Source: an uncultured delta proteobacterium (GTDB lineage Bacteria; Myxococcota_A; Polyangia; Palsa-1104). Taken from it: a DNA stretch of 64,000 nt. The stretch's first letter is position 1. Every line of letters begins with the position of its first letter. The position numbers and the translations under genes were made by a program. The notes beneath the pieces were generated by a model. That model worked only from the letters and a program-made list of their open reading frames with translations. It did not search any database and had not been told where the DNA came from. The DNA lies in NCBI GenBank assembly GCA_963785725.1, contig CAWAWS010000033.1, positions 288,001 through 352,000 on the forward strand, in the 5' to 3' direction. This document shows, piece after piece, positions 1 to 64,000 of the stretch.

Positions 1-1
1 G

Positions 2-454
2 CCGCTGGCGACGGTGGAGGCGGATCTCGGCGCCCATCGGACTCGCTATGTCGTGCAGGCGCCGGCTTCGCAGACCATCCTGGCGCGCGCGCGCCGTCGG
101 ACGAAGAGCGCGATCGACAGCATGACGGCGCTGCTCGGCGAGATGGCGAGCGAGCAGCTTCGCCCCGCGCCGGCGCCGGCGCGGACGGCAGCCGGCGGTC
201 CAGGCGCCGGCGAGCCGCTCTCCGACATTCGCGCGATCTATGGCCTGTCCGATCGCCAATTCGCCGTGCTGCAGGAGATCATCGCCGGCTGCGGCAACAA
301 GGAGATCGGCTTTCGGCTCGGTTGCGCCGAGAGCACCGTCGAGCTGCACGTCACCGCGCTCCTGCGCAAAGTGGGCGTGCAGAGTCGCGCGCAGCTGACG
401 GCGAAATACTGGACCGACATGCGCGCGCCGCCGCTGCGACGCATCGAGAGCTAA
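2..454 (+). CDS. LuxR-family HTH transcriptional regulator (probably 5'-truncated by the window edge)
   Basis: C-terminal LSDRQFAVLQEIIAGCGNKEIGFRLGCAESTVELHVTALLRKVGVQSRAQL is a LuxR/GerE HTH pattern; the frame is open to the window start. Confidence 0.85.
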   Translation, partial: PLATVEADLGAHRTRYVVQAPASQTILARARRRTKSAIDSMTALLGEMASEQLRPAPAPARTAAGGPGAGEPLSDIRAIYGLSDRQFAVLQEIIAGCGNKEIGFRLGCAESTVELHVTALLRKVGVQSRAQLTAKYWTDMRAPPLRRIES

Positions 455-475
455 GCGCGCGCGGCGGGAGCCGAC

Positions 476-1718
476 CTACTCCTCGACGTGCTGGAAATAG
501 TGATGATGCTGCAGCACGCGCTCGAACCGGATCGTCGCCGACGCCGAGATGACCTGTCCGAACGACTGATAGGTCGCGATGAAGTCGGGATCGGTCGACG
601 TCTTCTTCAGCAGGAACGACGCCAGGTAGCCGAGGTCGAGGCTGAGCCAGTCGAACTTGAGGCCGACGCCCGCCGAGACGACGACGCGGTTGGAGTCGGG
701 CGCCAGCGGGCCGAGCGTCGCCGTCGGCGCCGGCGACTCGTCGTAACCGGCGCCGAGCCGGATGCGCAGCCGATCTTTCAGGAAGCCGTACTGCGCGCCG
801 CTGCGAAATGACCAGGCCGTGTGATAGTCGAGCGGCACCGTCTGCGACGTGCTCGTGTTCGTCGCCGGCTCGGTCAGCGTCAGCGTCAGCCCCGACAGAT
901 CGCGCCACAACGAGACGTTGACCTGCGCCGAGAGGATGAGCTGCCCGAGGAACGCGGCGGCGCCGACCTGGAAGTTGTGCGGGAACGGCAGGCTGACGGT
1001 GGCGCGCTGCACGCCCGGCGACAGCGCCTGCAGCTCGGGCGGCGTCGTGATCGCGCCGCGGCCGCTGAAGTCCATGTCGATGCGGCTGCGATAGGCGAAG
1101 CCGAGGTTGAGGTAGTGCGGGATGAGCTTGACCAGGACGCCGACGTTGCCGCCGAGGCCGGTCGCGGTGGCGCCGGCGTGCAGGTTGCCTTCGGCGGAGC
1201 CGAGCTGCACGGCGCGATAGGTGTCGAACGAGCCGAGCATGATGTCGAAGCCGACGCCGACGCTGAGCCAGGAGAACGGGCGGATCGCCAGCGTCGGCTG
1301 CAGCGTGAACGTGGTGATGTCGATGAAGTAGCCTTCGAAGCGGCCGCGCCAGCCTTCGGGATACGAGAAGTGCTCGCCGAAGTTGGCGAACCCACCGAAG
1401 CCGAGCGCGATGTACTTGCCGAAGCGCTGGCTCACGTAGATCGTCGGTGCGACGGCGGGATGCCACAGCGTCAGATTGTCGGGCGTGACCTCGGTGCGCG
1501 CGATGATGAGGTTGCCACCGATGAGCGCGCCGAAGCCGGGCTGAAAGCCCAAGCCGGCCGGGTTGTAGTCAGATCGCCGCCGGATCGTTGGCGACGGCGG
1601 CGTGCGCGCCGGCCATGCCGACGCCGGCGGCCGACTGCTCGTCGAGCTCGAAGCCGCCGCCGGCGTGCGCCGCGCGGGCCCATGCGGAAACGACCAACAG
1701 GCAAATGACTTTGCGCAT
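476..1718 (-). CDS. fadL: FadL/OmpP1-type outer-membrane long-chain fatty acid transporter, with a 1-bp frameshift at about 1570
   Basis: N-terminus MRKVICLLVVSAWARAAHAGGGFELDEQSAAGVGMAGA...DPAAI joins YNPAGL...GAGYDESP..LAPDSNR if one base is removed from ATC TGA CTA CAA. Confidence 0.8.
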
Positions 1719-1732
1719 CGACAGCTCCCGCG

Positions 1733-4522
1733 TCATGGCGTGGCCACCGGCAGCGTCGCGCCGCCCGACAAGACATACGTGGTCGCTTGCGTGCGCATCG
1801 ACGGGCTCGGCATCTCGGTGAGCAGCGTCGTGTGCACGGCGTCGGCGAAGAAGGTGGAGACGAAGGTGCCGGCGGCGTTCGCGCCTTGCGCGTTGCCGTT
1901 GGCGTCGACGCCGCTGCCGCCCCAGAGCGACAGCGACAGCGCCGCCTCGTATTGCGGCGGCACCGTGGTGTCCATCCCCGCCTCTTGCACGATGGCCAGC
2001 TTCGGCGTGTTGGTCGCGCCGAGCACGTAGGAGAACGACGGCGCGCGCCGAATCAGCCGCCCGACCGAGAACGGATCGGTCGGATCGAGCACCCAGCGCG
2101 CCGTCTGCACCAGCTGCGCGTAGGCGGCCGTCCCGCGCATGATGCCGAGCTGCTGCAAGAGCTGGTCGATGGCGGGATGAAAGTCACCGTCGGAGAGGAT
2201 CTCGAATAGGTGGCCGCCGCCGACGCTGAGCACGTTGGCGCCGTTGATCGACGGGTCGGTGGCGAGGAAGACGGCGCCGTTGATGGCGCCGAGCGAGTGG
2301 CCGATGAAGCTCAAGTGCGCCGCGTCGATGGTGCCGCCGAGGCTGGCCGTCGTCAGGCGCGCTTGCAAGCTGTTGCCGCCCGTCGCCTTGACGACGCGCA
2401 CGAGCTGGGCCGCGTCGACGACGTATTGGAAGCCGCCGGCCCGCCCGCCGAACAAGTTGGCGGGATCGACGTAGCCGTTGCCCGACGCGGCCGGCTCGCA
2501 GTCGTCGGCCAGGTCGCCCGAGAACGCGGCCAGATCGCAGGCGAGCGGGTTGGTCGTGTTGACGGCGAGGCCGGTCGAGCAGACGCCGGTCGTCGTGTCG
2601 CAGCTCCCGGCCGTGGCGCCGGTACATTGGTCGTCGGCGCTACATTTGGTGCGCGCGCCGTGGAAGTCGATGTCGAAGCCGATGGCGGCGCTGCCGCTCG
2701 CCGCCAGATCGTTGGCGAGGACGAAGACGTCGCCGCGCCACGAGGTCAGGCCGTGCTGCGCGATGACCACGGGCGCGCCGCTCGCGCTCGCCGTCTTGGG
2801 CAGCGTCAGCCAGTAGTGCACCGTCGCCGGCAGCGTCGCCGCCGGCGTGACGGTGAAGCTGTCGGCGGCGGGCACGGTCGGCGTCGTCGCCGACGGCTGA
2901 CGCGTGAAATGCACCAGCCGCGTCGTCGGATCATAGATGAGCTGCGTCGTGAAGGTGCCGAGCACGACCGCTCTGACGTTCCCGAGCAGCGCCTGCAGCG
3001 TCACCGGCAGCGCCGAGAAGTCGGTGTACGCCGTCGCCGTCACGTCGGTCGAGAGCGCCGCCGTCGTGGGAAAGGCGTCGAGCGCCGCCAGCGGGCGCGC
3101 GACCGATTGCGTGGTGAAGGTCCACAGGGCGGCGATCGCGCTCGCCGGCAGTCCCTTCGTCTGCAGCTCGCCGAGCAGCGGCGCCAGCGCCAAGCGCAGC
3201 GTCTCGAGCTGCTGGGCCGAGGCGTCGTCGAGCACGCTCACCGTCGAGTGCGTGCCGTCGAAGAGCGGGTTGGGCTGCAGGAGCAGCGCCGTCGCCGGTG
3301 AAGGCACGAAGGGCACGCCGCTCGCGGTGGCGCTGCGCGTGACCACCGCGGCGTAGCGCGACTGATCGGACATCAGCGGCAGCGTCGGAACCAGCGCCAC
3401 CTGGCCGAAGCTGGGCGCCGCGACGAACACCGGCGTCTCGGCGTCGCCGCTCTGGTCGAGCGAGACGAGGAGCGTCGACAGGCCGGGCACGAGCGACGCG
3501 GCGTCGATGGTCGCGCCCGCCACGACGTCGACGGGCAGCGTGATCGCCGCCGACTCGGAGAAGCCATCGAGCGTGTTGAGCTCCATCTTCAGCGCCGCTT
3601 CGGGATCGCCGGCGGCAATCGGCAGCATCACGTTGCCGGTCGATTGGTCGATGAGGACGTCGTTGGGGAACGGGATCGCGTTCGACGTCGGATCGAACTC
3701 GGCCACCGGCTGCGCGGTGATGGTGAAGGTCCAGAAGAGCACGACGTCGTCGCGGTTGCGGCCGGGCGCCACCACCGGCAAGAGCTGCGTCAGCGCCGCG
3801 TCGAGCATCTCGCGCTGCGGCTCGGCCTGGCGCGCCTGCGCGTCCGAGACCCCCGAGAACGACGAGTGGCAGGTGGTATCGCTGGGGTCGGCGATGGCCG
3901 CGGCCGGACAGGCGCAGGCGGGATTGGTCGCATCGGCGCAGCGCACGAGCAGCGGCGTCGGCGAGAGCAAGATGAAGAACGTCGACGACGCCAGCACCAC
4001 CGCGCCGTTGGCGCCCTTGAGGCCGAGCGGGTCGCCGTTGCCGAACAGGAGCGCGGCGTAGCGATGGCCGCTGGTGAAGCGGCTGCCGTCGACAATGTTG
4101 AGCGTCTTGCCGTCGGTCGACAGGGACGCGGTCAGCCCGGTCGCCAACGTCGAGGTGGTCGTGTCGACGAAGATGATCGAGCCCGGCGCCGTCGCCGTCT
4201 GCACGGTCAGCGAGGTCGGATCGAGCGGCGCCGAGAAGGTGGTGCTCGCCGTCGAGCTGGGCGGGAAGCCGGTGAGCGTGCGCAGGTAGGCGTTGAGCGC
4301 CAGCTGCGCCGCCGACTGACCGGGCTCGTCGGGCACGTTGAGGTGCACGCCGTCGCCGCCGACGAACGCGAGGTCGTTCGGCGTCGGCAACACCGGCGGC
4401 GACGCCAGTGGGTCGTAGAGCGCGACCGAGATGTTGGACGTCCCAGGCGGCGCGGCGATCTTTGGCTGACAGCCGCCCCAGACGACTCCGAGCAAGCCGA
4501 GCGAGAGTGAAGCGACACGCAT
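1733..4522 (-). CDS. Secreted lipoprotein lipase (Pla-1/cef-like alpha/beta hydrolase with duplicated N-terminal domain)
   Basis: Lipobox-like VWGGC; two P(T/F)PND motifs; QHGL oxyanion motif; GHSLG nucleophile elbow; directly upstream of fadL. Confidence 0.75.
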   Translation of the reverse strand: MRVASLSLGLLGVVWGGCQPKIAAPPGTSNISVALYDPLASPPVLPTPNDLAFVGGDGVHLNVPDEPGQSAAQLALNAYLRTLTGFPPSSTASTTFSAPLDPTSLTVQTATAPGSIIFVDTTTSTLATGLTASLSTDGKTLNIVDGSRFTSGHRYAALLFGNGDPLGLKGANGAVVLASSTFFILLSPTPLLVRCADATNPACACPAAAIADPSDTTCHSSFSGVSDAQARQAEPQREMLDAALTQLLPVVAPGRNRDDVVLFWTFTITAQPVAEFDPTSNAIPFPNDVLIDQSTGNVMLPIAAGDPEAALKMELNTLDGFSESAAITLPVDVVAGATIDAASLVPGLSTLLVSLDQSGDAETPVFVAAPSFGQVALVPTLPLMSDQSRYAAVVTRSATASGVPFVPSPATALLLQPNPLFDGTHSTVSVLDDASAQQLETLRLALAPLLGELQTKGLPASAIAALWTFTTQSVARPLAALDAFPTTAALSTDVTATAYTDFSALPVTLQALLGNVRAVVLGTFTTQLIYDPTTRLVHFTRQPSATTPTVPAADSFTVTPAATLPATVHYWLTLPKTASASGAPVVIAQHGLTSWRGDVFVLANDLAASGSAAIGFDIDFHGARTKCSADDQCTGATAGSCDTTTGVCSTGLAVNTTNPLACDLAAFSGDLADDCEPAASGNGYVDPANLFGGRAGGFQYVVDAAQLVRVVKATGGNSLQARLTTASLGGTIDAAHLSFIGHSLGAINGAVFLATDPSINGANVLSVGGGHLFEILSDGDFHPAIDQLLQQLGIMRGTAAYAQLVQTARWVLDPTDPFSVGRLIRRAPSFSYVLGATNTPKLAIVQEAGMDTTVPPQYEAALSLSLWGGSGVDANGNAQGANAAGTFVSTFFADAVHTTLLTEMPSPSMRTQATTYVLSGGATLPVATP

Positions 4523-4649
4523 GGCGATTGTTTCAGCGCCGATTCGTGTACGTCAATCGCGTGACCGATTCGAAACACCAAAGTAAGGGACTTACCCTGC
4601 GGGATTCGCGGTAGCCGAGTCGTGGGTGAAGTCGTGCCGAACCGAGCGG

Positions 4650-5363
4650 TTAGACTTCGACTTTCAGCGTCGGCTTCGTGTTGGGGTAGATCTGCTCGAC
4701 GGCCGGTTCGTCGGGACCGGGCTTTTGCATGGCGAACGCATTGACCGGCTGCGATCGATTGATCCAGAGCGCGTAGTACAGATGATCGGACCGCGGGTCA
4801 TCGGTATTCGGATGCAGCAATATCGTCAACCCGAGACTATTGAGCTGCAGCCACGGCACCAGCACCGGCAGCAAATCGTTGGTGAAGCCGAAATAGAATG
4901 ACGGCGTCACGTGCGGACCGCGCGGCTGCAGATTCCAATTGCCGAGCTCGACCAGGAAGCGCTCCGCGACCCACTTACGAATCAGCGCCGCCTTTTCGTA
5001 GCTGTCTTCGTCGAAGTAGACGTGCGCGTGATAGCTCTCGATGTCGGTGTATTTGCGCGGCCGCGCCGGCAGCTGCTGCTCGCCCGGCCTGACGCTCGGC
5101 GGACGCGGCGTCGGCTCCTTGTACGTCTCGTAGCCCCACGGGCTGCGGCCGGGCGCGTGCGGCGGCGCCACGCGCGTCGCGGCCGCCGCGTTCGATCGAC
5201 CGCTCGGCGCTTCGCCGGCGACGGCGGCCCGCGCAGTCGCCGCGCGCGCCAGCGTCAACGCCGCCAAGCCCGCCGTCACCACCTGCCGGCGACTCGGTCC
5301 CAGCCGATCGGCCCAGGCTTGGTCATCGCCGCTCGGCTCGTCCTCTTGCGATCGTTCACTCAT
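4650..5363 (-). CDS. DOPA 4,5-dioxygenase family protein with a Tat-like signal peptide
   Basis: SYHAHVYF...GPH...LLHPNT...DH motifs; N-terminal SRRQVV, hydrophobic stretch and ARA site; start chosen at the ATG at 5363. Confidence 0.75.
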   Translation of the reverse strand: MSERSQEDEPSGDDQAWADRLGPSRRQVVTAGLAALTLARAATARAAVAGEAPSGRSNAAAATRVAPPHAPGRSPWGYETYKEPTPRPPSVRPGEQQLPARPRKYTDIESYHAHVYFDEDSYEKAALIRKWVAERFLVELGNWNLQPRGPHVTPSFYFGFTNDLLPVLVPWLQLNSLGLTILLHPNTDDPRSDHLYYALWINRSQPVNAFAMQKPGPDEPAVEQIYPNTKPTLKVEV

Positions 5364-5383
5364 CGGCGTTATCGCTGGCGGCG

Positions 5384-5965
5384 CTAGCTGGCGCGGCCGA
5401 CGGCGGTGGCGCGCTCGACCTCGATGAGCCGGCCGCTCTCGACCTGGTAGACGTAGCCGTAGATGGGGATGGCGCGCGGCACCAGCGGATGATTGCGGAT
5501 GCGCTCGACGTCGGTGGTGACGCTCTCGGCCTGCTCGCGGATGGTGAGCCAGTCGATGTAGTCGCCTTGGCGCGAGCCGGGACCGGCGCCGACGTCGCGC
5601 CACTGCTTGCCGTCGTGCTGCGCCGTGTGCAGGCTGGACGCGAGCAGGCCGCGGATGATCTCGTCGCTGAACAGCTCCATGCCGCAGCTCGAGTGATGAA
5701 TGACGAACCACTCCTTCGTGCCCAAGAGCTTGTGCGAGATGACGAGCGAGCGGATGGCGTCGTCGCTGGCGCGGCCGCCGGCGTTGCGGATGACGTGCGC
5801 GTCGCCCTCGGCGAGGCCGGCGTATTTGGCCGGATCGAGGCGCGCGTCCATGCAGGTCAAGATGGCGAAGCCGCGCGCCGGCGGCAGCGCCAGCTTGCCC
5901 TTGTCGCCGAACTCGGACGCGTAGCGCGCGTTGGCCTTCAAGACGTCTTCGCGAATCTGGCTCAT
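5384..5965 (-). CDS. Beta-class carbonic anhydrase (clade D-like)
   Basis: [15 protein letters not shown] and HHSSCGM zinc-ligand motifs; GAGGAG RBS. Confidence 0.92.
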
Positions 5966-6001
5966 CGATTCCTCCTCGAGCGTGGACGGTTGGCGATCAG
6001 T

Positions 6002-6074
6002 TGGCGGCCCCTTCCGGGATTCGAACCCGGCTCGACGGTTTTGCAGACCACGCCATCCCAGATGGCAAGGAGCC
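6002..6074 (-). tRNA. Atypical tRNA with GCA (Cys) anticodon, G73 discriminator and encoded CCA
   Basis: GGCTCCTT GCCATC TGG GATGGC GTGGT CTGCAAA ACCGT CGAG CCGGG TTCGAAT CCCGG AAGGGGCC G CCA folds into a cloverleaf with a canonical T-arm and anticodon loop. Confidence 0.8.
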
Positions 6075-6086
6075 AGAGTGTCTTCG

Positions 6087-6182
6087 TTACGACTGCGACT
6101 CGTGACGCTGCGCGATCGCCAGCAGCACGAGGTGGAACAACACGATGCCGAAGCCGAGCGTGTAGTCGACGACGCGGCTCAT
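6087..6182 (-). CDS. 31-aa hydrophobic small protein ([31 protein letters not shown])
   Basis: ATGA overlap with the upstream stop; one TM-like segment; GC3-rich codons; below the ORF-track cutoff. Confidence 0.55.
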
Positions 6183-6505
6183 CGGGCGGCGCCCGCCGCC
6201 GCTATCGGCGCGACGTCCATGCCCGCGAGGATCGCCGCCAGTCGCGCCGGGCTGCAGCGTCGATAGAGCACGACCGGCACGCCGTGAGCGCGCGCCGCTC
6301 GCCGCGCGACGTGCACGGCGCCGTGGCTGTTGACGTCGGTGACGACGATGAGAAAGTCGACGCCGCGCGCCAGCAGATCGAGCGTGTTGCTGCCGCGTCC
6401 GCCGATGTGGCCCGAGTGAAAGGCGATCGAGTGCCCGCTACGCTCGGCGATCTCGCGATAGAGCGACTCGGTCCGTTCGACGCCGCCGACAATACCGATT
6501 CGCAT
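6179..6505 (-). CDS. DUF2325-like small Rossmann-fold protein
   Basis: MRIGIVGG...DFLIVVTDVNSHGAV...ARAHGVPVV pattern. Confidence 0.75.
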   Translation of the reverse strand: MRIGIVGGVERTESLYREIAERSGHSIAFHSGHIGGRGSNTLDLLARGVDFLIVVTDVNSHGAVHVARRAARAHGVPVVLYRRCSPARLAAILAGMDVAPIAAAGAAR

Positions 6506-6508
6506 AGA

Positions 6509-6895
6509 TCACCAGTGCCAAACCTGCTCGTAGCCTTCGAGCAGCTCGGCGAACGCGTGCGCGGCGATCGGCGTCGGTCCGTCGATGATCTCGTCGCGGG
6601 CGATGCCGCGCCGTTTCGCGTCATCCTCGACGTAGAACACGCGCACGCCTTTGTCGCCGAGCCGGCGCACGTCGTCGGCGAGCCGCGGCGGCTGCGTTTG
6701 CCGGCGTTCCCCGAAGGCGAGCCCGCTCGCGTCCTGATCGCGCACGACGTAATTGACCGCGTTGCCGCGCAGGAGCACGTCGGTGTCGGCGCCATTGCCG
6801 CGCAGCGACGTCACCAGCCACAAGACCGGATCGTCCTGCTCCTCGAGCGTCGCGCGATAAGCGGTCTCGACGATCTGCAAAATCTTCTTCGACAT
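6509..6895 (-). CDS. DsrE-superfamily protein (DsrH/TusB-like)
   Basis: VLLRGNAV and VFYVEDDAKRRGI motifs; GGAG RBS. Confidence 0.7.
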   Translation of the reverse strand: MSKKILQIVETAYRATLEEQDDPVLWLVTSLRGNGADTDVLLRGNAVNYVVRDQDASGLAFGERRQTQPPRLADDVRRLGDKGVRVFYVEDDAKRRGIARDEIIDGPTPIAAHAFAELLEGYEQVWHW

Positions 6896-6904
6896 GACGG
6901 CTCC

Positions 6905-7318
6905 TTACTTCGTGGGAATGACGAGCGTGTTGACCGAAGCCGCGACGAACTTGGCGAGGTCGGCGGGGCTGCCGCGGCGCGTGCCGGCGACCGCTTCGGC
7001 GACGCCGCGCTCGTCGACGCACAGGCCGCAGTTGACCCAATCGACTGTGACGGCGCGCGTCTCGGCCTCGGCGAGGATGGCGGCGATCCAATCCTTCGTC
7101 GTCGGATGATCTTCGAGGGCGGCGTCGCGGCCGTGCACGGCGTTGGCGTGCGGCGTCTGCTTGACGAACGGCAGCGCCACGGCGCCTTCGTAAGCGAAGA
7201 CGTTGACGTCGAAGCCGCGCTTGACGGCACGATCGATGAGGCGCAGCGCCGTCGTCGTGCGCGCGTTCTCGTAAGGCGGATCATTGAGCACGAACGTCAG
7301 CGATTGCTTGGTCGACAT
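6905..7318 (-). CDS. DsrE/TusD-like sulfur-relay protein with Cys motif
   Basis: LNDPPY, VFAYEGAV and VNCGLCVDERG (Cys aligned with the TusD persulfide Cys region). Confidence 0.8.
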   Translation of the reverse strand: MSTKQSLTFVLNDPPYENARTTTALRLIDRAVKRGFDVNVFAYEGAVALPFVKQTPHANAVHGRDAALEDHPTTKDWIAAILAEAETRAVTVDWVNCGLCVDERGVAEAVAGTRRGSPADLAKFVAASVNTLVIPTK

Positions 7319-7327
7319 CTTGTCCTC

Positions 7328-7654
7328 CTAATGCCAGAGCGTCGTGTGGCCGGCGGCGAGCCGATCGATGACCGCGTCGAGGTCCGCCGGCGTGATGGCG
7401 GACGCCAGCCGTCCGGCGTGGATGCCGCGCTCGCGCAGCGAGAAGTCGTCGGCGAGGATCGCGACGCCGCTCGCGCGCAGCTCGTCGAGCACGCTCGATT
7501 CGGCCTGTGCGCGCGCCGGCAGCACGCCGTTCTGCACGAGGAAGAACGTCACCTCGTGCCGCTTGCGCGCCAGCGTCGCCGCCAGCCGATAGAAGTAATT
7601 GTCGTCGCCGGACTCGAAGGGATCGCGCGATTCGATCAGCAAATACTTGGCCAT
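7328..7654 (-). CDS. DsrE-superfamily protein (DsrF/TusC-like)
   Basis: SRDPF, VTFFLVQNGV and SLRERGI motifs; AGGAGGAG RBS. Confidence 0.75.
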   Translation of the reverse strand: MAKYLLIESRDPFESGDDNYFYRLAATLARKRHEVTFFLVQNGVLPARAQAESSVLDELRASGVAILADDFSLRERGIHAGRLASAITPADLDAVIDRLAAGHTTLWH

Positions 7655-7673
7655 CAGCTCCTCCTACGAAACG

Positions 7674-7707
7674 AAAAAAGCCCGCCGGCGGGTGCGCGCG
7701 GCGGGCT
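7674..7707 (-). terminator. Intrinsic terminator/attenuator upstream of the DsrE operon
   Basis: AGCCCGCCG-N11-CGGCGGGCT followed by a T-run, between the leader ORF and the first gene. Confidence 0.85.
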
Positions 7708-7726
7708 CGGATGCAGCAAATCGCAA

Positions 7727-7804
7727 CTAAGGAACGGCGATCGGCGGCCCGGTGCCCGCACGTGCGCGACAACATCCCGCGCTGTCCATCGCCATCCGTT
7801 TCAT
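7727..7804 (-). CDS. Cys-Cys attenuator leader peptide 1 (MKRMAMDSAGCCRARAGTGPPIAVP)
   Basis: 25 aa with tandem TGT TGT codons; ATG 6 nt after the -10 box (leaderless-like); terminator follows. Confidence 0.75.
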   Translation of the reverse strand: MKRMAMDSAGCCRARAGTGPPIAVP

Positions 7805-7810
7805 AAGACG

Positions 7811-7839
7811 ACTATCCGTTATAACGGACGCGCTGTCAA
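7811..7839 (-). promoter_or_regulatory. Sigma70-type promoter overlapped by the perfect palindrome TCCGTTATAACGGA (7815-7828)
   Basis: TTGACA (7839-7834), 17-bp spacer, GATAGT (7816-7811). Confidence 0.7.
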
Positions 7840-8288
7840 GGGCGTAAATAGCGCCACTTCTTCTCCGGCTTGCCGTGCTTGCCGCGGCGATCGGTCGTCC
7901 AGCCGCTGCAGGCGGACATGTGCTTGAAGACATCGGCGGGATCGGCCAAACGATCGGGCACGATGGGCTCGCTGCACAGCCAGCAGATCGTGACCTCGGC
8001 CGCCTCTTCGGCGACGCGCCTGGGGCCTTTGACGGCGACGCGCAGCACGAGCTTGGCGCGCCGCAAGTGCTCGAGCGCGATCCTCGCCGCGCCGGATTCG
8101 AGCGTGCCCAGCCGAATCTCCTCGGCGACGCGGCGCTCGGTGTCGCGCAACGCGTCCAGCGAGGTCGGCACCTCGGCGCCTTGGCGCGCGACGCCCGCGT
8201 CCTCCGCGACCCGCTCGGCGAGCGGCGCCGATCGTTCCGCCGCGAGCAGTTGCGGCACTCCCAAGCGGCGTTGCTGAAGCATGCCCAT
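7836..8288 (-). CDS. Hypothetical protein with C-terminal C-x2-C...H-x3-C Zn-finger-like motif and basic tail
   Basis: CWLC...FKHMSAC; AGGAG RBS; immediately downstream of attenuator 2. Confidence 0.6.
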   Translation of the reverse strand: MGMLQQRRLGVPQLLAAERSAPLAERVAEDAGVARQGAEVPTSLDALRDTERRVAEEIRLGTLESGAARIALEHLRRAKLVLRVAVKGPRRVAEEAAEVTICWLCSEPIVPDRLADPADVFKHMSACSGWTTDRRGKHGKPEKKWRYLRP

Positions 8289-8321
8289 GACCGTTCTCCT
8301 GACAAAGTCGCAAACGTGCGT

Positions 8322-8363
8322 AAAAGCAAAAAGCCCACCGACCCTCGCGGGCTGGTGGGCTTT
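8322..8363 (-). terminator. Intrinsic terminator/attenuator 2
   Basis: AAAGCCCACC-N14-GGTGGGCTTT followed by TTGCTTTT. Confidence 0.85.
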
Positions 8364-8381
8364 GGACCGCGTTCAGCGTCC

Positions 8382-8456
8382 TTAACAGCGCGCTGACGGA
8401 CCGTCGCCCATGCATCGCCGACAACACGTCGCGCGGTCGATGATCGGGCAACCCAT
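8382..8456 (-). CDS. Cys-rich attenuator leader peptide 2 (MGCPIIDRATCCRRCMGDGPSARC)
   Basis: 24 aa with 5 Cys; D7, A9, C11, C12, R13, G17, G19 and P20 at the same positions as in leader 1; terminator follows. Confidence 0.78.
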   Translation of the reverse strand: MGCPIIDRATCCRRCMGDGPSARC

Positions 8457-8462
8457 CCTTCG

Positions 8463-8492
8463 CTTTTATCCGTTATTGCGGATGAATGTCAA
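8463..8492 (-). promoter_or_regulatory. Promoter with TTGACA -35 box and TCCG-N6-CGGA operator (8469-8482)
   Basis: TTGACA at 8492-8487; same architecture as the promoter at 7811-7839; -10 box less clear. Confidence 0.6.
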
Positions 8493-8541
8493 ATCCGTGC
8501 ACTTTCCCGGCCGATTTGCGGGAATTGCGCGAGCGTCATCG

Positions 8542-8555
8542 TCCGCTATTACGGA
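8542..8555. promoter_or_regulatory. Third TCCG-N6-CGGA operator-like site
   Basis: TCCGCTATTACGGA. Confidence 0.5.
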
Positions 8556-8640
8556 TGCCGATACGAAGCGTTAGCTGCAAGCGAGGGAATGGTCGAGCAG
8601 GGACGGCTGGGACAATCGGCGCGCAGTGGCGCGCGCGGCG

Positions 8641-9804
8641 CTATTTGAAGTTCGTCTTGATGACGAGCGCGCTCTTCGTCGTGTCCACGAAGTCCATGAC
8701 GATGGCGCCGTAGCGTCCGAACGTGTTGGCCGTGAAGTAGCTCGTCACCTTGGGGTTGATGACGTCGGAGACGCTGGGAATGTTCTCGAGCCCGCCGTCC
8801 GCGTCCTCATAGGCGCTCGTATGATTGATGTAGAGCTCGGTCATGCTGCCGGCCGGCGCTTCGGTCAATAGGCCGGAAATCGCCGTCCACTTCGCGTCAT
8901 CGTCGGGGACGTCGTAATAGTCCTGAATGCGCAGCTGCGCATTCCCATTGTCGATCGTGAAGGTCGTGTTGTCGGACCACACGGTGGCGTCGAGCCCTTT
9001 CGGCGTCGTGGTGGCGCTGAAGCGTCGCAAGAGCACGATCTTGCCGCGCACCGTGTCCAGCGTCGGGATGGTCGCGCCGAGATACCAGCGCTCCGGATGC
9101 TGCGCCGTATACGTGTCGAAGGTCTGCTCGAACGTGTTCGTCGATCCCGACTCCGGCTGCTCCTCTTTGACGCTCATGATGATCGCCTCGGTCGGATTGG
9201 CGGCGAGGAAGTCGTAGACGTTCTGCAGCACGGTCGCGAAGCTCAAGTTTTGATAGACCGTCAAATGATAGATATCGAATTGGTTATTCACATTTCGCGT
9301 GCGGATATCGAAATAGCGAATGCCCGCCGTCAGCTGATCGGGGACCGCCAGGTTCTGCGTCTTGGTCGCGCCGGCGACGTTCTCGAACAGCGCGCCCGTG
9401 TCGTGGCTCCCGGGAATCGACAGCGCCGCCAAGCTCGTCGCTCCGGGAATCGCGCCCAGCCAATTCGAACCGGTATAGGGCGGCGCCAGGTCGGTCGGCA
9501 CGACGGCCATGTCCGCCGGCGCGGCGTCGCTGGCGGCCGGATCGGCCGGCGCGGCGTCATCGACGACGACCATGTCGCCGACGCCCGCGCTCAGGTCGGG
9601 CACGCCGGCGTCGGTGGCGACGGACTGGTCGCGCCCGACGTCGAGATCGTGCGGGCTCGTGGCCAGGTCACCGAGGTCGTTCGACGACGACGAATTCCCG
9701 CAGCCGGCGACGGCGAGCGCGAGCGCGACGAACCTGGAGGCGGTCAGAATGTGCCGAGCAGCGGCGCGAGTCATGCGAGCCTTTGGCGTTGGATCATCCG
9801 CCAA
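8641..9804 (-). CDS. Phosphatidylinositol-specific phospholipase C (PI-PLC X domain) lipoprotein
   Basis: LSIPGSHDTGA, QLTAGIRYFDIR, IYH and RGKIVLLRRF motifs; VAGC lipobox. Confidence 0.88.
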   Translation of the reverse strand: MADDPTPKARMTRAAARHILTASRFVALALAVAGCGNSSSSNDLGDLATSPHDLDVGRDQSVATDAGVPDLSAGVGDMVVVDDAAPADPAASDAAPADMAVVPTDLAPPYTGSNWLGAIPGATSLAALSIPGSHDTGALFENVAGATKTQNLAVPDQLTAGIRYFDIRTRNVNNQFDIYHLTVYQNLSFATVLQNVYDFLAANPTEAIIMSVKEEQPESGSTNTFEQTFDTYTAQHPERWYLGATIPTLDTVRGKIVLLRRFSATTTPKGLDATVWSDNTTFTIDNGNAQLRIQDYYDVPDDDAKWTAISGLLTEAPAGSMTELYINHTSAYEDADGGLENIPSVSDVINPKVTSYFTANTFGRYGAIVMDFVDTTKSALVIKTNFK

Positions 9805-10027
9805 CGCTACTATTCTTGCCCCGTCGTTTGCGAGTCATACGTGACGAGCTTGGCTCTCTTTCGCGGTGCCGCGCCTCGCGCAGATCAGCGAGCGCGCCGC
9901 GCGACGCGAGCGCCGCGTGCGAACACCGAGCTCAGGAAACGTATGTTCGGCCACGGACGCGCGCGCGCGCACCGAGAACGGCCCGTGGCGGAGTCGGTAT
10001 CATGGCGCGACGGAGAAGGAGAGCGGC

Positions 10028-10528
10028 ATGACACCTCAGCGGCGTGGCCCGGCCATCATCGAGCTCCCGAACGATCTCGAGATCGTCATTGCGCGAGAGC
10101 TCGCGGCGCCGCTCCCACTCGTCTTCGACGTGCTGACGAAGCAGGAGCATCTGCTCAAGACCATCGCGCCATTCAGGGAGCGCGTGAGAGTGTGCTCAGT
10201 CGACCTGCGTGTGGGCGGGAAGTACCACTTCGTGTTCGTGACCGAAGACGGAATCGAGTGCTCGTTTCGTGGCACCTACTTGGAAGTCGAGCCGCCGACC
10301 CGGACCGTCCAGACGTGGCGGTTCGACGGGTGGCCGGATGCAGAGGCCGTCGAGACGCAGGCGCTTCGCGAAGCCGACGGCGTGACGACCTTGACGTGGA
10401 CGCTGGCCTTCCGCGACAAGGCCGGCCGTGCCCGCATGACCAAATTCGATGGCCCCGAGGCGAACTTGGACAAGGTCGAAGATCTCTTGATGTCGTTGCT
10501 CGATCCCGAGGGAATGGATTCCGGGTAA
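10028..10528 (+). CDS. SRPBCC/AHSA1-like domain protein
   Basis: VDLRVGGKYHF...FRGTYLEVEPPTRTVQTW. Confidence 0.85.
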   Translation: MTPQRRGPAIIELPNDLEIVIARELAAPLPLVFDVLTKQEHLLKTIAPFRERVRVCSVDLRVGGKYHFVFVTEDGIECSFRGTYLEVEPPTRTVQTWRFDGWPDAEAVETQALREADGVTTLTWTLAFRDKAGRARMTKFDGPEANLDKVEDLLMSLLDPEGMDSG

Positions 10529-11191
10529 TCGCGCTTCGGCTCAGACATCGACTGCAGGCATGAAGGTGCGCGCCGCGTTCCTGTAGAGCATTCGCTGGTA
10601 GACGGCCGCGCTCGTCGGCGTGGCCAACGCGCTCACCCAGTGGTCAGCCTGCTCACGCTCGCCGCCGTCGTCGCCGCCGCGCGCGTTCGCCCGCCCGGCA
10701 CGACCGCTCGCCCCACTCCCGCCCGCTGAGCTCAGCGTCGTCGACTTCGATGGCGCGTCCATGCTCGGCCCACTCCGCGTCGTGATCTCGATCGGCTAAG
10801 GCCACGTCACCTCGCGTCGGCTCATCGGAGCGGTCTCGACTGGCGTCCGCAGGAAGTGTGAATGCGCGCGTGCGATCGCCAGTGAGTGAATGCACTCGAC
10901 CGCGCCGCTGAACGTGACTCAGCGCAAACGGACCGCGTGTGCAATCACATGTTGCTAACAAAGCTACGGACGCAACTCGAAGAGTTGCCGTCGCGACTAC
11001 ACCCGAATTGCGGCGCGCGCAGATAGCGGCGGAACGGCCATTGCAGTCGCCGTCGCGCGCGGAGGAGGGCGCGCGCAGAACGCCTGCGCGGCGGACACGG
11101 GAGCGACAGTCCGGCTGCCGCAGCTCGTGCAAAGCGTCGCTCGCGCGACCCGTCCTCTTCTTGAACGGCTGCAACACAACTTGGAGCGCTG

Positions 11192-12409
11192 ATGTCTGAT
11201 CGACGTCGTCGTGTTGCAATGGGTTGGGCCGTCGCGTCTGCGATCGGGCTGTGCGCGTCTTGCGGGCAGTGTGCCGAGCCGTCGCGCCGCGCACTCTCTT
11301 ATGCTGCTTTGGGCGACGAGCTGGTCGAGGCGGTGCGCACCAAGTTCTTCGATGCCGATCGCGCCGCGCGCTGGGCCGCGCGCAATCGCGGCTTCGCCGG
11401 CGCCATCCGCGACGAGGCGAGCTTCGCGCGCGAGAGCAATCGGCGGCTGGCCGAGCTGGGCGCGTCGCACACCACCTATTTCTCGCCGCTGGCGCCGAAG
11501 ACGGACGAGCTCCGCGCAGTCTTCGAGCCCGAGCTCGGCGCCGCCGACGCGGTGAGCATCGGCGCACAGATCGAGCCGCTCGCCGGGCGCTTCTACGTGG
11601 TGACCCTCTTCCCCGACGGGCCGGCCGCGCACGCCGGGCTCTTGCGTGGCGACGAGATCGTCGCCGTCGATGGGCAGCCGTTCAACCCAGACGGCGCGTG
11701 GCCCGATCGCACACTCGCGGTCGCAATCCGGCGGCACGCCAATGGACCCGTGCAAACGATTGGCGTCACACCGCAGCGGGGCTCGATCAGAAAGGCGTGG
11801 CTGGCGGCCGAGCGCGCCGGCTCGCGCATCGTGACGCGCGCGGGCAAGCAGATCGCTTACGCGTGGATGTGGACCTGCGCCGGCGAGGACTATCAAGATC
11901 TGCTGGCGCAGAGGCTCACGTCCGACTTCGCGGCGGCAGATGCTCTGGTGGTCGATTTTCGCGATGGCTGGGGCGGCTGCAATCCCACCTTCGTGAACCT
12001 GTTCAATCGGGCGGTGCCGACGCTCCGCTCGTTGCGCCGCGACGGCCGCGCCCGTGTCTACGCGCCGGGTTGGCGACGGCCGCTGGTCGTGCTCGTCAAC
12101 CGCCGCACGCGCAGCGGCAAGGAGCTGGTGACGCGCGCGCTGCAGCGCGCCGGGCGTGCCACCGTCGTCGGTGAGCGCAGCGCGGGCGCGGTGCTCGCCG
12201 GCGACCCGATCACCTTGGGCAACGGCGGCATTCTGTACGTGGCCGTCGCCGATCTGCTCGTCGACGAGGAGCGGCTGGAAGGCGTCGGCGTCACGCCCGA
12301 AGTGCCCGTCGACGAGCAGCTGCCGTTTGCCGCCGGCGGCGATCCGCCGCTCGACCGCGCGCTCGAGGTCGCCGCCGACCTGGCCAAGCGCGACGCGGCG
12401 CACCGCTGA
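11192..12409 (+). CDS. S41 family (tail-specific) peptidase with PDZ domain, secreted
   Basis: SHT, GPAAHAGLLRGDEI (PDZ), VDFRDGWGG, TRSGKE, VGERSAG and EGVGVTP. Confidence 0.88.
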   Translation: MSDRRRRVAMGWAVASAIGLCASCGQCAEPSRRALSYAALGDELVEAVRTKFFDADRAARWAARNRGFAGAIRDEASFARESNRRLAELGASHTTYFSPLAPKTDELRAVFEPELGAADAVSIGAQIEPLAGRFYVVTLFPDGPAAHAGLLRGDEIVAVDGQPFNPDGAWPDRTLAVAIRRHANGPVQTIGVTPQRGSIRKAWLAAERAGSRIVTRAGKQIAYAWMWTCAGEDYQDLLAQRLTSDFAAADALVVDFRDGWGGCNPTFVNLFNRAVPTLRSLRRDGRARVYAPGWRRPLVVLVNRRTRSGKELVTRALQRAGRATVVGERSAGAVLAGDPITLGNGGILYVAVADLLVDEERLEGVGVTPEVPVDEQLPFAAGGDPPLDRALEVAADLAKRDAAHR

Positions 12410-12472
12410 CCGACCCATGTTCGACCGCGCGAGAGACGGAATCTCTCGATGACCCGCAACCTGGAGGAACAG

Positions 12473-12658
12473 ATGAAAGACGTGAAGGACGAACTGAAGA
12501 AGCTGAGCAACGAGGCGCTGGCGAGCGTTCGCGGCGGTACCGTCACGCTGCGTCCGCCGTCGCTCGGCGGAGTCGGCGGCGGCAGCGCGCTTCTTTGCGG
12601 CGGCGATGCCATGGCCGAGAGCTGCGTTGCCATCATCCACATCCCCGCCAAGCAGTAA
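12473..12658 (+). CDS. Putative RiPP precursor with double-glycine leader
   Basis: GGAGGA RBS; MKDVKDELKKLSNEALASVRGG leader; core has 2 Cys; 11 bp upstream of the radical SAM gene. Confidence 0.75.
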   Translation: MKDVKDELKKLSNEALASVRGGTVTLRPPSLGGVGGGSALLCGGDAMAESCVAIIHIPAKQ

Positions 12659-12669
12659 GGAGTAGCCAC

Positions 12670-14145
12670 ATGTCCTCGAAGATCGCTGGCGCCTATCAGA
12701 CGTCTCGTTACAACTTCTTCGTACCGACGATCGAGGCGACGCTGCTTTACAACTCGCTCCACGGAAGCGTCGTCGGTCTGGGCTCGGCGCAAGCGGCCAA
12801 GCTTGCTTCGGCGCTGGCCAAGCCGGGCGTCGCGGTCTTCGAGGATGATCTACCACCCGAGCTGTTCTTGCAGCTCAGCGAAGGGCACTTCGTCGTCCCG
12901 CCGGGAACGGACGAGCTGGCGCTCATCAAAGAGCGCTTTCGCAAGGCGCGCAATGACGCGCCGGCGATTCTGACGATTACGACGACCATGGATTGCAACC
13001 TCGGCTGCTACTACTGTTATGAAGAGCGCTCCGGCGATCAGCTGACCCAGCAAGGCGATCTGGAAGCGCTCGTGGCCGAGGCGCGGCGCCTCGTGACGCG
13101 GCAAAACAAGACGACGCTGCATGTCGATTGGTATGGCGGCGAGCCGCTCCTGAACGTCGAGTTTCTCGAGGTGGCGTCGGCGCGTCTGTGTGCGCTCGCC
13201 GATGAGCTCGGCGTGCATTACGAGGCGTCGATCCTGACCAACGGCACCTGTTGGCCGGAGGATGTGGGCGCCTTCGTGGCGCGACATCGCATCGTCCGCG
13301 TGCAGATTCCGTTCGATGGGCTCAAGGAGAATCACGACAAACGAAGGCATTATCGCAAGGGTTATGCGCCTTCGGAGGACGCGTCGAGCTTCGAGCTGGC
13401 CGCCGCGCTCGTCGGAAAGCTGCTCGACCACACGCGCGTCGACATCCGCTGCAATATCGATCGTTCCAACGGCTCGGACTTTGTCGGGCTGATTCGCTTT
13501 GCACGCGAGCAGGGCTGGTTCGACAAGCGCTTCGCCGCGGTCATTCAACCGGCGCGCTTGACGAAATACTCCGAGCACACGTCGTTCATGCACAAGGCCG
13601 AGCTCGTTCGCAGCGACTTCGACACCGTTCGAGAGGAGATCGAGCGCGCGGTTCCCACGCATGTCGAAGTGCAAAACTCGAAAGTAGCGGCGTTTCCCGA
13701 GCCGCGCTTCTCGGTCTGCGCGGCGCTCAATGAAGATGCCGTCGTCGTCGGCGCCAATGGCTCGCTCTATCGCTGTGGCTTGCAGGTGGGCGAAAAGCAC
13801 CGCGTCGTCGGCGAGCTTCATGGCGCCGCGGCCAAACCGGACAACAAGCGCCATTTACCGCTTCTCGGCGCCGCCGGTAATGACGTCGAATTCTGGCGCA
13901 CATTCGATCCGACGGAGCGCCCGCGCTGCTCGGCCTGCACGTTCTTGCCGATCTGTTGGTCGGGTTGCCCCAAGGTGCATCTCGAAGGCGACGCACTGGC
14001 GATCGCACGGCAAGGCGAATACTGGCGCACCAACCTTCCGCGGCAGGTCGCCAACGGGCTCGGGCTTACGCTCGACGGAGAGTACGCGTTTTCGGCGCAA
14101 GACCAGTTCCCGGATGGCGAGCCCGAGACCCTCTCGCACTCGTAA
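12670..14145 (+). CDS. Radical SAM/SPASM peptide maturase
   Basis: CNLGCYYC, WYGGEPLL and SPASM CSACTFLPICWSGC; N-terminal SRYN...LLYNSLHG RRE-like region. Confidence 0.9.
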   Translation: MSSKIAGAYQTSRYNFFVPTIEATLLYNSLHGSVVGLGSAQAAKLASALAKPGVAVFEDDLPPELFLQLSEGHFVVPPGTDELALIKERFRKARNDAPAILTITTTMDCNLGCYYCYEERSGDQLTQQGDLEALVAEARRLVTRQNKTTLHVDWYGGEPLLNVEFLEVASARLCALADELGVHYEASILTNGTCWPEDVGAFVARHRIVRVQIPFDGLKENHDKRRHYRKGYAPSEDASSFELAAALVGKLLDHTRVDIRCNIDRSNGSDFVGLIRFAREQGWFDKRFAAVIQPARLTKYSEHTSFMHKAELVRSDFDTVREEIERAVPTHVEVQNSKVAAFPEPRFSVCAALNEDAVVVGANGSLYRCGLQVGEKHRVVGELHGAAAKPDNKRHLPLLGAAGNDVEFWRTFDPTERPRCSACTFLPICWSGCPKVHLEGDALAIARQGEYWRTNLPRQVANGLGLTLDGEYAFSAQDQFPDGEPETLSHS

Positions 14146-14427
14146 CGTGCGCTGAAGACATAGTCCCGCCCATTCTCCGCGACGTCTCGAGTCGAATCCT
14201 CACGACAGCAGATCAGCGCCGTCCTGCAATTCAGTGCAAACGCGCGGCGGCGGCCGTGTGACCTATCGGTGCGACAAATCGCCGCAGGAATGGAATGCAA
14301 TCGTTTATCGGCTAGTCCGAGCGATCGATTGCCTCGACGGCGTGATCTGGACACACCGAGGTTGCGCCAAGTCATCGACAGCTCTCCCTCGCATACGTCA
14401 TCGTCGCGCGCAAAGGAGACTCCCCCC

Positions 14428-14982
14428 ATGACTAACGCAGTATCCCGCAATCGTATTCTCGGTATCGTCGGCACCTTGGTGCTGGCCGGCCTCGCCAGCG
14501 GCTGCACCTCCGGCGTGCTCGTCGACGAGAACTTCGACACCATCACCGATTCGCGCACGGCCAACGCGTCGGTGACGTTCCAGGAGCTGGGTTCGAACCT
14601 CTTGCCCAACGGCACCGAGTACACCTTCAACCTCAACCACCAGCCGTACATCTCGTTCGACGGGTTCCAGGCCGATGGCGCCACGACGTCCAAATACCCG
14701 GGCCTCGTGAACAGCGGGCATGTCATTCCGAACGGCAACTACCGGGTCGAGTTCTTCCAGCCCCAGGTCGGCTTTGCTTACTCGCCGCGCTTCACGCACT
14801 CGTACGCCAACCCGGGCACCTGCACCGATACCTTCTCCGGCGAGAGCGACGGCGACTGTGCGGTGTACTACTTCGAGCTGAACTACAACTGCCCGGTCTG
14901 CACCGGCTCGAGCTGCGGCGGCATCCAGACGCTGCCGACGCACAACGGCTTCCCGGTCATCGATATGTGCGTGTCCTTCTAA
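14428..14982 (+). CDS. Cys-rich lipoprotein, function unknown
   Basis: AAGGAG RBS; LASGC lipobox; six C-terminal Cys. Confidence 0.7.
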   Translation: MTNAVSRNRILGIVGTLVLAGLASGCTSGVLVDENFDTITDSRTANASVTFQELGSNLLPNGTEYTFNLNHQPYISFDGFQADGATTSKYPGLVNSGHVIPNGNYRVEFFQPQVGFAYSPRFTHSYANPGTCTDTFSGESDGDCAVYYFELNYNCPVCTGSSCGGIQTLPTHNGFPVIDMCVSF

Positions 14983-15019
14983 TCATTCCCGAGGTTCGCT
15001 CGGTCGACCGACCTCGCAC

Positions 15020-17563
15020 TTAGGATCTGGCGGCGCGACGCCGACGGCGATACGCCACGGCCAGCAGCGCGAGGAGGCTCCACATCCCCGCCGGCGAGCT
15101 CGCGCCGCGTTGCATCTCGCAGCTGCAGCCACCGCCGCTGTGACCAGCGCCGCCGCCACCGCCACCGCTGCCGTGACCGGCGTCGACGCCGCCGCCGGGC
15201 ACGCCCGCATCGTCGACGATGCCGCCGTCCGTCGGCGTCGCCGGGTTCGTGAAGTCGACGGCGATCGTGTGATCGGCCGTGACGTTGGTGAACGTATACG
15301 ACGTCGCCGCGCCGGTATCGAGCCCGTCGACGGTCACGTGCTGCACGACATATCCCGCATGCGGCGTGATCGTGAACGTCTGATCTTGGTTTTGCTCGAG
15401 CGTCACCGCGCCGCTCGGGTCGATGTCGCCGTTGGCATCCGCCGACGCCGTAATCGTGTAAGTGGCGACCGGATTCACCGTCAGGCCGTTTTGCTCGCGC
15501 AAGAGCTCGAACAGAATGTCCGGCCGCACGACGACATAATCGGAGTCGAGCGAATTGGCCACGTTCATGAAGCTGGTCGGCGTCACGCCTTGCCACGGCT
15601 GCGCTTGAATGACCAAGAAGCGAGGCTCCTTGCCGTCCCAGCCGGCCGCCGACGACGCGATGAACTGCTGCATCGCTTGCTCGTTCGTGCAGTAGTTGCA
15701 GGAGAGCGCCATGCTCGGCAGCTTGTTGTCGTAGATGGTCAGCCCGCCGCCGGTGTTCTGCGCGGTCAAGCCGAGCAGCGACGGCGCGTTATCGGCGTAG
15801 CTGTTGCCCACGTCGAGGTCGATGCCGCCCGTGATCGTGTTCCACACGGTGATGATGCGGAAGCCGGCGCGCTGCTCGTACGTGTCCGTCTTGGCGATGA
15901 ACTGTTGCAGCTGGCCGGCGTCGGTCCACGAGTTCGGATAGGTGTAGCCATAACCGGACGGGCCGGACAAGATGCAGTCGTTGTCGGTGGCGCTCGTCCG
16001 GTAATAGTCGAGCGCGCCCGGCATGGCGTCGACCATCGCCGGCGACATCGTCCAGCCCATCGGCACCATGCCGCGGCCGGCGTCGCTCCACAGCTTGCGC
16101 TCGAGGTGCTCGACGTACTGCAGGTTGTCGCCGTCGCTCAAGATGAAGGCGACGTACAGCTTGTTCGCCAGCGTCGGCTTCGGCGGGATCGGCTTGACGT
16201 GAATGGTGCGCGACATGCCGCTGTGCATCGTCAGGTTCGTCGAGAAGTCGCTGGCGATCGTGGCCACGCCGTACTGCGAGGCCAACGTCACGCCCGAGCC
16301 TTCGTCGGTCCACCAACCCATCCAGCGTCCGCCGGCGCCCATCGACGCCAAGAACTGCTTCAACAGCGGCGTGTCGCTCGCCTGCGTCGGATCGAGCCAC
16401 AGCGCGGCCACGCCCAGCGCCGTCGCGTACTCGCGCACGGCGGCGCGGTTCGTCGGGTTGAGCCCGATGGCGACGCGATGATCGAGGGTGGGCCAGACGT
16501 TGTCGTAGAGGTATTGATAGACGGCGAGCTTGCTCGTGAACTGCCCGCGCAGATCCTGCAAAATCGGCAGATTGTAAGGCGCCGCCGTCAGCTTGGCGAC
16601 GAGGCTCGGCGCGACCACGAGCGCCTTCTTCGGCCCGGCCAACGTCGTCGCCAGGTTGACCGTATCGGGCTGCGCGTTCTCGAACACGATGATGCCGGCG
16701 ATCTCGCTGCGATACTTCGTGATCAAGCTCCAGTTGTCGGTCACGTCGGTGTATTGCAGCCCGAGCGACTGCAGCCAGGTGTGCGGCCCTTCGGCGAAGG
16801 CGTCGCCTTCGTACGAGAAGATGCGCGGCTGCGTGGCGTTGACGATGCCCTTCAACGACGCGAACAGCACCAGCTCGTCGTCGGCCTGGCTCTTCGTGAC
16901 ACCGACCCAGTTGACCTTGATATAGGCGGCGCCGAGCCAAAAGACGCGCAGCTCGAGCTGATGATTGTCGGCGCTCAGCGTAAACGGCAGCGACAGCGTC
17001 GTATAGGTCGCGGCGACGGGAAACTGCGTGCGCGTGAAGGTCTGGCTGGCGACGACCTGGTTGGCGGTGGCGTCGTTGACCTCGAGCCGGACGACGGGAT
17101 TATTGTCGGCCGTGTTGTTGTCGATGATCATGCTGAACTGCGCCGTGTTCGCGCCCGCCGGCACCGTCGTGTCGTACGGTCCGTAGATCATGTAGGCGTT
17201 GGCCGTGTCGACGTTGACCTGGCACAGCCAACCGTCGTTATCGAGGTGGCCGGTGTTGTGCGAAAGCTGTGTACCGATGGCGCTCCATTGTTGCGGCGCC
17301 TCTTGCAGCTCGATCAAATCCTGCACCGGCGCCGGCGTCGGAAAGGACGGCAGCAGCTGATCCGCGGGCCAATTGATCGTCGCCGGCAGCGCCGCGGGGT
17401 GCAGCGACGTCGCCGCCGACAGCTGCTGCGTCGGCGCCGGCGAGCAAGCGGCGCAGCTCGCGATGAGCGCGAGGCCGAGCCAGCGGCGACGCGCGTGATA
17501 CGTCGCCGCCACAGCGTTCGGCCGATTGATCCATCGCGCAGCTTCGATTTTCAGGGGTGTCAC
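15020..17563 (-). CDS. GxGYxYP-family putative glycoside hydrolase with MYXO-CTERM anchor
   Basis: FILSDGDNLQY and SGPSGYGYTYP; C-terminal GGGCSC, hydrophobic segment and RRRRR. Confidence 0.85.
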   Translation of the reverse strand: MTPLKIEAARWINRPNAVAATYHARRRWLGLALIASCAACSPAPTQQLSAATSLHPAALPATINWPADQLLPSFPTPAPVQDLIELQEAPQQWSAIGTQLSHNTGHLDNDGWLCQVNVDTANAYMIYGPYDTTVPAGANTAQFSMIIDNNTADNNPVVRLEVNDATANQVVASQTFTRTQFPVAATYTTLSLPFTLSADNHQLELRVFWLGAAYIKVNWVGVTKSQADDELVLFASLKGIVNATQPRIFSYEGDAFAEGPHTWLQSLGLQYTDVTDNWSLITKYRSEIAGIIVFENAQPDTVNLATTLAGPKKALVVAPSLVAKLTAAPYNLPILQDLRGQFTSKLAVYQYLYDNVWPTLDHRVAIGLNPTNRAAVREYATALGVAALWLDPTQASDTPLLKQFLASMGAGGRWMGWWTDEGSGVTLASQYGVATIASDFSTNLTMHSGMSRTIHVKPIPPKPTLANKLYVAFILSDGDNLQYVEHLERKLWSDAGRGMVPMGWTMSPAMVDAMPGALDYYRTSATDNDCILSGPSGYGYTYPNSWTDAGQLQQFIAKTDTYEQRAGFRIITVWNTITGGIDLDVGNSYADNAPSLLGLTAQNTGGGLTIYDNKLPSMALSCNYCTNEQAMQQFIASSAAGWDGKEPRFLVIQAQPWQGVTPTSFMNVANSLDSDYVVVRPDILFELLREQNGLTVNPVATYTITASADANGDIDPSGAVTLEQNQDQTFTITPHAGYVVQHVTVDGLDTGAATSYTFTNVTADHTIAVDFTNPATPTDGGIVDDAGVPGGGVDAGHGSGGGGGGAGHSGGGCSCEMQRGASSPAGMWSLLALLAVAYRRRRRAARS

Positions 17564-17692
17564 GCCTCACGATGTTAGCAAGCGTGCCGTCGCAGCGTGT
17601 GTCTCACCTTTGATACGGCACGCGCCGCGTCACAGCGCAGTCGAATGCGCGGATCATTCCCTGCGTTACGCGCCGCTGATGCTCGCGAAAGC

Positions 17693-18658
17693 CTAGGACG
17701 CGGCGATCTTGGGGTCGGCGCGGGTCAGAAAGTCGAGCAGGAGCGGCGCCACCCGCTCCGGGCTGTCGACGTGAGCGAAGTGCGACGTGTGCTCCAGCCA
17801 CGTGAGCTTAGCGTCGGGAATGAGCGCAGCCAGCCGCTCGCCCGTCGCCGGTGGCACCAGCGGATCCTGCCGCGAGTACAAGAGCAGCAGCGGCACGGGA
17901 AACGGCTGCGCGCGCCGGCGGCGCTCGGCCAACGTCGCCGTGAAGTCGGCGAACCCCTGCGGCGCCATGGTGTCGCGCAGGTAGCCGACGAAGGCGGTCG
18001 CGCCCGCCTCGGAGTCGAGCGCCGCCGCGTACTCGCGCGCTTCCTGCCGCGACTTCAGGGTCTCGTCATAGTAGTGCACGTTGCGGTGCACCCAGGTCTC
18101 CGGCGACCGGCGCACCCACCAGCGCAGCAGCGCCGGCGCGCCCGGGATCGACAAGACGCCGTGTAGCGCGTGCAGCCGCGCGATCGGAAATCCGGGCGAG
18201 TGAATGTTCACCAGCCGCGAGAACGCCGCCGGCGCCGTGAGCGCATGGCGCATGCACAAGAAGCCGCCGAGCGAATTGCCGACGGCGAGGCAGCCGGACA
18301 GCCCAAGCGCCGCTTGAAACTCGCCGATCCACGCCGCCAGCGCCGTCGCGTCGAGGCGCGCAGCCGGCTTGTTGCTGCGACCCGCGCCGGGCAGATCGGG
18401 CGCGATGAGGCGGAAGCGCGCGCCCAACGGCTCGAGCAGGTAGCGCCAGGAGTAGCTCGACGTCATGAGCCCGTGGATGAGCAGGAGCGGCTCGCTGCCG
18501 CGACCGTACTCCCGATACTGAATCCGCAGCCGCCCGAAGTGCGCCGACGTCATGTCGAGCTCGCGCGCCGCCGAGTCGAAGTACGGATGCGGCCGCCGCG
18601 GCTCCTCGGACAGCGCGCCGAATGGCAGACGGCGAAACGGGCGTGGAGCGGCGTTCAT
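17693..18658 (-). CDS. Alpha/beta fold hydrolase
   Basis: LLIHGL, APDLPGAG, GNSLGG, catalytic D/H (QDPLV, SHF). Confidence 0.88.
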   Translation of the reverse strand: MNAAPRPFRRLPFGALSEEPRRPHPYFDSAARELDMTSAHFGRLRIQYREYGRGSEPLLLIHGLMTSSYSWRYLLEPLGARFRLIAPDLPGAGRSNKPAARLDATALAAWIGEFQAALGLSGCLAVGNSLGGFLCMRHALTAPAAFSRLVNIHSPGFPIARLHALHGVLSIPGAPALLRWWVRRSPETWVHRNVHYYDETLKSRQEAREYAAALDSEAGATAFVGYLRDTMAPQGFADFTATLAERRRRAQPFPVPLLLLYSRQDPLVPPATGERLAALIPDAKLTWLEHTSHFAHVDSPERVAPLLLDFLTRADPKIAAS

Positions 18659-18794
18659 GGTCGCATCCTAGCACCGCCGCAACACGTCGAAGGCTCGCCG
18701 CTGCCTCGTCGATTTCCGCTACGGAGGTGCTCGTAGCTCGCGGTCGCGGTATGCTGGACGGCGGCTGGCGCGCTCCAGCCGAGCGGGGGGTGGG

Positions 18795-19172
18795 ATGGGC
18801 CAGCCGAGCATACTCTTGGTGGATGACGACGCAGCGTGCCGTATCACCCTCTTGCACAACCTCACGCTGCGAAAAATAAGAGTCGCCTGCGCCACGAATG
18901 GGGAGGAGGCGCTGCGCGAGCTGCAGCAGACGCCCACAGAATTCACGGCGATTGTGCTCGACCTCCGCATGCCGGTCATGGACGGCGCCGAGTTTCTGCG
19001 TCGCTATGAAGGAGGCCGGCCGGTGATCTTGACCAGCGGCCACGGCACGGAGTGCGACCTGCCACGGGCCGTGCACATGATCATCCCGAAGCCGATCGAC
19101 GTGCCGCTGCTGGTGAGCGCGATTCTCGATATCGCGATCGTCAATCCGTGGGGGCTGCCGAAGCGACACTGA
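18795..19172 (+). CDS. Single-domain response regulator
   Basis: ILLVDDD, VLDLRMPVMDG, KP. Confidence 0.85.
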   Translation: MGQPSILLVDDDAACRITLLHNLTLRKIRVACATNGEEALRELQQTPTEFTAIVLDLRMPVMDGAEFLRRYEGGRPVILTSGHGTECDLPRAVHMIIPKPIDVPLLVSAILDIAIVNPWGLPKRH

Positions 19173-19367
19173 ACGGCGGCGCGGGCGCCCGGACGGATAG
19201 CTGAATTCGGCGGCGCAACCTCAGCCGCCTCTGTCCTTCTTCGCGCCGGCAGGCGGGCCTCGATGAGCTTGATCTGCCCGTTGTGGTTCGCCTCGTGCTC
19301 GCGGACGCGGGCTCCTCGCGCCGTCCTTGTCTCTGCTCGCGATGGATCACAAGCCGAGAGACACTGT

Positions 19368-20152
<785 letters not shown>

Positions 20153-20156
<4 letters not shown>

Positions 20157-20788
20157 GCGCGGAAGAAGACCACGCCGAGGTTGTTCGACGGCAGCGCAAA
20201 GACGGTGGGCGCGCCGAAGCCGTGCGCGGCAGCGACGGCGGCGACCGCCTCGAGGTCGCGCACGCCCCAGGCCGGATTCTGCGCGCGCAGCGCGTGATCG
20301 AAGGCCTCGTTGCTGGGTGCGGTGTGGCCGCCGTCGCGGCGGAAGGGACCATAGAGCACGAGCGGCGCGCCCGCGGGCAGGATGGCGGCCGCGCCGCGGA
20401 CGAGGCCGACGCAGGCGGCCCAAGGCGCGATGTGGATCATGTTGACGCACACGACGGCGTCGGCGCGCTCGATCATCGCCGGCGGCCAGGGCGAGGCGGT
20501 GGCGTCGAGCGCCAGCGGGGCGCGCACGTTGGCGACGGCGGCGTGGGCGATCCAGGCGGCGATGCTGGCGCGCTCGACGGTGCCACAGTCGCTCGGCTGC
20601 CAGATCAGCTGCGGGAACGCGGCCGCGAAGTAGACGGCGTGCTCGCCGGTGCCGCTGGCGACTTCGAGCACGATGCCCGACGACGGCAGCACCTGCCGCA
20701 GCACGCCCAAGATGGGCTCACGATTTCGCTGCGTGGCCGGGGCGAAGCGGCGCGCGTCGTCGTCATCGCGTGGAGGCGGGGCGCTCAT
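20153..20788 (-). CDS. DUF938 SAM-dependent methyltransferase-like protein
   Basis: APATQRNREPI, VLEVASGTGEH, WQPSD, NMIHI, YGPF, SNEAFD. Confidence 0.88.
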
Positions 20789-21060
20789 CGCCGGCACGAT
20801 AGCGCGAAGTCGACGACCGCGCGCGCGATCATCGCGCCAAACGTGTGGCCGCCGGCGCAGATCGAGGCGCGCAGCGACTTCAAGATCGACAGTCGCCGCT
20901 TGGCGCCAGGAGGTCCGGCCTCGTCCCATCGGGTCGAGCGGACACACGGCTGGCCGGCGAGCGACCCATGGCGGCACAGCGTCGACGACTGCGGGCGCGG
21001 GCACAACCGATGCACTGACGAGATCGCGGCGGCTGCTGCCGCAGACAATGGAGATCTGCC

Positions 21061-21702
21061 ATGAACGCGCTGACGCTTCATCCCGACTTGCTGTTTCGCG
21101 ACGATCGCTTCGCCCCGCAATCGCAGCCGGCGCTCGCCGTGCGCGTCAGTGACGGCCGCAAGCTCGTCGTCAGCATCGTCGTCGTGCTCGCCGCAGTGAC
21201 GGCCTTGACGATCTTCTCAGGCTCGCACCCGACCTTCACGACCACCGACGCCGAATACGCGCTGGCCACCGGTCCCGTGAGCGAACAATGGGTCGAGCGC
21301 ACGAGCGCGCTGCTCGCGGACAATCCGCAGCTCGCCGATCGCCTGGCGCGTCTCATCCAGAGCAGCACCATCGACGGATTGCAGCGCGGCATGGCGCTCG
21401 ACGCGCTGGCGCGGACCGGTCACGAAGTCGAGCAGAGCGCGATGATCGCGGCGCTCTCTTCGCCGGCGCTGCAGAACGACCCGGCGTATCCGTCGCTGCT
21501 GGCGCGCCTCGGCCAGATCGAGACGCCTACGCCGGCGACGCTCGCCTTCGTGAACGCGACCGCGACGCAGGCGCGGCGCGACGGCGCCGACTCGCTCGCC
21601 TTCGCCGCCGAAGAGACGCAGTCGGCTTACGCGCAGCGCGCGGCCCAGCAGTCGACGCGTCACGGCCGCCACTGGTTTCAGCTGCGCGCCCGCGGCCGCT
21701 GA
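21061..21702 (+). CDS. Hypothetical single-TM protein
   Basis: GGAG RBS; TM at about aa 35-53; biased codon usage. Confidence 0.6.
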   Translation: MNALTLHPDLLFRDDRFAPQSQPALAVRVSDGRKLVVSIVVVLAAVTALTIFSGSHPTFTTTDAEYALATGPVSEQWVERTSALLADNPQLADRLARLIQSSTIDGLQRGMALDALARTGHEVEQSAMIAALSSPALQNDPAYPSLLARLGQIETPTPATLAFVNATATQARRDGADSLAFAAEETQSAYAQRAAQQSTRHGRHWFQLRARGR

Positions 21703-21989
21703 GATGCGCTTCGTCCGCGCCGACGGCCCCGTTCGCGACTCCGCCTGCGTGCCCATCGGCCGGACGCCCGCCTGCCTCTAAGCCGCTCTCTGCGTAACCG
21801 CTTCCTTCCTCTTCCATCTCCCAAGCTCGTCCCATTCAGGCGCCGGCGCAGTCGATTGGTCGGGTCCTTTCGACTCACCGAGTCCAACCCGGGCAGGCGC
21901 AGGTGCGCCGAAGGCCGCGCGATCCGCGGGCGATTGGGCAAGCCGTGCTCGGCCTGCGCCCTGCAACAGACGCGAGCAGGAGGAGACGG

Positions 21990-22502
21990 ATGTGGCCTCA
22001 TGAAACCGACGACGACGATTTGTCGGAGCTGGCCTTGGTCTGGCCGCGGTCACCCATCGCCGGCGACCCATCGACGAGTGACTCGCGCATCGCGACGACG
22101 AGCGGCGGCGCCGGCCACGCACATCCCGAGCGACTGCACGTCCTCGTCGTCGACGATGATCTCGACGTGCGCGAGACCATCGCCGACGCCTTGCAATTGC
22201 GCGACATCGACGCCAGCGTCGCCGCCGACGGAGCCGAGGCGCTGCGCCGGCTGCGCACCGAGCCTCTGCCCGACGTCGTGCTGCTCGACCTGCGCATGCC
22301 GGTGATGGATGGCGAGGCGTTCCTCGTCGCGCAGCGTCTCGTCCCGGCGATCGCCGCCATTCCGGTGGTGCTGCACACCTCCGAGCGCGACGAGCAGACG
22401 CTGGCGCGGCTGGGGCTCGCGTACCTGCTCCGCAAGCCGTGCACGATCGAGACGCTGCTCAGCACCGTGCGCACGGCGGCGGCGCGCTCGCGCGACCACT
22501 GA
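21990..22502 (+). CDS. Response regulator receiver protein
   Basis: AGGAGG RBS; VLVVDDD, LLDLRMPVMDG, KP. Confidence 0.85.
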   Translation: MWPHETDDDDLSELALVWPRSPIAGDPSTSDSRIATTSGGAGHAHPERLHVLVVDDDLDVRETIADALQLRDIDASVAADGAEALRRLRTEPLPDVVLLDLRMPVMDGEAFLVAQRLVPAIAAIPVVLHTSERDEQTLARLGLAYLLRKPCTIETLLSTVRTAAARSRDH

Positions 22503-22557
22503 CCATTTGCGGACGACTCGACCCGTTGGCCGCCACCGCTCACTCGAAGGGAATGAC

Positions 22558-22968
22558 ATGAAGGATGACCACGCCGGCGCGACCGGCTCCGACTCTTGGC
22601 TGCTCATCGCCGACGACGATGCCGAGATGCGCTGGCTCGTGCGCGCGGCCGTCGGCGGCACGTTTACCCGCGTCGTCGAGACGGCAGACGGGCGCGAGCT
22701 GTTTTGGGAGCTGCTGCGTCACAGCGTCAGCCCGCCGCCGGACCAGAAGCTCGTGGTCGTCGCCGACGTGCGCATGCCGGTCTACGACGGGCTCGTCGTG
22801 CTCGAAGCCGCCCGCGAGGAGCTCGGCCTGCGCGTGCCCCTCATCGTCATCACCAGCTTTCCCGACGCGCAGCTGTGCGAACGCGTGGCGCGCGTCGGCG
22901 GTCGTCTGTTGTCGAAGCCGTTCTCGATGCGCCGGCTACGCCACTTGGTGAAGGAGGTGCTGCATTAG
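22558..22968 (+). CDS. Response regulator receiver protein
   Basis: LLIADDD, VADVRMP, KPF. Confidence 0.85.
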   Translation: MKDDHAGATGSDSWLLIADDDAEMRWLVRAAVGGTFTRVVETADGRELFWELLRHSVSPPPDQKLVVVADVRMPVYDGLVVLEAAREELGLRVPLIVITSFPDAQLCERVARVGGRLLSKPFSMRRLRHLVKEVLH

Positions 22969-22982
22969 ATCGGCGCGGCGCC

Positions 22983-24410
<1,428 letters not shown>

Positions 24411-24493
24411 GATCGCCGCAATAGCGTAGACGAGCTGACGGGCGTTCGCCAGCGCGGCTCAGGTCGAAACCGCATCGCGGAGCAAGCGTCGGC

Positions 24494-24934
24494 TCAGTCG
24501 GAGATGCCGCAGCCGCGCCACGTCGTCGCGTCGGGAATCGCCAGCACGGCGACTTGGCGCAAGAGCGCGCCCACGTCGAACGGCTTATCGAACAGCGCGG
24601 CCGCGCCGCTGCGATAGGCGCGCGCGTGCGTCTCGGTGTCGCCGAACGCGGTGATGATGATGATCGGCACGTGCCAATCGAAGCGATTGCGCAGCAACTC
24701 GAGCGCCTGCAGCCCGGTCACACCCGGCATACGAACGTCGGAGATGACGAGGTCCGGCGCGTCGACGCTGCTGAGCGTGCGATCGATCTCGGCGAGCAGC
24801 TCGCGCCCGTCGCTGAACGCGCGAACCTCGTAGCCGCGCTGGCGCAGCCGATCGCACAAGAGCGCGCGCATCGCCGGGTCGTCCTCGGCCACGAAGACAT
24901 GAATCTTCCGCTCCGACTCCGCTGCTCCCGACAT
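24494..24934 (-). CDS. Response regulator receiver protein
   Basis: VAEDD, ISDVRMPG, ITAFG, KPF. Confidence 0.85.
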   Translation of the reverse strand: MSGAAESERKIHVFVAEDDPAMRALLCDRLRQRGYEVRAFSDGRELLAEIDRTLSSVDAPDLVISDVRMPGVTGLQALELLRNRFDWHVPIIIITAFGDTETHARAYRSGAAALFDKPFDVGALLRQVAVLAIPDATTWRGCGISD

Positions 24935-25047
24935 GGCCGCCTCCTCGAGCGTGTAAGAACGTAGACGTTCGGCGTGCGGGCTTGGTCCGGCGCCCGCGAC
25001 CTCCCGCGGCGTTCGCACCAAAGTCAAAGCATGCGGCGTGCCGAGCG

Positions 25048-26511
25048 CTATTCGGCGGTACGCGTCGCGTCGCCGCCGACGGGCAGGAAGATCGAGAAGC
25101 AGGTGCCTTCGCCGGGCAGGCTGTCGACGGTGATCCAGCCGCCGTGCTCGCGGACGAGGCCATGCGACACCGAGAGGCCGAGGCCGGTCCCTTCGCCGAT
25201 GTCCTTCGTCGTGAAGAACGGCTCGAAGATGTGCGCGACGACGTCCGCCGGCATGCCCGGACCTTCGTCCTCGACGGAGAGGCACACATAATCGGCGAGC
25301 GGCGCCCGCGCGTCGTGCGGTGGCCGTAAGGCGCAGCGCGAGACGCCGACGACGATCGTGCCCGGCTTCTTCATGGCCTGGATCGCGTTGACGACGAGGT
25401 TGGTGAGCACCTGCTGAATCTGCCCGGCGTCGAGGCTGGCGACGGTCGCGCCCGCGCAGACCGTGCGAATGACGATCTGATACTTTTGCGCCATCGGCAC
25501 GAGCACCGGCACCGCGCGCTCGACCAGCTCGCCGAGGTCGGTGGCGACCTTCTGCGGCCGCCGCTGTCGCGAGAAGTCGAGCAGCTGACGAATGAGCGCC
25601 GTCATCCGCTGCGTCTGCTCCATGATCACGCCGGCCGAGCTGCGCCGCGCGTGCGCGTCCACGTCATCCTCGGCGAGCAGCCCGGCGTGACCGCCGATGA
25701 CGTTGAGCGGCGTGCCCAGCTCATGCGCCATGCCCGCGGCCAACTTGCCCACCGTCATCAGCCGATCGGCGTGGCGCAGCTGCTCGATCGTGTCGAGCTT
25801 CGAGCGCGCCTCGGCGGCGACCGCCGCCTGCGTCGCCGCCAGCCGCGCGCTCATGCTGTTGATCTCGGCGGCCAAGTCGCGGAATTCGTCGTCGGCGTCG
25901 AGCTCGACGGGCGGCGGCGCCAGCTCACCGCCGCCGATGCGCTTGGCCTGGTCGACGAGCTTGCGGACCGGTCGACCGACGATCCACTCGCCGAGCACGA
26001 AGGCCAAGAGCGCGCCCAGCGCCGCGACGGCCAAGGTCGTTCCCAGCGCCGCCCACACCATCTCGCGCAGGTGCTGGTGTTGCGGCGCCAGCGGCTCGGA
26101 GACTTCGATCGCGCCATGATCGACGGAGCCGAGCGGCACGTAGACGAGCGTGCGATCGGCCTCCACGGTCGCGCTCTGCTGTCCATCGAGCAGCGCCGCC
26201 AAGGGCTCGGAGCGCAGCTCCGGCGGGGGTGGCGTCAGCGAGATCCAGCGCACCGACGTCGGCGCCGAGTAACGCGCGACCGCCTCGACGTGCTCGATGG
26301 CCCGCTCTTGCCCGTGCGAGGTGCGCGCGCTGACCGCTCGCCAGACGCGCTCGGTGCCGGCGGCGATGGTGCGGCCGAGCAGAATGTCGTCGTGCACGCT
26401 GTCGTCGAGCATGAGCTCGCGGTCACGGCGCACGCTGAGCAGCGTCTCGACCGCGAAGATCGCCAGCACGCCCGCCATCAACAGCAGCGTGATCTTGGTG
26501 GTGACTTTCAT
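25048..26511 (-). CDS. HAMP-domain sensor histidine kinase
   Basis: Two TMs, HAMP, AHELGTPL, N/G boxes, FEPFFTTK. Confidence 0.93.
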   Translation of the reverse strand: MKVTTKITLLLMAGVLAIFAVETLLSVRRDRELMLDDSVHDDILLGRTIAAGTERVWRAVSARTSHGQERAIEHVEAVARYSAPTSVRWISLTPPPPELRSEPLAALLDGQQSATVEADRTLVYVPLGSVDHGAIEVSEPLAPQHQHLREMVWAALGTTLAVAALGALLAFVLGEWIVGRPVRKLVDQAKRIGGGELAPPPVELDADDEFRDLAAEINSMSARLAATQAAVAAEARSKLDTIEQLRHADRLMTVGKLAAGMAHELGTPLNVIGGHAGLLAEDDVDAHARRSSAGVIMEQTQRMTALIRQLLDFSRQRRPQKVATDLGELVERAVPVLVPMAQKYQIVIRTVCAGATVASLDAGQIQQVLTNLVVNAIQAMKKPGTIVVGVSRCALRPPHDARAPLADYVCLSVEDEGPGMPADVVAHIFEPFFTTKDIGEGTGLGLSVSHGLVREHGGWITVDSLPGEGTCFSIFLPVGGDATRTAE

Positions 26512-27926
26512 GCGGCGCTCTTCTCCAGCTCGAACCAGAACGTGCAGCCGTGGCCGGGCGAAGACCGCACACCGACGCGACCGCCGTGCGCCTCGACGAG
26601 CCGCCGCACGGTGGCCAGGCCGAGGCCAATCCCGGCGCGGCCCGCCGCGTTGTCACCGCGAACGTAGGGCGCAAACGCGTGATCGACGAATCCGGCCGGC
26701 AAGCCGGGGCCCGTGTCCTCGACCTCGACGCGAACACGGGCGCCCGAGCGCTCGCGAATCCTGATGGTGACGATGCGCGTCGTGGCCTCGCCCATGTATT
26801 TGACGGCGTTGCGCACGAGGTTGCCGACGCAGCTCATGAAGACGCCGGCACTGCAGGCGACGGCGAGCGGCGCTGGCGCGTCGACGCGCAGCTCGACGCG
26901 CTCGGCGCTCGCCTGCAGGCGGAGCTCGTCGACGAGCCCGGCCAAGACGGGCGCGACCTCGCTGCGCGCACCCAACGTCGGCCGCGCGCCGGCGCGCGCG
27001 AACTCGAGGAGCGCGTCGACCAGCTGCTGGACGTTGCCCAACGAGCGCGTGATCTGCGCGCGGTAGCGATCGACGGTCTGCTTCGGCGCGTGCGGTCGCG
27101 CGATGACGTCGACCTGCAGGTGCAGCGCGCCGAGCGGGCTCAAGATGTCGTGCGCGACGCGTCCGGCGAACGACTCCAGCTCCTCGGAACGGTCGCTTTG
27201 GATGCGCTCGAAGTGCCGAATCGTCGACAGCAGCAGCGACGCCAGCACGAACGTCAGCCCGATGCTGAACAGATCGAGACCGACGGCGAGCCCGATCGAC
27301 AGCCGGCTGAGCGACTTGATGCGGGCGCCGACGCGCTCGCCGCTGCGCGTATTGAGCTCGCGAATGTGCAGGAGCCCGGTGTCCAAGCGGTCGATGATCG
27401 GCCTGATGTCGCGCGTCAAGATCGTTTGCCAGCGCTCGCCGTCGCCGGCGCCGGCGATCGGCGCCAGCAGTGGACCGATCGATTGGTCGAGCGCGAAGAG
27501 CTCGCGCGCCACCGGTCCCCACAGCTCGCGCTCACCGGTGAACGTCGGCAGCGCGCGATAGATGCGCCACTCGTCGTGAATGTCTTTTTGGATGCTCGCG
27601 ATGCTGCCGCGCAGCTCGGCGAGCGAGCTCGGCATCGGCTGGTGGGCGAGCTGCGCGGCGGCGACGCCGTCGACGTAATCGTCGAGCACGACCTCGAGCT
27701 GCCGGATGGAGCCGCGCATGTGCGACACGTGATCGACGCTGGGCGAAGCGTTGAGGACGATCTCGTCGGCGGCGGTGCCGATCTGCAGGTCGCTGTATTC
27801 GGAGATGGTGGTGGCGAGGACGAAGCTGGCGACGACGCCGGCGAAGACCAAGAACAAGGTCCGGCTCGATGTCGGACGGCGGTAGGCGATAGAGCTGCCT
27901 TCGTCGCGATGGCCGCAAAGTCCCAT
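26508..27926 (-). CDS. Sensor histidine kinase (helical periplasmic sensor)
   Basis: AHDILSPL, NAVKY, DTGPG, GLGLA. Confidence 0.92.
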   Translation of the reverse strand: MGLCGHRDEGSSIAYRRPTSSRTLFLVFAGVVASFVLATTISEYSDLQIGTAADEIVLNASPSVDHVSHMRGSIRQLEVVLDDYVDGVAAAQLAHQPMPSSLAELRGSIASIQKDIHDEWRIYRALPTFTGERELWGPVARELFALDQSIGPLLAPIAGAGDGERWQTILTRDIRPIIDRLDTGLLHIRELNTRSGERVGARIKSLSRLSIGLAVGLDLFSIGLTFVLASLLLSTIRHFERIQSDRSEELESFAGRVAHDILSPLGALHLQVDVIARPHAPKQTVDRYRAQITRSLGNVQQLVDALLEFARAGARPTLGARSEVAPVLAGLVDELRLQASAERVELRVDAPAPLAVACSAGVFMSCVGNLVRNAVKYMGEATTRIVTIRIRERSGARVRVEVEDTGPGLPAGFVDHAFAPYVRGDNAAGRAGIGLGLATVRRLVEAHGGRVGVRSSPGHGCTFWFELEKSAA

Positions 27927-28132
27927 TAATCTGGAGCTCTTGCACCCTTCATTCCATCCATCCGACGCTACCGGACGAGCGCGTCAGCGACGGCAAACTC
28001 ACGACCAGCGGCGATGGCGCGTCGCGTTCGAGCGAGTCAAAGCGACACAGTGAGGCAGGACGACCGGTCAGGTCGAACGTCGTCGGGTGGGCACGAGCGG
28101 GCTCAGGTGCGCGCCTCGGTCGCGAAGACGGG

Positions 28133-29699
<1,567 letters not shown>

Positions 29700-29763
29700 C
29701 GATCCCTCCCATCCCCAACCGCAGTGGACTTACGAGTGGTGCGTCGGTCGATCGAGCGCGCGA

Positions 29764-31290
<1,527 letters not shown>

Positions 31291-31673
31291 CGTCGCCTCC
31301 CTTTGTCGAACGAGATGGGAGGCACTGTATCGATGGCGCATTGCGTCACTGTTTCGTCAGAATGAATTGTCTGTAACTCGATCAACAAAATGACATTTGG
31401 AGCGACCACTGACAAACAGGTCCAGCTCGCTTCCGCCAATCGTCATTTCGAGTGCAGTCGAGCGGCGGCGATCACCGTCGCTGAGCGGGCCCAGATCCGC
31501 CGACGATGGCGAACGCTCAGCCGGCCTCTTTTTGCCGCGCGGGATTGCACGCCAAATCGAGCCGCATTGTTAGTCAGCCATTTGTGCGCGTCATTTCAGC
31601 GCGCGCGCACAACCGCTAGCGGCGCCACCGCCGCCGCTGATCGTGGGACATCGATCGTGTATCCTGCGACGCC

Positions 31674-34600
31674 TTGGGCTCACCGACCTCAGCAGCTCGT
31701 CCAATCGTCGACCGCCCGCGGGTGCGCACGGCGCTGCTTGCCGCAGCCGCGCTGCTCATGGTCGCGCATTGCCTCCGCTTCCGCGACTTCACCGTCGACG
31801 ACGCCGCCATCAGCTACGCCTATTCGCAGAGCTTCGCGCACGGAAACGGCCTGGTCGGCTTCGCCGGCGGTGAGCGAGTCGAAGGCTATTCCAACTTCCT
31901 ATGGGTGATCCTCGTAGGCGCTTGCACTGCGGTCTTCGGCCACATCCTCATCGTCGGCAAAGTGCTCGGCCTGCTGTTGGCTGTCCTCATCACGCTCGGC
32001 TCAGCCGAGCTGCTCGCGGCGCTTCGCAGACGAAGATCCGCGCTCGACGCGCTTCCCGCGGCGCTCTGCGCGGCCTTCACGCCGGTCCCTTACTGGTCCA
32101 TGAGCGGGCTCGAGAATCCGCTTTATCTGGCGCTCACGCTCTGGTGCTGCGTACGGCTCGTCCAAGAATTCTACGACAGCACGCGTTCGCCGCTCTCTGC
32201 CCTACTCGCTGCCGGCGCGGCGCTGACGCGACCGGACGGGCTGCTCTTAGCGGTTGCGGCGCTAGCCGCGCAGCTTCTGACGCGACATCAACGGCGCCGC
32301 ATCCATCAGTGGACGCTTTGTGCTTCATTGCCAATCGCCGCCCATCTCGGCTGGCGTTATTTCTACTATGCTTATCCCTGGCCCAACACCTTCTACGTCA
32401 AAGTCGCTTTCCCTTTCAAGCTGCATGAGCTGTTCGATCGCCATTCGAATGGCTGGAAATACGTGCTCGGATTCGCCGACCGCTATCATTTAGCGACACT
32501 GGTTCTCTTCGCTCCGCTGACGCTGCTGAACCGCGAGGTACGCCCGCGGTTGGTCATATTCGCGATCATCGCCACGGTCGTGTTCTTCCCGATCTACGCG
32601 CGCGGCGACTGGATGAGCGAAGGACGATTCGCCGTCGATGCCGTGCCGCTGCTCTTCGTCCTCGCAATCGACGGCATCGTCAATGTCGCGCTGCTCGGCC
32701 GGCGACTTCCTTATGGGCAACGAACGGGAGTCGCAGTCGGCATCGCCCTCTTCGTCGTGTTGAGCGCGGTGATCGTGCCGCATTCACTCGCGCTCAGCGC
32801 CGCGCGTGCTCATCATTATCCGATACCCGTCGAAGTCGTGGCGACGCGCGCCCGCCGCTATCAACAGCTGGCGAAACAGCTCGACGTCGAGCATCCATCA
32901 GTCGCAGACGGTGACGCGGGCGGAAACCTTCTATACGGCGGGATGCCGCTCATCGACATTGGCTGGCTCACCGACGGCACGCTGTCGCATTGGGGCCGCA
33001 ACCCGGGCTTCGTTCGCGAGTATATCTACCGCGAGAGGCGTCCGACGTTCCTGCGACTGACCGGTTATTGGCTCGGCATTCATTTACAGAGCTATTCCGA
33101 ATTCGACGAATACGTCGCCACGCCTGACGAGGGGCTTTATGTCGCACGCTCGGCATTCACGACCGAGGGCGTCGACACGCGCTCCCGCATCGCCGCGCTC
33201 ACCGACAGTGTGGATCTCGTCGGCTATGACGTAACTCCGACCGACGTGCGCGCCTGGCTGCTCGCCAAAGCCGATCATCCGGCGACGCAGCTCTTCTTAA
33301 GGACGGCGAAAGCCGAAGCCGCGGTCAATCCGAGCGACGGATTCTATTCCACCGAGAAGTGGCGCGACGGCGAAGTGGTCAAGGTCAAGGCGACTCGGCC
33401 CGACGGGCAGAATCTGAACTTGTGTGCGAGTGAGACCTGTATCGCGTTGGCCGACGGTCGCTTCGGCGCGCAGCCCGTCGCGCTTCCCGTGCCGTCGGCC
33501 GCCGTGACGGCGCGACTGATGGCGCGTGGTGAGCTCGAAGCGGCGCGGGCTGCGCTGGCGAGCGCTCACCAGCCGACACAGAAGGTCGCCGCGGCGTTGT
33601 ATCGCCGCGGACTTCGGGAAGAGCAGAATGGCGAAACCGATTCGGCTTTCGACGATTACGAACAAGCGTTGAAAGCAGATCCGAGCCTCTCATTTGCGCG
33701 TCGCCATTTCGAAGCGCTGCGCACCGCGCCGCGCGCGGGATATCATCCTTGGATTGCGGCGCGAGCAGCCTCCGCAGCGCGCGAGTTCTATTTGAAGCCG
33801 TCGCCCGCCAGTATGGACACGTTGGCTCAGTTGGCGCGCCAAGCCGGACAGCCGGAGCGCGCCGTTCGCGCCCAGCTCGCGACCAGCATCATTCCCGCCT
33901 CGAACGCCGGCCTCATCGACTTGGCCGAATGCTACCTCGCGCTCGGGTTACCCGAGCAAGCCGCGGCTCTTTTACCTTCGGGGACGGTGACCGAAGTAGA
34001 CCTCGCTCGCATCGAACGCATTGCGCGTGCAGCGGATCGCCGAGATGCCCTTAGTAAAGTGCACGTCGAGGGCCGTCAATCCGCGCATCCCATTGGAAAC
34101 GGCATTACGCTGACGTCAATCGCCGGACGACTGAGCGCCAATGGCGCAGTCTTATTGGATATGGTTTTGTCGCGTAATGCAGTCGCACCGGCAGAAACGA
34201 TCCTGATCAACGGATATCCGCACCTCCTCCGCCGCAATCCCAAAGACTGGGCCGATGGAGAACGCGTGCTCGAAACTGTCGCGGTCGATGCGGTCGACGG
34301 GCATTCGTCGGTTTCGATCGGCTCAATCGCCGTCAACCTCGACGTGAGCCCATTCGTCGCCGACTTCGAGCGCGGTCGTATCGACGGATGGACAGCCGAG
34401 GGCACCGCATTCGAGACGCAGCCGGTCGATCAGCGCTGGCACGAAGCATTCGGAACCCAGGGCGACAAGTATCTTTACAGCAGCGAATCCGGCAAAGGAC
34501 GCCTCACGTCGCCACTGCTGTCGAGCGATGCAGCTGAAGTTTGCTTCTTCGTTCGCGGCGACGGCGTCTTGCTACAAAGCGGCGAGAAGGTCACCGAGGT

Positions 34601-34799
34601 CGCGCGCGGACAGAGTGACGTCGCGCAGGCGAAGTGCTTAGTACAGCCGCACGACGCCAGTGGGAGCTGGCGCATCGTCGCGATCGACGGCAGCGAGCAG
34701 AGCCGAGTGATCGCCGACGACTTCACGTGCTTCGCCGCCGACGGCCGCTCCACGCCGTGCGGCGGTCACGTCATCGCCACCATCGCCGAGGCGCGCTAA
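31674..34799 (+). CDS. Multi-TM GT-C-like glycosyltransferase with soluble TPR-containing C-terminal region
   Basis: VDDAAISYAY...GERVEGYSNFLW, SGLE, TRPDG and PNTFYVK motifs; TPR-like helices after about aa 620. Confidence 0.7.
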   Translation: MGSPTSAARPIVDRPRVRTALLAAAALLMVAHCLRFRDFTVDDAAISYAYSQSFAHGNGLVGFAGGERVEGYSNFLWVILVGACTAVFGHILIVGKVLGLLLAVLITLGSAELLAALRRRRSALDALPAALCAAFTPVPYWSMSGLENPLYLALTLWCCVRLVQEFYDSTRSPLSALLAAGAALTRPDGLLLAVAALAAQLLTRHQRRRIHQWTLCASLPIAAHLGWRYFYYAYPWPNTFYVKVAFPFKLHELFDRHSNGWKYVLGFADRYHLATLVLFAPLTLLNREVRPRLVIFAIIATVVFFPIYARGDWMSEGRFAVDAVPLLFVLAIDGIVNVALLGRRLPYGQRTGVAVGIALFVVLSAVIVPHSLALSAARAHHYPIPVEVVATRARRYQQLAKQLDVEHPSVADGDAGGNLLYGGMPLIDIGWLTDGTLSHWGRNPGFVREYIYRERRPTFLRLTGYWLGIHLQSYSEFDEYVATPDEGLYVARSAFTTEGVDTRSRIAALTDSVDLVGYDVTPTDVRAWLLAKADHPATQLFLRTAKAEAAVNPSDGFYSTEKWRDGEVVKVKATRPDGQNLNLCASETCIALADGRFGAQPVALPVPSAAVTARLMARGELEAARAALASAHQPTQKVAAALYRRGLREEQNGETDSAFDDYEQALKADPSLSFARRHFEALRTAPRAGYHPWIAARAASAAREFYLKPSPASMDTLAQLARQAGQPERAVRAQLATSIIPASNAGLIDLAECYLALGLPEQAAALLPSGTVTEVDLARIERIARAADRRDALSKVHVEGRQSAHPIGNGITLTSIAGRLSANGAVLLDMVLSRNAVAPAETILINGYPHLLRRNPKDWADGERVLETVAVDAVDGHSSVSIGSIAVNLDVSPFVADFERGRIDGWTAEGTAFETQPVDQRWHEAFGTQGDKYLYSSESGKGRLTSPLLSSDAAEVCFFVRGDGVLLQSGEKVTEVARGQSDVAQAKCLVQPHDASGSWRIVAIDGSEQSRVIADDFTCFAADGRSTPCGGHVIATIAEAR

Positions 34800-34848
34800 C
34801 GAAGCCGCTCGCCACCTCTATTCGTCTCTCGCTCGTCCCCAACACTGT

Positions 34849-35463
34849 TCAGCGGTTGCGCCAGTAATAAACGCCGGAGCATTCGCCACGCTCGGTGAAG
34901 GCGCAGACGCGACGCTCGGTCATGTCCGCGCAGCCCATGGCCTCGAGCGTCACCAGGCAGGCGTAGTGATTGATCATGCACGCGAACAGGTGGTGCGTCG
35001 GCCAGTCGAGAACCACCGCCTCCAACGACGTGGGCGACAAGGTCTTGAGGCGCAGGCGTCCCGTGTCGTGGTGCACGTCCCACAGCGACTGCGCGTGCTT
35101 CACGAAGCGTTCGGGCGTCGCCATGATGGCGAAGATCATGCGGTGCAGCCCGCGCAGACTGCGGTCCATCACCGCCTTGGCCATGGCGCGCGCCAGCGAC
35201 TGCTGCTGCAAGGGCCCGAGCTCGCCGATGACGGCGTCGAAGAAGGCGTTGCGCTGCTCCTCGAGGTACCAGCTCGCGTCGAGCACGCCGAGCGCCGGAT
35301 GGTGCTCGTCGAGGCCTCGCCGCCAACGGTCCGGCATGGCGCGCACCGACGCGAGCAGCTGGTCGCGTCCGTGTAGTCGCTCGTAGACGCGGATCTGTTC
35401 GGCCCACGCCATGCCTTTGGTTCGGCCCGCGTTCGCTGGTACGGCCAAGCGGTCAGCAGCCAT
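34849..35463 (-). CDS. Myxobacterial hypothetical protein (DUF2378/V4R-like fold)
   Basis: N-terminal KG, SWY, W..HHDTG, terminal C-x6-C..YW. Confidence 0.55.
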   Translation of the reverse strand: MAADRLAVPANAGRTKGMAWAEQIRVYERLHGRDQLLASVRAMPDRWRRGLDEHHPALGVLDASWYLEEQRNAFFDAVIGELGPLQQQSLARAMAKAVMDRSLRGLHRMIFAIMATPERFVKHAQSLWDVHHDTGRLRLKTLSPTSLEAVVLDWPTHHLFACMINHYACLVTLEAMGCADMTERRVCAFTERGECSGVYYWRNR

Positions 35464-35571
35464 GACTCCCCCTCACACCCCGATTCGGTACCGCCCTCGT
35501 CGAGAGTATACGCCTTCTCGAGGGGATCCGCGACGCGTCGCCAGCCGCGGGCCGGCAGCGCTGGTCAGCCT

Positions 35572-36807
35572 TCAGTCCAACTCACCGGCGAAGCCCTCGT
35601 CGACGTAGTGGAGAAAATACGAGGCCGAACGCTCGCCCGCGAACGGCTCGCGATAATGCGGCAGCTCGCAGCCGCGGAAGAGCACGGCGTCCCCGACGTC
35701 GAGCGCGATGGCCACCTGCTCGCCGCTCGCCGGCAGCTCGAGGTACAGCGGCCACGCGTTCGCCGACGACGAACCGGCGGCGAAGTCGAGGAGCAGCGAC
35801 GCCGTCAGGGCGCACTGCGGGCGATCGGTGTGCTTCTTCAGCGTCGCCCCGTGTCGATAGGAGGCGAAGTATCCGAACGACGGCTTGAACGCCGCCCCGG
35901 CCACGCGCGAGATGAACGGCGCCAGCTCGCGCTGGTAATAGCGCAGCAACGGCTCGTTATAGCGGGCCGAGCGCAGCGGCACCTGAATATCCGAGCCCGC
36001 CGTAAAACCCGAGTCGACGAGCCGCCGATTGTAGCGCGCCATGGCCGCGATCTGCAGCGGCGGGAGCACGCCCGGCAGCTTCGCGTAGCCGCTGTGCGCG
36101 AGCTGCGCGACCGCGGCCGCGAGCCGCGTCTGCGCCGCCTGCGCCGCGTCGCCGTCGACGACGATGCAGGCGCCGATCAGCTGCGCCAAGACCTGCGGAT
36201 CGAGCGCGCGCGGCGGCGGCGCCCCCGGGGTCAGACGCTGCACCAGGCTGAGCTCGCGCTCGTCGAGCCAATAGGGCAGCCGCGCGCCGGTCAAGGCGTC
36301 GGTGACGAGGAGCAGCGCGTCAGTCGGCTCCAGGATCTCCTCCAGCTCCGCCTGTTGCGCCACGAGCTGCGCCACGCCGGTGAGCTCGAGCCCCGGCGCC
36401 ACGACGAGCGCGCCCGTGTCCGCCACCGGCGCCGGCAGCGGCGCCGCGTCGGCGAGGCCGCAACGAAAAGTGACCGGCTGCCCGAGCTCGTGCGCGTAGA
36501 TCAGCACCCCAAGCTCCGCCAGGCGCGCGCACACGCTCTCGCTCAGCTCGACATCGTCGGTGCCTTCGACGATCGCGTGCAGGGCCGCCAGCACCTCGCT
36601 CGCGTCGTGCTCGACCAGCGTATTGAGGCGGCCGCGTCCCCGGATGGGCGCGAGGATGCGATAGCCCGCGATGTCATTGCCGTCGCGGAGCCGCAGCAAT
36701 TCCACGTGCGGGTTGAGCATCAGCTCGCCGGAATTGGAGTCGCTCAGGGCGGCACCCGAAACAGCGGAGCGCTCGACCTCAGCGTCCAGGGACTCGATCT
36801 CTTCCAT
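35572..36807 (-). CDS. 2OG-Fe(II) oxygenase-like protein with long N-terminal extension
   Basis: Y..GATLKKHTDR.QC, WPLYL, GDAVLFRG..LPHYREPF; AGGAG RBS. Confidence 0.75.
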   Translation of the reverse strand: MEEIESLDAEVERSAVSGAALSDSNSGELMLNPHVELLRLRDGNDIAGYRILAPIRGRGRLNTLVEHDASEVLAALHAIVEGTDDVELSESVCARLAELGVLIYAHELGQPVTFRCGLADAAPLPAPVADTGALVVAPGLELTGVAQLVAQQAELEEILEPTDALLLVTDALTGARLPYWLDERELSLVQRLTPGAPPPRALDPQVLAQLIGACIVVDGDAAQAAQTRLAAAVAQLAHSGYAKLPGVLPPLQIAAMARYNRRLVDSGFTAGSDIQVPLRSARYNEPLLRYYQRELAPFISRVAGAAFKPSFGYFASYRHGATLKKHTDRPQCALTASLLLDFAAGSSSANAWPLYLELPASGEQVAIALDVGDAVLFRGCELPHYREPFAGERSASYFLHYVDEGFAGELD

Positions 36808-36832
36808 GCCTATCTCTCCTGCCTCGGAGCGC

Positions 36833-36856
36833 CGGACGGCACCGCTCCGCCGTCCG
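36833..36856. other. Intergenic hairpin between the precursor and oxygenase genes
   Basis: CGGACGGC-N8-GCCGTCCG without a T-tail. Confidence 0.5.
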
Positions 36857-36887
36857 CGCGCTCAGCGCTTCACTTCGTGAGCTCGGT

Positions 36888-37058
36888 CTACTGCACCTTC
36901 CGCGGCTTCAGCGGGCACATCTCGGTGCTGCCGCTTTCCGGCACTATCTCGCTGCCGCCGTTGACGTTCGCCAGATCCCTAGCGTTGAGCCGCCGGATCG
37001 ACTCCTTCCGCAGCACTAGTTTCGATTGCTTCTGCTCGTTCTTCTCGTCCTTCTTCAT
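36888..37058 (-). CDS. Putative RiPP precursor (lanthipeptide-type LxLxKExIxxL leader plus GG site)
   Basis: MKKDEKNEQKQSKLVLRKESIRRLNARDLANVNGG|SEIVPESGSTEMCPLKPRKVQ; GGGAG RBS. Confidence 0.7.
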   Translation of the reverse strand: MKKDEKNEQKQSKLVLRKESIRRLNARDLANVNGGSEIVPESGSTEMCPLKPRKVQ

Positions 37059-37081
37059 TCGCGCTCTCCCTGTTGTGCGCC

Positions 37082-40000
37082 TCATGGCGCGGTTACACCG
37101 AATGCGTCGTCGGCAAGCGTCGCGCTGGTCTGATTAGCAATCCACGGAATGAGCCGCGCCGCGCCTTGGGGAACTGCCGGCGCGGCGCTGGGCGTCCATA
37201 GCCGCACGGTCTTGTCCTCGCTGGCCGAGACGAGGCGCCTTCCGTCGGCTTCGAAGTCGACAGAGCGCACGACCCCCTCGTGACCGCGGAGCACGGTGAT
37301 CGCGCCAGTCTCGAGGCTCGTCAGGCGAATGGTGCGATCGCTCGAGACCGAGGCCACCACCCGTCCGTCGGGCGAAAAGGCGATCTGTTGCACCGCCTCG
37401 TCATGCCGGGTGAGCAGGCGCGCCTGGCCGGTAGCGACGTCCCAGACGCGTACGGTCTTGTCCAGGCTCGCGGACGCCAGCAAGCGACCGTCCGGTGCGA
37501 AGCGGAGCCCGGTGATGATGTCGCGATGGCCGGAGAAGCGGTGACCGAGACCGCTCGCGACGTCCCACAACCAAATCGATCCGTCTCTTGCGCCCGACGC
37601 GAGCGACTTTCCATCGCGGGCGTACACCAGCCGCGAGGTCCCGGCGCCATGCTGACCGAGAACGCGCCCCTCGCCGGTGGCGAGGCGCCAGAGGCGGACG
37701 GTGCCATCGGCGCCGCCGGAGGCGAGGAGATCGCCGCCAGGAGAGAATATCAGGTTGTACGCCTCGCCGCGATGTCCCAAGAGCACGGTCTGTCGTCCCG
37801 AACCGAGATCCCACCAGCGCAAGGTGCCGTCGCTGGCGGTGGCGGCGAGGCGCTTGCCGTCGGTGGACAGGGCCACGCGGCGCAGCATCGTCTGGGGCAC
37901 GGCGAAGGTCCGCACCTCGCCCGTCGCCAGATTCCACAGGTGCGCCGTGTTGTCGCCCGCGGCCGCCAGCAGCGTGCCGTCGCCGGAGAAGGAGATGCCG
38001 CTCGACGCCACCATGGCGGCATACAACGCACCGGGCAGCAGCCGCTCGGCGCCCGTCGCCAAATCCCAGAGCCGCGCCAGCCGATCGGTGCCGGACGAGG
38101 CGACGACGCGACCGTCGGGCGAGATCAGCGCCTGCACCACCTCGAGATCGTGACGCCCGAGGACATGTCCGCGCGGCGCAGCGACCGGCCAGAAGCGCGT
38201 CCCGCCGGGGTCGTATCCCGACGACACCAGCGTCTTGCCGTCGGGCGTGAAGACGAGAATCGCCGAGCACGCCGCGGTGGCCGAGCAGCACGCGCACGTC
38301 GCCGGTCGCGACGTCCCAGAGCCGGACACGCCAATCGGGGCTACAGGAGGCGAGCGTCCGTCCGTCGGGCGAGAAGGCGATGTCGTCGACGATGTCGGTG
38401 TGCCCGGCGAAGACGCGCGCGCCGCCACCGTCGAGCCGCCACAAGCGCACCTTGAAGTCGGCGCCGCCGGACGCGGCCAGGTTGGGGTCGGTCGGCGAGA
38501 AGCGCACGTCGCGGATGAGGCCGTCGTGAGCGCCGACGAGGCGGTTGGCGCCGCTGGCGACGTCCCACAGCCGGATCGTGTGGTCCATGCCGCCCGAGAG
38601 GAGCCGCTTGCCGTCGCGCGAGAAATCGAACGAGTTGATCGCGCCGACGTGACCGGCGAGGCGGCGGACGGCGCCCTGCGCGACGTCGACCAGGTGCAGC
38701 GTCCCGTCGACGGTGCCGAACGCGACGGTGGCGCCGTCGCGCGACAGGCCGAGCACGGTGACGGCCTCGGGCGTGCTCGTTTGCCAGATCGGGCGTCCGG
38801 CCGTGAGATCCCAGACGACGACCGACTTCAGGCCCGACACCGCCAAGGACCTGCCGTCGGCGGAGTAGTAGACGTAGAAGGCGCCACCATCGAGATGAAC
38901 GAGGCGGGTGCGGCAATCGCTGCTCGGCGTCCAGCTGACGACGTCGCCGCTGCGGGTGCAGACGGCGATCGACTGGCCGTCGGGGGCGAAGCGCGCGGCC
39001 AAGACCGGCGCGCCGAAGCTGCCCGCGGCCAGCTTGGCGCCGTCGGCGATGCGCCACACCTTGACCAGCGCGTCGGGGCCGGCGGTCAGCACCGACGCGC
39101 CGTCGGACGACATGGCGGTCATCGTCGCCATCGTCGGCACGATGTGGCGCGCCACGCCGCGGCTCTCGGCATCGGCGGCCAGCACCTGCGCGCGATCCCA
39201 CTCGGCGCCGCTCGCGGGATAGGTCTTGAGCCACTCGAGCGCCAACGTCGGATCCGATTCGAGCGCCCCGGCGGCTTGCGCCAAGATGAGCGCGTTGCGC
39301 TGCGACACGGCGACGGCGCGCTCGCTGCGGATGCGCCGCACGCTGGCGGCGCCGACGACGACGAGCGTCAAGAGGAAGATGAGGGCGACCGCCGCCGGCA
39401 GGCGATAGCGATGCAGCCAGCGCCACAGCAGCGCGCCCGGCGAGTAATGGTGCGCACCGACGAGCTGGCCGGCCGCGAAGCGCTTGAGATCGCCGGTCAG
39501 CTCCGAGGCGTCGCGGTAGCGCTGCGCCGGATCGCGCTCCATCGCCTTGGCGACGACGGCGACCAGATCGGCCGGCACGCCGGGCGCCTTGTCGACGAGC
39601 GGTGGCGGCGGCGCCGCGACGAGACGATCGAGCGCGTCGCGCGAGGACAGCTCACCGAACGGCGGCGCGCCACAGAGCACGTGATAGAGCAGCGCCCCGA
39701 GCGAATAGACGTCGGCGCGCGCGTCGACGCTCTCGCCGCGCGCCTGCTCGGGAGCCATATAGTGCGGCGTGCCCATGACGCTGCCGATCGACGTCACGCC
39801 GGGCGCGGCGCTGCGATAGGGCGCGTCGCAGAGCGGGTCCGCCGGCGCCGAGCGCGACAGCTCCTTGGCCAGCCCCCAGTCGATCACGACCGTCTCGCCG
39901 AAGGGTCCGAGCAGCACGTTCGACGGCTTGATGTCGCGATGAATGATGTCGAGGCTGTGCGCGTAAGCGATCGCATCGGCGACGGCGATCACGTTGGGCA

Positions 40001-40445
40001 GGAGGACGAGCCGCTCCTTCAAGCTAGCCGCCTGCGCGATCGCCTGCCCGAGCGTGCGGTTGTTGCCGAGGAGCTTCATGACGTAGAACGGCGGGCCGCC
40101 ACCCGGGCGCCGGCCGGCGTCGTAGATGGGGACGATGGCCGGATGCTGCAGACGCGCGGTGATGGCGGTCTCGCGCTCGAAGCGCTCGCGCAGGACCACG
40201 GAGTCGCCGCTCTCGAGCATCTCCTTGATCGCCACCGGGCGATCGAGCCGCTCGTCGTAGGCCTTGAGGATGCGGCCGAGCCCGCCACGCGCGAACTCCT
40301 CGACGACCACGTACCGCGAAGACGACGTTGGCGCGGCTGCGTCCTGCGCGATGGCGCCGTTGGGCGACGGCGTCGACGTCGGGCCGACTTCGAGCGTCTC
40401 GCGAGCTTCGTCGAGCAGGCCCTCCTTCGGTGAACGCTGGTTCAC
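37082..40445 (-). CDS. Ser/Thr protein kinase with TM and WD40 repeats, 1-bp frameshift at about 38259
   Basis: VAIK, HRDIKPSN, DWGLA, YMAPE; GH...WD repeats continue in the 37082..38428 frame (GHRGVLGD-LVFTPDG). Confidence 0.88.
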
Positions 40446-40866
40446 GCTTCCGCACCTCGACGCTTAATACGACAATCGGCCCCTTCGCCGTCCCTCCGTG
40501 TCGGCTCTTGCGCCCGAAACGGCACCTCGTCGGCGCTCATGAAAGCCGCCGTCGCGACCACGGTGAGTCATGTCCCACAATCTCGAGGGCTGCTGATACG
40601 ACATAGCTCACTCGAACGTGAAATAGATCACGCTTCGGCGGGCAACATCCTGGCAACCGAGCGGCGACAATGCGCGCGCGATCACCTTTACGTGTGACGT
40701 ATTGGCGTCCGGCCAGCGCGCAGCTGAATTGGGCCTTCGAACAGGTGACGACGCGGGACGTCACGCTCTCGAAATTTTCTTATCGCGGTTGGACGCGATC
40801 GTGAGTTGCGTTGGCGGGCTCGATGCTGACGCTTCGTGATCATCGGACTACTCACAGGAGACTTGG

Positions 40867-41544
40867 TCAACGCAACGCGACGACGACTCCGATGGGGCCG
40901 ACGCGCCATTTCACGTCCGCGTGGCTGAATCCGGCGCTGGCGATGGTGGCGAGCTCGTCGGCGAGCGCGAAATATCGATCTTCGTGCGCCCACTCGGCGA
41001 AGCGCGCGTATGCTTCCGCCTCGCTGTCGCCGCCGCTCACGAGATGGGCAGCCCAGCGACGGTACAGCGGCTCGGACAGGCGCGGCACCTCGGACACGAA
41101 CGCATCGGCGACGACGAGCACGCCGCCCGGCGCGATGGCCGCGTGAATGTGGCGATAGACGTCGAGCTTCGCCGCTCGGTCGTGCACGTGATGCAGCGAC
41201 AGCGCGGCCACGGCGCCGTCGCAGGCCGGCAACGCAGCGGCGAACGACGCATTCACGAACGACACGCGCTCGCGCACGCCCGACAGACGCGTCTCCGCAT
41301 GCTCGAGCATCTGGGCGTCGACGTCGACGAGCGTGACGCGCAGGCGCGACTCGCGCACCAGGCGCTCGCTCATGCGGCCCGAGCCCGAGCCGAGGTCCAA
41401 GACATGCGCGTCGGCCGGCACGTGCTCGGCGATCGCGCCCGCGACCTCGTCGAGCAGCTCGTCGTAACGCGGAATGAGCCGGCGAATCATGACGTCATAC
41501 GTCGCCGGATCGAAGCCGAGGTGCTGCGCCACCGAATGACCCAT
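40867..41544 (-). CDS. Class I SAM-dependent methyltransferase
   Basis: VLDLGSGSG, LVDVD, SLHH, PGGVLVVAD. Confidence 0.88.
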   Translation of the reverse strand: MGHSVAQHLGFDPATYDVMIRRLIPRYDELLDEVAGAIAEHVPADAHVLDLGSGSGRMSERLVRESRLRVTLVDVDAQMLEHAETRLSGVRERVSFVNASFAAALPACDGAVAALSLHHVHDRAAKLDVYRHIHAAIAPGGVLVVADAFVSEVPRLSEPLYRRWAAHLVSGGDSEAEAYARFAEWAHEDRYFALADELATIASAGFSHADVKWRVGPIGVVVALR

Positions 41545-41684
41545 GCGGAAACGCTAACACGCGCCGTGCGCGAAACCGAGCCAGCGCAACGCCGGGCGGA
41601 GCAGCGAAACTTGACGGCCCCGAGAGCGACTGGCCACGCTAGTTGCGCGGCGAAGGCTGGCCACGGTCGGCGGCGCGCGGCCCG

Positions 41685-44600
41685 TTACAAGGCGGCGAGG
41701 GGATGCTCCGCCAGCCAGGTCGCCGCGCTCGCGCCCGCGGTCGTGCCGCGCGCGCCGACGTTGGCGAAGCGCTTGCGCGACTCGCTCGCGAGCTGACGCG
41801 CCGCCTCGCGGTGCCCGAGACCCCACTGCGCGTTGGCCAGCGCGAGCCGAATCTGGCCGGCCATGTAGTCGTCGGCCGGCTGCGCGTCGCCGATGGCCTT
41901 GGCTCGCTGCAACAACGCGTTCGCCGCGTCGAGCTGGCCATGCGCCAAACGCACGCGTCCGAGGCCGAGGAGCGCCTGCTGCAAGTAGGGATGCTCGCGC
42001 CCGAGCGCCTTCTCCCACAGCGCCAGCGCCTGCGCGAAGCGGCCATCGGCGTCGTCGAGGTGGCCGAGCCGGCGCTGCGCCTCGGCGACTCCCCATTGCT
42101 CGAACGCCACGTCGGGATGGCTCGCGCCCTGTCGCTTCTCGCGCTCGGCGAGCAGCGCGCGGAAATCGGCCAGCGCGCCTTGGACGTCGCCCTGCTCGAG
42201 CTTGACCTCGGCGATGTTGTGGCGCGCGACGGCAATCTCGGTGGCGTTGGCGTCGGAGCCGTCGCCCTCGCGCCACAACACCAGCGCGCGGCGATAGGAG
42301 TCGAGGGCCGGCCCGAGCTCGCCGATGGCGCGCAGATCGTCGCCCATGTTGTTCAAGGTGTTGGCGATGTAGCCGGGCGGCGTGCCTTCGTTGCGCTGGA
42401 AGATGGCGAGCGTGCGCCGGCTCTGCGTCAACGCGCCCGCATGATCGCCGCTGTCGCCGTAAGCGGCGGCCATGTTGAGCAAGAGCACGGCGACGCGCGG
42501 ATGCTCGCGACCGAGCGCCGCCTCGGACAGCGCGAGCGCGTGCTGGAAGTTGGCGATCGCCTCGCGATAGCGGCCGCTCTCGTAGTAGGCGTTGGCCACG
42601 CCGTGGTAGGCGTCGGCGAGCTGCTGCTGGTTCTTGCCCGAGCTGCGCTTGAAATATTCGAGGCCGCGCTCGGCCTCGACCAACGCCTCGTTCGGCTTGC
42701 CCTGCCGCAGCAGCAGCGCCGAGCGTCGGTTGGCGATGCCGCCGAGCAGCTCGTCGCGATCGTGGACGCGACCGGCGAGCGCCTGCGCCACGTCGGCGAA
42801 ACGCGCCCCCTCGTCGAAGTGACCTTCGCGCTCGCCGACGACCGAGACCAGCGCGACCGCGACGTTGGCGGCGAGCTCGTCGTGACGTCCGGCGAGCGCG
42901 GCCACGAACGCGTGGTGCAGCGACTCGGCCGACGGGGCGAACTCACCGGTGGCGAGCTGCGCCCGGCCGACGCGAAAGTGAGCCTCGCCGGTCAGCGGAT
43001 CGTAGCCGACTGCCGTCGCTGCCGCCAACGCGCCGCGGGCCAGGCGCAGCTCCTCGGGAAATTTACCCGCGAGCTCGAGCGCCTCGGAGCGCGCCAGCTG
43101 CTGCCGGATCGCCTCGACGCGGCTGCGGGTGGCGACGTCCGCCGGAGGCGGAATCGGCGCCCGCAAGGCGGCGACGTCGCCGCAGCGCTCGATGCGCGGC
43201 AGCGACTGCGCCGCCTTGGCCGCGCGCTCCACCAGCGCGCCGTCGGCTTCGGCCAATTCGCTGCTCAAGGTCCTGAGCTCGGTCAAGCGCTCGTCGAGGC
43301 AGCTCATGCGCAGATCGAGCAGCTCCTGCGACTGCTCGGCGCGCAGGTGAGTGGCTTCGCAGGCGTCGACGTGCATGGCCACCCAGGCCGCGGCGTAGCT
43401 GTCGAGCGCCGCCTCGACGGTGTGCAGCACCGGCGCGGCGAAGACGCGGCCGCTCTTGCCGAAGGCCGCGCGCACACGACCGCGCTGCGCGTCATCCCAG
43501 ACGCCGGCCAGCTTGTGCTCGGCGCCGGTGCACATGCCGAGGCGACTGCGATGGCCAAGGCGCCAGGCGCCGGCGCCGACCACGCCCGCGACCACGGCCA
43601 GCGCCGCCAGCGACCAGCCGATGCGCCGACGGCGCGCGAGGTCGGGCCGCAGCGCCACCAACAGCGCGTCCATCGAGGGGAAGCGATCGGCGGGCCGGGT
43701 GGCGAGACCGCGCTGCAGCGCCTGACGGACGCGCGCCGGCACGCGCGCGACCGCGCCTTTGGGCAGCTCGCGCCGGCGGCCGTTGACGACGCTGTCCGCC
43801 AGATCGTCGACGTTGTCCCCGGCAAAGGGGAGCGCGCCGTAAAGCGCTTCGAAGAGGGCGACGCAGAAGCTGAATTGATCGGCGCGCTCGTCGATCACCT
43901 GACCGAGGTGCTGCTCGGGCGCCATGAAGCGCGGCGTGCCCATGACGGCGCCTTCGCGGGTGAGCTGGCGGTCGAGCTGCCGTGAGCTGTGCGACCTGCT
44001 CGAGCCGTTGGCGCCCGAGGCGCCATCCGCGCTCCGCGGCGCGTCGGAGGAGACGTGGTCGTCGTCGACAGCCGGCGGCGGCGTGCTCGGCGGCGCGCCG
44101 GTGGGCTCGTCCGCCAGCGACGGCAGCTGCGTCTCGGGCTCTTCGGACAAAGGCCCGGTGGCGCGCGCCAGACCGAAATCGACGACGCGCACGCGGCCGT
44201 CGTCGGCGACGAGGACGTTGTCTGGCTTGAAGTCGCGGTGCACCAGCCCGGCGCGGTGCGCGGCGACGAGCCCTTCGCCGGCGGCGCAATAGACGTCGAG
44301 GATGTCGCGCAGCGAGCGCGGGCGCTCTTTGAGCCATTCGCGCGCGGTCTTGCCGGCGACGAACTCCATGGCGATGAAGACGCTCGTGCGAAAGGTGCCG
44401 ACATCGTGCACGGCCACGACGTTGGGGTGCGACAGCCGAGCCAGCGCCTGGGCCTCGCGCAATAGGCGGTCGCGGAGCGCGCCCTGCCGGTCGCTCTTCA
44501 AGAGCTTGAGGGCGACGGTGCGGTCGAGCTCGGGGTCGTAGGCTTTATAGACGACGCCCATGCCGCCCTCGCCGAGCGGATCGAGGACCACGTAACGCTC

Positions 44601-44696
44601 GACACAGGTGCCGCGCTCGAGACGCGGGCGTTTTCTACTGCTGACTTTGATTCCGACGGTGGAACCGTCGTCACCGGTTTCAGGATTGGAGGCCAT
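41685..44696 (-). CDS. Ser/Thr protein kinase with TPR repeats
   Basis: GEGGMGVV, HRDFKPDN, DFGLA, FMAPE; GxEHP-type TPR repeats. Confidence 0.93.
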   Translation of the reverse strand: MASNPETGDDGSTVGIKVSSRKRPRLERGTCVERYVVLDPLGEGGMGVVYKAYDPELDRTVALKLLKSDRQGALRDRLLREAQALARLSHPNVVAVHDVGTFRTSVFIAMEFVAGKTAREWLKERPRSLRDILDVYCAAGEGLVAAHRAGLVHRDFKPDNVLVADDGRVRVVDFGLARATGPLSEEPETQLPSLADEPTGAPPSTPPPAVDDDHVSSDAPRSADGASGANGSSRSHSSRQLDRQLTREGAVMGTPRFMAPEQHLGQVIDERADQFSFCVALFEALYGALPFAGDNVDDLADSVVNGRRRELPKGAVARVPARVRQALQRGLATRPADRFPSMDALLVALRPDLARRRRIGWSLAALAVVAGVVGAGAWRLGHRSRLGMCTGAEHKLAGVWDDAQRGRVRAAFGKSGRVFAAPVLHTVEAALDSYAAAWVAMHVDACEATHLRAEQSQELLDLRMSCLDERLTELRTLSSELAEADGALVERAAKAAQSLPRIERCGDVAALRAPIPPPADVATRSRVEAIRQQLARSEALELAGKFPEELRLARGALAAATAVGYDPLTGEAHFRVGRAQLATGEFAPSAESLHHAFVAALAGRHDELAANVAVALVSVVGEREGHFDEGARFADVAQALAGRVHDRDELLGGIANRRSALLLRQGKPNEALVEAERGLEYFKRSSGKNQQQLADAYHGVANAYYESGRYREAIANFQHALALSEAALGREHPRVAVLLLNMAAAYGDSGDHAGALTQSRRTLAIFQRNEGTPPGYIANTLNNMGDDLRAIGELGPALDSYRRALVLWREGDGSDANATEIAVARHNIAEVKLEQGDVQGALADFRALLAEREKRQGASHPDVAFEQWGVAEAQRRLGHLDDADGRFAQALALWEKALGREHPYLQQALLGLGRVRLAHGQLDAANALLQRAKAIGDAQPADDYMAGQIRLALANAQWGLGHREAARQLASESRKRFANVGARGTTAGASAATWLAEHPLAAL

Positions 44697-45350
44697 GCTG
44701 ACTCTCTTGGGCTGGGCTCGAACAGTGCCCGGAGGCGTGCATCGGCCGGACGCGCCCGGCTATGAGTGACTTCGACACGAATGGGCGACTGACGTCGTCG
44801 CTAACGGCGCCGGAGTGTCGGGCGCGGCGTGCATCCAAGTCGTGGGATCGAGCCGCGTCGGACGAGCGCCGCGAGAACATTCCGGCGGGGATGGGTAAAG
44901 CGAAGTACACGAATCCGGCCCCGAACATATCGCATTCGACAACGGCATTCAACCGTCCGCTTATGGGGAAATGACCTTTTACCCAAAGGAAACGGCCTCG
45001 AATGCCCAATGGTCGTCGGCCCACTTCAGCGAGTAGCTCGGCCAAACACGTACAGTGCGCTGGACGCCGCCGCCGTCCGCGAAGCGTCGCTGGCGTCTGT
45101 CACCACCGCCAAGACGCATTGACGTGGCAAGCGCGACTCTTAGGCCGGAACACCAAGACGTTTAGCATCGACACTGTCTGCTAACGCATGACCTCGCGGC
45201 TTCCGCGGGCACGTCCGATGCAGCGCGTGCAGATATACGGTGGTGCGTCCAACACCGTCGCACAGAGGACCGTGGAGGACCGCGTCGACGAGAACGAGCA
45301 TAGCCTGCCGAATCGCGAAGTCTCAATGACGGAGGCGTAAGGGGAAGATC

Positions 45351-45572
45351 ATGAAACGGATAGTTGCAATCGCTTGCTTCGCCGCGAGCGCGGTCGGCTG
45401 CGCCAGCCCCACCGAGATCCAGTACGGCGCATATGATCACCTTCACCAGGCGCGAGTCGCCGAGGCGCGCGGCGACTACTACACCGCGTCGCGCGAGCGG
45501 GCGGCGGCCAACAAGCAGTTCGCCAAAGCCCAGCGACGCGCCTACAACGAGGCCTATTACGGGTACTGGTAG
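45351..45572 (+). CDS. Small lipoprotein
   Basis: MKRIVAIACFAASAVGC lipobox; GGGGAAG RBS. Confidence 0.7.
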   Translation: MKRIVAIACFAASAVGCASPTEIQYGAYDHLHQARVAEARGDYYTASRERAAANKQFAKAQRRAYNEAYYGYW

Positions 45573-45813
45573 CGCGGCGAGCGACTCCCGCTCGACATCC
45601 TCCGCACGTCGGACGAATGAGCCGGCGTCGAGCGCCCGCCGCAGCTTCGACACGGCATCCTGTGACTCCGCGACCGAGCCAGTTCCCCGCCGCCGCACGG
45701 GCATCCGCTCGCCGCGAGCTGCACCTTCTCCCTTCGTCGCCCGTAACCTCCCTGTCGGCAACAGAAGCAGGGATGATCCTTGAAGTTATCCAGAAAGTGG
45801 ATATCTTGAAAAC

Positions 45814-46563
45814 ATGTTCGAGTTTCTCGTCACCTCCAAGGTTCGCCGGCGTCTTCTCCGTCTGCTGTGGAGCGAGTGTGCATCGGGCTCTGCGACTGAA
45901 TTGGCCCGTCGCGCCGGCGTGGGGTTCGCGAGTGCCTATCGTGAGCTCCAGGCCATGCGCCGGCTCGACCTGGTCGAATCCAAACGCGAGCATAACGCCA
46001 CCGTCTTTTCGGCAAACCGCCGACATCCTTTGGCGGCCACGCTCTACACACTCTTGAAGTCACCTGTACTGGCCCGTGTGAGCCGCAGCGACGAGTCCAC
46101 CCGCAATCGCTTGGCTGAGCTCGGGGCGCCCGTTCTGTCGCAAGGGACTCACAAGCTGCGCGGCGGAGTGGAGCAAGCGCTTGTCGCAGGGGTCGCGCTG
46201 GCCCACCGGGATCCAGCGGTCGCTCGCTCACTACCGGTTGCGTTCTATCGCCAGGCTGATCGCTTGGACCCGGATCAATTGACGGCGCTGGCGCTCGAGC
46301 ACTCGGAAAAGGCTGCGGTCGGATTCTTTCTCGATCTGACGGCCGAGCTGAGCGGCGATCGCCGCTTCTCGAAGTGGGCGCGTCGTTTTCGGGATCGCCG
46401 CGTTCACGCTCGACGCCCATTCTTCCACACGAGAGCGGCCTCGCTTTCCGTTGCGAGCCAGCCCGATCGGAGCCCCTCGGTCGCACATCGATGGGGATTT
46501 CACCTCGATCTTCCGGTCGAGGACTTCGCGTCACTCTTCGGCAAAGCCGAGCGTGCCTCGTAA
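45814..46563 (+). CDS. Winged-HTH protein (putative antitoxin/regulator)
   Basis: SKVRRRLL...SATELARRAGV..ASAYREL wHTH; 3 bp upstream of the nucleotidyltransferase. Confidence 0.65.
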   Translation: MFEFLVTSKVRRRLLRLLWSECASGSATELARRAGVGFASAYRELQAMRRLDLVESKREHNATVFSANRRHPLAATLYTLLKSPVLARVSRSDESTRNRLAELGAPVLSQGTHKLRGGVEQALVAGVALAHRDPAVARSLPVAFYRQADRLDPDQLTALALEHSEKAAVGFFLDLTAELSGDRRFSKWARRFRDRRVHARRPFFHTRAASLSVASQPDRSPSVAHRWGFHLDLPVEDFASLFGKAERAS

Positions 46564-46566
46564 GTC

Positions 46567-47123
46567 ATGGCGCGCTTCGAGGCGACCGAGCTCGCGCGCT
46601 TTCTCGGCGCGATCGACCGGGCGCTGCCCGTCGGGCCTTCGTCATCCTCATCGGCGGAGGCGCGGCTGCGCTCGGATACGGCGTGCGCGGCGGCACAAAG
46701 GATCTCGACACGCTCACTGAGCTGACCGGGCTAAGGAGAGCCATCACGTTGGCTCGCGCAGAGACGGGCCTCGACATTCCGATCGAAGCGACGCCAGTGG
46801 CTGATCTGCCGTACGAATTCGAGAGCCGCCTCGTAAGAGTACTGCCCCGCCTTCGATATTTGGATTTATACGTCCCGGAAGCTCATGACCTGGCGCTAAG
46901 CAAGCTTGTTCGCGCCCACGCCGGTGATCTGGCGGCGCTCGAGGAGCTGCACGCGCGCCATCCACTGTCGTTCGACACGCTCGTTCAACGTTATCGGGAC
47001 GAGATGACGCACGCCATCGGTGATCCGCGGCGGCTCGAGCAAAACTTCCTGCTCGGAATCCACGTCCTCTTCGACGAGGTCAAGCGCGAAGAAGCCCGGC
47101 GCACCATCTCAGTGTCCGGTTGA
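46567..47123 (+). CDS. DUF6036/AbiEii-like nucleotidyltransferase, frameshifted at about 46628
   Basis: MARFEATELARFLGAIDRALP joins, after a frame change, ILIGGGAAAL...TKDLD...DLALSKL.R...D. Confidence 0.7.
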
Positions 47124-47389
47124 AAGAGTCCCTTACCGCTTAGCGGGTCGACCGCATGCTGTCGCTCGGGCGCCCTGTGATAGCCGAGCGCGCCGCTACG
47201 AAGGATGCCGTAGTGAGGATCCCAGACGCTATCCTCGTCCAACCACCACGGCGCATCGAGCCACAACCACGGTGCCCGATCTTCGGCGTTTGTTCGCAAT
47301 TGACGGGGTAAGTCGACGATCTCTTCGCGGTCGCTCGTCGGCGATCACGTCGCGATCGGGCCGTCTGACCCGTCGCGGCCGCGCCATCG

Positions 47390-48233
47390 TCAGCGCGTCG
47401 CCGCGGCGGCGCGTCGTGACGGCCAATAGGCGAGGATGCAGGCGACGTAGCAGGCAATGTAGACGATGGGAAACTCCATGCCGCCTTCGCCGGGGCCGAC
47501 GATGAACCAGTCGGGATAATGGATGATGACGATGCCGGTGCCGAGGACGAAGATGTGGCCGATGCAAGCCGGGACGACGAGGCAGCGCGTCGCGATCAAC
47601 GTCGAGCACACGACCTGCCAGCTAATCATGAACCAGACCAAAGGCACGCCGAAGGGAAAGCCGGCCGCGCTCATGCCCTCGCCGAAGTGACGCATGCCGA
47701 CGACATCCCACGTCAGGAAGGCGTGCAGTGGATGCGGCAAGATCGAGGAGCGCGCCGGCGAGTCGGATGATGTCGAGGCCGATTTCAGCCGCGTTCGCTT
47801 CGCTGCCCGTCGGTCGCGGCCAAGAGGTCCAGGCGACACCGGCGAGGCAGGCCACGAGCAGCACGTTGAACTCGATGCCGGGATGGCCCTCGACCGACGC
47901 GCCGCCGGCGACGTACCAGCGCGGCGCGTAGAGCAAGGCGGCGCCGCTGATGAGGATGACGATCGCCGTCACCGCCGCCGGCGCTACCAGCCGCCGCACG
48001 AGCAGCGCCGGCGCGGCGACGAGCAGCGAGAGGTTGGCCAGCCAGGCGAAGACAGTCGGCGCGGGCAGGCCGCGCGCGCGCAACCCGTCGACGAGCGCGA
48101 CCATGGCCGCGGCGTGCGTCAGCGTGTAGATCGGGTGTACGACGAGGATGGCGGCGATCACGATGCGCACGACGTCGACGCTGCGCCGGCAGTCGTGCGG
48201 CTGGGGCCGCAGCCAAGCGTGGAGCGTAGGCAT
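47390..48233 (-). CDS. Tandem DoxX-like membrane protein, frameshift at about 47750
   Basis: Two homologous halves (RIVIAAILVVHP...GIEF and RLAGA-SILPHP...GMEF) in different frames. Confidence 0.7.
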
Positions 48234-48325
48234 GTCGCGGCAGTATCCTCTATTCCGGGTCGTCGATGCTACGGCGAGGCTCCGCCTTTGAAGCAAAGAT
48301 TTGGACTTCGCGATCGCCGAGCTGC

Positions 48326-49129
48326 TCAGTCGCGCCAGCTGACGACGAGCGCGCCGGATTTGGGCGCCTCGAGCGTGATCATCGGCGCGCCACCGCCTTC
48401 GCGATACGGTCCTTCTTTGGCTCCGGCCGGGCTCGCCGCGCAGCGACCGAGCACGACGACCTCGGCGCCCAGCCGCAGCGCCGTCTCGGCATACCGCAGC
48501 TGCCGCGGCACGACCAAGAGGAAGCGCGAACGGCCATGGACTTTACGCAGCCAGCGCTTCTGCCGCTCGCCCGCATCGGCGACGCCGCGCGGCTCGGCGA
48601 CGAGCTCGGCGCGGTCGACGCGCACGAGCGCCACGCCGCTCTCGTCGCGAACGCGAAAGTCGAGCGCCTGCTTCTCGCGTCGATAGGGCGTGAAGCTTCC
48701 CGGTCCGTTTCGCTGCTGGTCGTGGATCTGGACGTGGGTGACGAATGCGAGCGCGCGCTGCCCGGTCAAAGGCGCTTCGAGCAGCAGCGCATCGCTCACG
48801 TCCGCCCCGTCCGCCGCGATGGCCTCGACGCGCCCGGCAATCTTGACGACCGCGCCCGGCTTCACGTCGGCGATTCGCACCGTCGGCAAGCGGTCGAGGC
48901 GACGGCGATGACGCCAATCGCGGGTCTTGGTCCAGCCGCGCGACCAGGCGATCGACCCCAGGCTCGAGCCGAGGCTCAGCGCCACGCCCACGAGCACGCT
49001 CGCCACGACCGCGCCATCCGTCAACGGCCGCCGCCTTGGCGCGCGCACAGCTGTCCCTCGACCGACGCGGAAGCTCGCATGCCTCCATTTTATACGACGA
49101 GCGGCGGCAGCACCGATGATCGCCGTCAC
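48326..49129 (-). CDS. Membrane-anchored GIDE-like (MUL1-type) domain protein; start uncertain
   Basis: TM, then VKIAGRV, LEAPLTG, FRVRDESG and RYAETAL..G..VVVLG. Confidence 0.5.
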   Translation of the reverse strand: MTAIIGAAAARRIKWRHASFRVGRGTAVRAPRRRPLTDGAVVASVLVGVALSLGSSLGSIAWSRGWTKTRDWRHRRRLDRLPTVRIADVKPGAVVKIAGRVEAIAADGADVSDALLLEAPLTGQRALAFVTHVQIHDQQRNGPGSFTPYRREKQALDFRVRDESGVALVRVDRAELVAEPRGVADAGERQKRWLRKVHGRSRFLLVVPRQLRYAETALRLGAEVVVLGRCAASPAGAKEGPYREGGGAPMITLEAPKSGALVVSWRD

Positions 49130-49191
49130 CCGCCGGCAGCTCGACCAACCGCGCGCGTGACGCAGGTGGCGCCATGCGATAATCTGCTCAA

Positions 49192-49992
49192 ATGACCGTA
49201 GAAGGCTCGACTGCGCGCATTCAGTACAAAGCCTGCCCGCTGTGCACGAGCGATCAGCTCGAGGCCATCAAGACCGTCGATTGCACGAAGTACCCCAACT
49301 TCACCCCGGCGCTCGGCAGCACCATGACGTGGATGCGGTGCGCGCGATGCACGCACGTCTTCACTCAGGGTTACTTCACGCCCGAAGCCTTTGCGCTCCT
49401 CGTGAGCAAAGCGCACGAAGGGCAAGTCGTGGGCGTGAACGTCGAGACGACGCGCAGGACGTGGGCGACGATCGTCGAGAAGATCTCGTCGTTCCGCCCG
49501 TCCGCCGACGGCTCCTGGCTCGACGTCGGCTTCGGCGACGGCTCCCTGCTCTTTACGGCCGCCGAGTGGGGCTACAGCGTCGTCGGCCTCGACATTCGCG
49601 CCGACAACGTGGCGGCGATGAGGTCGATCGGCATCGAAGCGCACACGACCGACTTGACGAGCTACTCCGACTTCGGCCGGTTCGACGTCATCTCGTTCGC
49701 GGATGCGCTCGAGCACATGCCGTTCCCCAAGGATGCGCTGACCCACGCCCACAAGCTCTTGAAGGCCGACGGCGTCCTCTTCTTGTCGATGCCGAACATG
49801 GACACGATCGTGTGGCGCGCGTGGGATCAGACGAACGTCAATCCTTACTGGATCGAAATGGAGCACTATCACAACTTCAGCCGCAAACGTCTTTATGAGC
49901 TCTGCGCCGAGCACGGATTTGTCCCCGTGCACTATGACGTGAGCCAACGCTACCGGTCGTGCATGGAAGTGATCTTGCGAAAGCGTACGTAA
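49192..49992 (+). CDS. Class I SAM methyltransferase with N-terminal Zn ribbon
   Basis: CPLC...CARC, WLDVGFGDG, FDVI...LEH. Confidence 0.88.
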   Translation: MTVEGSTARIQYKACPLCTSDQLEAIKTVDCTKYPNFTPALGSTMTWMRCARCTHVFTQGYFTPEAFALLVSKAHEGQVVGVNVETTRRTWATIVEKISSFRPSADGSWLDVGFGDGSLLFTAAEWGYSVVGLDIRADNVAAMRSIGIEAHTTDLTSYSDFGRFDVISFADALEHMPFPKDALTHAHKLLKADGVLFLSMPNMDTIVWRAWDQTNVNPYWIEMEHYHNFSRKRLYELCAEHGFVPVHYDVSQRYRSCMEVILRKRT

Positions 49993-50014
49993 CCGGCCAC
50001 GGCCGGTGATGCGC

Positions 50015-50608
50015 TTACTTGTGCTCGTTCTGCGCTGACACCACCGTCGTATTGAATGCAGTGACAAACGTGGCGTTGGTGGCGCTGTTGCCGTCGTTGT
50101 CGCAAACGGCGATGGCGTACCACCAAGTGGTCGTCTGATTCGCGGTGCCCAAAAAGCCGATTCCGAGCGTGCCGGTGACGGCGGTGTTGGCGGTGTTGGC
50201 GATGGCCGTGTAGCCGCACTGCAAAGTATTACGACCGGCGTTGATTCCGAGCTGGCCCCAGCCGGCGGGGATCGTCGCGCCGGTCTGCGCGTTGGCCGCT
50301 TTCGGGCACGGCTCCGAGCCGGTGTACGAGCCCGATCCGCCGTAACACGTGCCCGAGTCGACGGCGGGAAAGAGCGACGTTTCACTCTGATTGCCGGTCG
50401 CGCCGCTCGAGATGTAGCTGGAGAACTCGGCGCGATAGGCCTCTTCGCGATTGCGAATCTCGCCCAACATGCCGTAGGCCTCGGTGGTGCGCGCGGCGTC
50501 GAGGTACTTCCGATACGAGACCGCGGCGACGGTTGCGAGCACGCCAATGATGGCGACCACAATCATCAGCTCGATCAGTGTGAAACCCTTTCTTGACAGC
50601 GACGTCAT
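50015..50608 (-). CDS. Type IV pilin (PilA/PilE-like)
   Basis: KG|FTLIELMIVVAIIGVLA prepilin motif; GGAGG RBS; four Cys. Confidence 0.92.
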   Translation of the reverse strand: MTSLSRKGFTLIELMIVVAIIGVLATVAAVSYRKYLDAARTTEAYGMLGEIRNREEAYRAEFSSYISSGATGNQSETSLFPAVDSGTCYGGSGSYTGSEPCPKAANAQTGATIPAGWGQLGINAGRNTLQCGYTAIANTANTAVTGTLGIGFLGTANQTTTWWYAIAVCDNDGNSATNATFVTAFNTTVVSAQNEHK

Positions 50609-50630
50609 CAGCGATGGCCTCCAGTGCACC

Positions 50631-50645
50631 GCGCGTACGGTGCCA
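50631..50645 (-). promoter_or_regulatory. Possible sigma54 promoter of the pilin gene
   Basis: TGGCAC-cgtac-GCGC gives GG-N10-GC; the -12 box is imperfect. Confidence 0.3.
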
Positions 50646-51185
50646 GCGAGAAATTGAGCTTTGCGATTCGACCACTTCGCGGAGCGTCGAGCACGCTCGG
50701 AATGGCTCTGTCGCTCCCTCGTAATGACAGCAACAGTCTTACTTTGATTGGATCGTTCGAGCTTCGCGCTAGCCATTTATCGCCCATTTCCAATACAGGG
50801 CGATTGCTGGACTAGTCGAGCGAGCGACCGGCATGCAGTCATTGCTGCTTTGCACTCGTTGCGACAATGACGATGGGCGCGATTTACGCCCAGTGAACCT
50901 GCAGCGCTGTACTGATGTGGTTCCAACTACCGCCACGTTCGACGACCTGGCGTTGCAACTTGTTCCAGCAGATTGCGCCGAGCCGTGGTGACGCGTCCCG
51001 ACAGCCGGCGCAGCGACGACGGCGGCCTGCTCGGCCGCGAATGCACAGTTGGTGGGCGAAGGTAGGCGCGCGAGCGACAGACACTGTTCGGCTGGTTGCG
51101 TTCAACGTGCGCGGCGTTTTTGTGTGAAGGTGCCTTCGCTGCGCAGACATTAGGAATGAGAAACCCAATTGACTTCGAGGTCCTC

Positions 51186-52235
51186 ATGCCGATTCGGCGG
51201 CTGGTTCTATGCTCGATTGTGCTCGTTGGAGTCGCCGGTTGCGTCAGCAACACGCTACCCGTCGGCGGCGTGGCGGAGAGCAACACCTCTTCGGGCGACG
51301 ACATGATCAAGAGCAGTACGACAACGACTTCGTCGAGTCTATTGACTCTGATTACCGAGCCCGGTGACGGCCTTACGCCGATCTACGATCTCGTCGGCTC
51401 TGCGAAGAGCACCATCGATATGACGATGTACGAGCTCGTCGACACGACGATGACCGGCCTGCTCATCGACGCGGCCAAGAGCGGAGTGCGGGTTAGGGTC
51501 ATCCTCGATCAGAACTTGGAGAAGAGCAGCAACACCACCGCTTACAATGCATTAGAGGCCGGCAAGGTGCAGGTGCACTGGGCCAATCCAACGTACTCCG
51601 CGACTCATCAGAAGACGATCACGATCGACGGCGCGACGTCGGCGATTATGACGCTGAACCTCGATGCGGAGTATTACTCGACGAGCCGAGACTTTGCCGT
51701 GATCACGACCGACAGCAACGACGTCGCCGCCATCGAATCAGTCTTTGACGACGACTTTACCAATACCGCGTTGACTCCACCGACCGGCGACGATCTGGTC
51801 TGGAGCCCGACCAATTCACAGACGTCTCTGCTTGCGATCATCAACGACGCCAAAACGTCTCTTACGATCGAGAACGAAGAGATGAGCGATTCGAAAATCA
51901 TCTCGGCCTTGGAGAGCGCGGCTGCGCGCGGCGTCGCGGTCGAGGTGATCATGACGGCTTCCAGCTCGTGGACGGCGGCGTTGAACGCGCTGGCCAAGAA
52001 AGGCGTCAAGGTCGTCACGTACGCAGCAACCGCGTCGCTCTACATCCACGCCAAAGTCATCTTAGCCGACTACGGCACGACGAGCGCGACGGTGTTTATC
52101 GGCTCGGAGAACTTCTCCACGGCCTCGCTCACCAAGAATCGAGAATTGGGCCTCATCATTTCCGACGCCGCGATCATGACGTCGATCCACACCACCTTAG
52201 CGAGCGACTTCAAAGGCGGAACCGCTGTCCCTTGA
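51186..52235 (+). CDS. Phospholipase D-family lipoprotein (two HKD motifs)
   Basis: VAGC lipobox; HQKTITID and HAKVILAD...GSEN. Confidence 0.88.
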   Translation: MPIRRLVLCSIVLVGVAGCVSNTLPVGGVAESNTSSGDDMIKSSTTTTSSSLLTLITEPGDGLTPIYDLVGSAKSTIDMTMYELVDTTMTGLLIDAAKSGVRVRVILDQNLEKSSNTTAYNALEAGKVQVHWANPTYSATHQKTITIDGATSAIMTLNLDAEYYSTSRDFAVITTDSNDVAAIESVFDDDFTNTALTPPTGDDLVWSPTNSQTSLLAIINDAKTSLTIENEEMSDSKIISALESAAARGVAVEVIMTASSSWTAALNALAKKGVKVVTYAATASLYIHAKVILADYGTTSATVFIGSENFSTASLTKNRELGLIISDAAIMTSIHTTLASDFKGGTAVP

Positions 52236-52293
52236 CCTGACGCCGGAGCTAGCGCCGGGTCACGGCATTCGAAGTGGTCACCGTTCCAGATCG

Positions 52294-52956
52294 TCAGCCA
52301 ATGTCCTCGAGCGCACTCTGGGCCGCGTTCTTCACTTTGGCGTCGCTGTCTTTGAGCAGGTCCTTCAGGATTGGCTTGGCGCCGGCACTCTGCAAGAACC
52401 CGAGCGATTGAGCCGCGCGAGCGCGAATATCCGTGTCATTGTCCTTGGCGAATGCAGCGAGCTGCGGCTGCGCCGCTTCGCCCGCGAACCATAGCGCCGA
52501 CGCGGTCACGCGTCTTACGGCGTCGGGCGAGCCGTCCAGTGCCGCGATGACGCGGTCGAGCTGGCCGAGCCGAAGCAGCGCGACCGCGGCCAGGCAACGA
52601 TGGCTCGTGCTCTCGGCCGCGAGCCTCTTCGTCAGCTCGGCCGTGCTGCGTTTGCCACGATATGGGCGCACCGGCTCGTCCACGTTCTCGATGGGCTTCA
52701 AGACTTCGATCGGCTTTTCCGGCGACGCAAAGAGCACCAGCCGCGCGTGCTCGGCGCCATCCGCGTAGTCGTAACGGCCGGTGTCTTTGTCCGAGGCCGC
52801 GCTCTTTGCCTTTGAACGGATCATTCGTCCAAATTCCATCGACCTTGGTCTTCGCATCTTTGAATTGCAGGACGTGTTGATCGATGCTGACGAGGCTCTC
52901 GCTTTGTTCCATTCGCCTCGACCAAACTGTCTCCCATTGCTGCGTACTGATGCCAT
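52294..52956 (-). pseudogene. HEAT-repeat protein, 5' part probably frameshifted (about 52805) or degraded
   Basis: C-terminal D.D.DIRARAAQSLG and DSDAKVKNAAQSAL; the alternative frame upstream is more protein-like but ends at an in-frame stop. Confidence 0.5.
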
Positions 52957-53014
52957 TGAAGATCCAATCCTAGCTGGATCTAATTCACGGCTCGATGAAG
53001 CGAATGAGTAACCT

Positions 53015-53611
53015 TCAGTAGTCGCGCATCCCCTTGAGAATGTAGTCGCGCACTTTGTACTCGCCGTCCTGATAGTCATACGTCGGCAGCGGCCAAGGCC
53101 ACTCGGCAGGTGCCGGCTGTTCTGCCAAGGCGGGATCGAGCACCTGCCATCCACAGCGGGCGACCGCGTCCAGGACTTCGATCGCGAAGTCCGCCTCTTT
53201 CGGGTGCGAGCTCAGCCATTTTTCGTCGCTGATATCGAAGTTGGCGCGGTCCCGCTTGCCTTGCGAATCCAGCGTAATCACATGCCAACGAATCTCAGCC
53301 AACGGGAGTATCGAAGCGCAATAGACGACGAGATAGATCGCTTCGCCGTCGGCAATCTCTACGTCTTCGACTGAAACGCGGAAACGGTCCGGCCGCGCAT
53401 TGATCGCGATCTCGAACGAGTAGTAGTGCACGTCTCCGCGCGGAGAGCGCGAGGAGACAGTCGAGCCGGCTACCCTCGTCAGCTCGGTGGACAAGCAGCC
53501 GACACGCTGGTTGATTGCCGCGCTGTAGGCCTCGGGATCGGCGTCCCATTCGCGAACACCGTCGACGTACGTGCGCCGCAGCTTCTCCAATATTTCAGCG
53601 TCAGTCATCAT
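53015..53611 (-). CDS. Hypothetical protein
   Basis: Acidic/aromatic globular composition from MMTDAEILEKLRR. Confidence 0.6.
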   Translation of the reverse strand: MMTDAEILEKLRRTYVDGVREWDADPEAYSAAINQRVGCLSTELTRVAGSTVSSRSPRGDVHYYSFEIAINARPDRFRVSVEDVEIADGEAIYLVVYCASILPLAEIRWHVITLDSQGKRDRANFDISDEKWLSSHPKEADFAIEVLDAVARCGWQVLDPALAEQPAPAEWPWPLPTYDYQDGEYKVRDYILKGMRDY

Positions 53612-53822
53612 CGAGGACGATTTGGCTGCCGGCCGGCGTGACGACGATCTGGCCGGCGACGCTCGACGGCTGACCGTCCTCGTCGACGGCCGGCGTGTGA
53701 ATCGTAAAGCGACGGATGCCGTCGACGACCAGCCGATGCGGCGTGCCGTCGAGCGCCTTGCCGAGCAGCTCGACGGCGGCTTCGCCATCGACCGACAGCG
53801 CGATGACATTTGCTCTCGTCAT
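53601..53822 (-). CDS. Hypothetical small protein
   Basis: 73 aa; overlaps the start of the next gene; GC3-rich codons. Confidence 0.5.
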   Translation of the reverse strand: MTRANVIALSVDGEAAVELLGKALDGTPHRLVVDGIRRFTIHTPAVDEDGQPSSVAGQIVVTPAGSQIVLDDD

Positions 53823-53948
53823 GATCTGCCTAAGGTGCCCTGGCGGCCGACAAAAGGTGTGACCGCGAGTTGAGTGTAACGTGACTTTAGCGATCCTACA
53901 GCGGCGCGTCTGGCAGCGCTCAAGGCGCAGGGAGCGAGCGCTGCGACG

Positions 53949-54120
53949 GTGCGCTATGGCGTCATCGCCGAGCTCACACCGGAGCCGCGGCTGGCTCAGG
54001 ACGACAAAGCCGTCAACCTTCCAACACGGTTGGCGTTCTCTTGGCTTCGATTAAGGCGCAGCAGGCGCACATCGAAGAGCTCGAGGCGCGCTTGGGCGCC
54101 GTCGCGCGCTGTGCCGGCGC
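53949..54120 (+). pseudogene. Fragment resembling a peptidase S74 intramolecular chaperone C-terminus
   Basis: YGVIAE...AVNL, then in another frame ASIKAQQAHIEELEARL. Confidence 0.4.
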
Positions 54121-54207
54121 CCGCCGCTGCGCCCGCTCAGTAGCCATTCACCACTCCCTGTTCATCGAGCACTCACTGCGAGTCCCCGGCGTCGAGGAAC
54201 GGGTCGT

Positions 54208-55050
54208 TCATTCGCGGTTGCGCGCGCCGAGCCGGAGCCGGCTGCTCGCTTCCAACGGCAGCAGCACGACGGAAGCTTCCGCCGTCAGCGGCAAGAAGAC
54301 GAGCGTCTCCTGAAAGTACAGCTGGACGGTCGTGTCGGAGTGGCTCGAATAGCCGATGGAGATGTCCTGGCCGAGATGCAGCTCGAAGTCGCCGCCGCGC
54401 GTCGTGAGCACCACGCCGCCCTCGATGGCCGGCGCCCAGATGATCTCGCCGTCGACCAGCCGCTTGACGTGCGGCATGACCGGGTAGCCTTCATCGCTGG
54501 CTTCGCTGAGCGCGGTGTACGCCTCGCCGCCCAAAACGAGCGTGTAGGGTCCGTTGACGCCCGCGAGCCGCAGCTGGCTGACGGCCTGCGCAACGACGTC
54601 GGGATAGCGATTCACGTCGGCGGGCAGCGTCAACACGGGGTTGCTCGTGGCTTGATGAATGCCCTGAATTCCCGCGGCCGCGTAGCCCTCGAAGACGACG
54701 CGATCCTCGGCCAGCGCGATCTTGCGCGCGGCGTCTTTGAGCGGCTGCCAGTTCGAATCGTTCGAGCCACGCTCGACGTCGTCGATCGCTCGGCGCGTCA
54801 GCTCGAAAGGAACGCGCACCTCCACCAGCGCGCGCGCCTCGCGTTGCGCGACGGCGATCCCTTCGCCGAGCGTCTCGATCGGCCGTGTGTGACCGGTGCC
54901 GATCGCCGACAGCCCTTGGCCTTTCGGCCCCTCGACGTCCACGACGCGCCGCGCCGCCAGATGGCGCTTGAGCGTGCGCGCAGCCTCTTCCTCGATCTGA
55001 GCCCACGCCGCGTCGGAGATGGGCGCCAGCTCGCGATGAAGATTATTCAT
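54208..55050 (-). CDS. Family 1 encapsulin shell protein (Linocin M18)
   Basis: MNNLHRELAPISDAAW..IEEEA, RRVVDVEGP, LGQDISIGY. Confidence 0.96.
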   Translation of the reverse strand: MNNLHRELAPISDAAWAQIEEEAARTLKRHLAARRVVDVEGPKGQGLSAIGTGHTRPIETLGEGIAVAQREARALVEVRVPFELTRRAIDDVERGSNDSNWQPLKDAARKIALAEDRVVFEGYAAAGIQGIHQATSNPVLTLPADVNRYPDVVAQAVSQLRLAGVNGPYTLVLGGEAYTALSEASDEGYPVMPHVKRLVDGEIIWAPAIEGGVVLTTRGGDFELHLGQDISIGYSSHSDTTVQLYFQETLVFLPLTAEASVVLLPLEASSRLRLGARNRE

Positions 55051-56071
55051 GACCGGAGCTTCCTTTCAGTGATCCGATGCCGAGCGAGCCATCGGACGAG
55101 GGTGGTTGCGGCTCGGATGCGACCGCGGTGGCCGCCGGATCATCGCCCGCGACGTTCGCGAGAAAGGTCGCCGACGGCACGAAGAAGAGCGTCCCGGTGA
55201 CGGCGCGGCTGAAGTCGAGGAGCCGATCGTAATTTCCCGGCGGCCGCCCCACGAACATGTTCACCAGCATCTGCTCGATCCGATGCGGCGAGCGGGCATA
55301 GCCGATGAAATAGGTGCCGAGCTCGCCCTTGCCGATCTCGCCGAAGGGCATGTTGTCGCGCACGATCTCGAGCTGCTCGCCGTTCTCCACGATCGTCGTC
55401 AACGCGTTGTGCGCCGAGCTCGGCTTCACATCGGGCGCCAATTCGATGTCGGAGAGCTTGGTGCGTCCGATGATCTTCTCCTGCATCTCGACCGGCAGCG
55501 TGTTCCACGCGGTGACGTCATGGAGGTACTTCTGCACGATCACATAGCTGCCGCCGGCGAAGGCCGCGTCCTCGTCGCCGATGATGGTGGCCTTGATCGC
55601 GCCTTGATCCGTGGGATTCTCGGTCCCGTCGACGAACCCGATGAGATCGCGATCGTCGAAGTAGCTGAAGCCGTGCACCTCGTCGACGGCCGAGACGGCA
55701 TCGCGCAGACGGGACATGATCTGGGTGGCCAGCTCGAAGCACAGATCCATGCGCGCGGCGCGGATATGAAAGAGGATGTCACCCGGCGTCGCGACGGCGT
55801 GATGGCGGCCGTGGATCTCGCGAAACGGGTGCAGGTCCTTCGGTCGCGGCGCTCCGAACAGCGGATCCCAGACATCCGAGCCGAACGCCATGACGCAGGA
55901 CAGGCGACCTTCGAGGTCGCGGAAGCCAACCGCGCGTAACAGACCCGCGAGGTCACCACACAGCGCACGTACGGTCGCGCGCTGTTCCGGGCCTGGCTTG
56001 ACGGTAACGACGAGAAAGATGGCGGCGCGCGTGAGCTGCGCGACGACTTGTTGTGGACTGGCGGGAGGCAC
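55043..56071 (-). CDS. DyP-type peroxidase with encapsulin cargo-loading peptide
   Basis: GFVDGTEN, SAH, IVRDNMPFG; C-terminal DGSLGIGSLKG. Confidence 0.95.
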   Translation of the reverse strand: MPPASPQQVVAQLTRAAIFLVVTVKPGPEQRATVRALCGDLAGLLRAVGFRDLEGRLSCVMAFGSDVWDPLFGAPRPKDLHPFREIHGRHHAVATPGDILFHIRAARMDLCFELATQIMSRLRDAVSAVDEVHGFSYFDDRDLIGFVDGTENPTDQGAIKATIIGDEDAAFAGGSYVIVQKYLHDVTAWNTLPVEMQEKIIGRTKLSDIELAPDVKPSSAHNALTTIVENGEQLEIVRDNMPFGEIGKGELGTYFIGYARSPHRIEQMLVNMFVGRPPGNYDRLLDFSRAVTGTLFFVPSATFLANVAGDDPAATAVASEPQPPSSDGSLGIGSLKGSSGHE

Positions 56072-56384
56072 GCGTGGTCTCTCCTTCAGCTCGTGGGCAG
56101 GTTATGTCGGCCGCTCGATCGAGTGAGGTCGGCCGTGTCGGTCACTCGCGCCACTCTACCACGCGTGCCAGCTCTCTTCTCCGCCGAGAGAGATTCGCCG
56201 CGCGAGAAACGCGTGATTCAATAAATCGACGACTGGTGAAAGGTCGCTCGAGTGCGATCACTTGCGGTCAAACGATCGAGTATGAAGTGGCTATCGGCCA
56301 TAGACGTAACAGGATGGTGCCGCTTAGGCCGCGTGCGGCCTAGCTTAGGGCGTGTGGCTGCCCGCGCCGCCTCGCGAGCAGAGG

Positions 56385-56780
56385 TCAGGGCTCCGCGTGG
56401 CCGAGCTCGTGCGTGCCGTAACTATCGCGCAGGTCATCGACGCGGCGGTCGAGCTGCGCGCTGCCCCAAAGGATGACCTCGGAGGCGGCGATGCAATAAA
56501 GCGCGTCGCCCACGAAGAGCGGGACGAAGACGCCCTCGCAGCGTGGGATCGATCGTCCTTCGGATTCGCAGAAGTAGACGAGTGGCCGGATGAGCTTCTG
56601 AGCAACCCAGTCGTCGTCGAGCGCTTCGGGCGCGACCACCTCGAAGGTCCTGCCGTCGGTGTTCGTGCGACTGGCGAAATCGTCGGCCGCCTTTTCGATC
56701 GTGAGCGTCACATCCTTGAGCGGCTGCTCTTTGAAGAAGGCCTTGTCGAGAAGTGGTTTCAGATCGATCGGCATCAGCAT
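56385..56780 (-). CDS. Hypothetical protein
   Basis: AGAGGAGGT RBS; globular composition. Confidence 0.65.
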   Translation of the reverse strand: MLMPIDLKPLLDKAFFKEQPLKDVTLTIEKAADDFASRTNTDGRTFEVVAPEALDDDWVAQKLIRPLVYFCESEGRSIPRCEGVFVPLFVGDALYCIAASEVILWGSAQLDRRVDDLRDSYGTHELGHAEP

Positions 56781-56797
56781 ACCTCCTCTATGACCGC

Positions 56798-56983
56798 TCA
56801 TCCCGTGGGCAGCGGCGGTCCCGGAATGCGCCCTTCACGAGCGTCGGTGACGACCGCGGCGTCTTCCGCGTCTTCCTCGGCTGCCTCTTCGGCGGCTAGG
56901 CGATCGTCCTCTTGCTCCTCCTCGTCGTCGCGCGGCGAATCGCTCGTGGGCGCGGCGCTGTTCGGATCGGCCTTGGTTCCCAT
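56798..56983 (-). CDS. Small acidic, probably disordered protein
   Basis: GAGGA RBS; D/E-rich. Confidence 0.55.
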   Translation of the reverse strand: MGTKADPNSAAPTSDSPRDDEEEQEDDRLAAEEAAEEDAEDAAVVTDAREGRIPGPPLPTG

Positions 56984-57076
56984 GTTGTCCTCGCTCCTCA
57001 AAGTAGACTGACGCGCTCGGCATGCAAGAGCTGCGGATTGCGGGGATCCAAGCGAAAGCCCGGCTTGCGAAGCTCG

Positions 57077-57832
57077 TCACGGTCGGTCGAGCTCCTCTCC
57101 AATCTCGAGATGGCTCGTCGGGCGCGCCGACTCCCTCACCAAGAGCAACGGGCTCGTGACGTGCGCGAAGAGGCCCCTGAGAACTGCGGCATGGCCCGCC
57201 GTCAGATCGCCGCGCCAACCGACGACCACGACGCTGCTCGCTTCACCGGCAATCATCGCGAGCAACTGGTCGAGCACGTCTCCGGTCGCCAGCGACACAG
57301 TCTGAATCCGGTGACGCTCCTTGGGCGAGAACAAGGCCAGCGCGCCACTGACGAGCTCGTCGAGCTGCCCGGGATACTCGTGATGGAGCGCATCGGCATA
57401 GCGCGTCCGCACCTCGAGCCCTTCATCGGCCGCATTCGGATTGCTGACATGAAGGACCCGGACGGTGAGATCGAGCGCCCCCGCAGCCTGCAGCGCCAGC
57501 GACAAGGCATCCCCATCGGCGTGGGCGCCGCTGACGGGGACGACGAGACGCCGCCAGGGCAGCGCTTCGCGGTATCCCGGCGGCAACAGCAGCGTCGGCA
57601 ACGCGCAGCCCCCGATGAGGCCGTGCTCGAGAGAGGCGTCGCGCGCTCTGAGGACCACGAGCGCCACGTCATGCTGGATCGTCGCGTCCAGGATGGCCCG
57701 TTCGAGGTCACCGGACGGCAAGACGTGGAGGCGCGCCCGCAGCTGCTGCGCGAGCCAGGTGGCACACGTGACCCCTTCCGATACCGACGACGGGTCATCG
57801 AGGGCGACCAGGAGCGAGGAGAAAGTAGTCAT
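57077..57832 (-). CDS. Universal stress protein (tandem USP domains)
   Basis: LLVALD, RRLVVPVSG, VLHV, VVVGWRG, PLLLV; ATGA overlap with the GH65 gene. Confidence 0.75.
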   Translation of the reverse strand: MTTFSSLLVALDDPSSVSEGVTCATWLAQQLRARLHVLPSGDLERAILDATIQHDVALVVLRARDASLEHGLIGGCALPTLLLPPGYREALPWRRLVVPVSGAHADGDALSLALQAAGALDLTVRVLHVSNPNAADEGLEVRTRYADALHHEYPGQLDELVSGALALFSPKERHRIQTVSLATGDVLDQLLAMIAGEASSVVVVGWRGDLTAGHAAVLRGLFAHVTSPLLLVRESARPTSHLEIGEELDRP

Positions 57833-60111
57833 CGCCCGTCCTCCGATTCGACGTGGATGGCGTGGAGCTGCCCGCGCCAGGCGAGCCTGAGGTCCACCGC
57901 GCGCCAGCCGGGGACGAGCCGCGCGCCGGCCCTCGGATCGCGGCGCGGTCCCTCGTCCGTGAACGTGACGCCGAGGAATCCGGAGACCAGCGCCTGCCAC
58001 GCTGCGCCCATGCACGCGGGATGGACGCCGAGCGCGCTGTTGCCCATCCGGTTCGACAGATCGAGCCACAGGCTCTCGCGCCAGTAGCGCTCGGCGTCCT
58101 CTCGCCGCCCGAGCCGCGAAGCAATCGCCGCGTGAATGGCGGGCGACAAGCTGCTCCCGTGATCGGTCATCGGCTCGTAGTAGCGGTAGTTCGCGTCGAC
58201 GACCTCTGGTGGAAAGGCCTTCGGGAAGACATGGAGCAGCATCAGCACGTCCGCCTGTTTGATCACCTTTAGGCGGTTGATCCGCTCCCAATCGAAGAGC
58301 CGACTGATCGGCGCACGGAAGCGCTCCTCTCGAGGCAGCGGGAAATCCTCGAGCGCGAAGAACCCCTCGAACTGTTCGATGACTCCGTGCGAATTCGGCA
58401 TCGGGCAGAACAGCTCGCGGGCGACGGTGGCCCACGAGCCGAGCTCGTCGGGCAACAGCTCCAGTCGGCGCGTCAGCGCGCGCCAATGCTCAGGGAAGTT
58501 GGACTCCATCCACTGGGCGGCGGCGACCGCGCGCTCCAGATTGAAGCGCGCCATCCAATTCGTATACGCGTCGTCGTTCACCGAATGGTGGTACTCGTCC
58601 GGGCCGATGACGCCTCGGATATGAAGCAGACGTTCGCCGCGACTGCAGCGGCTCGTCCAGAAGCGCGCCGTTTCGACGAGGATCTCGACGCCGATGTCGC
58701 GTAGCAGGTCGCCGTCGCCGGTCGCCTCCCAGTATTGCCAGATGGCATACGCGACCGCCGCCGTCACGTGTATCTCCTCTGTCCCGGTGAAGATCGGGAT
58801 GCGCTTGCCGGTCGTCTTCAGCTGGATCGTGCGCGGAGTGGTGTCGTCACCGGTCACCGTGGATTCCCAGGCGTAGCAGGCGCCCCGATAGCCGAGCTTG
58901 CGTGCCTGACGACGGGCTCCGTCGAGCGTGTGGTAGCGGTACCAGAGCAGGTTGCGAGCGAGATCCGGCGCGGTGTGCAGATAGAAGGGAAACATGAACA
59001 TCTCGACGTCCCAGAAGACGTGCCCCTCGTACGCGCGCCCTGTCAGCGCGCGGGCTCCGACGGAGACGCGGGGGTCGCGGTCGGTCGCGCTGACGAGGTG
59101 ATACGCGCCGAATCGCAGCGCCTGCTCGGTCGCCGCGCTGCCCGCGATGCGCATGTCCGAGCGAGCCCAGACGGCGCGCCAGCCCTCCACGTGCGCCGCG
59201 AGCGCGTCATCGAAGTCGCTCCAAGAGAGCGCCTCGACGTGACGGATCGCGGTCGCCACCGGCTCGGGATCGTCGTTGCTGGTGAAGATGGCGACGAAGC
59301 GCCGCAGCGTCAGCCGGTCGCCGCTCGTCGCGGCGAGCCGCCAACGCATGGCATCACCCGCCGCGCCGTTCAGCATCGCCCGCGAGGCGACACAGATCTC
59401 GACGCCGGAGGCTCGGGTCCGAAAGTGCTGCACGTCCAGTGCGCGGGGCGTGGTGCCGAGCGCGATCGGGACGAGGTGCGGATGGTTATCCGCGAGATCC
59501 GGGTCGGAGGTATCGGCGCTCAGCTCGACTGTGCCCGCGTGATTCGTCAGGTGAATCGTCACTTCTTGGAGCAGCAGATGATGATCGGCGTGCGAGGCGC
59601 AGCGTGCCGTCTCGATCGTCACTCGACGATCCTCGCCGAGGTCGTACTCCGTGTGACCGCACAGCACGCCGCGACGCAGATCGAGCGTGCGGCGATGCGC
59701 GCGCAAGCACGGGCCGGCTAGCTCGACGGGGATCCCTGCGACGCTGACCCCGATGCGGAACGGGAAAGGGAGGGTCACGATCTCCGTGTAGGCGTAGTTT
59801 TCACGCTCGGAGGCCACGAGCTCGAGCTCCGAATAGGGCCGCTGTGGACACTTGGCGGCGAAGACGCCGGCGATGAAGAGGTCGCCCAGCGAGCCCGGCA
59901 ACGGCGTGTCGGGCGCTCCACGCACGCCGGCGTACCCATTACCGATGGCGAAGATGCTCTCCATCTCGTGCTCGCGCGCCGGATCGAATCCCGCCTGTTC
60001 GACCGTCCACGCCACCGGCGACTCTCGGCTCTGCAGGCTGCGCGAGGTCGATCTCGCCACGCTCTCTTCCGACAGGCGGTCCGCGGTTTTCGCTCGGTGG
60101 TATCGGTTCAC
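57829..60111 (-). CDS. GH65 glycoside hydrolase/phosphorylase
   Basis: ESIFAIGNGYAGVRG, YEGHVFWD, GPDEYH, KQAD, HGSSLS. Confidence 0.93.
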   Translation of the reverse strand: MNRYHRAKTADRLSEESVARSTSRSLQSRESPVAWTVEQAGFDPAREHEMESIFAIGNGYAGVRGAPDTPLPGSLGDLFIAGVFAAKCPQRPYSELELVASERENYAYTEIVTLPFPFRIGVSVAGIPVELAGPCLRAHRRTLDLRRGVLCGHTEYDLGEDRRVTIETARCASHADHHLLLQEVTIHLTNHAGTVELSADTSDPDLADNHPHLVPIALGTTPRALDVQHFRTRASGVEICVASRAMLNGAAGDAMRWRLAATSGDRLTLRRFVAIFTSNDDPEPVATAIRHVEALSWSDFDDALAAHVEGWRAVWARSDMRIAGSAATEQALRFGAYHLVSATDRDPRVSVGARALTGRAYEGHVFWDVEMFMFPFYLHTAPDLARNLLWYRYHTLDGARRQARKLGYRGACYAWESTVTGDDTTPRTIQLKTTGKRIPIFTGTEEIHVTAAVAYAIWQYWEATGDGDLLRDIGVEILVETARFWTSRCSRGERLLHIRGVIGPDEYHHSVNDDAYTNWMARFNLERAVAAAQWMESNFPEHWRALTRRLELLPDELGSWATVARELFCPMPNSHGVIEQFEGFFALEDFPLPREERFRAPISRLFDWERINRLKVIKQADVLMLLHVFPKAFPPEVVDANYRYYEPMTDHGSSLSPAIHAAIASRLGRREDAERYWRESLWLDLSNRMGNSALGVHPACMGAAWQALVSGFLGVTFTDEGPRRDPRAGARLVPGWRAVDLRLAWRGQLHAIHVESEDGR

Positions 60112-60357
60112 GTCGTGGAATATGCGGCCGGTCCGCGCGAACGCGAGGCCGCCGCCGTCGCGGAATCCGTCGGGCTCGCATGCGTCGAAGCCGAGCGCAC
60201 GCTCGAAGGCTCAGACGCGGCGGAGGGCTCTGCAATCCCAGGCGCGGCGGCGTCGGTTTCTGGCGGAATTCGTGTCGATTCAGCCGGCCTTGGGCGGCGC
60301 TGAGAAAGTCTCGGGCGTGCGCCTAAGCTCCGGCCGCCGGCCTCAGCTCATCGTTCG

Positions 60358-63066
60358 TCAGCGGTATTCGCAGCTCTTGACCACATTGGGCAATGGGTCG
60401 GCGCCGAACGTCGCGGCGTTGCAAGCGACGCTATCGGTTGCGTTCATCGTCACCCATTGACCATTGGCGCCGAAACGCACTTCTTTCGTGCCGCTGAAGG
60501 TGCACGTCGCATTCTCGGCCGCGCAGCTCGTATAGAGATCGGCTGAATACTGACAAGCCTTGACGGTATTGGGAATCGGGTCGCCCCCGAAAGTCGTCAC
60601 ATTGCAAGCGACCGCGCCGGCGCTGCCGTCGACGATCTTGTATTCGTATTTGCCGTCACGCCCGAAGCGAATGCGCTTCATTCCGCTCACCGTGCAGTTG
60701 TCGGCTTCGGCGGCGCAGAACGTCCATTGCTCGGGAATCGGGCCGCAGCCGGCGCCGTCGCTATATTTGACGACATAAACGCCGGGCTGAACGCCCGTGA
60801 AGTAGATGTAGTTGCCATCGGTATTGGCGCCGTTGACGCCGTTGGCGCCGACGAACGCGGCGCCATCCCACGCCGTCGCGCCGGCAATCGTGACGGTATG
60901 TGTGGCGCCGAATGTCGGGACTGCGATCGTTCCTGTCGAGCCGACATTGGAGCTGGAATCGACCGTGAGCGCGAATGAGCCGCACGACGCGCCGACGTCA
61001 TATGAAACCTGTATGGATTTGCCGGCCGCCACCGTCAGCTTGCCTTCGACGTGCGTCAAATCGCCCGGGTGCGGAATGACATGATACGTCTGGCCGACGG
61101 CGCTGTCGGGCGCGACGCCGAGCACGAAGAACGTCAGCGCCGAAGTCGGTCCCGTCGCCCAGCCGTGCGCCAGGCTGGTGAACGAATCAGAAGGCGCCGG
61201 TCCGTTGCCATTGGACGCGAAGGTTCCGTCGGTCGTAAAGCTCTCCCAAAAGGTGCTTTGCGGGCCATTGGGGTTCGTCAACATATAGCCCCATTGCATG
61301 CGGATCATGTCGAGCGCGCGCGTGTCATAACCGGCGACAAAATGGCTCATCAGCTCCATCGATCCGACGAACGTGCTGATCTGTCCCCATTCGGGCGTAA
61401 TCGAGCCGATGGCGTTCCAATTCTCGTTATGGACGTAGCTGAGGCCTTTGGCCTTCGTCGGATCGTCGATGACATCGAACCAGACGGCGAGCGCGTTGCC
61501 GTCTTGCGGGTGCAAGCTGCTGCTCGGATTGTCGCGATAAGCGCCGACGCTCGAGTCCCACAAGTAACCATTGACGCTCGTCTTCAATGTCGTGGCCAGC
61601 GCCGCGTAGCTCGTGGCCGAAGCGCTGTCGCCTTCGACGTTGGCCAGCGTCACGGCGCCATTCAATACGGCGTACAAGATCGAATTGGCCTCGATATTCT
61701 CGCCGCCTTGATCGACGCGCGGCCCCCAATCGGCCGTCGCCGTCACGTTCAAGAGGCCATTGCCGTCGATCTTGGCGGTGATATAGGCGAGCGCCGTCTT
61801 ATAACGCGCCCAAACGGTATCGAGCCACGCCTTATCGCCGGAATACAAATAGGTCAGATACGTGCCGTAGAGCGTCCACATATGATACGTGTCCGAGCCG
61901 TTATCGAGGTTCCACGGCGGACCGCACCACTGCAAATGACCATCGCTCTGCTGATGATTGAAGAGCGTGACGATGGCGTTCTTGACCGCTTCGGTATCGT
62001 TCAGCGCGGCATATCCGGTCGGCAACGAAATGGCCAAGTCGCCCGGCCACACCGTGCGATCGCGCTTGGCGCCGTCGACGACGACGACATTGCCCACTTC
62101 GCCGACGGCGCCGGTGTTGTCCCAGTTCGCGGCCGGCGCCGGCGGAACGCGCCCTTCGTGATTCAATATGACGTTGGTTTGAAACGTATACGCGCCGCCG
62201 TACCAAGCCTTATTGATCAGATCGTCGTTCGAGTAAAAATAGTTGGGATATTGATTGGGAATGACGCGCTCGGGATCGGGCGAATAGGCCAGCGTCACGC
62301 CGCTCAAATCGACGGGACCGGCCGACGTCAGGAAGATCGTCAGGTAGCGAAAGCCGCCGCGTAAGTACTTGGCGTCGCTCGTCCATGACGCCGGGCCGCT
62401 GACGGCGACGGGGATCGCGCCGTCGGAATTACCGCCGCCGGCGGAGTTGTCACTGTTGGGACCGACATAGAGCGAGGATTCGCTAAAGGCGACGCCCAAC
62501 GTAGAATTGGCGCTGGCGCTGGTGAAGGCGAGTGAAATGATACCGCCGACCTCTTTGCCGAAGTCCAATACGATCTGCGCGCCCGCGCCGGATAAGGTCG
62601 TCGCTTTGCCGGTCAAGACGTTGGTCGGATTGGCGACGCTGCCGCTCGTCGACAAGACGGCGATGGGCGTGACCGTGCGACTAGGCGGCGCCAGGATATA
62701 GGGATCGCCTTTGTTGCCCATATCGTCGTTGGACGCGCCGATATCGGCGCTGGTGGCCGCGTCGTGTGGATTCGGGCCGCCGTCGTCGGGCGCGGCGGCG
62801 TCGTCAGCGACGGCAGCATCGCCAGTGCGTCCGCCGTCCGCGGCCGGCGAAGGCGAGCTCCCGCCACAAGCCGTCAGGGCCAAAGGAAACGCATATGCGA
62901 GCAAGACGTTGGCGGGCGTGGCGCGCAATCGGCGTCGACCTCCGGCGCGCGGTTGCTTCGAGGTTTTCGCCGCACGAGACAACGAATGCCCAACAGAGCT
63001 CGCCATCGAATGGGCGATACCACGGGCCACGTCCCGCCCGTTAGTCTCATCCGTGAGACACGGCAA
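60358..63066 (-). CDS. GH78 alpha-L-rhamnosidase-like lipoprotein with two C-terminal Cys-rich repeats; start uncertain
   Basis: LDFGKEVGG, GGFRY, DGAKRDRTVWPGD, TFWE, SLAHGWATGP; LTAC lipobox. Confidence 0.88.
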   Translation of the reverse strand: MPCLTDETNGRDVARGIAHSMASSVGHSLSRAAKTSKQPRAGGRRRLRATPANVLLAYAFPLALTACGGSSPSPAADGGRTGDAAVADDAAAPDDGGPNPHDAATSADIGASNDDMGNKGDPYILAPPSRTVTPIAVLSTSGSVANPTNVLTGKATTLSGAGAQIVLDFGKEVGGIISLAFTSASANSTLGVAFSESSLYVGPNSDNSAGGGNSDGAIPVAVSGPASWTSDAKYLRGGFRYLTIFLTSAGPVDLSGVTLAYSPDPERVIPNQYPNYFYSNDDLINKAWYGGAYTFQTNVILNHEGRVPPAPAANWDNTGAVGEVGNVVVVDGAKRDRTVWPGDLAISLPTGYAALNDTEAVKNAIVTLFNHQQSDGHLQWCGPPWNLDNGSDTYHMWTLYGTYLTYLYSGDKAWLDTVWARYKTALAYITAKIDGNGLLNVTATADWGPRVDQGGENIEANSILYAVLNGAVTLANVEGDSASATSYAALATTLKTSVNGYLWDSSVGAYRDNPSSSLHPQDGNALAVWFDVIDDPTKAKGLSYVHNENWNAIGSITPEWGQISTFVGSMELMSHFVAGYDTRALDMIRMQWGYMLTNPNGPQSTFWESFTTDGTFASNGNGPAPSDSFTSLAHGWATGPTSALTFFVLGVAPDSAVGQTYHVIPHPGDLTHVEGKLTVAAGKSIQVSYDVGASCGSFALTVDSSSNVGSTGTIAVPTFGATHTVTIAGATAWDGAAFVGANGVNGANTDGNYIYFTGVQPGVYVVKYSDGAGCGPIPEQWTFCAAEADNCTVSGMKRIRFGRDGKYEYKIVDGSAGAVACNVTTFGGDPIPNTVKACQYSADLYTSCAAENATCTFSGTKEVRFGANGQWVTMNATDSVACNAATFGADPLPNVVKSCEYR

Positions 63067-63588
63067 TGCGAATGCAAAGATGCGGTAGCGTGTCTATGAA
63101 AAGCCGCGATATGCCGCGGTCTAAGCGGTAGGCGCGTTGCCCTGTAGGTGGGCCGCCGGTGGCGCTGCTGGTGCCGGCGCAGGTACTGCTCGACGGTCAT
63201 GCACTCGCAGGATTCGAGATCCCGCCAGGTTGGGGAGTAATCGCGTGCGACAATCCCCGTGGCTCACTATCGTATTTCTGGATTTGGCGGCGAGTTCTCA
63301 TTCAAGGCCATTCGGTCGCCAGTAAAGATAGCGGCGAAACTACGGAACGGTTGGGGAGATCGATAGGCTGTTAAAAGAAGCGGTCACGAAGAGCACCTTC
63401 GAACACACGGACTGCCTCGCTTTCCGCCGGTGCTTCCCCGCCGACAGGTCGCTTGGCTGCCTTGGATTGCGCCTAACAATCATGCCTGGCCCGACGCCGT
63501 CGCCTCTAGCTGCGCGCGAAGTAGCGGCCGAACGCGTTGTTCGTCGATGGAACGGCGCCTGCACCTCCGGCTCGATTAGGAGGAACCG

Positions 63589-64000
63589 ATGGACGTTCGC
63601 GAGCTGATGACGAAGCCGGTGGAGACGCTGGCCTTAGGCGACACGCTCAACTGCGCGGCAAAGCTGATGCATGACCACACGCTCGGCTGCGTGCCCGTCG
63701 TCAGTGACGAGGGCGCGCTGGTCGGCATTCTGACCGATCGTGACATCGTCATGTCGGCATACGAGTGGGGCGAGGCGCTGTGGAAACTGGTCGTGCGTCA
63801 AATGATGCACGAGCCGGTCCATGCGTGCCGCGCCGACGATGACATCACGGTCGCGGCGAAGGTGATGCGCGAGCATCGCATCCGGCGGCTGCCGGTAGTT
63901 GACGCCGACAACAAACCGATCGGGCTCATCTCACTCGACGATCTGGCGTGGGCCTCGCGTCAACCGATCCTCGATCCCACGCCGGGCCTGTCCAACGACG
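63589..64000 (+). CDS. CBS-domain protein (3'-truncated by the window edge)
   Basis: AGGAGG RBS; MDVRELMTKPV...GCVPVV...VGILTDRDI...IRRLPVV. Confidence 0.88.
   Translation, partial: MDVRELMTKPVETLALGDTLNCAAKLMHDHTLGCVPVVSDEGALVGILTDRDIVMSAYEWGEALWKLVVRQMMHEPVHACRADDDITVAAKVMREHRIRRLPVVDADNKPIGLISLDDLAWASRQPILDPTPGLSND

What the first reader, a model, noticed from the sequence alone, without database searches (positions are those of the whole stretch)
4650..8560. Cysteine-attenuated operon combining a DsrEFH-like sulfur relay, a non-canonical tRNA(GCA) and a beta-carbonic anhydrase
Seen in sequence: one minus-strand run of promoter, Cys leader, terminator, Zn-finger-like gene, second promoter, Cys leader, terminator, DsrF/E/H-like genes, DUF2325-like gene, 31-aa TM peptide, tRNA(GCA, G73), beta-CA and DOPA dioxygenase, with short or overlapping spacers. 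Established: DsrEFH/TusBCD carry persulfide sulfur, and clade D beta-CAs include COS and CS2 hydrolases that release H2S. Inference: a cysteine/sulfur-starvation module that scavenges sulfur and supplies its own Cys-codon tRNA, possibly for tRNA-linked sulfur chemistry or for rescuing translation at Cys codons. I do not know of a described system with this composition.
Basis: partly seen in the sequence, partly recalled or inferred. Interest (0 to 1): 0.92.

Follow-up and report, generated by a model that had tools for sequence, protein, structure and literature searches.

The report
Sulfur-starvation tRNA with mismatched cysteine identity
A sulfur-scavenging operon in a soil bacterium carries an oddly built extra transfer RNA that has the cysteine anticodon but lacks the base the cysteine-loading enzyme needs; the same RNA recurs in other soil bacteria, mostly behind the same DNA switch as sulfur-scavenging genes, and it likely helps ribosomes past cysteine codons when sulfur runs out.

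Summary
The anatomy is real: two promoters, two Cys leader peptides with terminators, three DsrE-family genes, DUF2325, a 31-aa peptide, tRNA(GCA, G73), a clade-D beta-CA and a DOPA-dioxygenase-family gene. It is not one conserved system. The DsrE trio is a widespread stand-alone cassette: 0 of 86 other loci carry this tRNA, and 0 of 5 other tRNA-carrying genomes tested have the trio. The real find is the tRNA. It forms a small conserved family (11 distinct copies) with compensatory stem changes and a fold I did not find described: 8-bp acceptor, 3-nt D loop, bulged anticodon stem, no long variable arm, anticodon GCA with G73. It most resembles array/phage tRNA-Trp. All 7 carrier genomes also have a normal tRNA-Cys. 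The operator and the neighbours mark sulfur-scavenging genes (SsuE/SsuD, YeeE/YedE, rhodanese, cysteine desulfurase). Best guess, untested: a missense tRNA loaded with a non-cysteine amino acid that relieves stalls at Cys codons. Main rival: an uncharged decoy. DsrE-linked tRNA sulfur chemistry is not supported.

The parts
8542..8555 (.). Palindromic operator, upstream copy
   Evidence: 23.8 bits; a training site of the matrix
8465..8492 (-). Promoter 1 (TTGACA, 16 nt, GATAAA) with operator 8469-8482 in the spacer; predicted
   Evidence: sequence; not called by the consensus scan
8382..8456 (-). Cys leader peptide 1, 24 aa, 5 Cys; ATG 8 nt after the -10 box, so likely leaderless
8322..8363 (-). 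Intrinsic terminator 1; left arm can pair with the leader (predicted antiterminator)
7836..8288 (-). 150-aa ORF with a CxxC...HxxxC motif, no known family
   Evidence: 0 of 86 other trio loci; covered by related-strain contigs
7811..7839 (-). Promoter 2 (TTGACA, 17 nt, GATAGT) with operator 7815-7828 in the spacer; predicted
7727..7804 (-). Cys leader peptide 2, 25 aa, Cys-Cys, paralogous to leader 1; ATG 6 nt after the -10 box
7674..7707 (-). Intrinsic terminator 2 with the same antiterminator geometry
   Evidence: not called
7328..7654 (-). DsrE-family protein, 108 aa, no Cys, weakly DsrH-like
   Evidence: PF02635 E 1.6e-5
6905..7318 (-). DsrE-family protein, 137 aa, invariant CxxC (CGLC); likely the catalytic subunit
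   Evidence: PF02635 E 9.9e-8
6509..6895 (-). DsrE-family protein, 128 aa, no Cys, weakly DsrH-like
   Evidence: PF02635 E 5.1e-5
6179..6505 (-). DUF2325 protein, 108 aa, small Rossmann-like fold (predicted)
   Evidence: PF10087 E 1.2e-17
6087..6182 (-). 31-aa hydrophobic peptide; frame and stop kept in related strains
   Evidence: no indel listed inside the ORF; several changes synonymous by my reading
6002..6074 (-). Non-canonical tRNA: anticodon GCA, G73, encoded CCA, 8-bp acceptor, 5-bp D stem with 3-nt loop, bulged anticodon stem, 2-4 nt variable region
5384..5965 (-). Beta-carbonic anhydrase close to solved clade-D-type enzymes including COS and CS2 hydrolases
   Evidence: PF00484; 5ZTP 2.8e-39, 3VQJ 4.7e-29, 3TEN 4.1e-25
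4650..5363 (-). DOPA 4,5-dioxygenase-family protein with an N-terminal extension (start uncertain)
   Evidence: PF08883 E 8.4e-24

Best explanation
The locus is a strain-level assembly of independent modules behind a shared operator that also marks sulfur-scavenging genes, and its unusual part is a conserved accessory tRNA with a cysteine anticodon but a non-cysteine discriminator base, which likely carries another amino acid and would let ribosomes pass Cys codons when cysteine runs out. Shown: the gene order; the tRNA family and its paired stems; GCA with G73 in 11 of 11 copies; a normal tRNA-Cys in every carrier genome; the operator upstream of 8 of 10 other copies; the independence of tRNA and DsrE trio. 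Inferred: an XRE-cupin repressor binds the operator and lets go when sulfur is short; in this strain, stalling at the leader Cys codons then opens the two terminators; the tRNA is cut out of the transcript and loaded, weakly, by a host synthetase that uses G73 (TrpRS by likely ancestry, or SerRS by acceptor-end sequence); it inserts that residue at UGC/UGU only when Cys-tRNA is depleted, sparing sulfur and freeing stalled ribosomes. Here this would also feed back negatively on the two attenuators. The DsrE trio (predicted persulfide or thiol carrier) and beta-CA (possible COS hydrolase) are fellow regulon members, not partners of the tRNA.
For: Family: 5 same-length matches among 10 in metagenomes and 6 of 138 genomes of family f9 (one equals a metagenome copy), 11 distinct copies. 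Acceptor, D and T stems are 100% paired, 4 pairs change on both sides, 0 of 500 shuffles reach this. Related strains differ in the flanks but no substitution is listed inside the tRNA. Regulation: a matrix trained on this genome alone finds the operator within 600 nt upstream of 8 of 10 other copies (each p 0.004 or less against 1500 random windows; best of 132 control windows 8.7 bits against 13.2-30.7). Three copies are the first gene behind a TTGAC-plus-operator promoter. Neighbours within 5 kb, of 11: DUF2325 7, TauD-family dioxygenase 4, GST 3, XRE-cupin 3, rhodanese 2, cysteine desulfurase 2, SsuE 1. Identity: U73 and GCA are the major CysRS determinants; discriminator and anticodon for TrpRS, with G73 major in B. 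subtilis; variable arm and G73 for SerRS (PMC9976931 passages). All 17 canonical tRNA-Cys examined have U73; 21 of 21 f9 genomes have one. Elongator features are kept: anticodon loop with U33 in 10 of 11, T loop, CCA in 10 of 11. Precedent for natural missense tRNAs: tRNA-ProX, allo-tRNA.
Against: No charging, expression or decoding data exist. By known rules no synthetase fits well: SerRS needs the long arm that is absent, TrpRS reads all three anticodon bases, and an 8/5 acceptor domain changes the anticodon-to-CCA distance. No dedicated synthetase was found: one CysRS in 6 of 6 carriers tested, no SepRS or PylRS in this genome (88% complete), and a second TrpRS in only 3 of 5 f9 carriers, none beside an operator. 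One copy has U33C and one lacks encoded CCA. The D arm is invariant, which fits recognition by some other protein. 2 of 10 other copies have no operator hit within 600 nt. The bare palindrome is not enriched genome-wide (69 seen, 88 expected), and 6 of 12 places with strong sites in this genome have no obvious sulfur gene. G73 was required by the pattern for 5 of the 11 copies.
Confidence: 0.4

Rival explanations
1. The RNA is a tRNA mimic that stays uncharged and signals or buffers cysteine shortage, for example by occupying Cys codons and triggering the stringent response, by binding CysRS, or by serving as decoy for an anticodon nuclease.
For: No standard synthetase has its full identity set. 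No dedicated synthetase found. Invariant D arm and anticodon with variable acceptor pairs. One copy has U33C. Some irregular tRNAs are charged but not used, or inactive, in translation (PMC5389517 part 3).
Against: T arm, CCA end and paired acceptor are all kept as in an elongator tRNA. No toxin, nuclease or RelA-type gene was seen among the annotated neighbours.
Confidence: 0.27
2. It is an extra cysteine tRNA, loaded with Cys by the host CysRS despite G73, that boosts Cys decoding under starvation.
For: GCA anticodon in 11 of 11; the anticodon arm of several copies is nearly identical to the canonical f9 tRNA-Cys arm. SelC* tRNA-Cys shows that an 8-bp acceptor can be cysteinylated.
Against: U73 is a major CysRS determinant and is kept in all 17 canonical tRNA-Cys examined, including those of all 7 carrier genomes. 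No second CysRS. More tRNA does not supply more cysteine.
Confidence: 0.15
3. It is a scaffold for tRNA-dependent sulfur chemistry: serine is loaded and converted to cysteine (or selenocysteine) on the tRNA, using SelA or the DsrE relay.
For: 8/5 fold, small D loop and G73 recall tRNA-Sec; best Rfam match is tRNA-Sec (32.6 bits, below the 47-bit cut-off). SelA is present in all 7 carrier genomes.
Against: DsrE trio and tRNA do not co-occur outside this lineage. SelA is equally present in 18 of 18 non-carriers. No long variable arm for SerRS. The family model scores array tRNA-Trp far above Sec-type tRNAs. No SepRS found.
Confidence: 0.1
4. It is a decayed or passively carried tRNA gene from a mobile element, or serves only as a processing signal in the mRNA.
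For: Patchy distribution: 0 of 41 genomes of the own order, 6 of 138 in f9, 0 of 333 other genomes of the class draw. Two copies have small defects.
Against: Compensatory changes, no substitution against varying flanks, own operator-bearing promoter in three copies, and a cysteine anticodon kept inside a sulfur regulon.
Confidence: 0.08

Closest known systems
tRNA-ProX / ProRSx dual-identity missense tRNAs of Streptomyces (PMC11415595 passages)
   Same: Accessory tRNA in soil bacteria whose anticodon and identity elements disagree; unusual structure; proposed deliberate mistranslation.
   Different: Those have a dedicated synthetase; none was found here. Different anticodon and scaffold. Their expression conditions are stated to be unknown, whereas this tRNA sits behind an operator shared with sulfur-scavenging genes.
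[quoted passage not shown]
   Same: 8-bp acceptor stem, long D stem with small loop, GCA anticodon (SelC*), G73 (many allo-tRNAs).
   Different: Both have a long variable arm and a 12-bp (8/4 or 9/3) acceptor domain; SelC* has U73. This RNA has a 5-bp T stem, no long arm, and G73 with GCA.
tRNA-Sec, including Aeromonas tRNA-Sec(GCA)
   Same: 8/5 acceptor domain, G73, small D loop; a GCA-anticodon form is known.
   Different: No long variable arm; 5-bp D stem with 3-nt loop; score below the Rfam cut-off; not beside sel genes; this genome has a separate tRNA-Sec.
Compact tRNA-Trp(CCA) of tRNA arrays and phages
   Same: UGG D loop, extended and often bulged anticodon stem, very short variable region, G73; best non-family match to the model.
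   Different: Anticodon CCA, 7-bp acceptor and shorter 5' part; found in tRNA arrays, not in sulfur operons.
DsrEFH / TusBCD sulfur relays
   Same: Three tandem DsrE-fold genes in fixed order, one subunit with conserved Cys.
   Different: CxxC instead of the single active Cys (recalled); two DsrH-like subunits; no recurring partner gene such as DsrC/TusE, TusA or MnmA in the neighbourhood clustering; below NCBIfam cut-offs.
Mycobacterial polycysteine leaderless sORF attenuators (bioRxiv 10.1101/834739, abstract)
   Same: Short Cys-codon ORFs, likely leaderless, ahead of sulfur genes.
   Different: There stalling frees a ribosome-binding site; here the geometry points to transcription antitermination at an intrinsic terminator, layered on a DNA operator.

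Membership tests
Canonical tRNA-Cys | GCA anticodon | tested here: met
   11 of 11 copies
Canonical tRNA-Cys | U73 discriminator | tested here: not met
   G73 in 11 of 11; U73 in 17 of 17 canonical genes
Canonical tRNA-Cys | 7/5 cloverleaf with normal D loop | tested here: not met
   8 acceptor pairs, 3-nt D loop; the eighth pair never varies, so 7 pairs plus a bulge is not excluded
tRNA-Sec | 13-bp acceptor domain and G73 | tested here: met
   with the caveat on the eighth pair
tRNA-Sec | Long variable arm | tested here: not met
   2-4 nt; Rfam RF01852 32.6 bits against cut-off 47
SelC* tRNA-Cys / allo-tRNA | Long variable arm and 8/4 or 9/3 acceptor domain | tested here: not met
Dual-identity missense tRNAs (tRNA-ProX type) | Anticodon disagrees with acceptor identity | tested here: met
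   GCA with G73
Dual-identity missense tRNAs (tRNA-ProX type) | Dedicated synthetase encoded with the tRNA | tested here: not met
   none among annotated neighbours; single CysRS; second TrpRS in 3 of 5, unlinked
Dual-identity missense tRNAs (tRNA-ProX type) | Inserts a non-cognate amino acid in translation | not testable with these tools
   needs aminoacylation and reporter assays
DsrEFH / TusBCD | Three tandem DsrE-fold genes | tested here: met
   PF02635 in all three; first gene in 83 and third in 84 of 86 other loci
DsrEFH / TusBCD | Orthology to DsrE/TusD, DsrF/TusC, DsrH/TusB | tested here: not met
   16 bits against cut-off 89 (TusD), 16-18 against 49 (TusB), no TusC hit; only weak PDB matches
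DsrEFH / TusBCD | Conserved persulfide-carrying Cys in one subunit | tested here: inconclusive
   CxxC invariant in 29 of 29 aligned and 81 of 81 locus homologues (the locus search used this motif); persulfide not testable; model not returned
DsrEFH / TusBCD | Heteromeric complex | not tested
Class I (leader peptide, terminator) attenuator | Regulatory codons placed so that stalling exposes an antiterminator | tested here: met
   predicted antiterminators of -28 and -27 kcal/mol that shrink to -9 and -7 when 30 nt are covered; in full-length equilibrium folds the terminator always wins, so the switch must be kinetic
Class I (leader peptide, terminator) attenuator | Read-through rises when cysteine is short | not testable with these tools
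   needs reporter or RNA data
COS/CS2 hydrolase (beta-CA clade D) | Sequence similarity to solved members | tested here: met
COS/CS2 hydrolase (beta-CA clade D) | COS or CS2 hydrolysis | not testable with these tools
   the best matches are labelled plain carbonic anhydrase

The most novel reading that the evidence does not exclude
A bacterial sulfur-starvation regulon encodes its own missense tRNA, built from a Trp-type scaffold with a Cys anticodon, so that Cys codons are deliberately read as another amino acid when sulfur is short: nutrient-triggered, genetically programmed recoding of a sense codon by a new tRNA fold.
Probability: 0.3. Interest if true: 0.92.

Novelty: new variant of a known kind. 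Interest (0 to 1): 0.74.

Why it matters
Natural missense and hybrid-identity tRNAs are known, but a recent review says it is unknown when such genes are expressed or what they are for (PMC11415595). This family comes with a built-in hypothesis: its anticodon matches the limiting nutrient and it sits behind an operator shared with sulfur-scavenging genes. It is 73 nt and can be tested directly in E. coli and in vitro. Any outcome (missense adaptor, uncharged signal, or CysRS tolerating G73) would extend tRNA identity rules. ARAGORN labels 6 of the 7 genome copies as ordinary tRNA-Cys and misses the seventh, so annotation hides it. Side results: an operator for a probable XRE-cupin sulfur regulon, a pair of Cys transcription attenuators, and a DsrE trio (516 matches in GTDB genome contigs) that fits no curated equivalog.

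Tried and rejected
DsrE trio plus tRNA as one system: rejected. Conserved neighbours of the trio: none; the best other cluster reached 11 of 86 loci and looks like a generic signalling protein; many of these loci are short contigs. Cys leaders as a general feature of the trio: not seen, apart from one Cys-rich leader in Vitiosangium (L024); the middle of that output was cut, so about 16 loci were not read. Operator upstream of the trio: 5 of 82 loci. DUF2325 as obligatory tRNA partner: rejected; absent near 4 of 11 copies, present without the tRNA in 8 of 9 f9 loci scanned, and the window's protein falls in a different clade from the f9 proteins (quick tree, 109 columns). DUF2325 as an L7Ae-type RNA-binding fold: no support; model pLDDT 90, small Rossmann-like fold, no PDB match at E 0.001 or better. 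tRNA in viruses: 0 matches in three scans. tRNA in an even draw of 400 genomes of the phylum: 0. (blastn of the whole locus) scored only 4 candidates per genome and says nothing about the tRNA. Dedicated synthetase: not found. Expression: no RNA holder listed, which is no evidence either way. Literature searches that found no description of this tRNA; of the trio; of the operator: (listing only). The library lacks most subscription journals, and I did not open the supplements of PMC5389517, whose figures of irregular tRNAs could include this type.

Full report
Observation. Pfam gives DsrE for the three central genes (E 1.6e-5, 9.9e-8, 5.1e-5), DUF2325, beta-CA and DOPA dioxygenase; the 150-aa ORF and the 31-aa peptide have no family. 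ARAGORN calls the RNA at 6002-6074 tRNA-Cys; Rfam calls nothing at gathering level and gives tRNA-Sec as best sub-threshold match, 32.6 bits against 47. Contigs from four soil studies bridge most neighbouring genes, so the order is not an assembly artefact; in one strain the DNA after the tRNA is not beta-CA.

Regulatory layer. The two leaders are paralogues (DxAxCCR...GxGP). They are the only short Cys-Cys ORFs followed by a hairpin and U-run in the genome, and 5 of their 7 Cys codons are the rare TGT (p = 7e-4). In both, a GGGC 11 nt after the Cys pair can pair with the left arm of the terminator. The RNA exposed by a ribosome stalled there folds into an antiterminator of -28 or -27 kcal/mol, which drops to -9 or -7 when 30 nt are covered; in full-length equilibrium folds the terminator always wins. 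This is the geometry of a classical attenuator, inferred and untested. Cys-sensing short ORFs are known in mycobacteria, where they act on a ribosome-binding site (bioRxiv 10.1101/834739, abstract). Both promoters also carry a palindrome, TCCG-N6-CGGA, between -35 and -10. Strong copies occur 26 times in 12 places in the genome. Six places hold this operon, an XRE-cupin regulator gene with a porin, YeeE/YedE, a sulfate permease, SsuE/SfnB-like/SsuD, and a degenerate DsrE plus DUF2325; six have no obvious sulfur gene. The matrix was trained on 13 sites from the first group, so that tally is partly circular, and the bare palindrome is not enriched genome-wide (69 against 88 expected). That the XRE-cupin protein is the repressor is inferred from its position and recurrence; its likeness to E. 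coli SutR is recalled, not tested.

The DsrE trio travels alone. The CGLC protein has 6347 homologues and 516 matches in GTDB genome contigs, of which 80 were fetched, plus 6. Of these 86 loci, 83 have the first gene and 84 the third, 2 have DUF2325, 2 beta-CA, and none has this tRNA. No other neighbour is conserved. The closest relatives do sit among sulfur genes (rhodanese, YeeE/YedE, TauD family, FMN reductase, XRE-cupin), and the operator precedes 5 of 82. CxxC is invariant. The outer subunits are both weakly DsrH-like and homologous to each other, and all three are far below TusB/TusD cut-offs. It probably works like a DsrEFH-type carrier, but it is not shown to be a member.

The tRNA is a family of its own. 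A pattern demanding GCA, a 13-bp acceptor domain and G73-CCA gave 10 matches in metagenomes, 5 of them near-copies of this gene. A covariance model from these found 7 of 138 genomes in family f9; six are members and one is an array tRNA-Trp. One genome copy equals a metagenome copy, leaving 11 distinct sequences with the window. Acceptor (8 pairs), D (5) and T (5) stems are fully paired, four pairs change on both sides, and 0 of 500 shuffles match that; the sequences are related, so this is not a probability. The anticodon stem has a one- or two-base bulge whose position shifts, and the variable region is 2-4 nt. The eighth acceptor pair and the D arm never vary, so 8/5 against 7/5 plus a bulge is not settled. 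GCA and G73 are in all 11 (required by the pattern for 5). One copy has U33C and one lacks encoded CCA. In related strains the flanks vary and no substitution is listed inside the tRNA. It is rare: 0 of 41 in the own order, 4 of 67 f9 and 0 of 333 other genomes in a class draw, 0 of 400 in a phylum draw, 0 in viral contigs.

It belongs to the same regulon, not to the trio. The operator lies within 600 nt upstream of 8 of the 10 other copies (13.2-30.7 bits; best of 132 control windows 8.7). In L127, G713 and G641 the tRNA is the first gene behind a TTGAC-plus-operator promoter. Within 5 kb of the 11 copies: DUF2325 7, TauD-family dioxygenase 4, GST 3, XRE-cupin 3, an unannotated hydrolase-like protein 3, rhodanese 2, encapsulin-type cysteine desulfurase 2, porin 2, SsuE 1; the trio, beta-CA and DOPA dioxygenase only in the window (two contigs are under 1.4 kb). 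None of 5 other carrier genomes tested has the trio. DUF2325 is a fellow regulon member: it occurs without the tRNA, the window's protein is in a different clade from the f9 ones, and its predicted fold is a generic small Rossmann-like domain.

Origin and identity. Under the family model the best outside matches are compact array tRNA-Trp genes (44.9 bits here, 52.6 in f9), above canonical tRNA-Cys (31.7-39.3) and a SelC*-like tRNA (20.4). Phage tRNA-Trp genes share the UGG D loop, extended anticodon stem, very short variable region and G73 (chosen by a similar pattern, so their scores are biased upward). The anticodon arm is also close to the canonical f9 tRNA-Cys, so a chimera is possible. 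All 7 carrier genomes keep a canonical tRNA-Cys with U73. U73 and GCA are the major CysRS determinants; TrpRS uses discriminator and anticodon; SerRS relies mainly on the long arm (PMC9976931 passages). No synthetase fits fully and no dedicated one was found: one CysRS in 6 of 6, no SepRS or PylRS here, a second TrpRS in 3 of 5 f9 carriers but unlinked, SelA in carriers and non-carriers alike.

Mechanism. I commit, at 0.4, to a missense adaptor: released from repression when sulfur is short, loaded weakly with a non-Cys residue (Trp or Ser most likely), and used at Cys codons when Cys-tRNA is depleted. An uncharged decoy or signal gets 0.27, an extra Cys tRNA 0.15, tRNA-bound sulfur chemistry 0.10 and a relic 0.08. 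That it is a real, selected RNA in a sulfur-linked regulon I put near 0.85. Nothing about charging, expression or decoding is shown.

Comparison and novelty. It resembles tRNA-ProX in hybrid identity, and SelC*, allo-tRNA and tRNA-Sec in the 8-bp acceptor, but fails a defining feature of each (long arm, U73, 12-bp domain, dedicated synthetase; PMC5389517 parts 2-3 of 5, PMC7609411 and PMC11415595 passages). Passages of a 2026 survey of short anticodon stems did not mention it (PMC13092985). Searches found no description; the library is partial and I did not see the supplements of PMC5389517. Verdict: a new variant of the hybrid-identity tRNAs, interest 0.74.

Noticed in passing
G000:C3:124966-129345 (L147): Array of 20 tRNA genes with RtcB and Ro60/TROVE genes, including a compact tRNA-Trp and a second tRNA-Cys with U73.
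   Followed up: partly
L019:12647-12737: Sec-like 8/5 tRNA with GCA anticodon, U73 and long variable arm (SelC*-like) 5 kb from a DsrE trio, on the opposite strand, in a delta-proteobacterial assembly.
   Followed up: partly
Alignment A4: The acceptor stems hold 11 U.G wobbles over 11 copies, one per copy by my reading, at position 3, 4, 5 or 6; all 9 flanks printed have U at position -1.
   Followed up: no
L118, L126, L182 (G674), L185 (G641), just after the tRNA: Short hydrophobic or amphipathic ORFs of 21-29 aa follow the tRNA in 4 of 9 copies checked; the window has a 31-aa one before it.
   Followed up: no
G000:C17:2506-6471 (L144): Five operator copies, a tandem-repeat stretch, a degenerate DsrE-like gene, DUF2325 and a porin: a second, partly decayed regulon locus.
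   Followed up: partly
G000:C15:375215-375958 (L143): Nine operator-like palindromes in about 750 bp after a ruvCAB-like cluster (named from the N-termini, not scanned), below the strong-site threshold.
   Followed up: no
L119, L120, L123, L125: Longer GCA-anticodon matches to the G73-CCA pattern with extended variable regions; may be other unusual tRNAs or integration-site remnants.
   Followed up: no
L197-L221, L179, L147: Phage and array tRNA-Trp genes with a 3-nt D loop, almost no acceptor-D linker and an extended anticodon stem; no paper on this form turned up.
   Followed up: partly
L024, upstream of the first DsrE gene: Cys-rich leader ORF (4 Cys in 13 aa) ahead of the trio in Vitiosangium, without an obvious U-run terminator.
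   Followed up: no
window 12449-14145: Short precursor-like ORF followed by a radical SAM gene, a possible RiPP pair; unrelated to the finding.
   Followed up: no

Follow-up and report, generated by a model that had tools for sequence, protein, structure and literature searches.

The two major determinants by which cysteinyl-tRNA synthetase (CysRS) recognises its tRNA are the discriminator base U73 and the anticodon GCA (PMC9976931). Non-canonical tRNAs are known from several systems, and six of these bear comparison with a gene found in the window, the whole 64,000-nucleotide stretch of DNA analysed here. The gene (6002–6074, minus strand) encodes a tRNA with a GCA anticodon, G73, an encoded CCA and an acceptor/T branch that is capable of an 8/5 arrangement. 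Annotation tools file it as an ordinary tRNA-Cys, despite the loss of the main cysteine identity base.

The selC* tRNA-Cys and the allo-tRNAs (Mukai et al., PMC5389517) are likewise supernumerary and non-canonical, with a lengthened acceptor stem, and selC* can carry GCA. They differ in having 12-bp branches (8/4 or 9/3) and a long variable arm, neither of which is found here, where the T-stem of 5 bp is supported by compensatory changes and the arm is short. Moreover, selC* has U73 and often has selB* or cysS* as neighbours (PMC5389517), whereas the present tRNA has G73, a DUF2325 gene and a sulfur-type operator. Bacterial tRNA-Sec is similar in its 13-bp branch, which this tRNA is able to form, in G73 and G1-C72, in a long D-stem with a small loop and in its anticodon arm. 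Unlike bacterial tRNA-Sec, the family formed by the window gene and its homologues has GCA, a short variable region and no link to sel genes, and of the classes compared tRNA-Sec is the least similar to it.

Stress induces the L-array tRNAs, most of which are charged (PMC8421152). With these and with phage tRNA-Cys and tRNA-Trp the family shares its D-arm core, a compact body, a supernumerary and patchy occurrence and, as a prediction, induction by stress, but it is solitary, has one extra base in the branch and combines a Cys anticodon with a Trp-type G73. The mixed identity recalls tRNA-ProX and its partner ProRSx, where the anticodon of one amino acid is joined to the acceptor signal of another (PMC10404621). 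tRNA-ProX genes adjoin a synthetase gene (PMC10404621), whereas no synthetase lies beside the family tRNA, for which mistranslation is only a candidate function. The combination of GCA with G73 occurs in tRNA-Cys of Methanospirillum and Methanoregula (PMC8762117), although that case is archaeal and accompanied by matching changes in CysRS, and the part of the account available mentions neither an extra base nor a link to a regulon. Finally, tRNA-Pyl shares G73, G1-C72, a 1-nt linker, a small D-loop and a 3-nt variable region (PMC7609411), but its anticodon is CUA rather than GCA. Full-text literature, searched mostly without subscription papers or the supplements of Mukai et al., contained no short-arm G73 GCA tRNA belonging to a sulfur regulon. 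It is a real gene for a probably undescribed variant tRNA, with a predicted regulon.

Structure and distribution of the tRNA family

ARAGORN assigns the 73-nt gene as tRNA-Cys(GCA), and its drawing shows an acceptor stem of eight pairs, a T-stem of 5 bp, four bases in the variable region, G73 and the encoded CCA; by alignment, the D-stem has 5 bp around a UGG loop and the variable region measures 3–4 nt. The Cys anticodon, short variable loop and G-CCA end reported in the first-pass annotation are thus seen again. The highest-scoring Rfam model is that of tRNA-Sec (RF01852), with 32.6 bits against a gathering score of 47, and the long variable arm of that class is missing. Compared with a canonical tRNA-Cys, the anticodon is retained, U73 is lost and the 7/5 branch is broken by an extra, invariant A in the 3' strand.

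The 8-bp acceptor stem on a 5-bp T-stem described earlier holds for the T-stem, which is supported by compensatory changes. The eighth acceptor pair (U-A) is compatible with an 8/5 fold in all rows but is invariant across 21 distinct rows, and because it never varies the 8/5 fold is allowed but not proven, the alternative being a 7/5 fold with a bulged A. Likewise, only the shorter form of the 5–6 bp D-stem first proposed is upheld, since position 9 varies freely across the 23 loci (T in 12, G in seven, A in two and C in two), which removes the sixth pair. A pair using position 23 was also ruled out, as two rows have A there.

Contigs from three further soil runs match this region. Two of them (X1 and X2) span the whole tRNA gene and the third (X4) reaches position 6065; no altered letter is listed within the gene and the flanks differ, these being contigs rather than raw reads, with position 73 close to the edge of the X2 match. 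With identical letters in other runs and with homologues in existence, a misassembly is very improbable.

The family was discovered through one pattern scan of metagenome contigs, based on the D-loop core, the GCA anticodon loop and the T-loop. This gave 49 matches, which were divided by reading the loci into 17 near-identical solitary homologues, 16 array-type tRNA-Cys and 16 chance matches that are not tRNAs. When 401 genomes of the class were searched by pattern, the tRNA turned up in the window's own genome, in 4 of the 67 genomes from a second family (f17), which the source names of a linked protein suggest to be Kofleriaceae, and in none of the 14 genomes of its own family. A covariance model found it in 6 of 138 f17 genomes. 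(The totals of 138 and 401 include G662, a non-carrier flagged as unpublished, which affects only the denominators and one selA row.) As one genome match is the same as a metagenome locus (L235 = L137) and is counted once, there are 23 distinct loci, the window included. No member was found by a DNA search of 60 related genomes, which returned two weak unrelated matches, by an RNA model run over 150 genomes of the phylum, or in the viral contigs and plasmids searched.

A clean G73 is present in 21 of the 23 loci, and all 16 of the array-type GCA tRNAs from the same metagenome scan have U73. Neither position 73 nor the extra A formed part of any search pattern, so the conservation of both is real. 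The constancy of GCA is partly built in, because the search pattern dictated the anticodon of the 17 metagenome loci; it is also found in 6/6 covariance-model matches, four of which are training sequences and one identical to a training sequence. Constraint on the family is imperfect, given that L123 has U73, L239 a U33C change and L108 a shortened 3' strand. The first two of these (L123 at 179–251) offer natural variants of the tRNA.

Mean column identity within the family is 92%, across differing gene contexts. In an alignment of 22 sequences the structure is paired in 99.2% of cells and five pairs are altered on both sides, a number reached in 2 of 500 shuffles, in a test of a kind that kinship inflates. 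These compensatory changes lie in the acceptor and T stems, and the register of the acceptor is fixed by the exchange of G-C for U-A at pair 7. The nucleotide at position -1 is U in 22 of the 23 loci, which, like the purine at 73, agrees with the preference of RNase P. Judged from these sequence comparisons, the tRNA family is real, rare and patchy, and the gene can be put down neither to sequencing error nor to decay, which bears out the first-pass annotation on this point as well as on the missing main determinant for CysRS.

As to origin, the D-arm core, which was part of the search pattern, recurs in array and phage tRNAs. In viral contigs 33 of 36 matches to it have the Trp-type anticodon CCA and one has GCA, and the core is also carried by the tRNA-Trp of the array in the window's own genome. 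Pairwise scores place array Cys and array Trp tRNAs level. We infer that the family tRNA descends, by the gain of one base, from an array-type tRNA for either Cys or Trp. The family tRNA is itself solitary, being the only tRNA in the window and accompanied by at most one other tRNA at any family locus.

The own genome holds two atypical tRNA arrays, one of 20 genes (C3:124966–129345), followed by an ORF that resembles RtcB, and one of five genes (C39:626782–627456). The phage and array tRNA-Trp and tRNA-Cys (viral loci L143–L178, and array loci among L094–L142) have a compact D-arm with a linker of 0–1 nt, a 6-bp anticodon stem and a 3-nt variable region; their layout resembles that of tRNA-Pyl and they are often missed by ARAGORN.

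Neighbouring genes and a predicted sulfur-starvation operator

The gene directly upstream of the tRNA in the window encodes a DUF2325 protein of 108 amino acids (6179–6505, minus strand; Pfam E 1e-17). DUF2325 is of unknown function, with one example regulated by PerR (PMC9426514). The structure model (pLDDT 87) has a small flavodoxin/receiver-like fold and resembles generic receiver, NDT and TIR folds with Z about 10 and no clear leader; the protein was considered as a synthetase or an RNA-binding fold and rejected as either, the matches being only to these generic folds. No solved relative was significant by sequence, and a search of the Atlas gave no usable match.

In 17 of the 23 loci the tRNA is immediately preceded, on its own strand, by a DUF2325 gene, often with just a few bases between the stop codon and the tRNA. 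In the converse direction, the DUF2325 subfamily is present in 15 of 138 f17 genomes, of which four carry the tRNA, adjacent in three, and 11 are without such a tRNA. The window's own genome has two further DUF2325 genes with no tRNA called alongside. The tRNA is thus an optional addition.

Upstream of DUF2325, in the same predicted operon and on the same minus strand, lie three genes of DsrE type: a DsrE-family protein identified by Pfam (7328–7654), a Cys-bearing protein with a weak TusD/DsrE match (6905–7318) and a DsrE/DsrH-like protein (6509–6895). In about 75 of 80 related loci, from many phyla, the members of this trio (6509–7654) stay together, and the trio has no frequent neighbour beyond itself in those 80. 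On the other side, a gene of the beta-carbonic-anhydrase family (5384–5965, minus strand; Pfam) begins 36 nt past the tRNA and is likely to be on its transcript, although it is not conserved as a neighbour. A possible small ORF for a hydrophobic peptide of 31 amino acids (6087–6182, minus strand) overlaps the DUF2325 stop codon, to which it may be translationally coupled, and ends 12 nt before the tRNA; no counterpart was found in the other family loci examined.

At least one sulfur-related Pfam family lies near the tRNA in 10 of the 23 loci, a count to be read with many contigs being short and with no random-locus control. The families counted were TauD, the NMT1-type binding protein, luciferase-like monooxygenase, FMN reductase, the Cys/Met PLP enzyme, rhodanese, class V aminotransferase and DsrE. 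Some of these neighbours presumably correspond to ssuA, ssuD and ssuE. In four loci (L109:1745–2821, L184:5903–7003, L185 and L186:6823–7956) the gene immediately after the tRNA encodes a TauD-family dioxygenase, and in L248 such a gene follows DUF2325 where the tRNA is absent.

A perfect palindrome, TCCGTTATAACGGA, is found at 7815–7828 and is the predicted operator of a sulfur-starvation regulon. It is overlapped by the spacer and -10 box of a sigma-70-type promoter match (7811–7839, minus strand; 10/12), which points into the operon and marks its predicted start. Within the window there are three matches with at most two mismatches (7815–7828, 8469–8482 and 8542–8555), against 0.01 expected. 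Allowing three mismatches, 16 of 23 loci have the palindrome no more than 2 kb upstream of the tRNA, and two of the loci that lack it offer under 180 nt of upstream DNA; a control of 47 synthetase loci, comprising 164,744 mostly coding bases, contains one site at the same threshold. Four of the six loci without DUF2325 have the palindrome 36–131 nt before the tRNA, and it is also present in 10 of 13 DUF2325 loci that lack the tRNA. The earlier reading of the locus, centred on the tRNA and its sulfur-related neighbours, had overlooked both the conserved DUF2325 partner and this palindrome.

Since the motif was first spotted in the tRNA loci, a scan of the own genome (G000) is the more independent test. 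This returned 27 sites with at most two mismatches, whose neighbours include a porin O/P with an XRE-cupin gene, a sulfate permease, a YeeE-type sulfur transporter, a second DsrE-like/DUF2325 unit and an FMN reductase/monooxygenase cluster; several sites adjoin no sulfur gene. Elsewhere, the palindrome precedes sulfonate, sulfate and thiosulfate genes. An XRE or XRE-cupin gene lies near L107, L121, L140 and L185, and also at a perfect site on C2. In E. coli the XRE protein SutR (YdcN) has been titled a regulator of sulfur utilization (PMC4797297). The predicted regulon is SutR-like in having an operator common to sulfur-scavenging genes, with some of its sites lacking a sulfur gene. The local XRE-cupin protein may bind the palindrome.

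From the arrangement of its upstream DNA the family tRNA seems to belong to a nutrient regulon and is likely to be expressed when sulfur is short. The palindrome represents a candidate sulfur-starvation operator for these soil myxobacteria, to which a DUF2325 subfamily is tied. Between the motif sites of the window lies an ORF of 150 amino acids (7836–8288) that has a Cys-x2-Cys motif and no Pfam or NCBIfam match. By eye, we take this motif to recall the zinc fingers of DksA/TraR.

Charging and possible role of the tRNA

The own genome, which is 88% complete, has a canonical U73 tRNA-Cys (C6) and a second U73 tRNA-Cys in the 20-gene array (C3), as well as tRNA-Sec (C25) and selB. With a canonical and an array-type U73 tRNA-Cys in the genome, the G73 tRNA is not needed for ordinary decoding. 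A separate canonical tRNA-Cys, raised as a possibility in the first-pass annotation, is therefore present, but no second CysRS, its companion suggestion, was found: the own genome has a single, ordinary CysRS and each of five carrier genomes has one, all five being of ordinary appearance and still needing to read U73 tRNAs. Neither SepRS nor a second CysRS was found in the own genome or the carriers searched. PylRS was likewise absent, both above the cut-off in the own genome at its 88% completeness and as any PylRS-level match in the five carriers, which further separates the family from tRNA-Pyl. No dedicated synthetase common to the five carriers, such as the first-pass proposal of charging by another enzyme might call for, was found within the four synthetase Pfam families searched, and an extra PF00579 enzyme beyond the usual two occurs in only two of the five. 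These five genomes yielded no T-box partner and all have a Rel/SpoT gene. As selA is near-universal in f17 (125 of 138 genomes, all six carriers among them), it does not track the tRNA and is uninformative as a correlate.

SerRS requires a long variable arm, and the 100-fold weaker binding of tRNA-Sec to EF-Tu is attributed to its 8-bp stem (PMC7609411). In a published identity table the Ser set includes a large variable region and the Trp set includes C34, A1-U72 and G3-C70 (PMC9976931); the family tRNA carries no complete identity set. This, together with the one CysRS and the lack of a shared extra enzyme in the five carriers, favours a reading in which the tRNA is predicted to be an uncharged Cys-codon decoy of the sulfur-starvation regulon that damps the use of cysteine. 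The reading is held tentatively, falling somewhat short of an even chance, and the same caution applies to the ‘decoy or regulator’ proposed in the first-pass annotation, with which it agrees. The palindrome would be bound by a repressor, perhaps the XRE-cupin protein whose gene is often close by, and would be released when sulfur is short. RNase P, with 3' trimming or CCA addition, would then yield the mature tRNA. G73 would prevent charging by CysRS and the absence of a long arm charging by SerRS, whilst the 8-bp acceptor stem would disfavour EF-Tu. The empty tRNA, keeping G34-C35-A36, would compete for the anticodon site of CysRS, and/or would occupy ribosomal A sites at UGC and UGU together with Rel, so that ppGpp would rise. 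For this, Rel would have to accept a tRNA with a 13-bp branch. The outcome would be a throttling of cysteine-rich protein synthesis. The contrast between G73 in 21 of the 23 loci and U73 in all the array-type GCA tRNAs speaks for the decoy, as do the compensatory pairing, the U at -1, the U73 tRNA-Cys genes that make it dispensable for ordinary decoding, the palindrome upstream and the Rel/SpoT gene of all five carriers. Against it stand the U73 of L123, a nested member, the deviations of L239 and L108, the rarity of the family in f17 (6 of 138), the 11 of 15 DUF2325-bearing genomes without the tRNA, the motif sites with no sulfur gene beside them and the charged G73 tRNA-Cys of some methanogens (PMC8762117).

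The decoy predicts any non-U base at position 73, so the retention of G may point to positive recognition. This brings in regulated mistranslation, which is rather unlikely, in which a host synthetase would load a sulfur-free amino acid for insertion at UGC and UGU, which would relieve stalls and spare sulfur. Mistranslating tRNAs occur in nature (PMC10404621, PMC5389517), and the closest identity matches of the family tRNA are to Ser, with G73, C72, G2-C71, C11-G24 and G30-C40 present, and to Trp, with G73, G2-C71, C35 and A36 present (PMC9976931), the body also resembling array-type tRNA-Trp. Yet the long arm for SerRS, the C34, A1-U72 and G3-C70 of the Trp set and the G3-U70 for AlaRS are all missing, no dedicated synthetase was found in the four families searched, the extra PF00579 enzyme being confined to two of the five carriers, and an 8-bp stem would impede EF-Tu. 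A serine-inserting tRNA would also be obtained more simply by changing the anticodon of tRNA-Ser, which is not the pattern seen. The specific proposal that a regulon-induced, short-arm 8/5 tRNA charged with a sulfur-free amino acid recodes cysteine codons to spare sulfur is unlikely; if true, it would amount to a programmed, nutrient-controlled rewriting of the genetic code. Just as doubtful is an auxiliary but true tRNA-Cys, for which the host CysRS would tolerate G73 and the odd fold, giving extra Cys decoding or a slow-charging reserve in starvation. GCA, G1-C72 and G2-C71 are retained, L123 has U73, a G73 tRNA-Cys is charged by an adapted CysRS in some methanogens (Methanospirillum/Methanoregula; PMC8762117), and 23 of 26 array tRNAs of Anabaena, likewise inducible, are charged in vivo (PMC8421152). 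Against this, the carrier CysRSs look ordinary and must read U73 tRNAs, and nothing would then hold G73 or the extra A in place in nearly all copies; array-type Cys tRNAs uniformly have U73 (16 of 16).

The remaining explanations are less probable still. As a tRNA-shaped processing signal, the element would allow RNase P and 3' nucleases to split or stabilise a polycistronic sulfur-starvation mRNA, its anticodon and charging being irrelevant. Its place inside predicted operons, often a few bases past the DUF2325 stop, and the U at -1 and purine at 73 that suit RNase P are in keeping with this, but in several loci (such as L122 and L137) the gene that follows is encoded on the other strand, and GCA is kept in all six model matches, even if most are training sequences; the idea is improbable. 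The supposition that the tRNA serves the adjacent DsrE/Tus-like sulfur relay as substrate or carrier, or mimics tRNA-Sec for SelA or SelB, is highly improbable. It draws on the shared predicted operon in the window, on the tRNA-Sec traits of 8/5 and G73 and on the presence of selA in f17, its carriers included, and of selB and tRNA-Sec in the own genome. The relay had been suggested in the first-pass annotation, along with a search for homologues of the tRNA beside DsrE genes, but none of 80 loci of DsrE relatives (the best 80 of 180) has the tRNA and the DsrE family is absent among scanned neighbours at other tRNA loci, so a DsrE partnership is rejected. The Tus relay thiolates U34, and the family tRNA has G34. 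For the SelA route, the near-universal selA of f17 carries no weight and, with no long arm, there would be no Ser-tRNA for SelA to act upon. A pseudogene, integration scar or assembly error is largely refuted: the patchy distribution, the three deviant copies and a low folding signal independent of ARAGORN (the folding energy by itself is unremarkable, z -1.3) would suit it, but it is opposed by the column identity over varied gene contexts, the compensatory pairs, the same letters in contigs of other runs and the lack of any integrase family among scanned neighbours.

Either leading reading, the decoy or the recoding tRNA, would if true be new biology, namely a purpose-built uncharged regulatory tRNA or the recoding of Cys codons in sulfur shortage. 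A short-arm tRNA with a 13-bp branch is also a natural probe of the specificity of synthetases, EF-Tu, SelB and Rel.

Elsewhere in the window (12449–14145), a short precursor-like ORF is followed by a radical SAM/SPASM maturase that scores below all NCBIfam cut-offs, and the pair forms a candidate RiPP cluster.

Follow-up and report, generated by a model that had tools for sequence, protein, structure and literature searches.

Cys-Cys leader peptides predicted to attenuate a putative sulfur-starvation operon with a non-canonical tRNA in an uncultured Polyangia bacterium

Among the closest described counterparts of the locus reported here is uORFC-8-2, which lies ahead of cysS in Rhodobacterales. 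It combines a short uORF that has two Cys codons in a row with an intrinsic terminator, and the accessible part of the report goes no further than to propose read-through on stalling (Brewer et al., 2021; PMC8632094). The polycysteine LL-sORFs of mycobacteria are leaderless, carry consecutive Cys codons, of which two suffice, and lie before sulfur genes; in the text available, mycobacterial Ms5788A exerts translational control by hiding the Shine-Dalgarno sequence, transcription termination having been excluded by the authors (Canestrari et al., 10.1101/834739). Candidate cys leaders of Actinobacteria also have runs of Cys codons in short upstream ORFs, for which the accessible text reports no terminator hairpins and suggests Rho-dependence (Seliverstov et al., 2005; PMC1262725). 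The trp and his attenuators combine regulatory codons, alternative antiterminator and terminator structures and a kinetic choice between them (as outlined in the available part of 10.1101/834739).

Here we describe two Cys-Cys leaders from a 64,000-nt window of Polyangia DNA (the whole stretch analyzed; features lie on its minus strand unless noted) that resemble each of these systems in some of the traits just listed and depart from each in others. uORFC-8-2 prefers UGC, usually has its Cys pair at codons 14-15 and controls cysS, whereas the leaders here use UGU and precede sulfur-scavenging genes and a tRNA; with their homologues they lie before dsrE-like, DUF2325 or 150-aa genes in Polyangia and have Cys runs that end at codons 10-12. 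They belong to a different phylum, have no shown sequence relation to uORFC-8-2, appear leaderless and lie under a DNA operator (PMC8632094, accessible part). In place of the Shine-Dalgarno sequestration without a terminator that defines Ms5788A, the locus has strong intrinsic terminators and antiterminators (10.1101/834739, available text), and terminators likewise set it apart from the actinobacterial leaders as far as these are described in PMC1262725. Our literature search returned no description of a myxobacterial Cys attenuator. The preliminary description of this DNA had nevertheless overstated the novelty in calling the pair unusual: since Cys-Cys leaders with terminators had been predicted for Rhodobacterales cysS, the attenuator type itself is already known (PMC8632094, accessible part).

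Both ORFs lie where they were first placed, with TGT TGT as codons 11-12, and we conclude that both leaders are real. Leader peptide 1 (7727..7804) has 25 residues, with Cys11 and Cys12 both TGT, and leader peptide 2 (8382..8456) has 24, with Cys at positions 3, 11, 12, 15 and 24. Each stands directly behind its own sigma-70 promoter, and in each promoter the palindromic operator TCCG-N6-CGGA sits between the -35 and the -10. Promoter 1 (7811..7839) comprises a -35 TTGACA (7839-7834) that overlaps the stop of the 150-aa ORF, the operator TCCGTTATAACGGA (7828-7815) and a -10 GATAGT (7816-7811). The ATG of leader 1 follows this -10 by 6 nt, a geometry that bears out the early suggestion that it is leaderless; leader 2 is most likely leaderless too. 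Promoter 2 (8465..8492), recovered by pattern match at C33:296467-296492, has a -35 TTGACA (8492-8487), the operator within the spacer (8482-8469) and a -10 region at about 8470-8465, and its sequence suggests that it is active as a promoter. An auxiliary upstream copy of the operator, a palindrome match without assigned strand, lies at 8542..8555. What had been called a tandem pair is thus two leaders, each with its own promoter and its own first gene, and not a serial double attenuator.

The choice of TGT was rightly judged unexpected: it makes up 13% of the genome's Cys codons (1,552/11,668 in 2,878 long ORFs), and TGT TGT accounts for three of the 141 Cys-Cys pairs, against this background of 13% being used by all four leaders now known to us (leaders 1 and 2 and the homologues L170 and G003/L238). 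As a chance control we ran a relaxed scan of the genome, in which a Cys-rich short ORF preceded 36 of 620 hairpin-plus-U sites, so such ORFs also appear by chance; only leaders 1 and 2 sit behind an operator-bearing promoter. Contigs of four soil runs span both leaders and the tRNA, and in relatives' contigs D7 of leader 2 is replaced by G (position 8437, among the 40 of 700 differences listed).

In the two independent homologues, start, Cys-Cys run, antiterminator arm and terminator are all preserved. L170 is metagenomic, has three Cys and lies ahead of orthologous dsrE genes; G003/L238, from the same genus, lies ahead of a DUF2325 gene. L238 was found by an RNA model that starts two codons 5' of the Cys pair, and its promoter, operator and ATG are therefore independent confirmations. 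D7 and A9, first listed as conserved, do not recur in the homologues, and the N-terminal residues and lengths of the leaders are not conserved.

Beyond these the family is sparse. Among 41 genomes of the order, none of the remaining 40 yielded a further leader; nor did a 150-genome sample of the class, or the 17 genomes covered of 147 pattern-positive ones in another order. Weak leader-model matches within the order were tmRNA or ordinary terminators, and two in-frame CC matches in the other order had GC-rich pseudo-operators and neither -35 box nor U-run. An operator-ATG-TGYTGY pattern matched 51 metagenomic sites, 22 of them with a -35 box. Sixteen of the 22 were genes with TGYTGY out of frame, which from their motif we take to be sulfate-binding-protein genes, and two were Cys leaders, L170 and L159; the latter (four Cys, before an SBP_bac_11 gene) was not counted, its terminator being weak (-15.9; P(term) <=0.38). 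The remaining in-frame matches had no -35 box and were dropped as chance. DsrE-like triads are widespread over phyla, and a survey of triads from other genomes and phyla gave, in 82 loci, no case of operator, Cys-Cys leader and terminator together within 400 nt (L030 was left out because its first gene gave no match).

The terminators that had been proposed are also real: terminator 1 (7674..7707) folds at -25.4 kcal/mol (z -3.9) and terminator 2 (8322..8361) at -26.1 (z -5.3); neither was matched by any of 200 shuffles. A segment of each leader can pair with the 5' arm of its terminator, GCGGGC (7759-7754) with GCCCGC (7706-7701) in leader 1 and TGGGC (8410-8406) with GCCCA (8360-8356) in leader 2, with one compensated pair, C-G versus U-A. 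In all four leaders the terminator lies 47-51 nt past the leader stop and the antiterminator arm four codons past the last Cys, with the Cys run ending at codon 12, 12, 10 or 11. Across the four, 31 of 32 antiterminator alignment cells and 35 of 36 terminator cells are paired. Covariation is not significant with four sequences (213/500 shuffles for the antiterminator, 33/500 for the terminator). An Rfam scan of 4000-11000 returned no family at gathering score.

Folding by ribosome position gives this spacing a predicted function. With a footprint of 16-18 nt, the last A-site codon that permits the antiterminator is the last Cys codon in 4/4 leaders; the predicted antiterminator probability is 0.93-1.0 with the A site there and <=0.39 one codon on, in a calculation that forbids pairing across the ribosome by assumption. 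A footprint of 13-15 nt moves the switch one codon later and one of 19 nt one codon earlier, and in a calculation that permits pairs across the ribosome, leader 1 and L170 are predicted to retain their outer antiterminator helix with the ribosome at the stop codon. For leader 1, leader 2 and L170, every ribosome state examined favors the terminator at equilibrium (P 0.73-0.99), so read-through must be kinetic.

We propose that the leaders are classical ribosome-run transcription attenuators that sense charged tRNA-Cys, a reading to which, judging from sequence and folding, we give a probability of roughly 80%. Tandem Cys codons lie at the transcript 5' end, an intrinsic terminator precedes the first gene, and a mutually exclusive antiterminator is predicted in 4/4 leaders, given the footprint and the ban on pairs across the ribosome; that layout and register are kept in two independent homologues makes classical attenuation likely. 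An XRE-cupin regulator would act on TCCG-N6-CGGA, and the promoter would open when sulfur is short. The transcript would start at or next to the leader AUG, as the promoter geometry shows, and a ribosome would load and translate from there. When Cys-tRNA is short, the ribosome would wait at the rare UGU codons, and the free codons +4/+5 past the last Cys would close a long hairpin with the terminator 5' arm ahead of synthesis of the 3' arm, giving read-through. With ample Cys, it would advance and mask both this arm of the leader and the inner hairpin, leaving the terminator to form 47-51 nt past the stop. The peptide sequence itself would be dispensable. A trp-like combination of attenuator and upstream repressor is thus what we propose here. 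Compared with the trp and his attenuators, Cys is sensed, and loss of the start codon would give read-through instead of super-attenuation, because 3/4 leaders are predicted to adopt the antiterminator as ribosome-free RNA.

It is improbable that the operator instead drives small RNAs, or small peptides rich in Cys, whose terminator acts constitutively, the downstream genes being reached only by leaky read-through. The strength of the terminators and their dominance at equilibrium would suit this, as would leader 2, two of whose five Cys are badly placed for attenuation: a stall at Cys15 or Cys24 is predicted to cover the arm and favor termination. A promoter scan, however, gave no further promoter in the interval from terminator to first gene, the fixed complement to the terminator arm four codons on would on this view serve no purpose, and N-terminal residues and lengths are not conserved.

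Slightly less probable still is an arrest motif, an idea that the preliminary description had raised for G-x-G-P. On this reading C-C-R-x-x-A-G-x-G-P would stall the ribosome on a ligand or thiol state, at G-P-P and not at the Cys codons. Pro-Pro can pause ribosomes, the motif C-C-R-x-x-(A/M)-G-x-G-(P/S) is retained in the four leaders, and the codon of the second Gly varies (GGG, GGG, GGT, GGA); yet with the ribosome at codons 17-21 the antiterminator arm is covered, which would bring termination, not read-through, positions 1 and 2 of both Gly codons are base-paired in the predicted hairpin of 4/4, and the conserved rare TGT points to sensing at the codon level. In 4/4 the G-x-G codons supply bases that pair with the terminator 5' arm and with a CC upstream of that arm, in G003 Ser takes the place of the Pro that follows the second Gly, and leader 1 and L170 agree at 7 of 8 third codon positions over G-T-G-P-P-I-A-V, so that conservation of G-x-G-P is explained by the predicted RNA pairing. 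Of the original proposal of Cys-sensing attenuation, then, homologue conservation and the switch register support the core; the arrest motif finds no support, and the novelty had been put too high.

That proposal had also left out the operator, the wider sulfur regulon and the tRNA beneath leader 1. The operator marks sulfur-scavenging genes throughout Polyangia: Pfam families behind or beside it include Sulf_transp, SBP_bac_11, NMT1, TauD, rhodanese and porin O/P, and also Bac_luciferase with a sigma-54 activator. In 9 of 11 loci from other genomes, returned by a pattern without ATG, the start codon of an ordinary gene lies 8-11 nt past the operator, so the operator promoter is leaderless for ordinary genes too. 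XRE-cupin genes (HTH_3 plus cupin) adjoin sulfur genes and are flanked by the operator, and from this co-location we infer that their product, encoded here at C2:55675-55049, binds TCCG-N6-CGGA. Its best NCBIfam match is PuuR, below cut-off. It shares the HTH_3 and cupin architecture and the sulfur-gene neighbors of E. coli SutR/PuuR, with operator binding here putative; SutR has a role in sulfur use. No description of the operator turned up in our literature search, which for the motif itself covered 15 of the 132 papers matched; it is apparently undescribed. We predict that the operon is a sulfur-starvation operon of a soil myxobacterium.

Leader 2 is predicted to gate a 150-aa gene (7836..8288), whose product has a helical hairpin and a conserved C-x2-C...H-x3-C that is likely a zinc site. 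Of its six homologues, one is labelled Polyangia bacterium. Searches of Pfam, NCBIfam, Atlas and PDB folds gave no match; 41 other genomes of the order did not yield the protein, and a metagenome scan with its alignment confirmed 0 of 214 candidates. Its C-x2-C...I...RL...P pattern suggests a DksA/TraR-like protein, a reading that Pfam, NCBIfam, Atlas (best 0.86) and Foldseek (weak model, pLDDT 58) did not support. The genes predicted to be gated by leader 1 begin with three DsrE/DsrF-like genes (6509..7654; 7654-7328, 7318-6905 and 6895-6509), all above the Pfam PF02635 cut-off and by sequence a predicted sulfur-relay triad; the match is to the broad Pfam DsrE only, the TusD/TusC/TusB equivalog models scoring 16-18 bits against cut-offs of 49-89. 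A DUF2325 gene (6179..6505), recurrent in the operator regulon, and a possible 31-aa hydrophobic ORF overlapping its stop (6087..6182) follow. Beyond the tRNA lie a beta-carbonic anhydrase gene (5384..5965; Pfam PF00484), whose group includes COS and CS2 hydrolases, and a DOPA 4,5-dioxygenase-family gene (4650..5363; Pfam PF08883), the probable operon end. The anhydrase matches carbonyl sulfide hydrolase (3vqj, E 5e-29) and CS2 hydrolase (3ten, E 4e-25) in the PDB, with plain beta-carbonic anhydrases outscoring both; at L182 a homologue lies directly behind an operator promoter.

The non-canonical tRNA (6002..6074) has a GCA anticodon, what appears to be an 8-pair acceptor and a 5-pair T stem, G73 and an encoded CCA, with a 5-nt D-loop CUGGG lacking A14 and a short variable loop of 3-4 nt without a long arm. 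We found eight copies in two orders. All eight have the same anticodon, T-loop, D-loop GG and G73, and six encode CCA; pairing reaches 100% in the acceptor stem, where two pairs are compensated, and 87.5% in the anticodon stem, which is irregular, with C33 in 2/8. It has the GCA of a canonical tRNA-Cys and departs from it in G73 for U73 and in the 7/5 branch, owing to an extra 3'-side base able to pair with U8. Eight acceptor pairs form in 8/8, the eighth (U-A) being invariant; the alternative is seven pairs with a bulged A. The closest relative, an unannotated tRNA(GCA) of Myxococcus phage Mx1 with seven pairs, U73, a one-base linker and the same D-arm, favors the 8/5 form. An operator promoter precedes the tRNA at 5/8 loci, once only about 20 nt away. 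Canonical U73 tRNA-Cys is kept by 7/7 genome carriers, so the odd tRNA is accessory.

BLASTN against 301 genomes of the class gave canonical tRNAs and chance matches only; 150 genomes of the phylum, 41 of the order and plasmids gave no match, and viral contigs searched with three tRNA patterns gave one unrelated tRNA. The literature searched, mostly open-access main texts (supplement tables such as the irregular tRNAs of PMC5389517 lie outside it), held no description. In its apparently longer acceptor stem, hybrid identity, accessory status and possible deliberate mistranslation, the tRNA resembles selC* tRNA-Cys, allo-tRNAs, tRNA-Sec and tRNA-ProX, and it differs from them all in its tie to a sulfur-starvation operator. 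According to the accessible parts of the sources, selC* tRNA-Cys is 8/4 with U73 and a long arm, allo-tRNAs are 8/4 or 9/3 with a long arm, and tRNA-Sec with a GCA anticodon is 8/5 with G73 and a long arm (PMC5389517; PMC7609411; PMC11415595). The odd tRNA has no long arm, a 5-nt D-loop and neither SelB nor partner synthetase nearby (compare PMC5389517 and PMC7609411, accessible parts), and scores 32.6 bits with the Rfam tRNA-Sec model against a gathering score of 47. A dedicated synthetase encoded with the tRNA, as would be expected of the tRNA-ProX type, was not seen in the ORFs scanned, a part of those in six flanking regions. The tRNA falls in none of these groups.

Of the functions we weighed, the likeliest, which we hold only tentatively, is that a housekeeping synthetase charges the tRNA with an amino acid other than Cys, Ser being the best guess, so that it decodes UGC/UGU in sulfur starvation. 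U73 and GCA are the main CysRS identity elements (PMC5389517; PMC8762117; accessible parts); here G73 replaces U73 in 8/8 while GCA is kept. The encoded CCA, the fully paired acceptor stem with compensated pairs, the accessory status and the operator promoter at 5/8 loci all fit, and base 33 is likewise deviant in tRNA-ProX, which mistranslates (PMC11415595, accessible part). Against this, SerRS needs the long variable arm that is missing, and in tRNA-Sec the eight acceptor pairs make for weaker binding to EF-Tu (PMC7609411, accessible part); C33 and the irregular anticodon stem suggest weak selection for decoding, and no synthetase was seen near any copy in the flanking ORFs scanned. The genome's SerRS-like paralogue, considered as a partner, is an amino acid-ACP ligase that occurs in one of six other carriers and in non-carriers.

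Two further functions we regard as only slightly less likely. The tRNA could be a decoy that cannot be charged and that occupies CysRS or the A site at Cys codons, sparing free cysteine for cofactors or amplifying a stringent response: G73 and the 13-pair acceptor branch, both of which would block normal use, are fixed in 8/8 bacterial copies and absent from the Mx1 tRNA, but uncharged tRNA-Cys accumulates in starvation anyway, leaving the gain unclear, and the encoded CCA in 6/8 fits aminoacylation. An equally probable option is that the single CysRS still charges it with Cys as an extra supply, or that it is merely an RNase P/Z processing signal in the operon mRNA. The presence of a tRNA-Cys gene would be easy to understand in an operon for Cys starvation, some methanogens have a G73 tRNA-Cys together with a changed CysRS (PMC8762117, accessible part), and the tRNA lies inside operons at most loci; yet the one CysRS in each of six genomes examined must also serve the U73 tRNA, and a processing signal has no need of an invariant anticodon.

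Taken together, the leaders would represent a myxobacterial, leaderless, intrinsic-terminator form of cysteine attenuation beneath an apparently undescribed sulfur operator. The tRNA carries more weight than the leaders, and its 73-nt gene has a natural control in the 7-pair, U73 phage relative. A decoy, if that is what it is, would be a new class of regulatory tRNA. Few systems of deliberate codon-specific mistranslation are known, and we found none tied to a nutrient regulon. With non-Cys charging, translation would pass hungry Cys codons and the attenuator, where a leader is present, would shut again, a negative feedback. More speculatively still, Polyangia may have domesticated a phage-type tRNA-Cys, through a longer acceptor stem and U73 to G73, into a starvation-only tRNA that reads Cys codons as another amino acid; here a Cys-codon attenuator would switch it on only when ribosomes stall, and it would then relieve the stall, a self-limiting, nutrient-triggered rewrite of the code that spares sulfur. 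The tRNA bears on how translation is kept up once cysteine is exhausted.

Both short ORFs proposed in the preliminary description are present (leader 1, 7804-7727, and leader 2, 8456-8382, both on the minus strand), each with TGT TGT as codons 11-12. Both terminators (7707-7674 for leader 1 and 8361-8322 for leader 2) are real and strong intrinsic terminators (none of 200 shuffles of either folds equally well), and the complements between leader codons and the terminator 5′ arm are also found. TGT is indeed rare in this 8.9 Mb, 67.9% G+C genome: it accounts for 13% of all Cys codons across 2,878 long ORFs, and 3 of 141 Cys-Cys pairs are written TGT TGT. Of 620 hairpin-plus-U sites in a relaxed genome scan, 36 have a Cys-rich short ORF upstream, which means that chance can produce the pattern on its own; among these matches, an operator-bearing promoter precedes only leaders 1 and 2.

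These promoters had been missed previously. Each leader has its own, with TTGACA at 7839-7834 (leader 1) or 8492-8487 (leader 2) and the operator, a palindrome TCCG-N6-CGGA, within the spacer; a third operator copy lies at 8555-8542. The pattern TTGAC-N5/6-operator occurs four times in the source genome (G000) and in 8 of 350 other genomes of the class, while its reversed control gives no match. Genes behind or beside the operator are sulfur genes (Sulf_transp, porin O/P, Bac_luciferase with a sigma-54 activator, SBP_bac_11, NMT1, TauD, rhodanese); SrpI encapsulin and class-V aminotransferase genes also lie near operator loci, and the gene behind the operator in genome G004 we take from its sequence to be cysD. 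At 9 of the 11 other-genome loci matching the pattern, the distance from operator to following start codon is 8-11 nt, too short for a Shine-Dalgarno sequence, and the leader ATGs stand at matching distances of 8 and 10 nt. The base preceding the leader 2 ATG (8457) is altered in contigs of relatives, so the AAGG found there probably does not serve ribosome binding. XRE-cupin genes adjoin operator copies on contig C2 of the source genome, on C17 (cupin part) and at several other loci, and from co-location alone their products are the likely regulators.

G000:C17:1-8000 (L006) is a paralogous operator locus with five operator copies, a DsrF-like fragment, DUF2325 and porin O/P, and a tandem-repeat stretch (~2700-3150) near the 3′ end of a cupin gene. 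At G000:C15:65344-65500 (+), an operator promoter upstream of a Sulf_transp gene is accompanied by a possible GTG-started ORF with a Cys pair; no terminator was seen, and the ORF may be chance or a translational variant. Nine clustered, GC-richer TCCG-N6-CGGA palindromes at G000:C15:375214-375957 are probably a repeat element, not operators. In loci L185 (~1535-1700, +) and L194, a conserved leaderless ORF of ~52 aa with the motif I-V-x-L-D-[DE]-Y-R-R separates the operator promoter from an XRE-cupin gene.

A metagenome pattern scan returned 51 loci, 22 of them with a -35 box, including a clear leader 1 orthologue (L170) with three Cys, a terminator 47 nt past the stop and the corresponding dsrE-like genes downstream. 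An RNA model spanning the Cys codons to the U-tract, run on 41 other genomes of the order, added one member, from the same genus (G003), with matching promoter and operator, ATG, TGT TGT, a terminator and DUF2325 downstream. The Cys-Cys pair is kept in both homologues. Further family members were found neither in a class sample of 150 genomes, nor in 17 pattern-positive genomes out of 147 from another order of the class, nor upstream of 82 DsrE triads from other genomes. An unrelated gene stands upstream of the L170 leader, so the tandem pair in the window is a local duplication. In L159 (minus strand, ~170-265 of the reversed locus), the same type of operator promoter precedes a leaderless ORF of another kind, with four Cys and a weak terminator, ahead of a sulfate-binding-type gene. 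At G000:C6 ~206550-206650 (-) and G000:C39 ~628090-628160 (-), intrinsic terminators follow short ORFs with many Leu/Ile/Val codons, possible branched-chain amino acid attenuators.

In all four leaders, an arm G/U-G-G-G-C/U starts four codons past the last Cys; by pairing with GCCC in the 5′ arm of the terminator it closes a long irregular hairpin (-24 to -34 kcal/mol). We folded the nascent RNA with a ribosome at every codon, protecting 16 nt from the P site and allowing no pairs across the ribosome: in each leader the predicted antiterminator probability is 0.93-1.0 until the last Cys and at most 0.39 one codon further. Footprints of 16 and 18 nt place the switch at the last Cys, whose position is overshot by one codon with 13-15 nt and missed by one on the 5′ side with 19 nt; with cross-ribosome pairing allowed, the outer helix persists with the ribosome at the stop codon (leader 1 and L170). 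In each of the three leaders tested the terminator is always favoured at equilibrium, and switching must therefore be kinetic. Ribosome-free RNA is predicted to form the antiterminator in three of four leaders, so an untranslated leader would be expected to read through. Cys15 and Cys24 of leader 2 are positions where stalling would favour termination. Covariation across the four sequences was not significant. The D7 codon of leaders 1 and 2 pairs with the Cys-Arg junction to form a 5′ hairpin, and neither D7 nor A9 is kept across the four leaders. The suggestion that G-x-G-P is an arrest motif finds no support: its G-x-G bases are part of the antiterminator helix, and ribosomes stalling at that point would bring about termination. 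The observation of both leaders is confirmed and their interpretation partly supported: the register of the predicted switch and the conserved layout favour Cys-sensing attenuation. We put the probability that the leaders act by transcription attenuation at about 0.8; leader 2 would gate the 150-aa gene and leader 1 the remaining genes.

The genes downstream of leader 1 encode three DsrE-like proteins, a DUF2325 protein, a tRNA, a beta-carbonic anhydrase akin to COS and CS2 hydrolases, and a member of the DOPA-dioxygenase family; the only terminator-like site of note within this operon is one short hairpin inside DUF2325. By equivalog models, the DsrE-like triad does not qualify as TusBCD. The 150-aa protein has six homologues and no family or fold match; one homologue is labelled Polyangia bacterium, in keeping with the myxobacterial origin suggested in the preliminary description. 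Elsewhere in the window, a radical SAM gene whose C-terminal region is Cys-rich (12595-14145, +) and a secreted-looking ORF (14269-14982, +) form a possible RiPP-type locus.

The tRNA gene of the operon (6074-6002, minus strand) has anticodon GCA, G73 and an encoded CCA. Eight acceptor pairs can form, followed by a linker of a single base and a 4-pair D stem that carries the loop CUGGG; the variable loop is short. Seven further copies were found, one in a metagenome locus (L132) and six in 147 genomes of another order (L187-L192); a covariance model trained on all eight gives 99-105 bits to the seven genomic copies, with no other match above 47. Anticodon, D-arm, T stem and G73 are invariant; pairing in the acceptor stem is complete (100%) and includes two compensated pairs, among kin that are not independent and with an invariant eighth pair. 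CCA is encoded in 6/8, position 33 is C instead of U in 2/8, and the anticodon stem is irregular. Five of the eight lie behind an operator promoter (the window, L215, L216, L217, whose operator is degenerate, and L219, in which the tRNA starts ~20 nt past the promoter); one more has a degenerate palindrome, and two, cut by contig ends, adjoin regulon genes. Beside the tRNA there are small ORFs (21-31 aa) whose products are hydrophobic or Arg-tailed (window 6182-6087, -; after it in L188, L189 and L190).

The source genome otherwise has two tRNA-Cys genes, both U73, and one CysRS; canonical U73 tRNA-Cys is also present in all six other carrier genomes, with one CysRS in each of the five tested. 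PMC5389517 and PMC8762117 give U73 as a main CysRS identity element, so the G73 tRNA is probably not a normal Cys tRNA. Three readings are nearly equal in probability, each at about one in three or slightly less. Marginally ahead is the view that it carries a non-Cys amino acid and decodes Cys codons; ordinary charging by SerRS is disfavoured because the tRNA has no long arm (PMC7609411), and no partner synthetase was found among the ORFs scanned in six flanking regions. Just behind, and level with each other, come an unchargeable decoy and a tRNA that still receives some Cys or acts in processing.

The tRNA most closely related to it is an unannotated tRNA(GCA) in the tRNA cluster of Myxococcus phage Mx1 (L236:1497-1568, OR576727.2 ~48887-48958, with a hypothetical CDS annotated over its 5′ end); the two share the compact D-arm, but the phage tRNA has 7 acceptor pairs and U73. 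The simplest history would be the recruitment of a phage-type tRNA-Cys to the sulfur regulon, with an added pair and a change to G73. The tRNA arrays G000:C3:124966-129345, G000:C39:626782-627456 and L233 hold several compact irregular tRNAs, among them Trp, Thr and Asn with C-Y-G-G-G D-loops; the tRNA-Trp resembles the operon tRNA in D-arm and anticodon arm. Separately, an amino acid-[acyl carrier protein] ligase whose N-terminal extension matches methanogen-type SerRS models lies beside an ACP gene in a polysaccharide cluster (G000:C14:195070-196340, -; L222).

Both leaders probably work like classical attenuators, and such Cys-Cys leaders are already known as a kind. In Rhodobacterales, cysS is predicted to be preceded by Cys-Cys uORFs that have intrinsic terminators (PMC8632094). 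The leaderless polycysteine ORFs of mycobacteria act on translation (10.1101/834739), and actinobacterial cys leaders are without terminators (PMC1262725); the parts seen of PMC13236596 and PMC4833913 add nothing on myxobacteria. The tRNA falls outside every non-canonical group in the consulted text of PMC5389517, PMC7609411 and PMC11415595, and no prior description was found in the literature covered, which includes few subscription journals. Beyond the leaders, the main weight lies on a conserved non-canonical tRNA under a predicted attenuator, together with the operator regulon.
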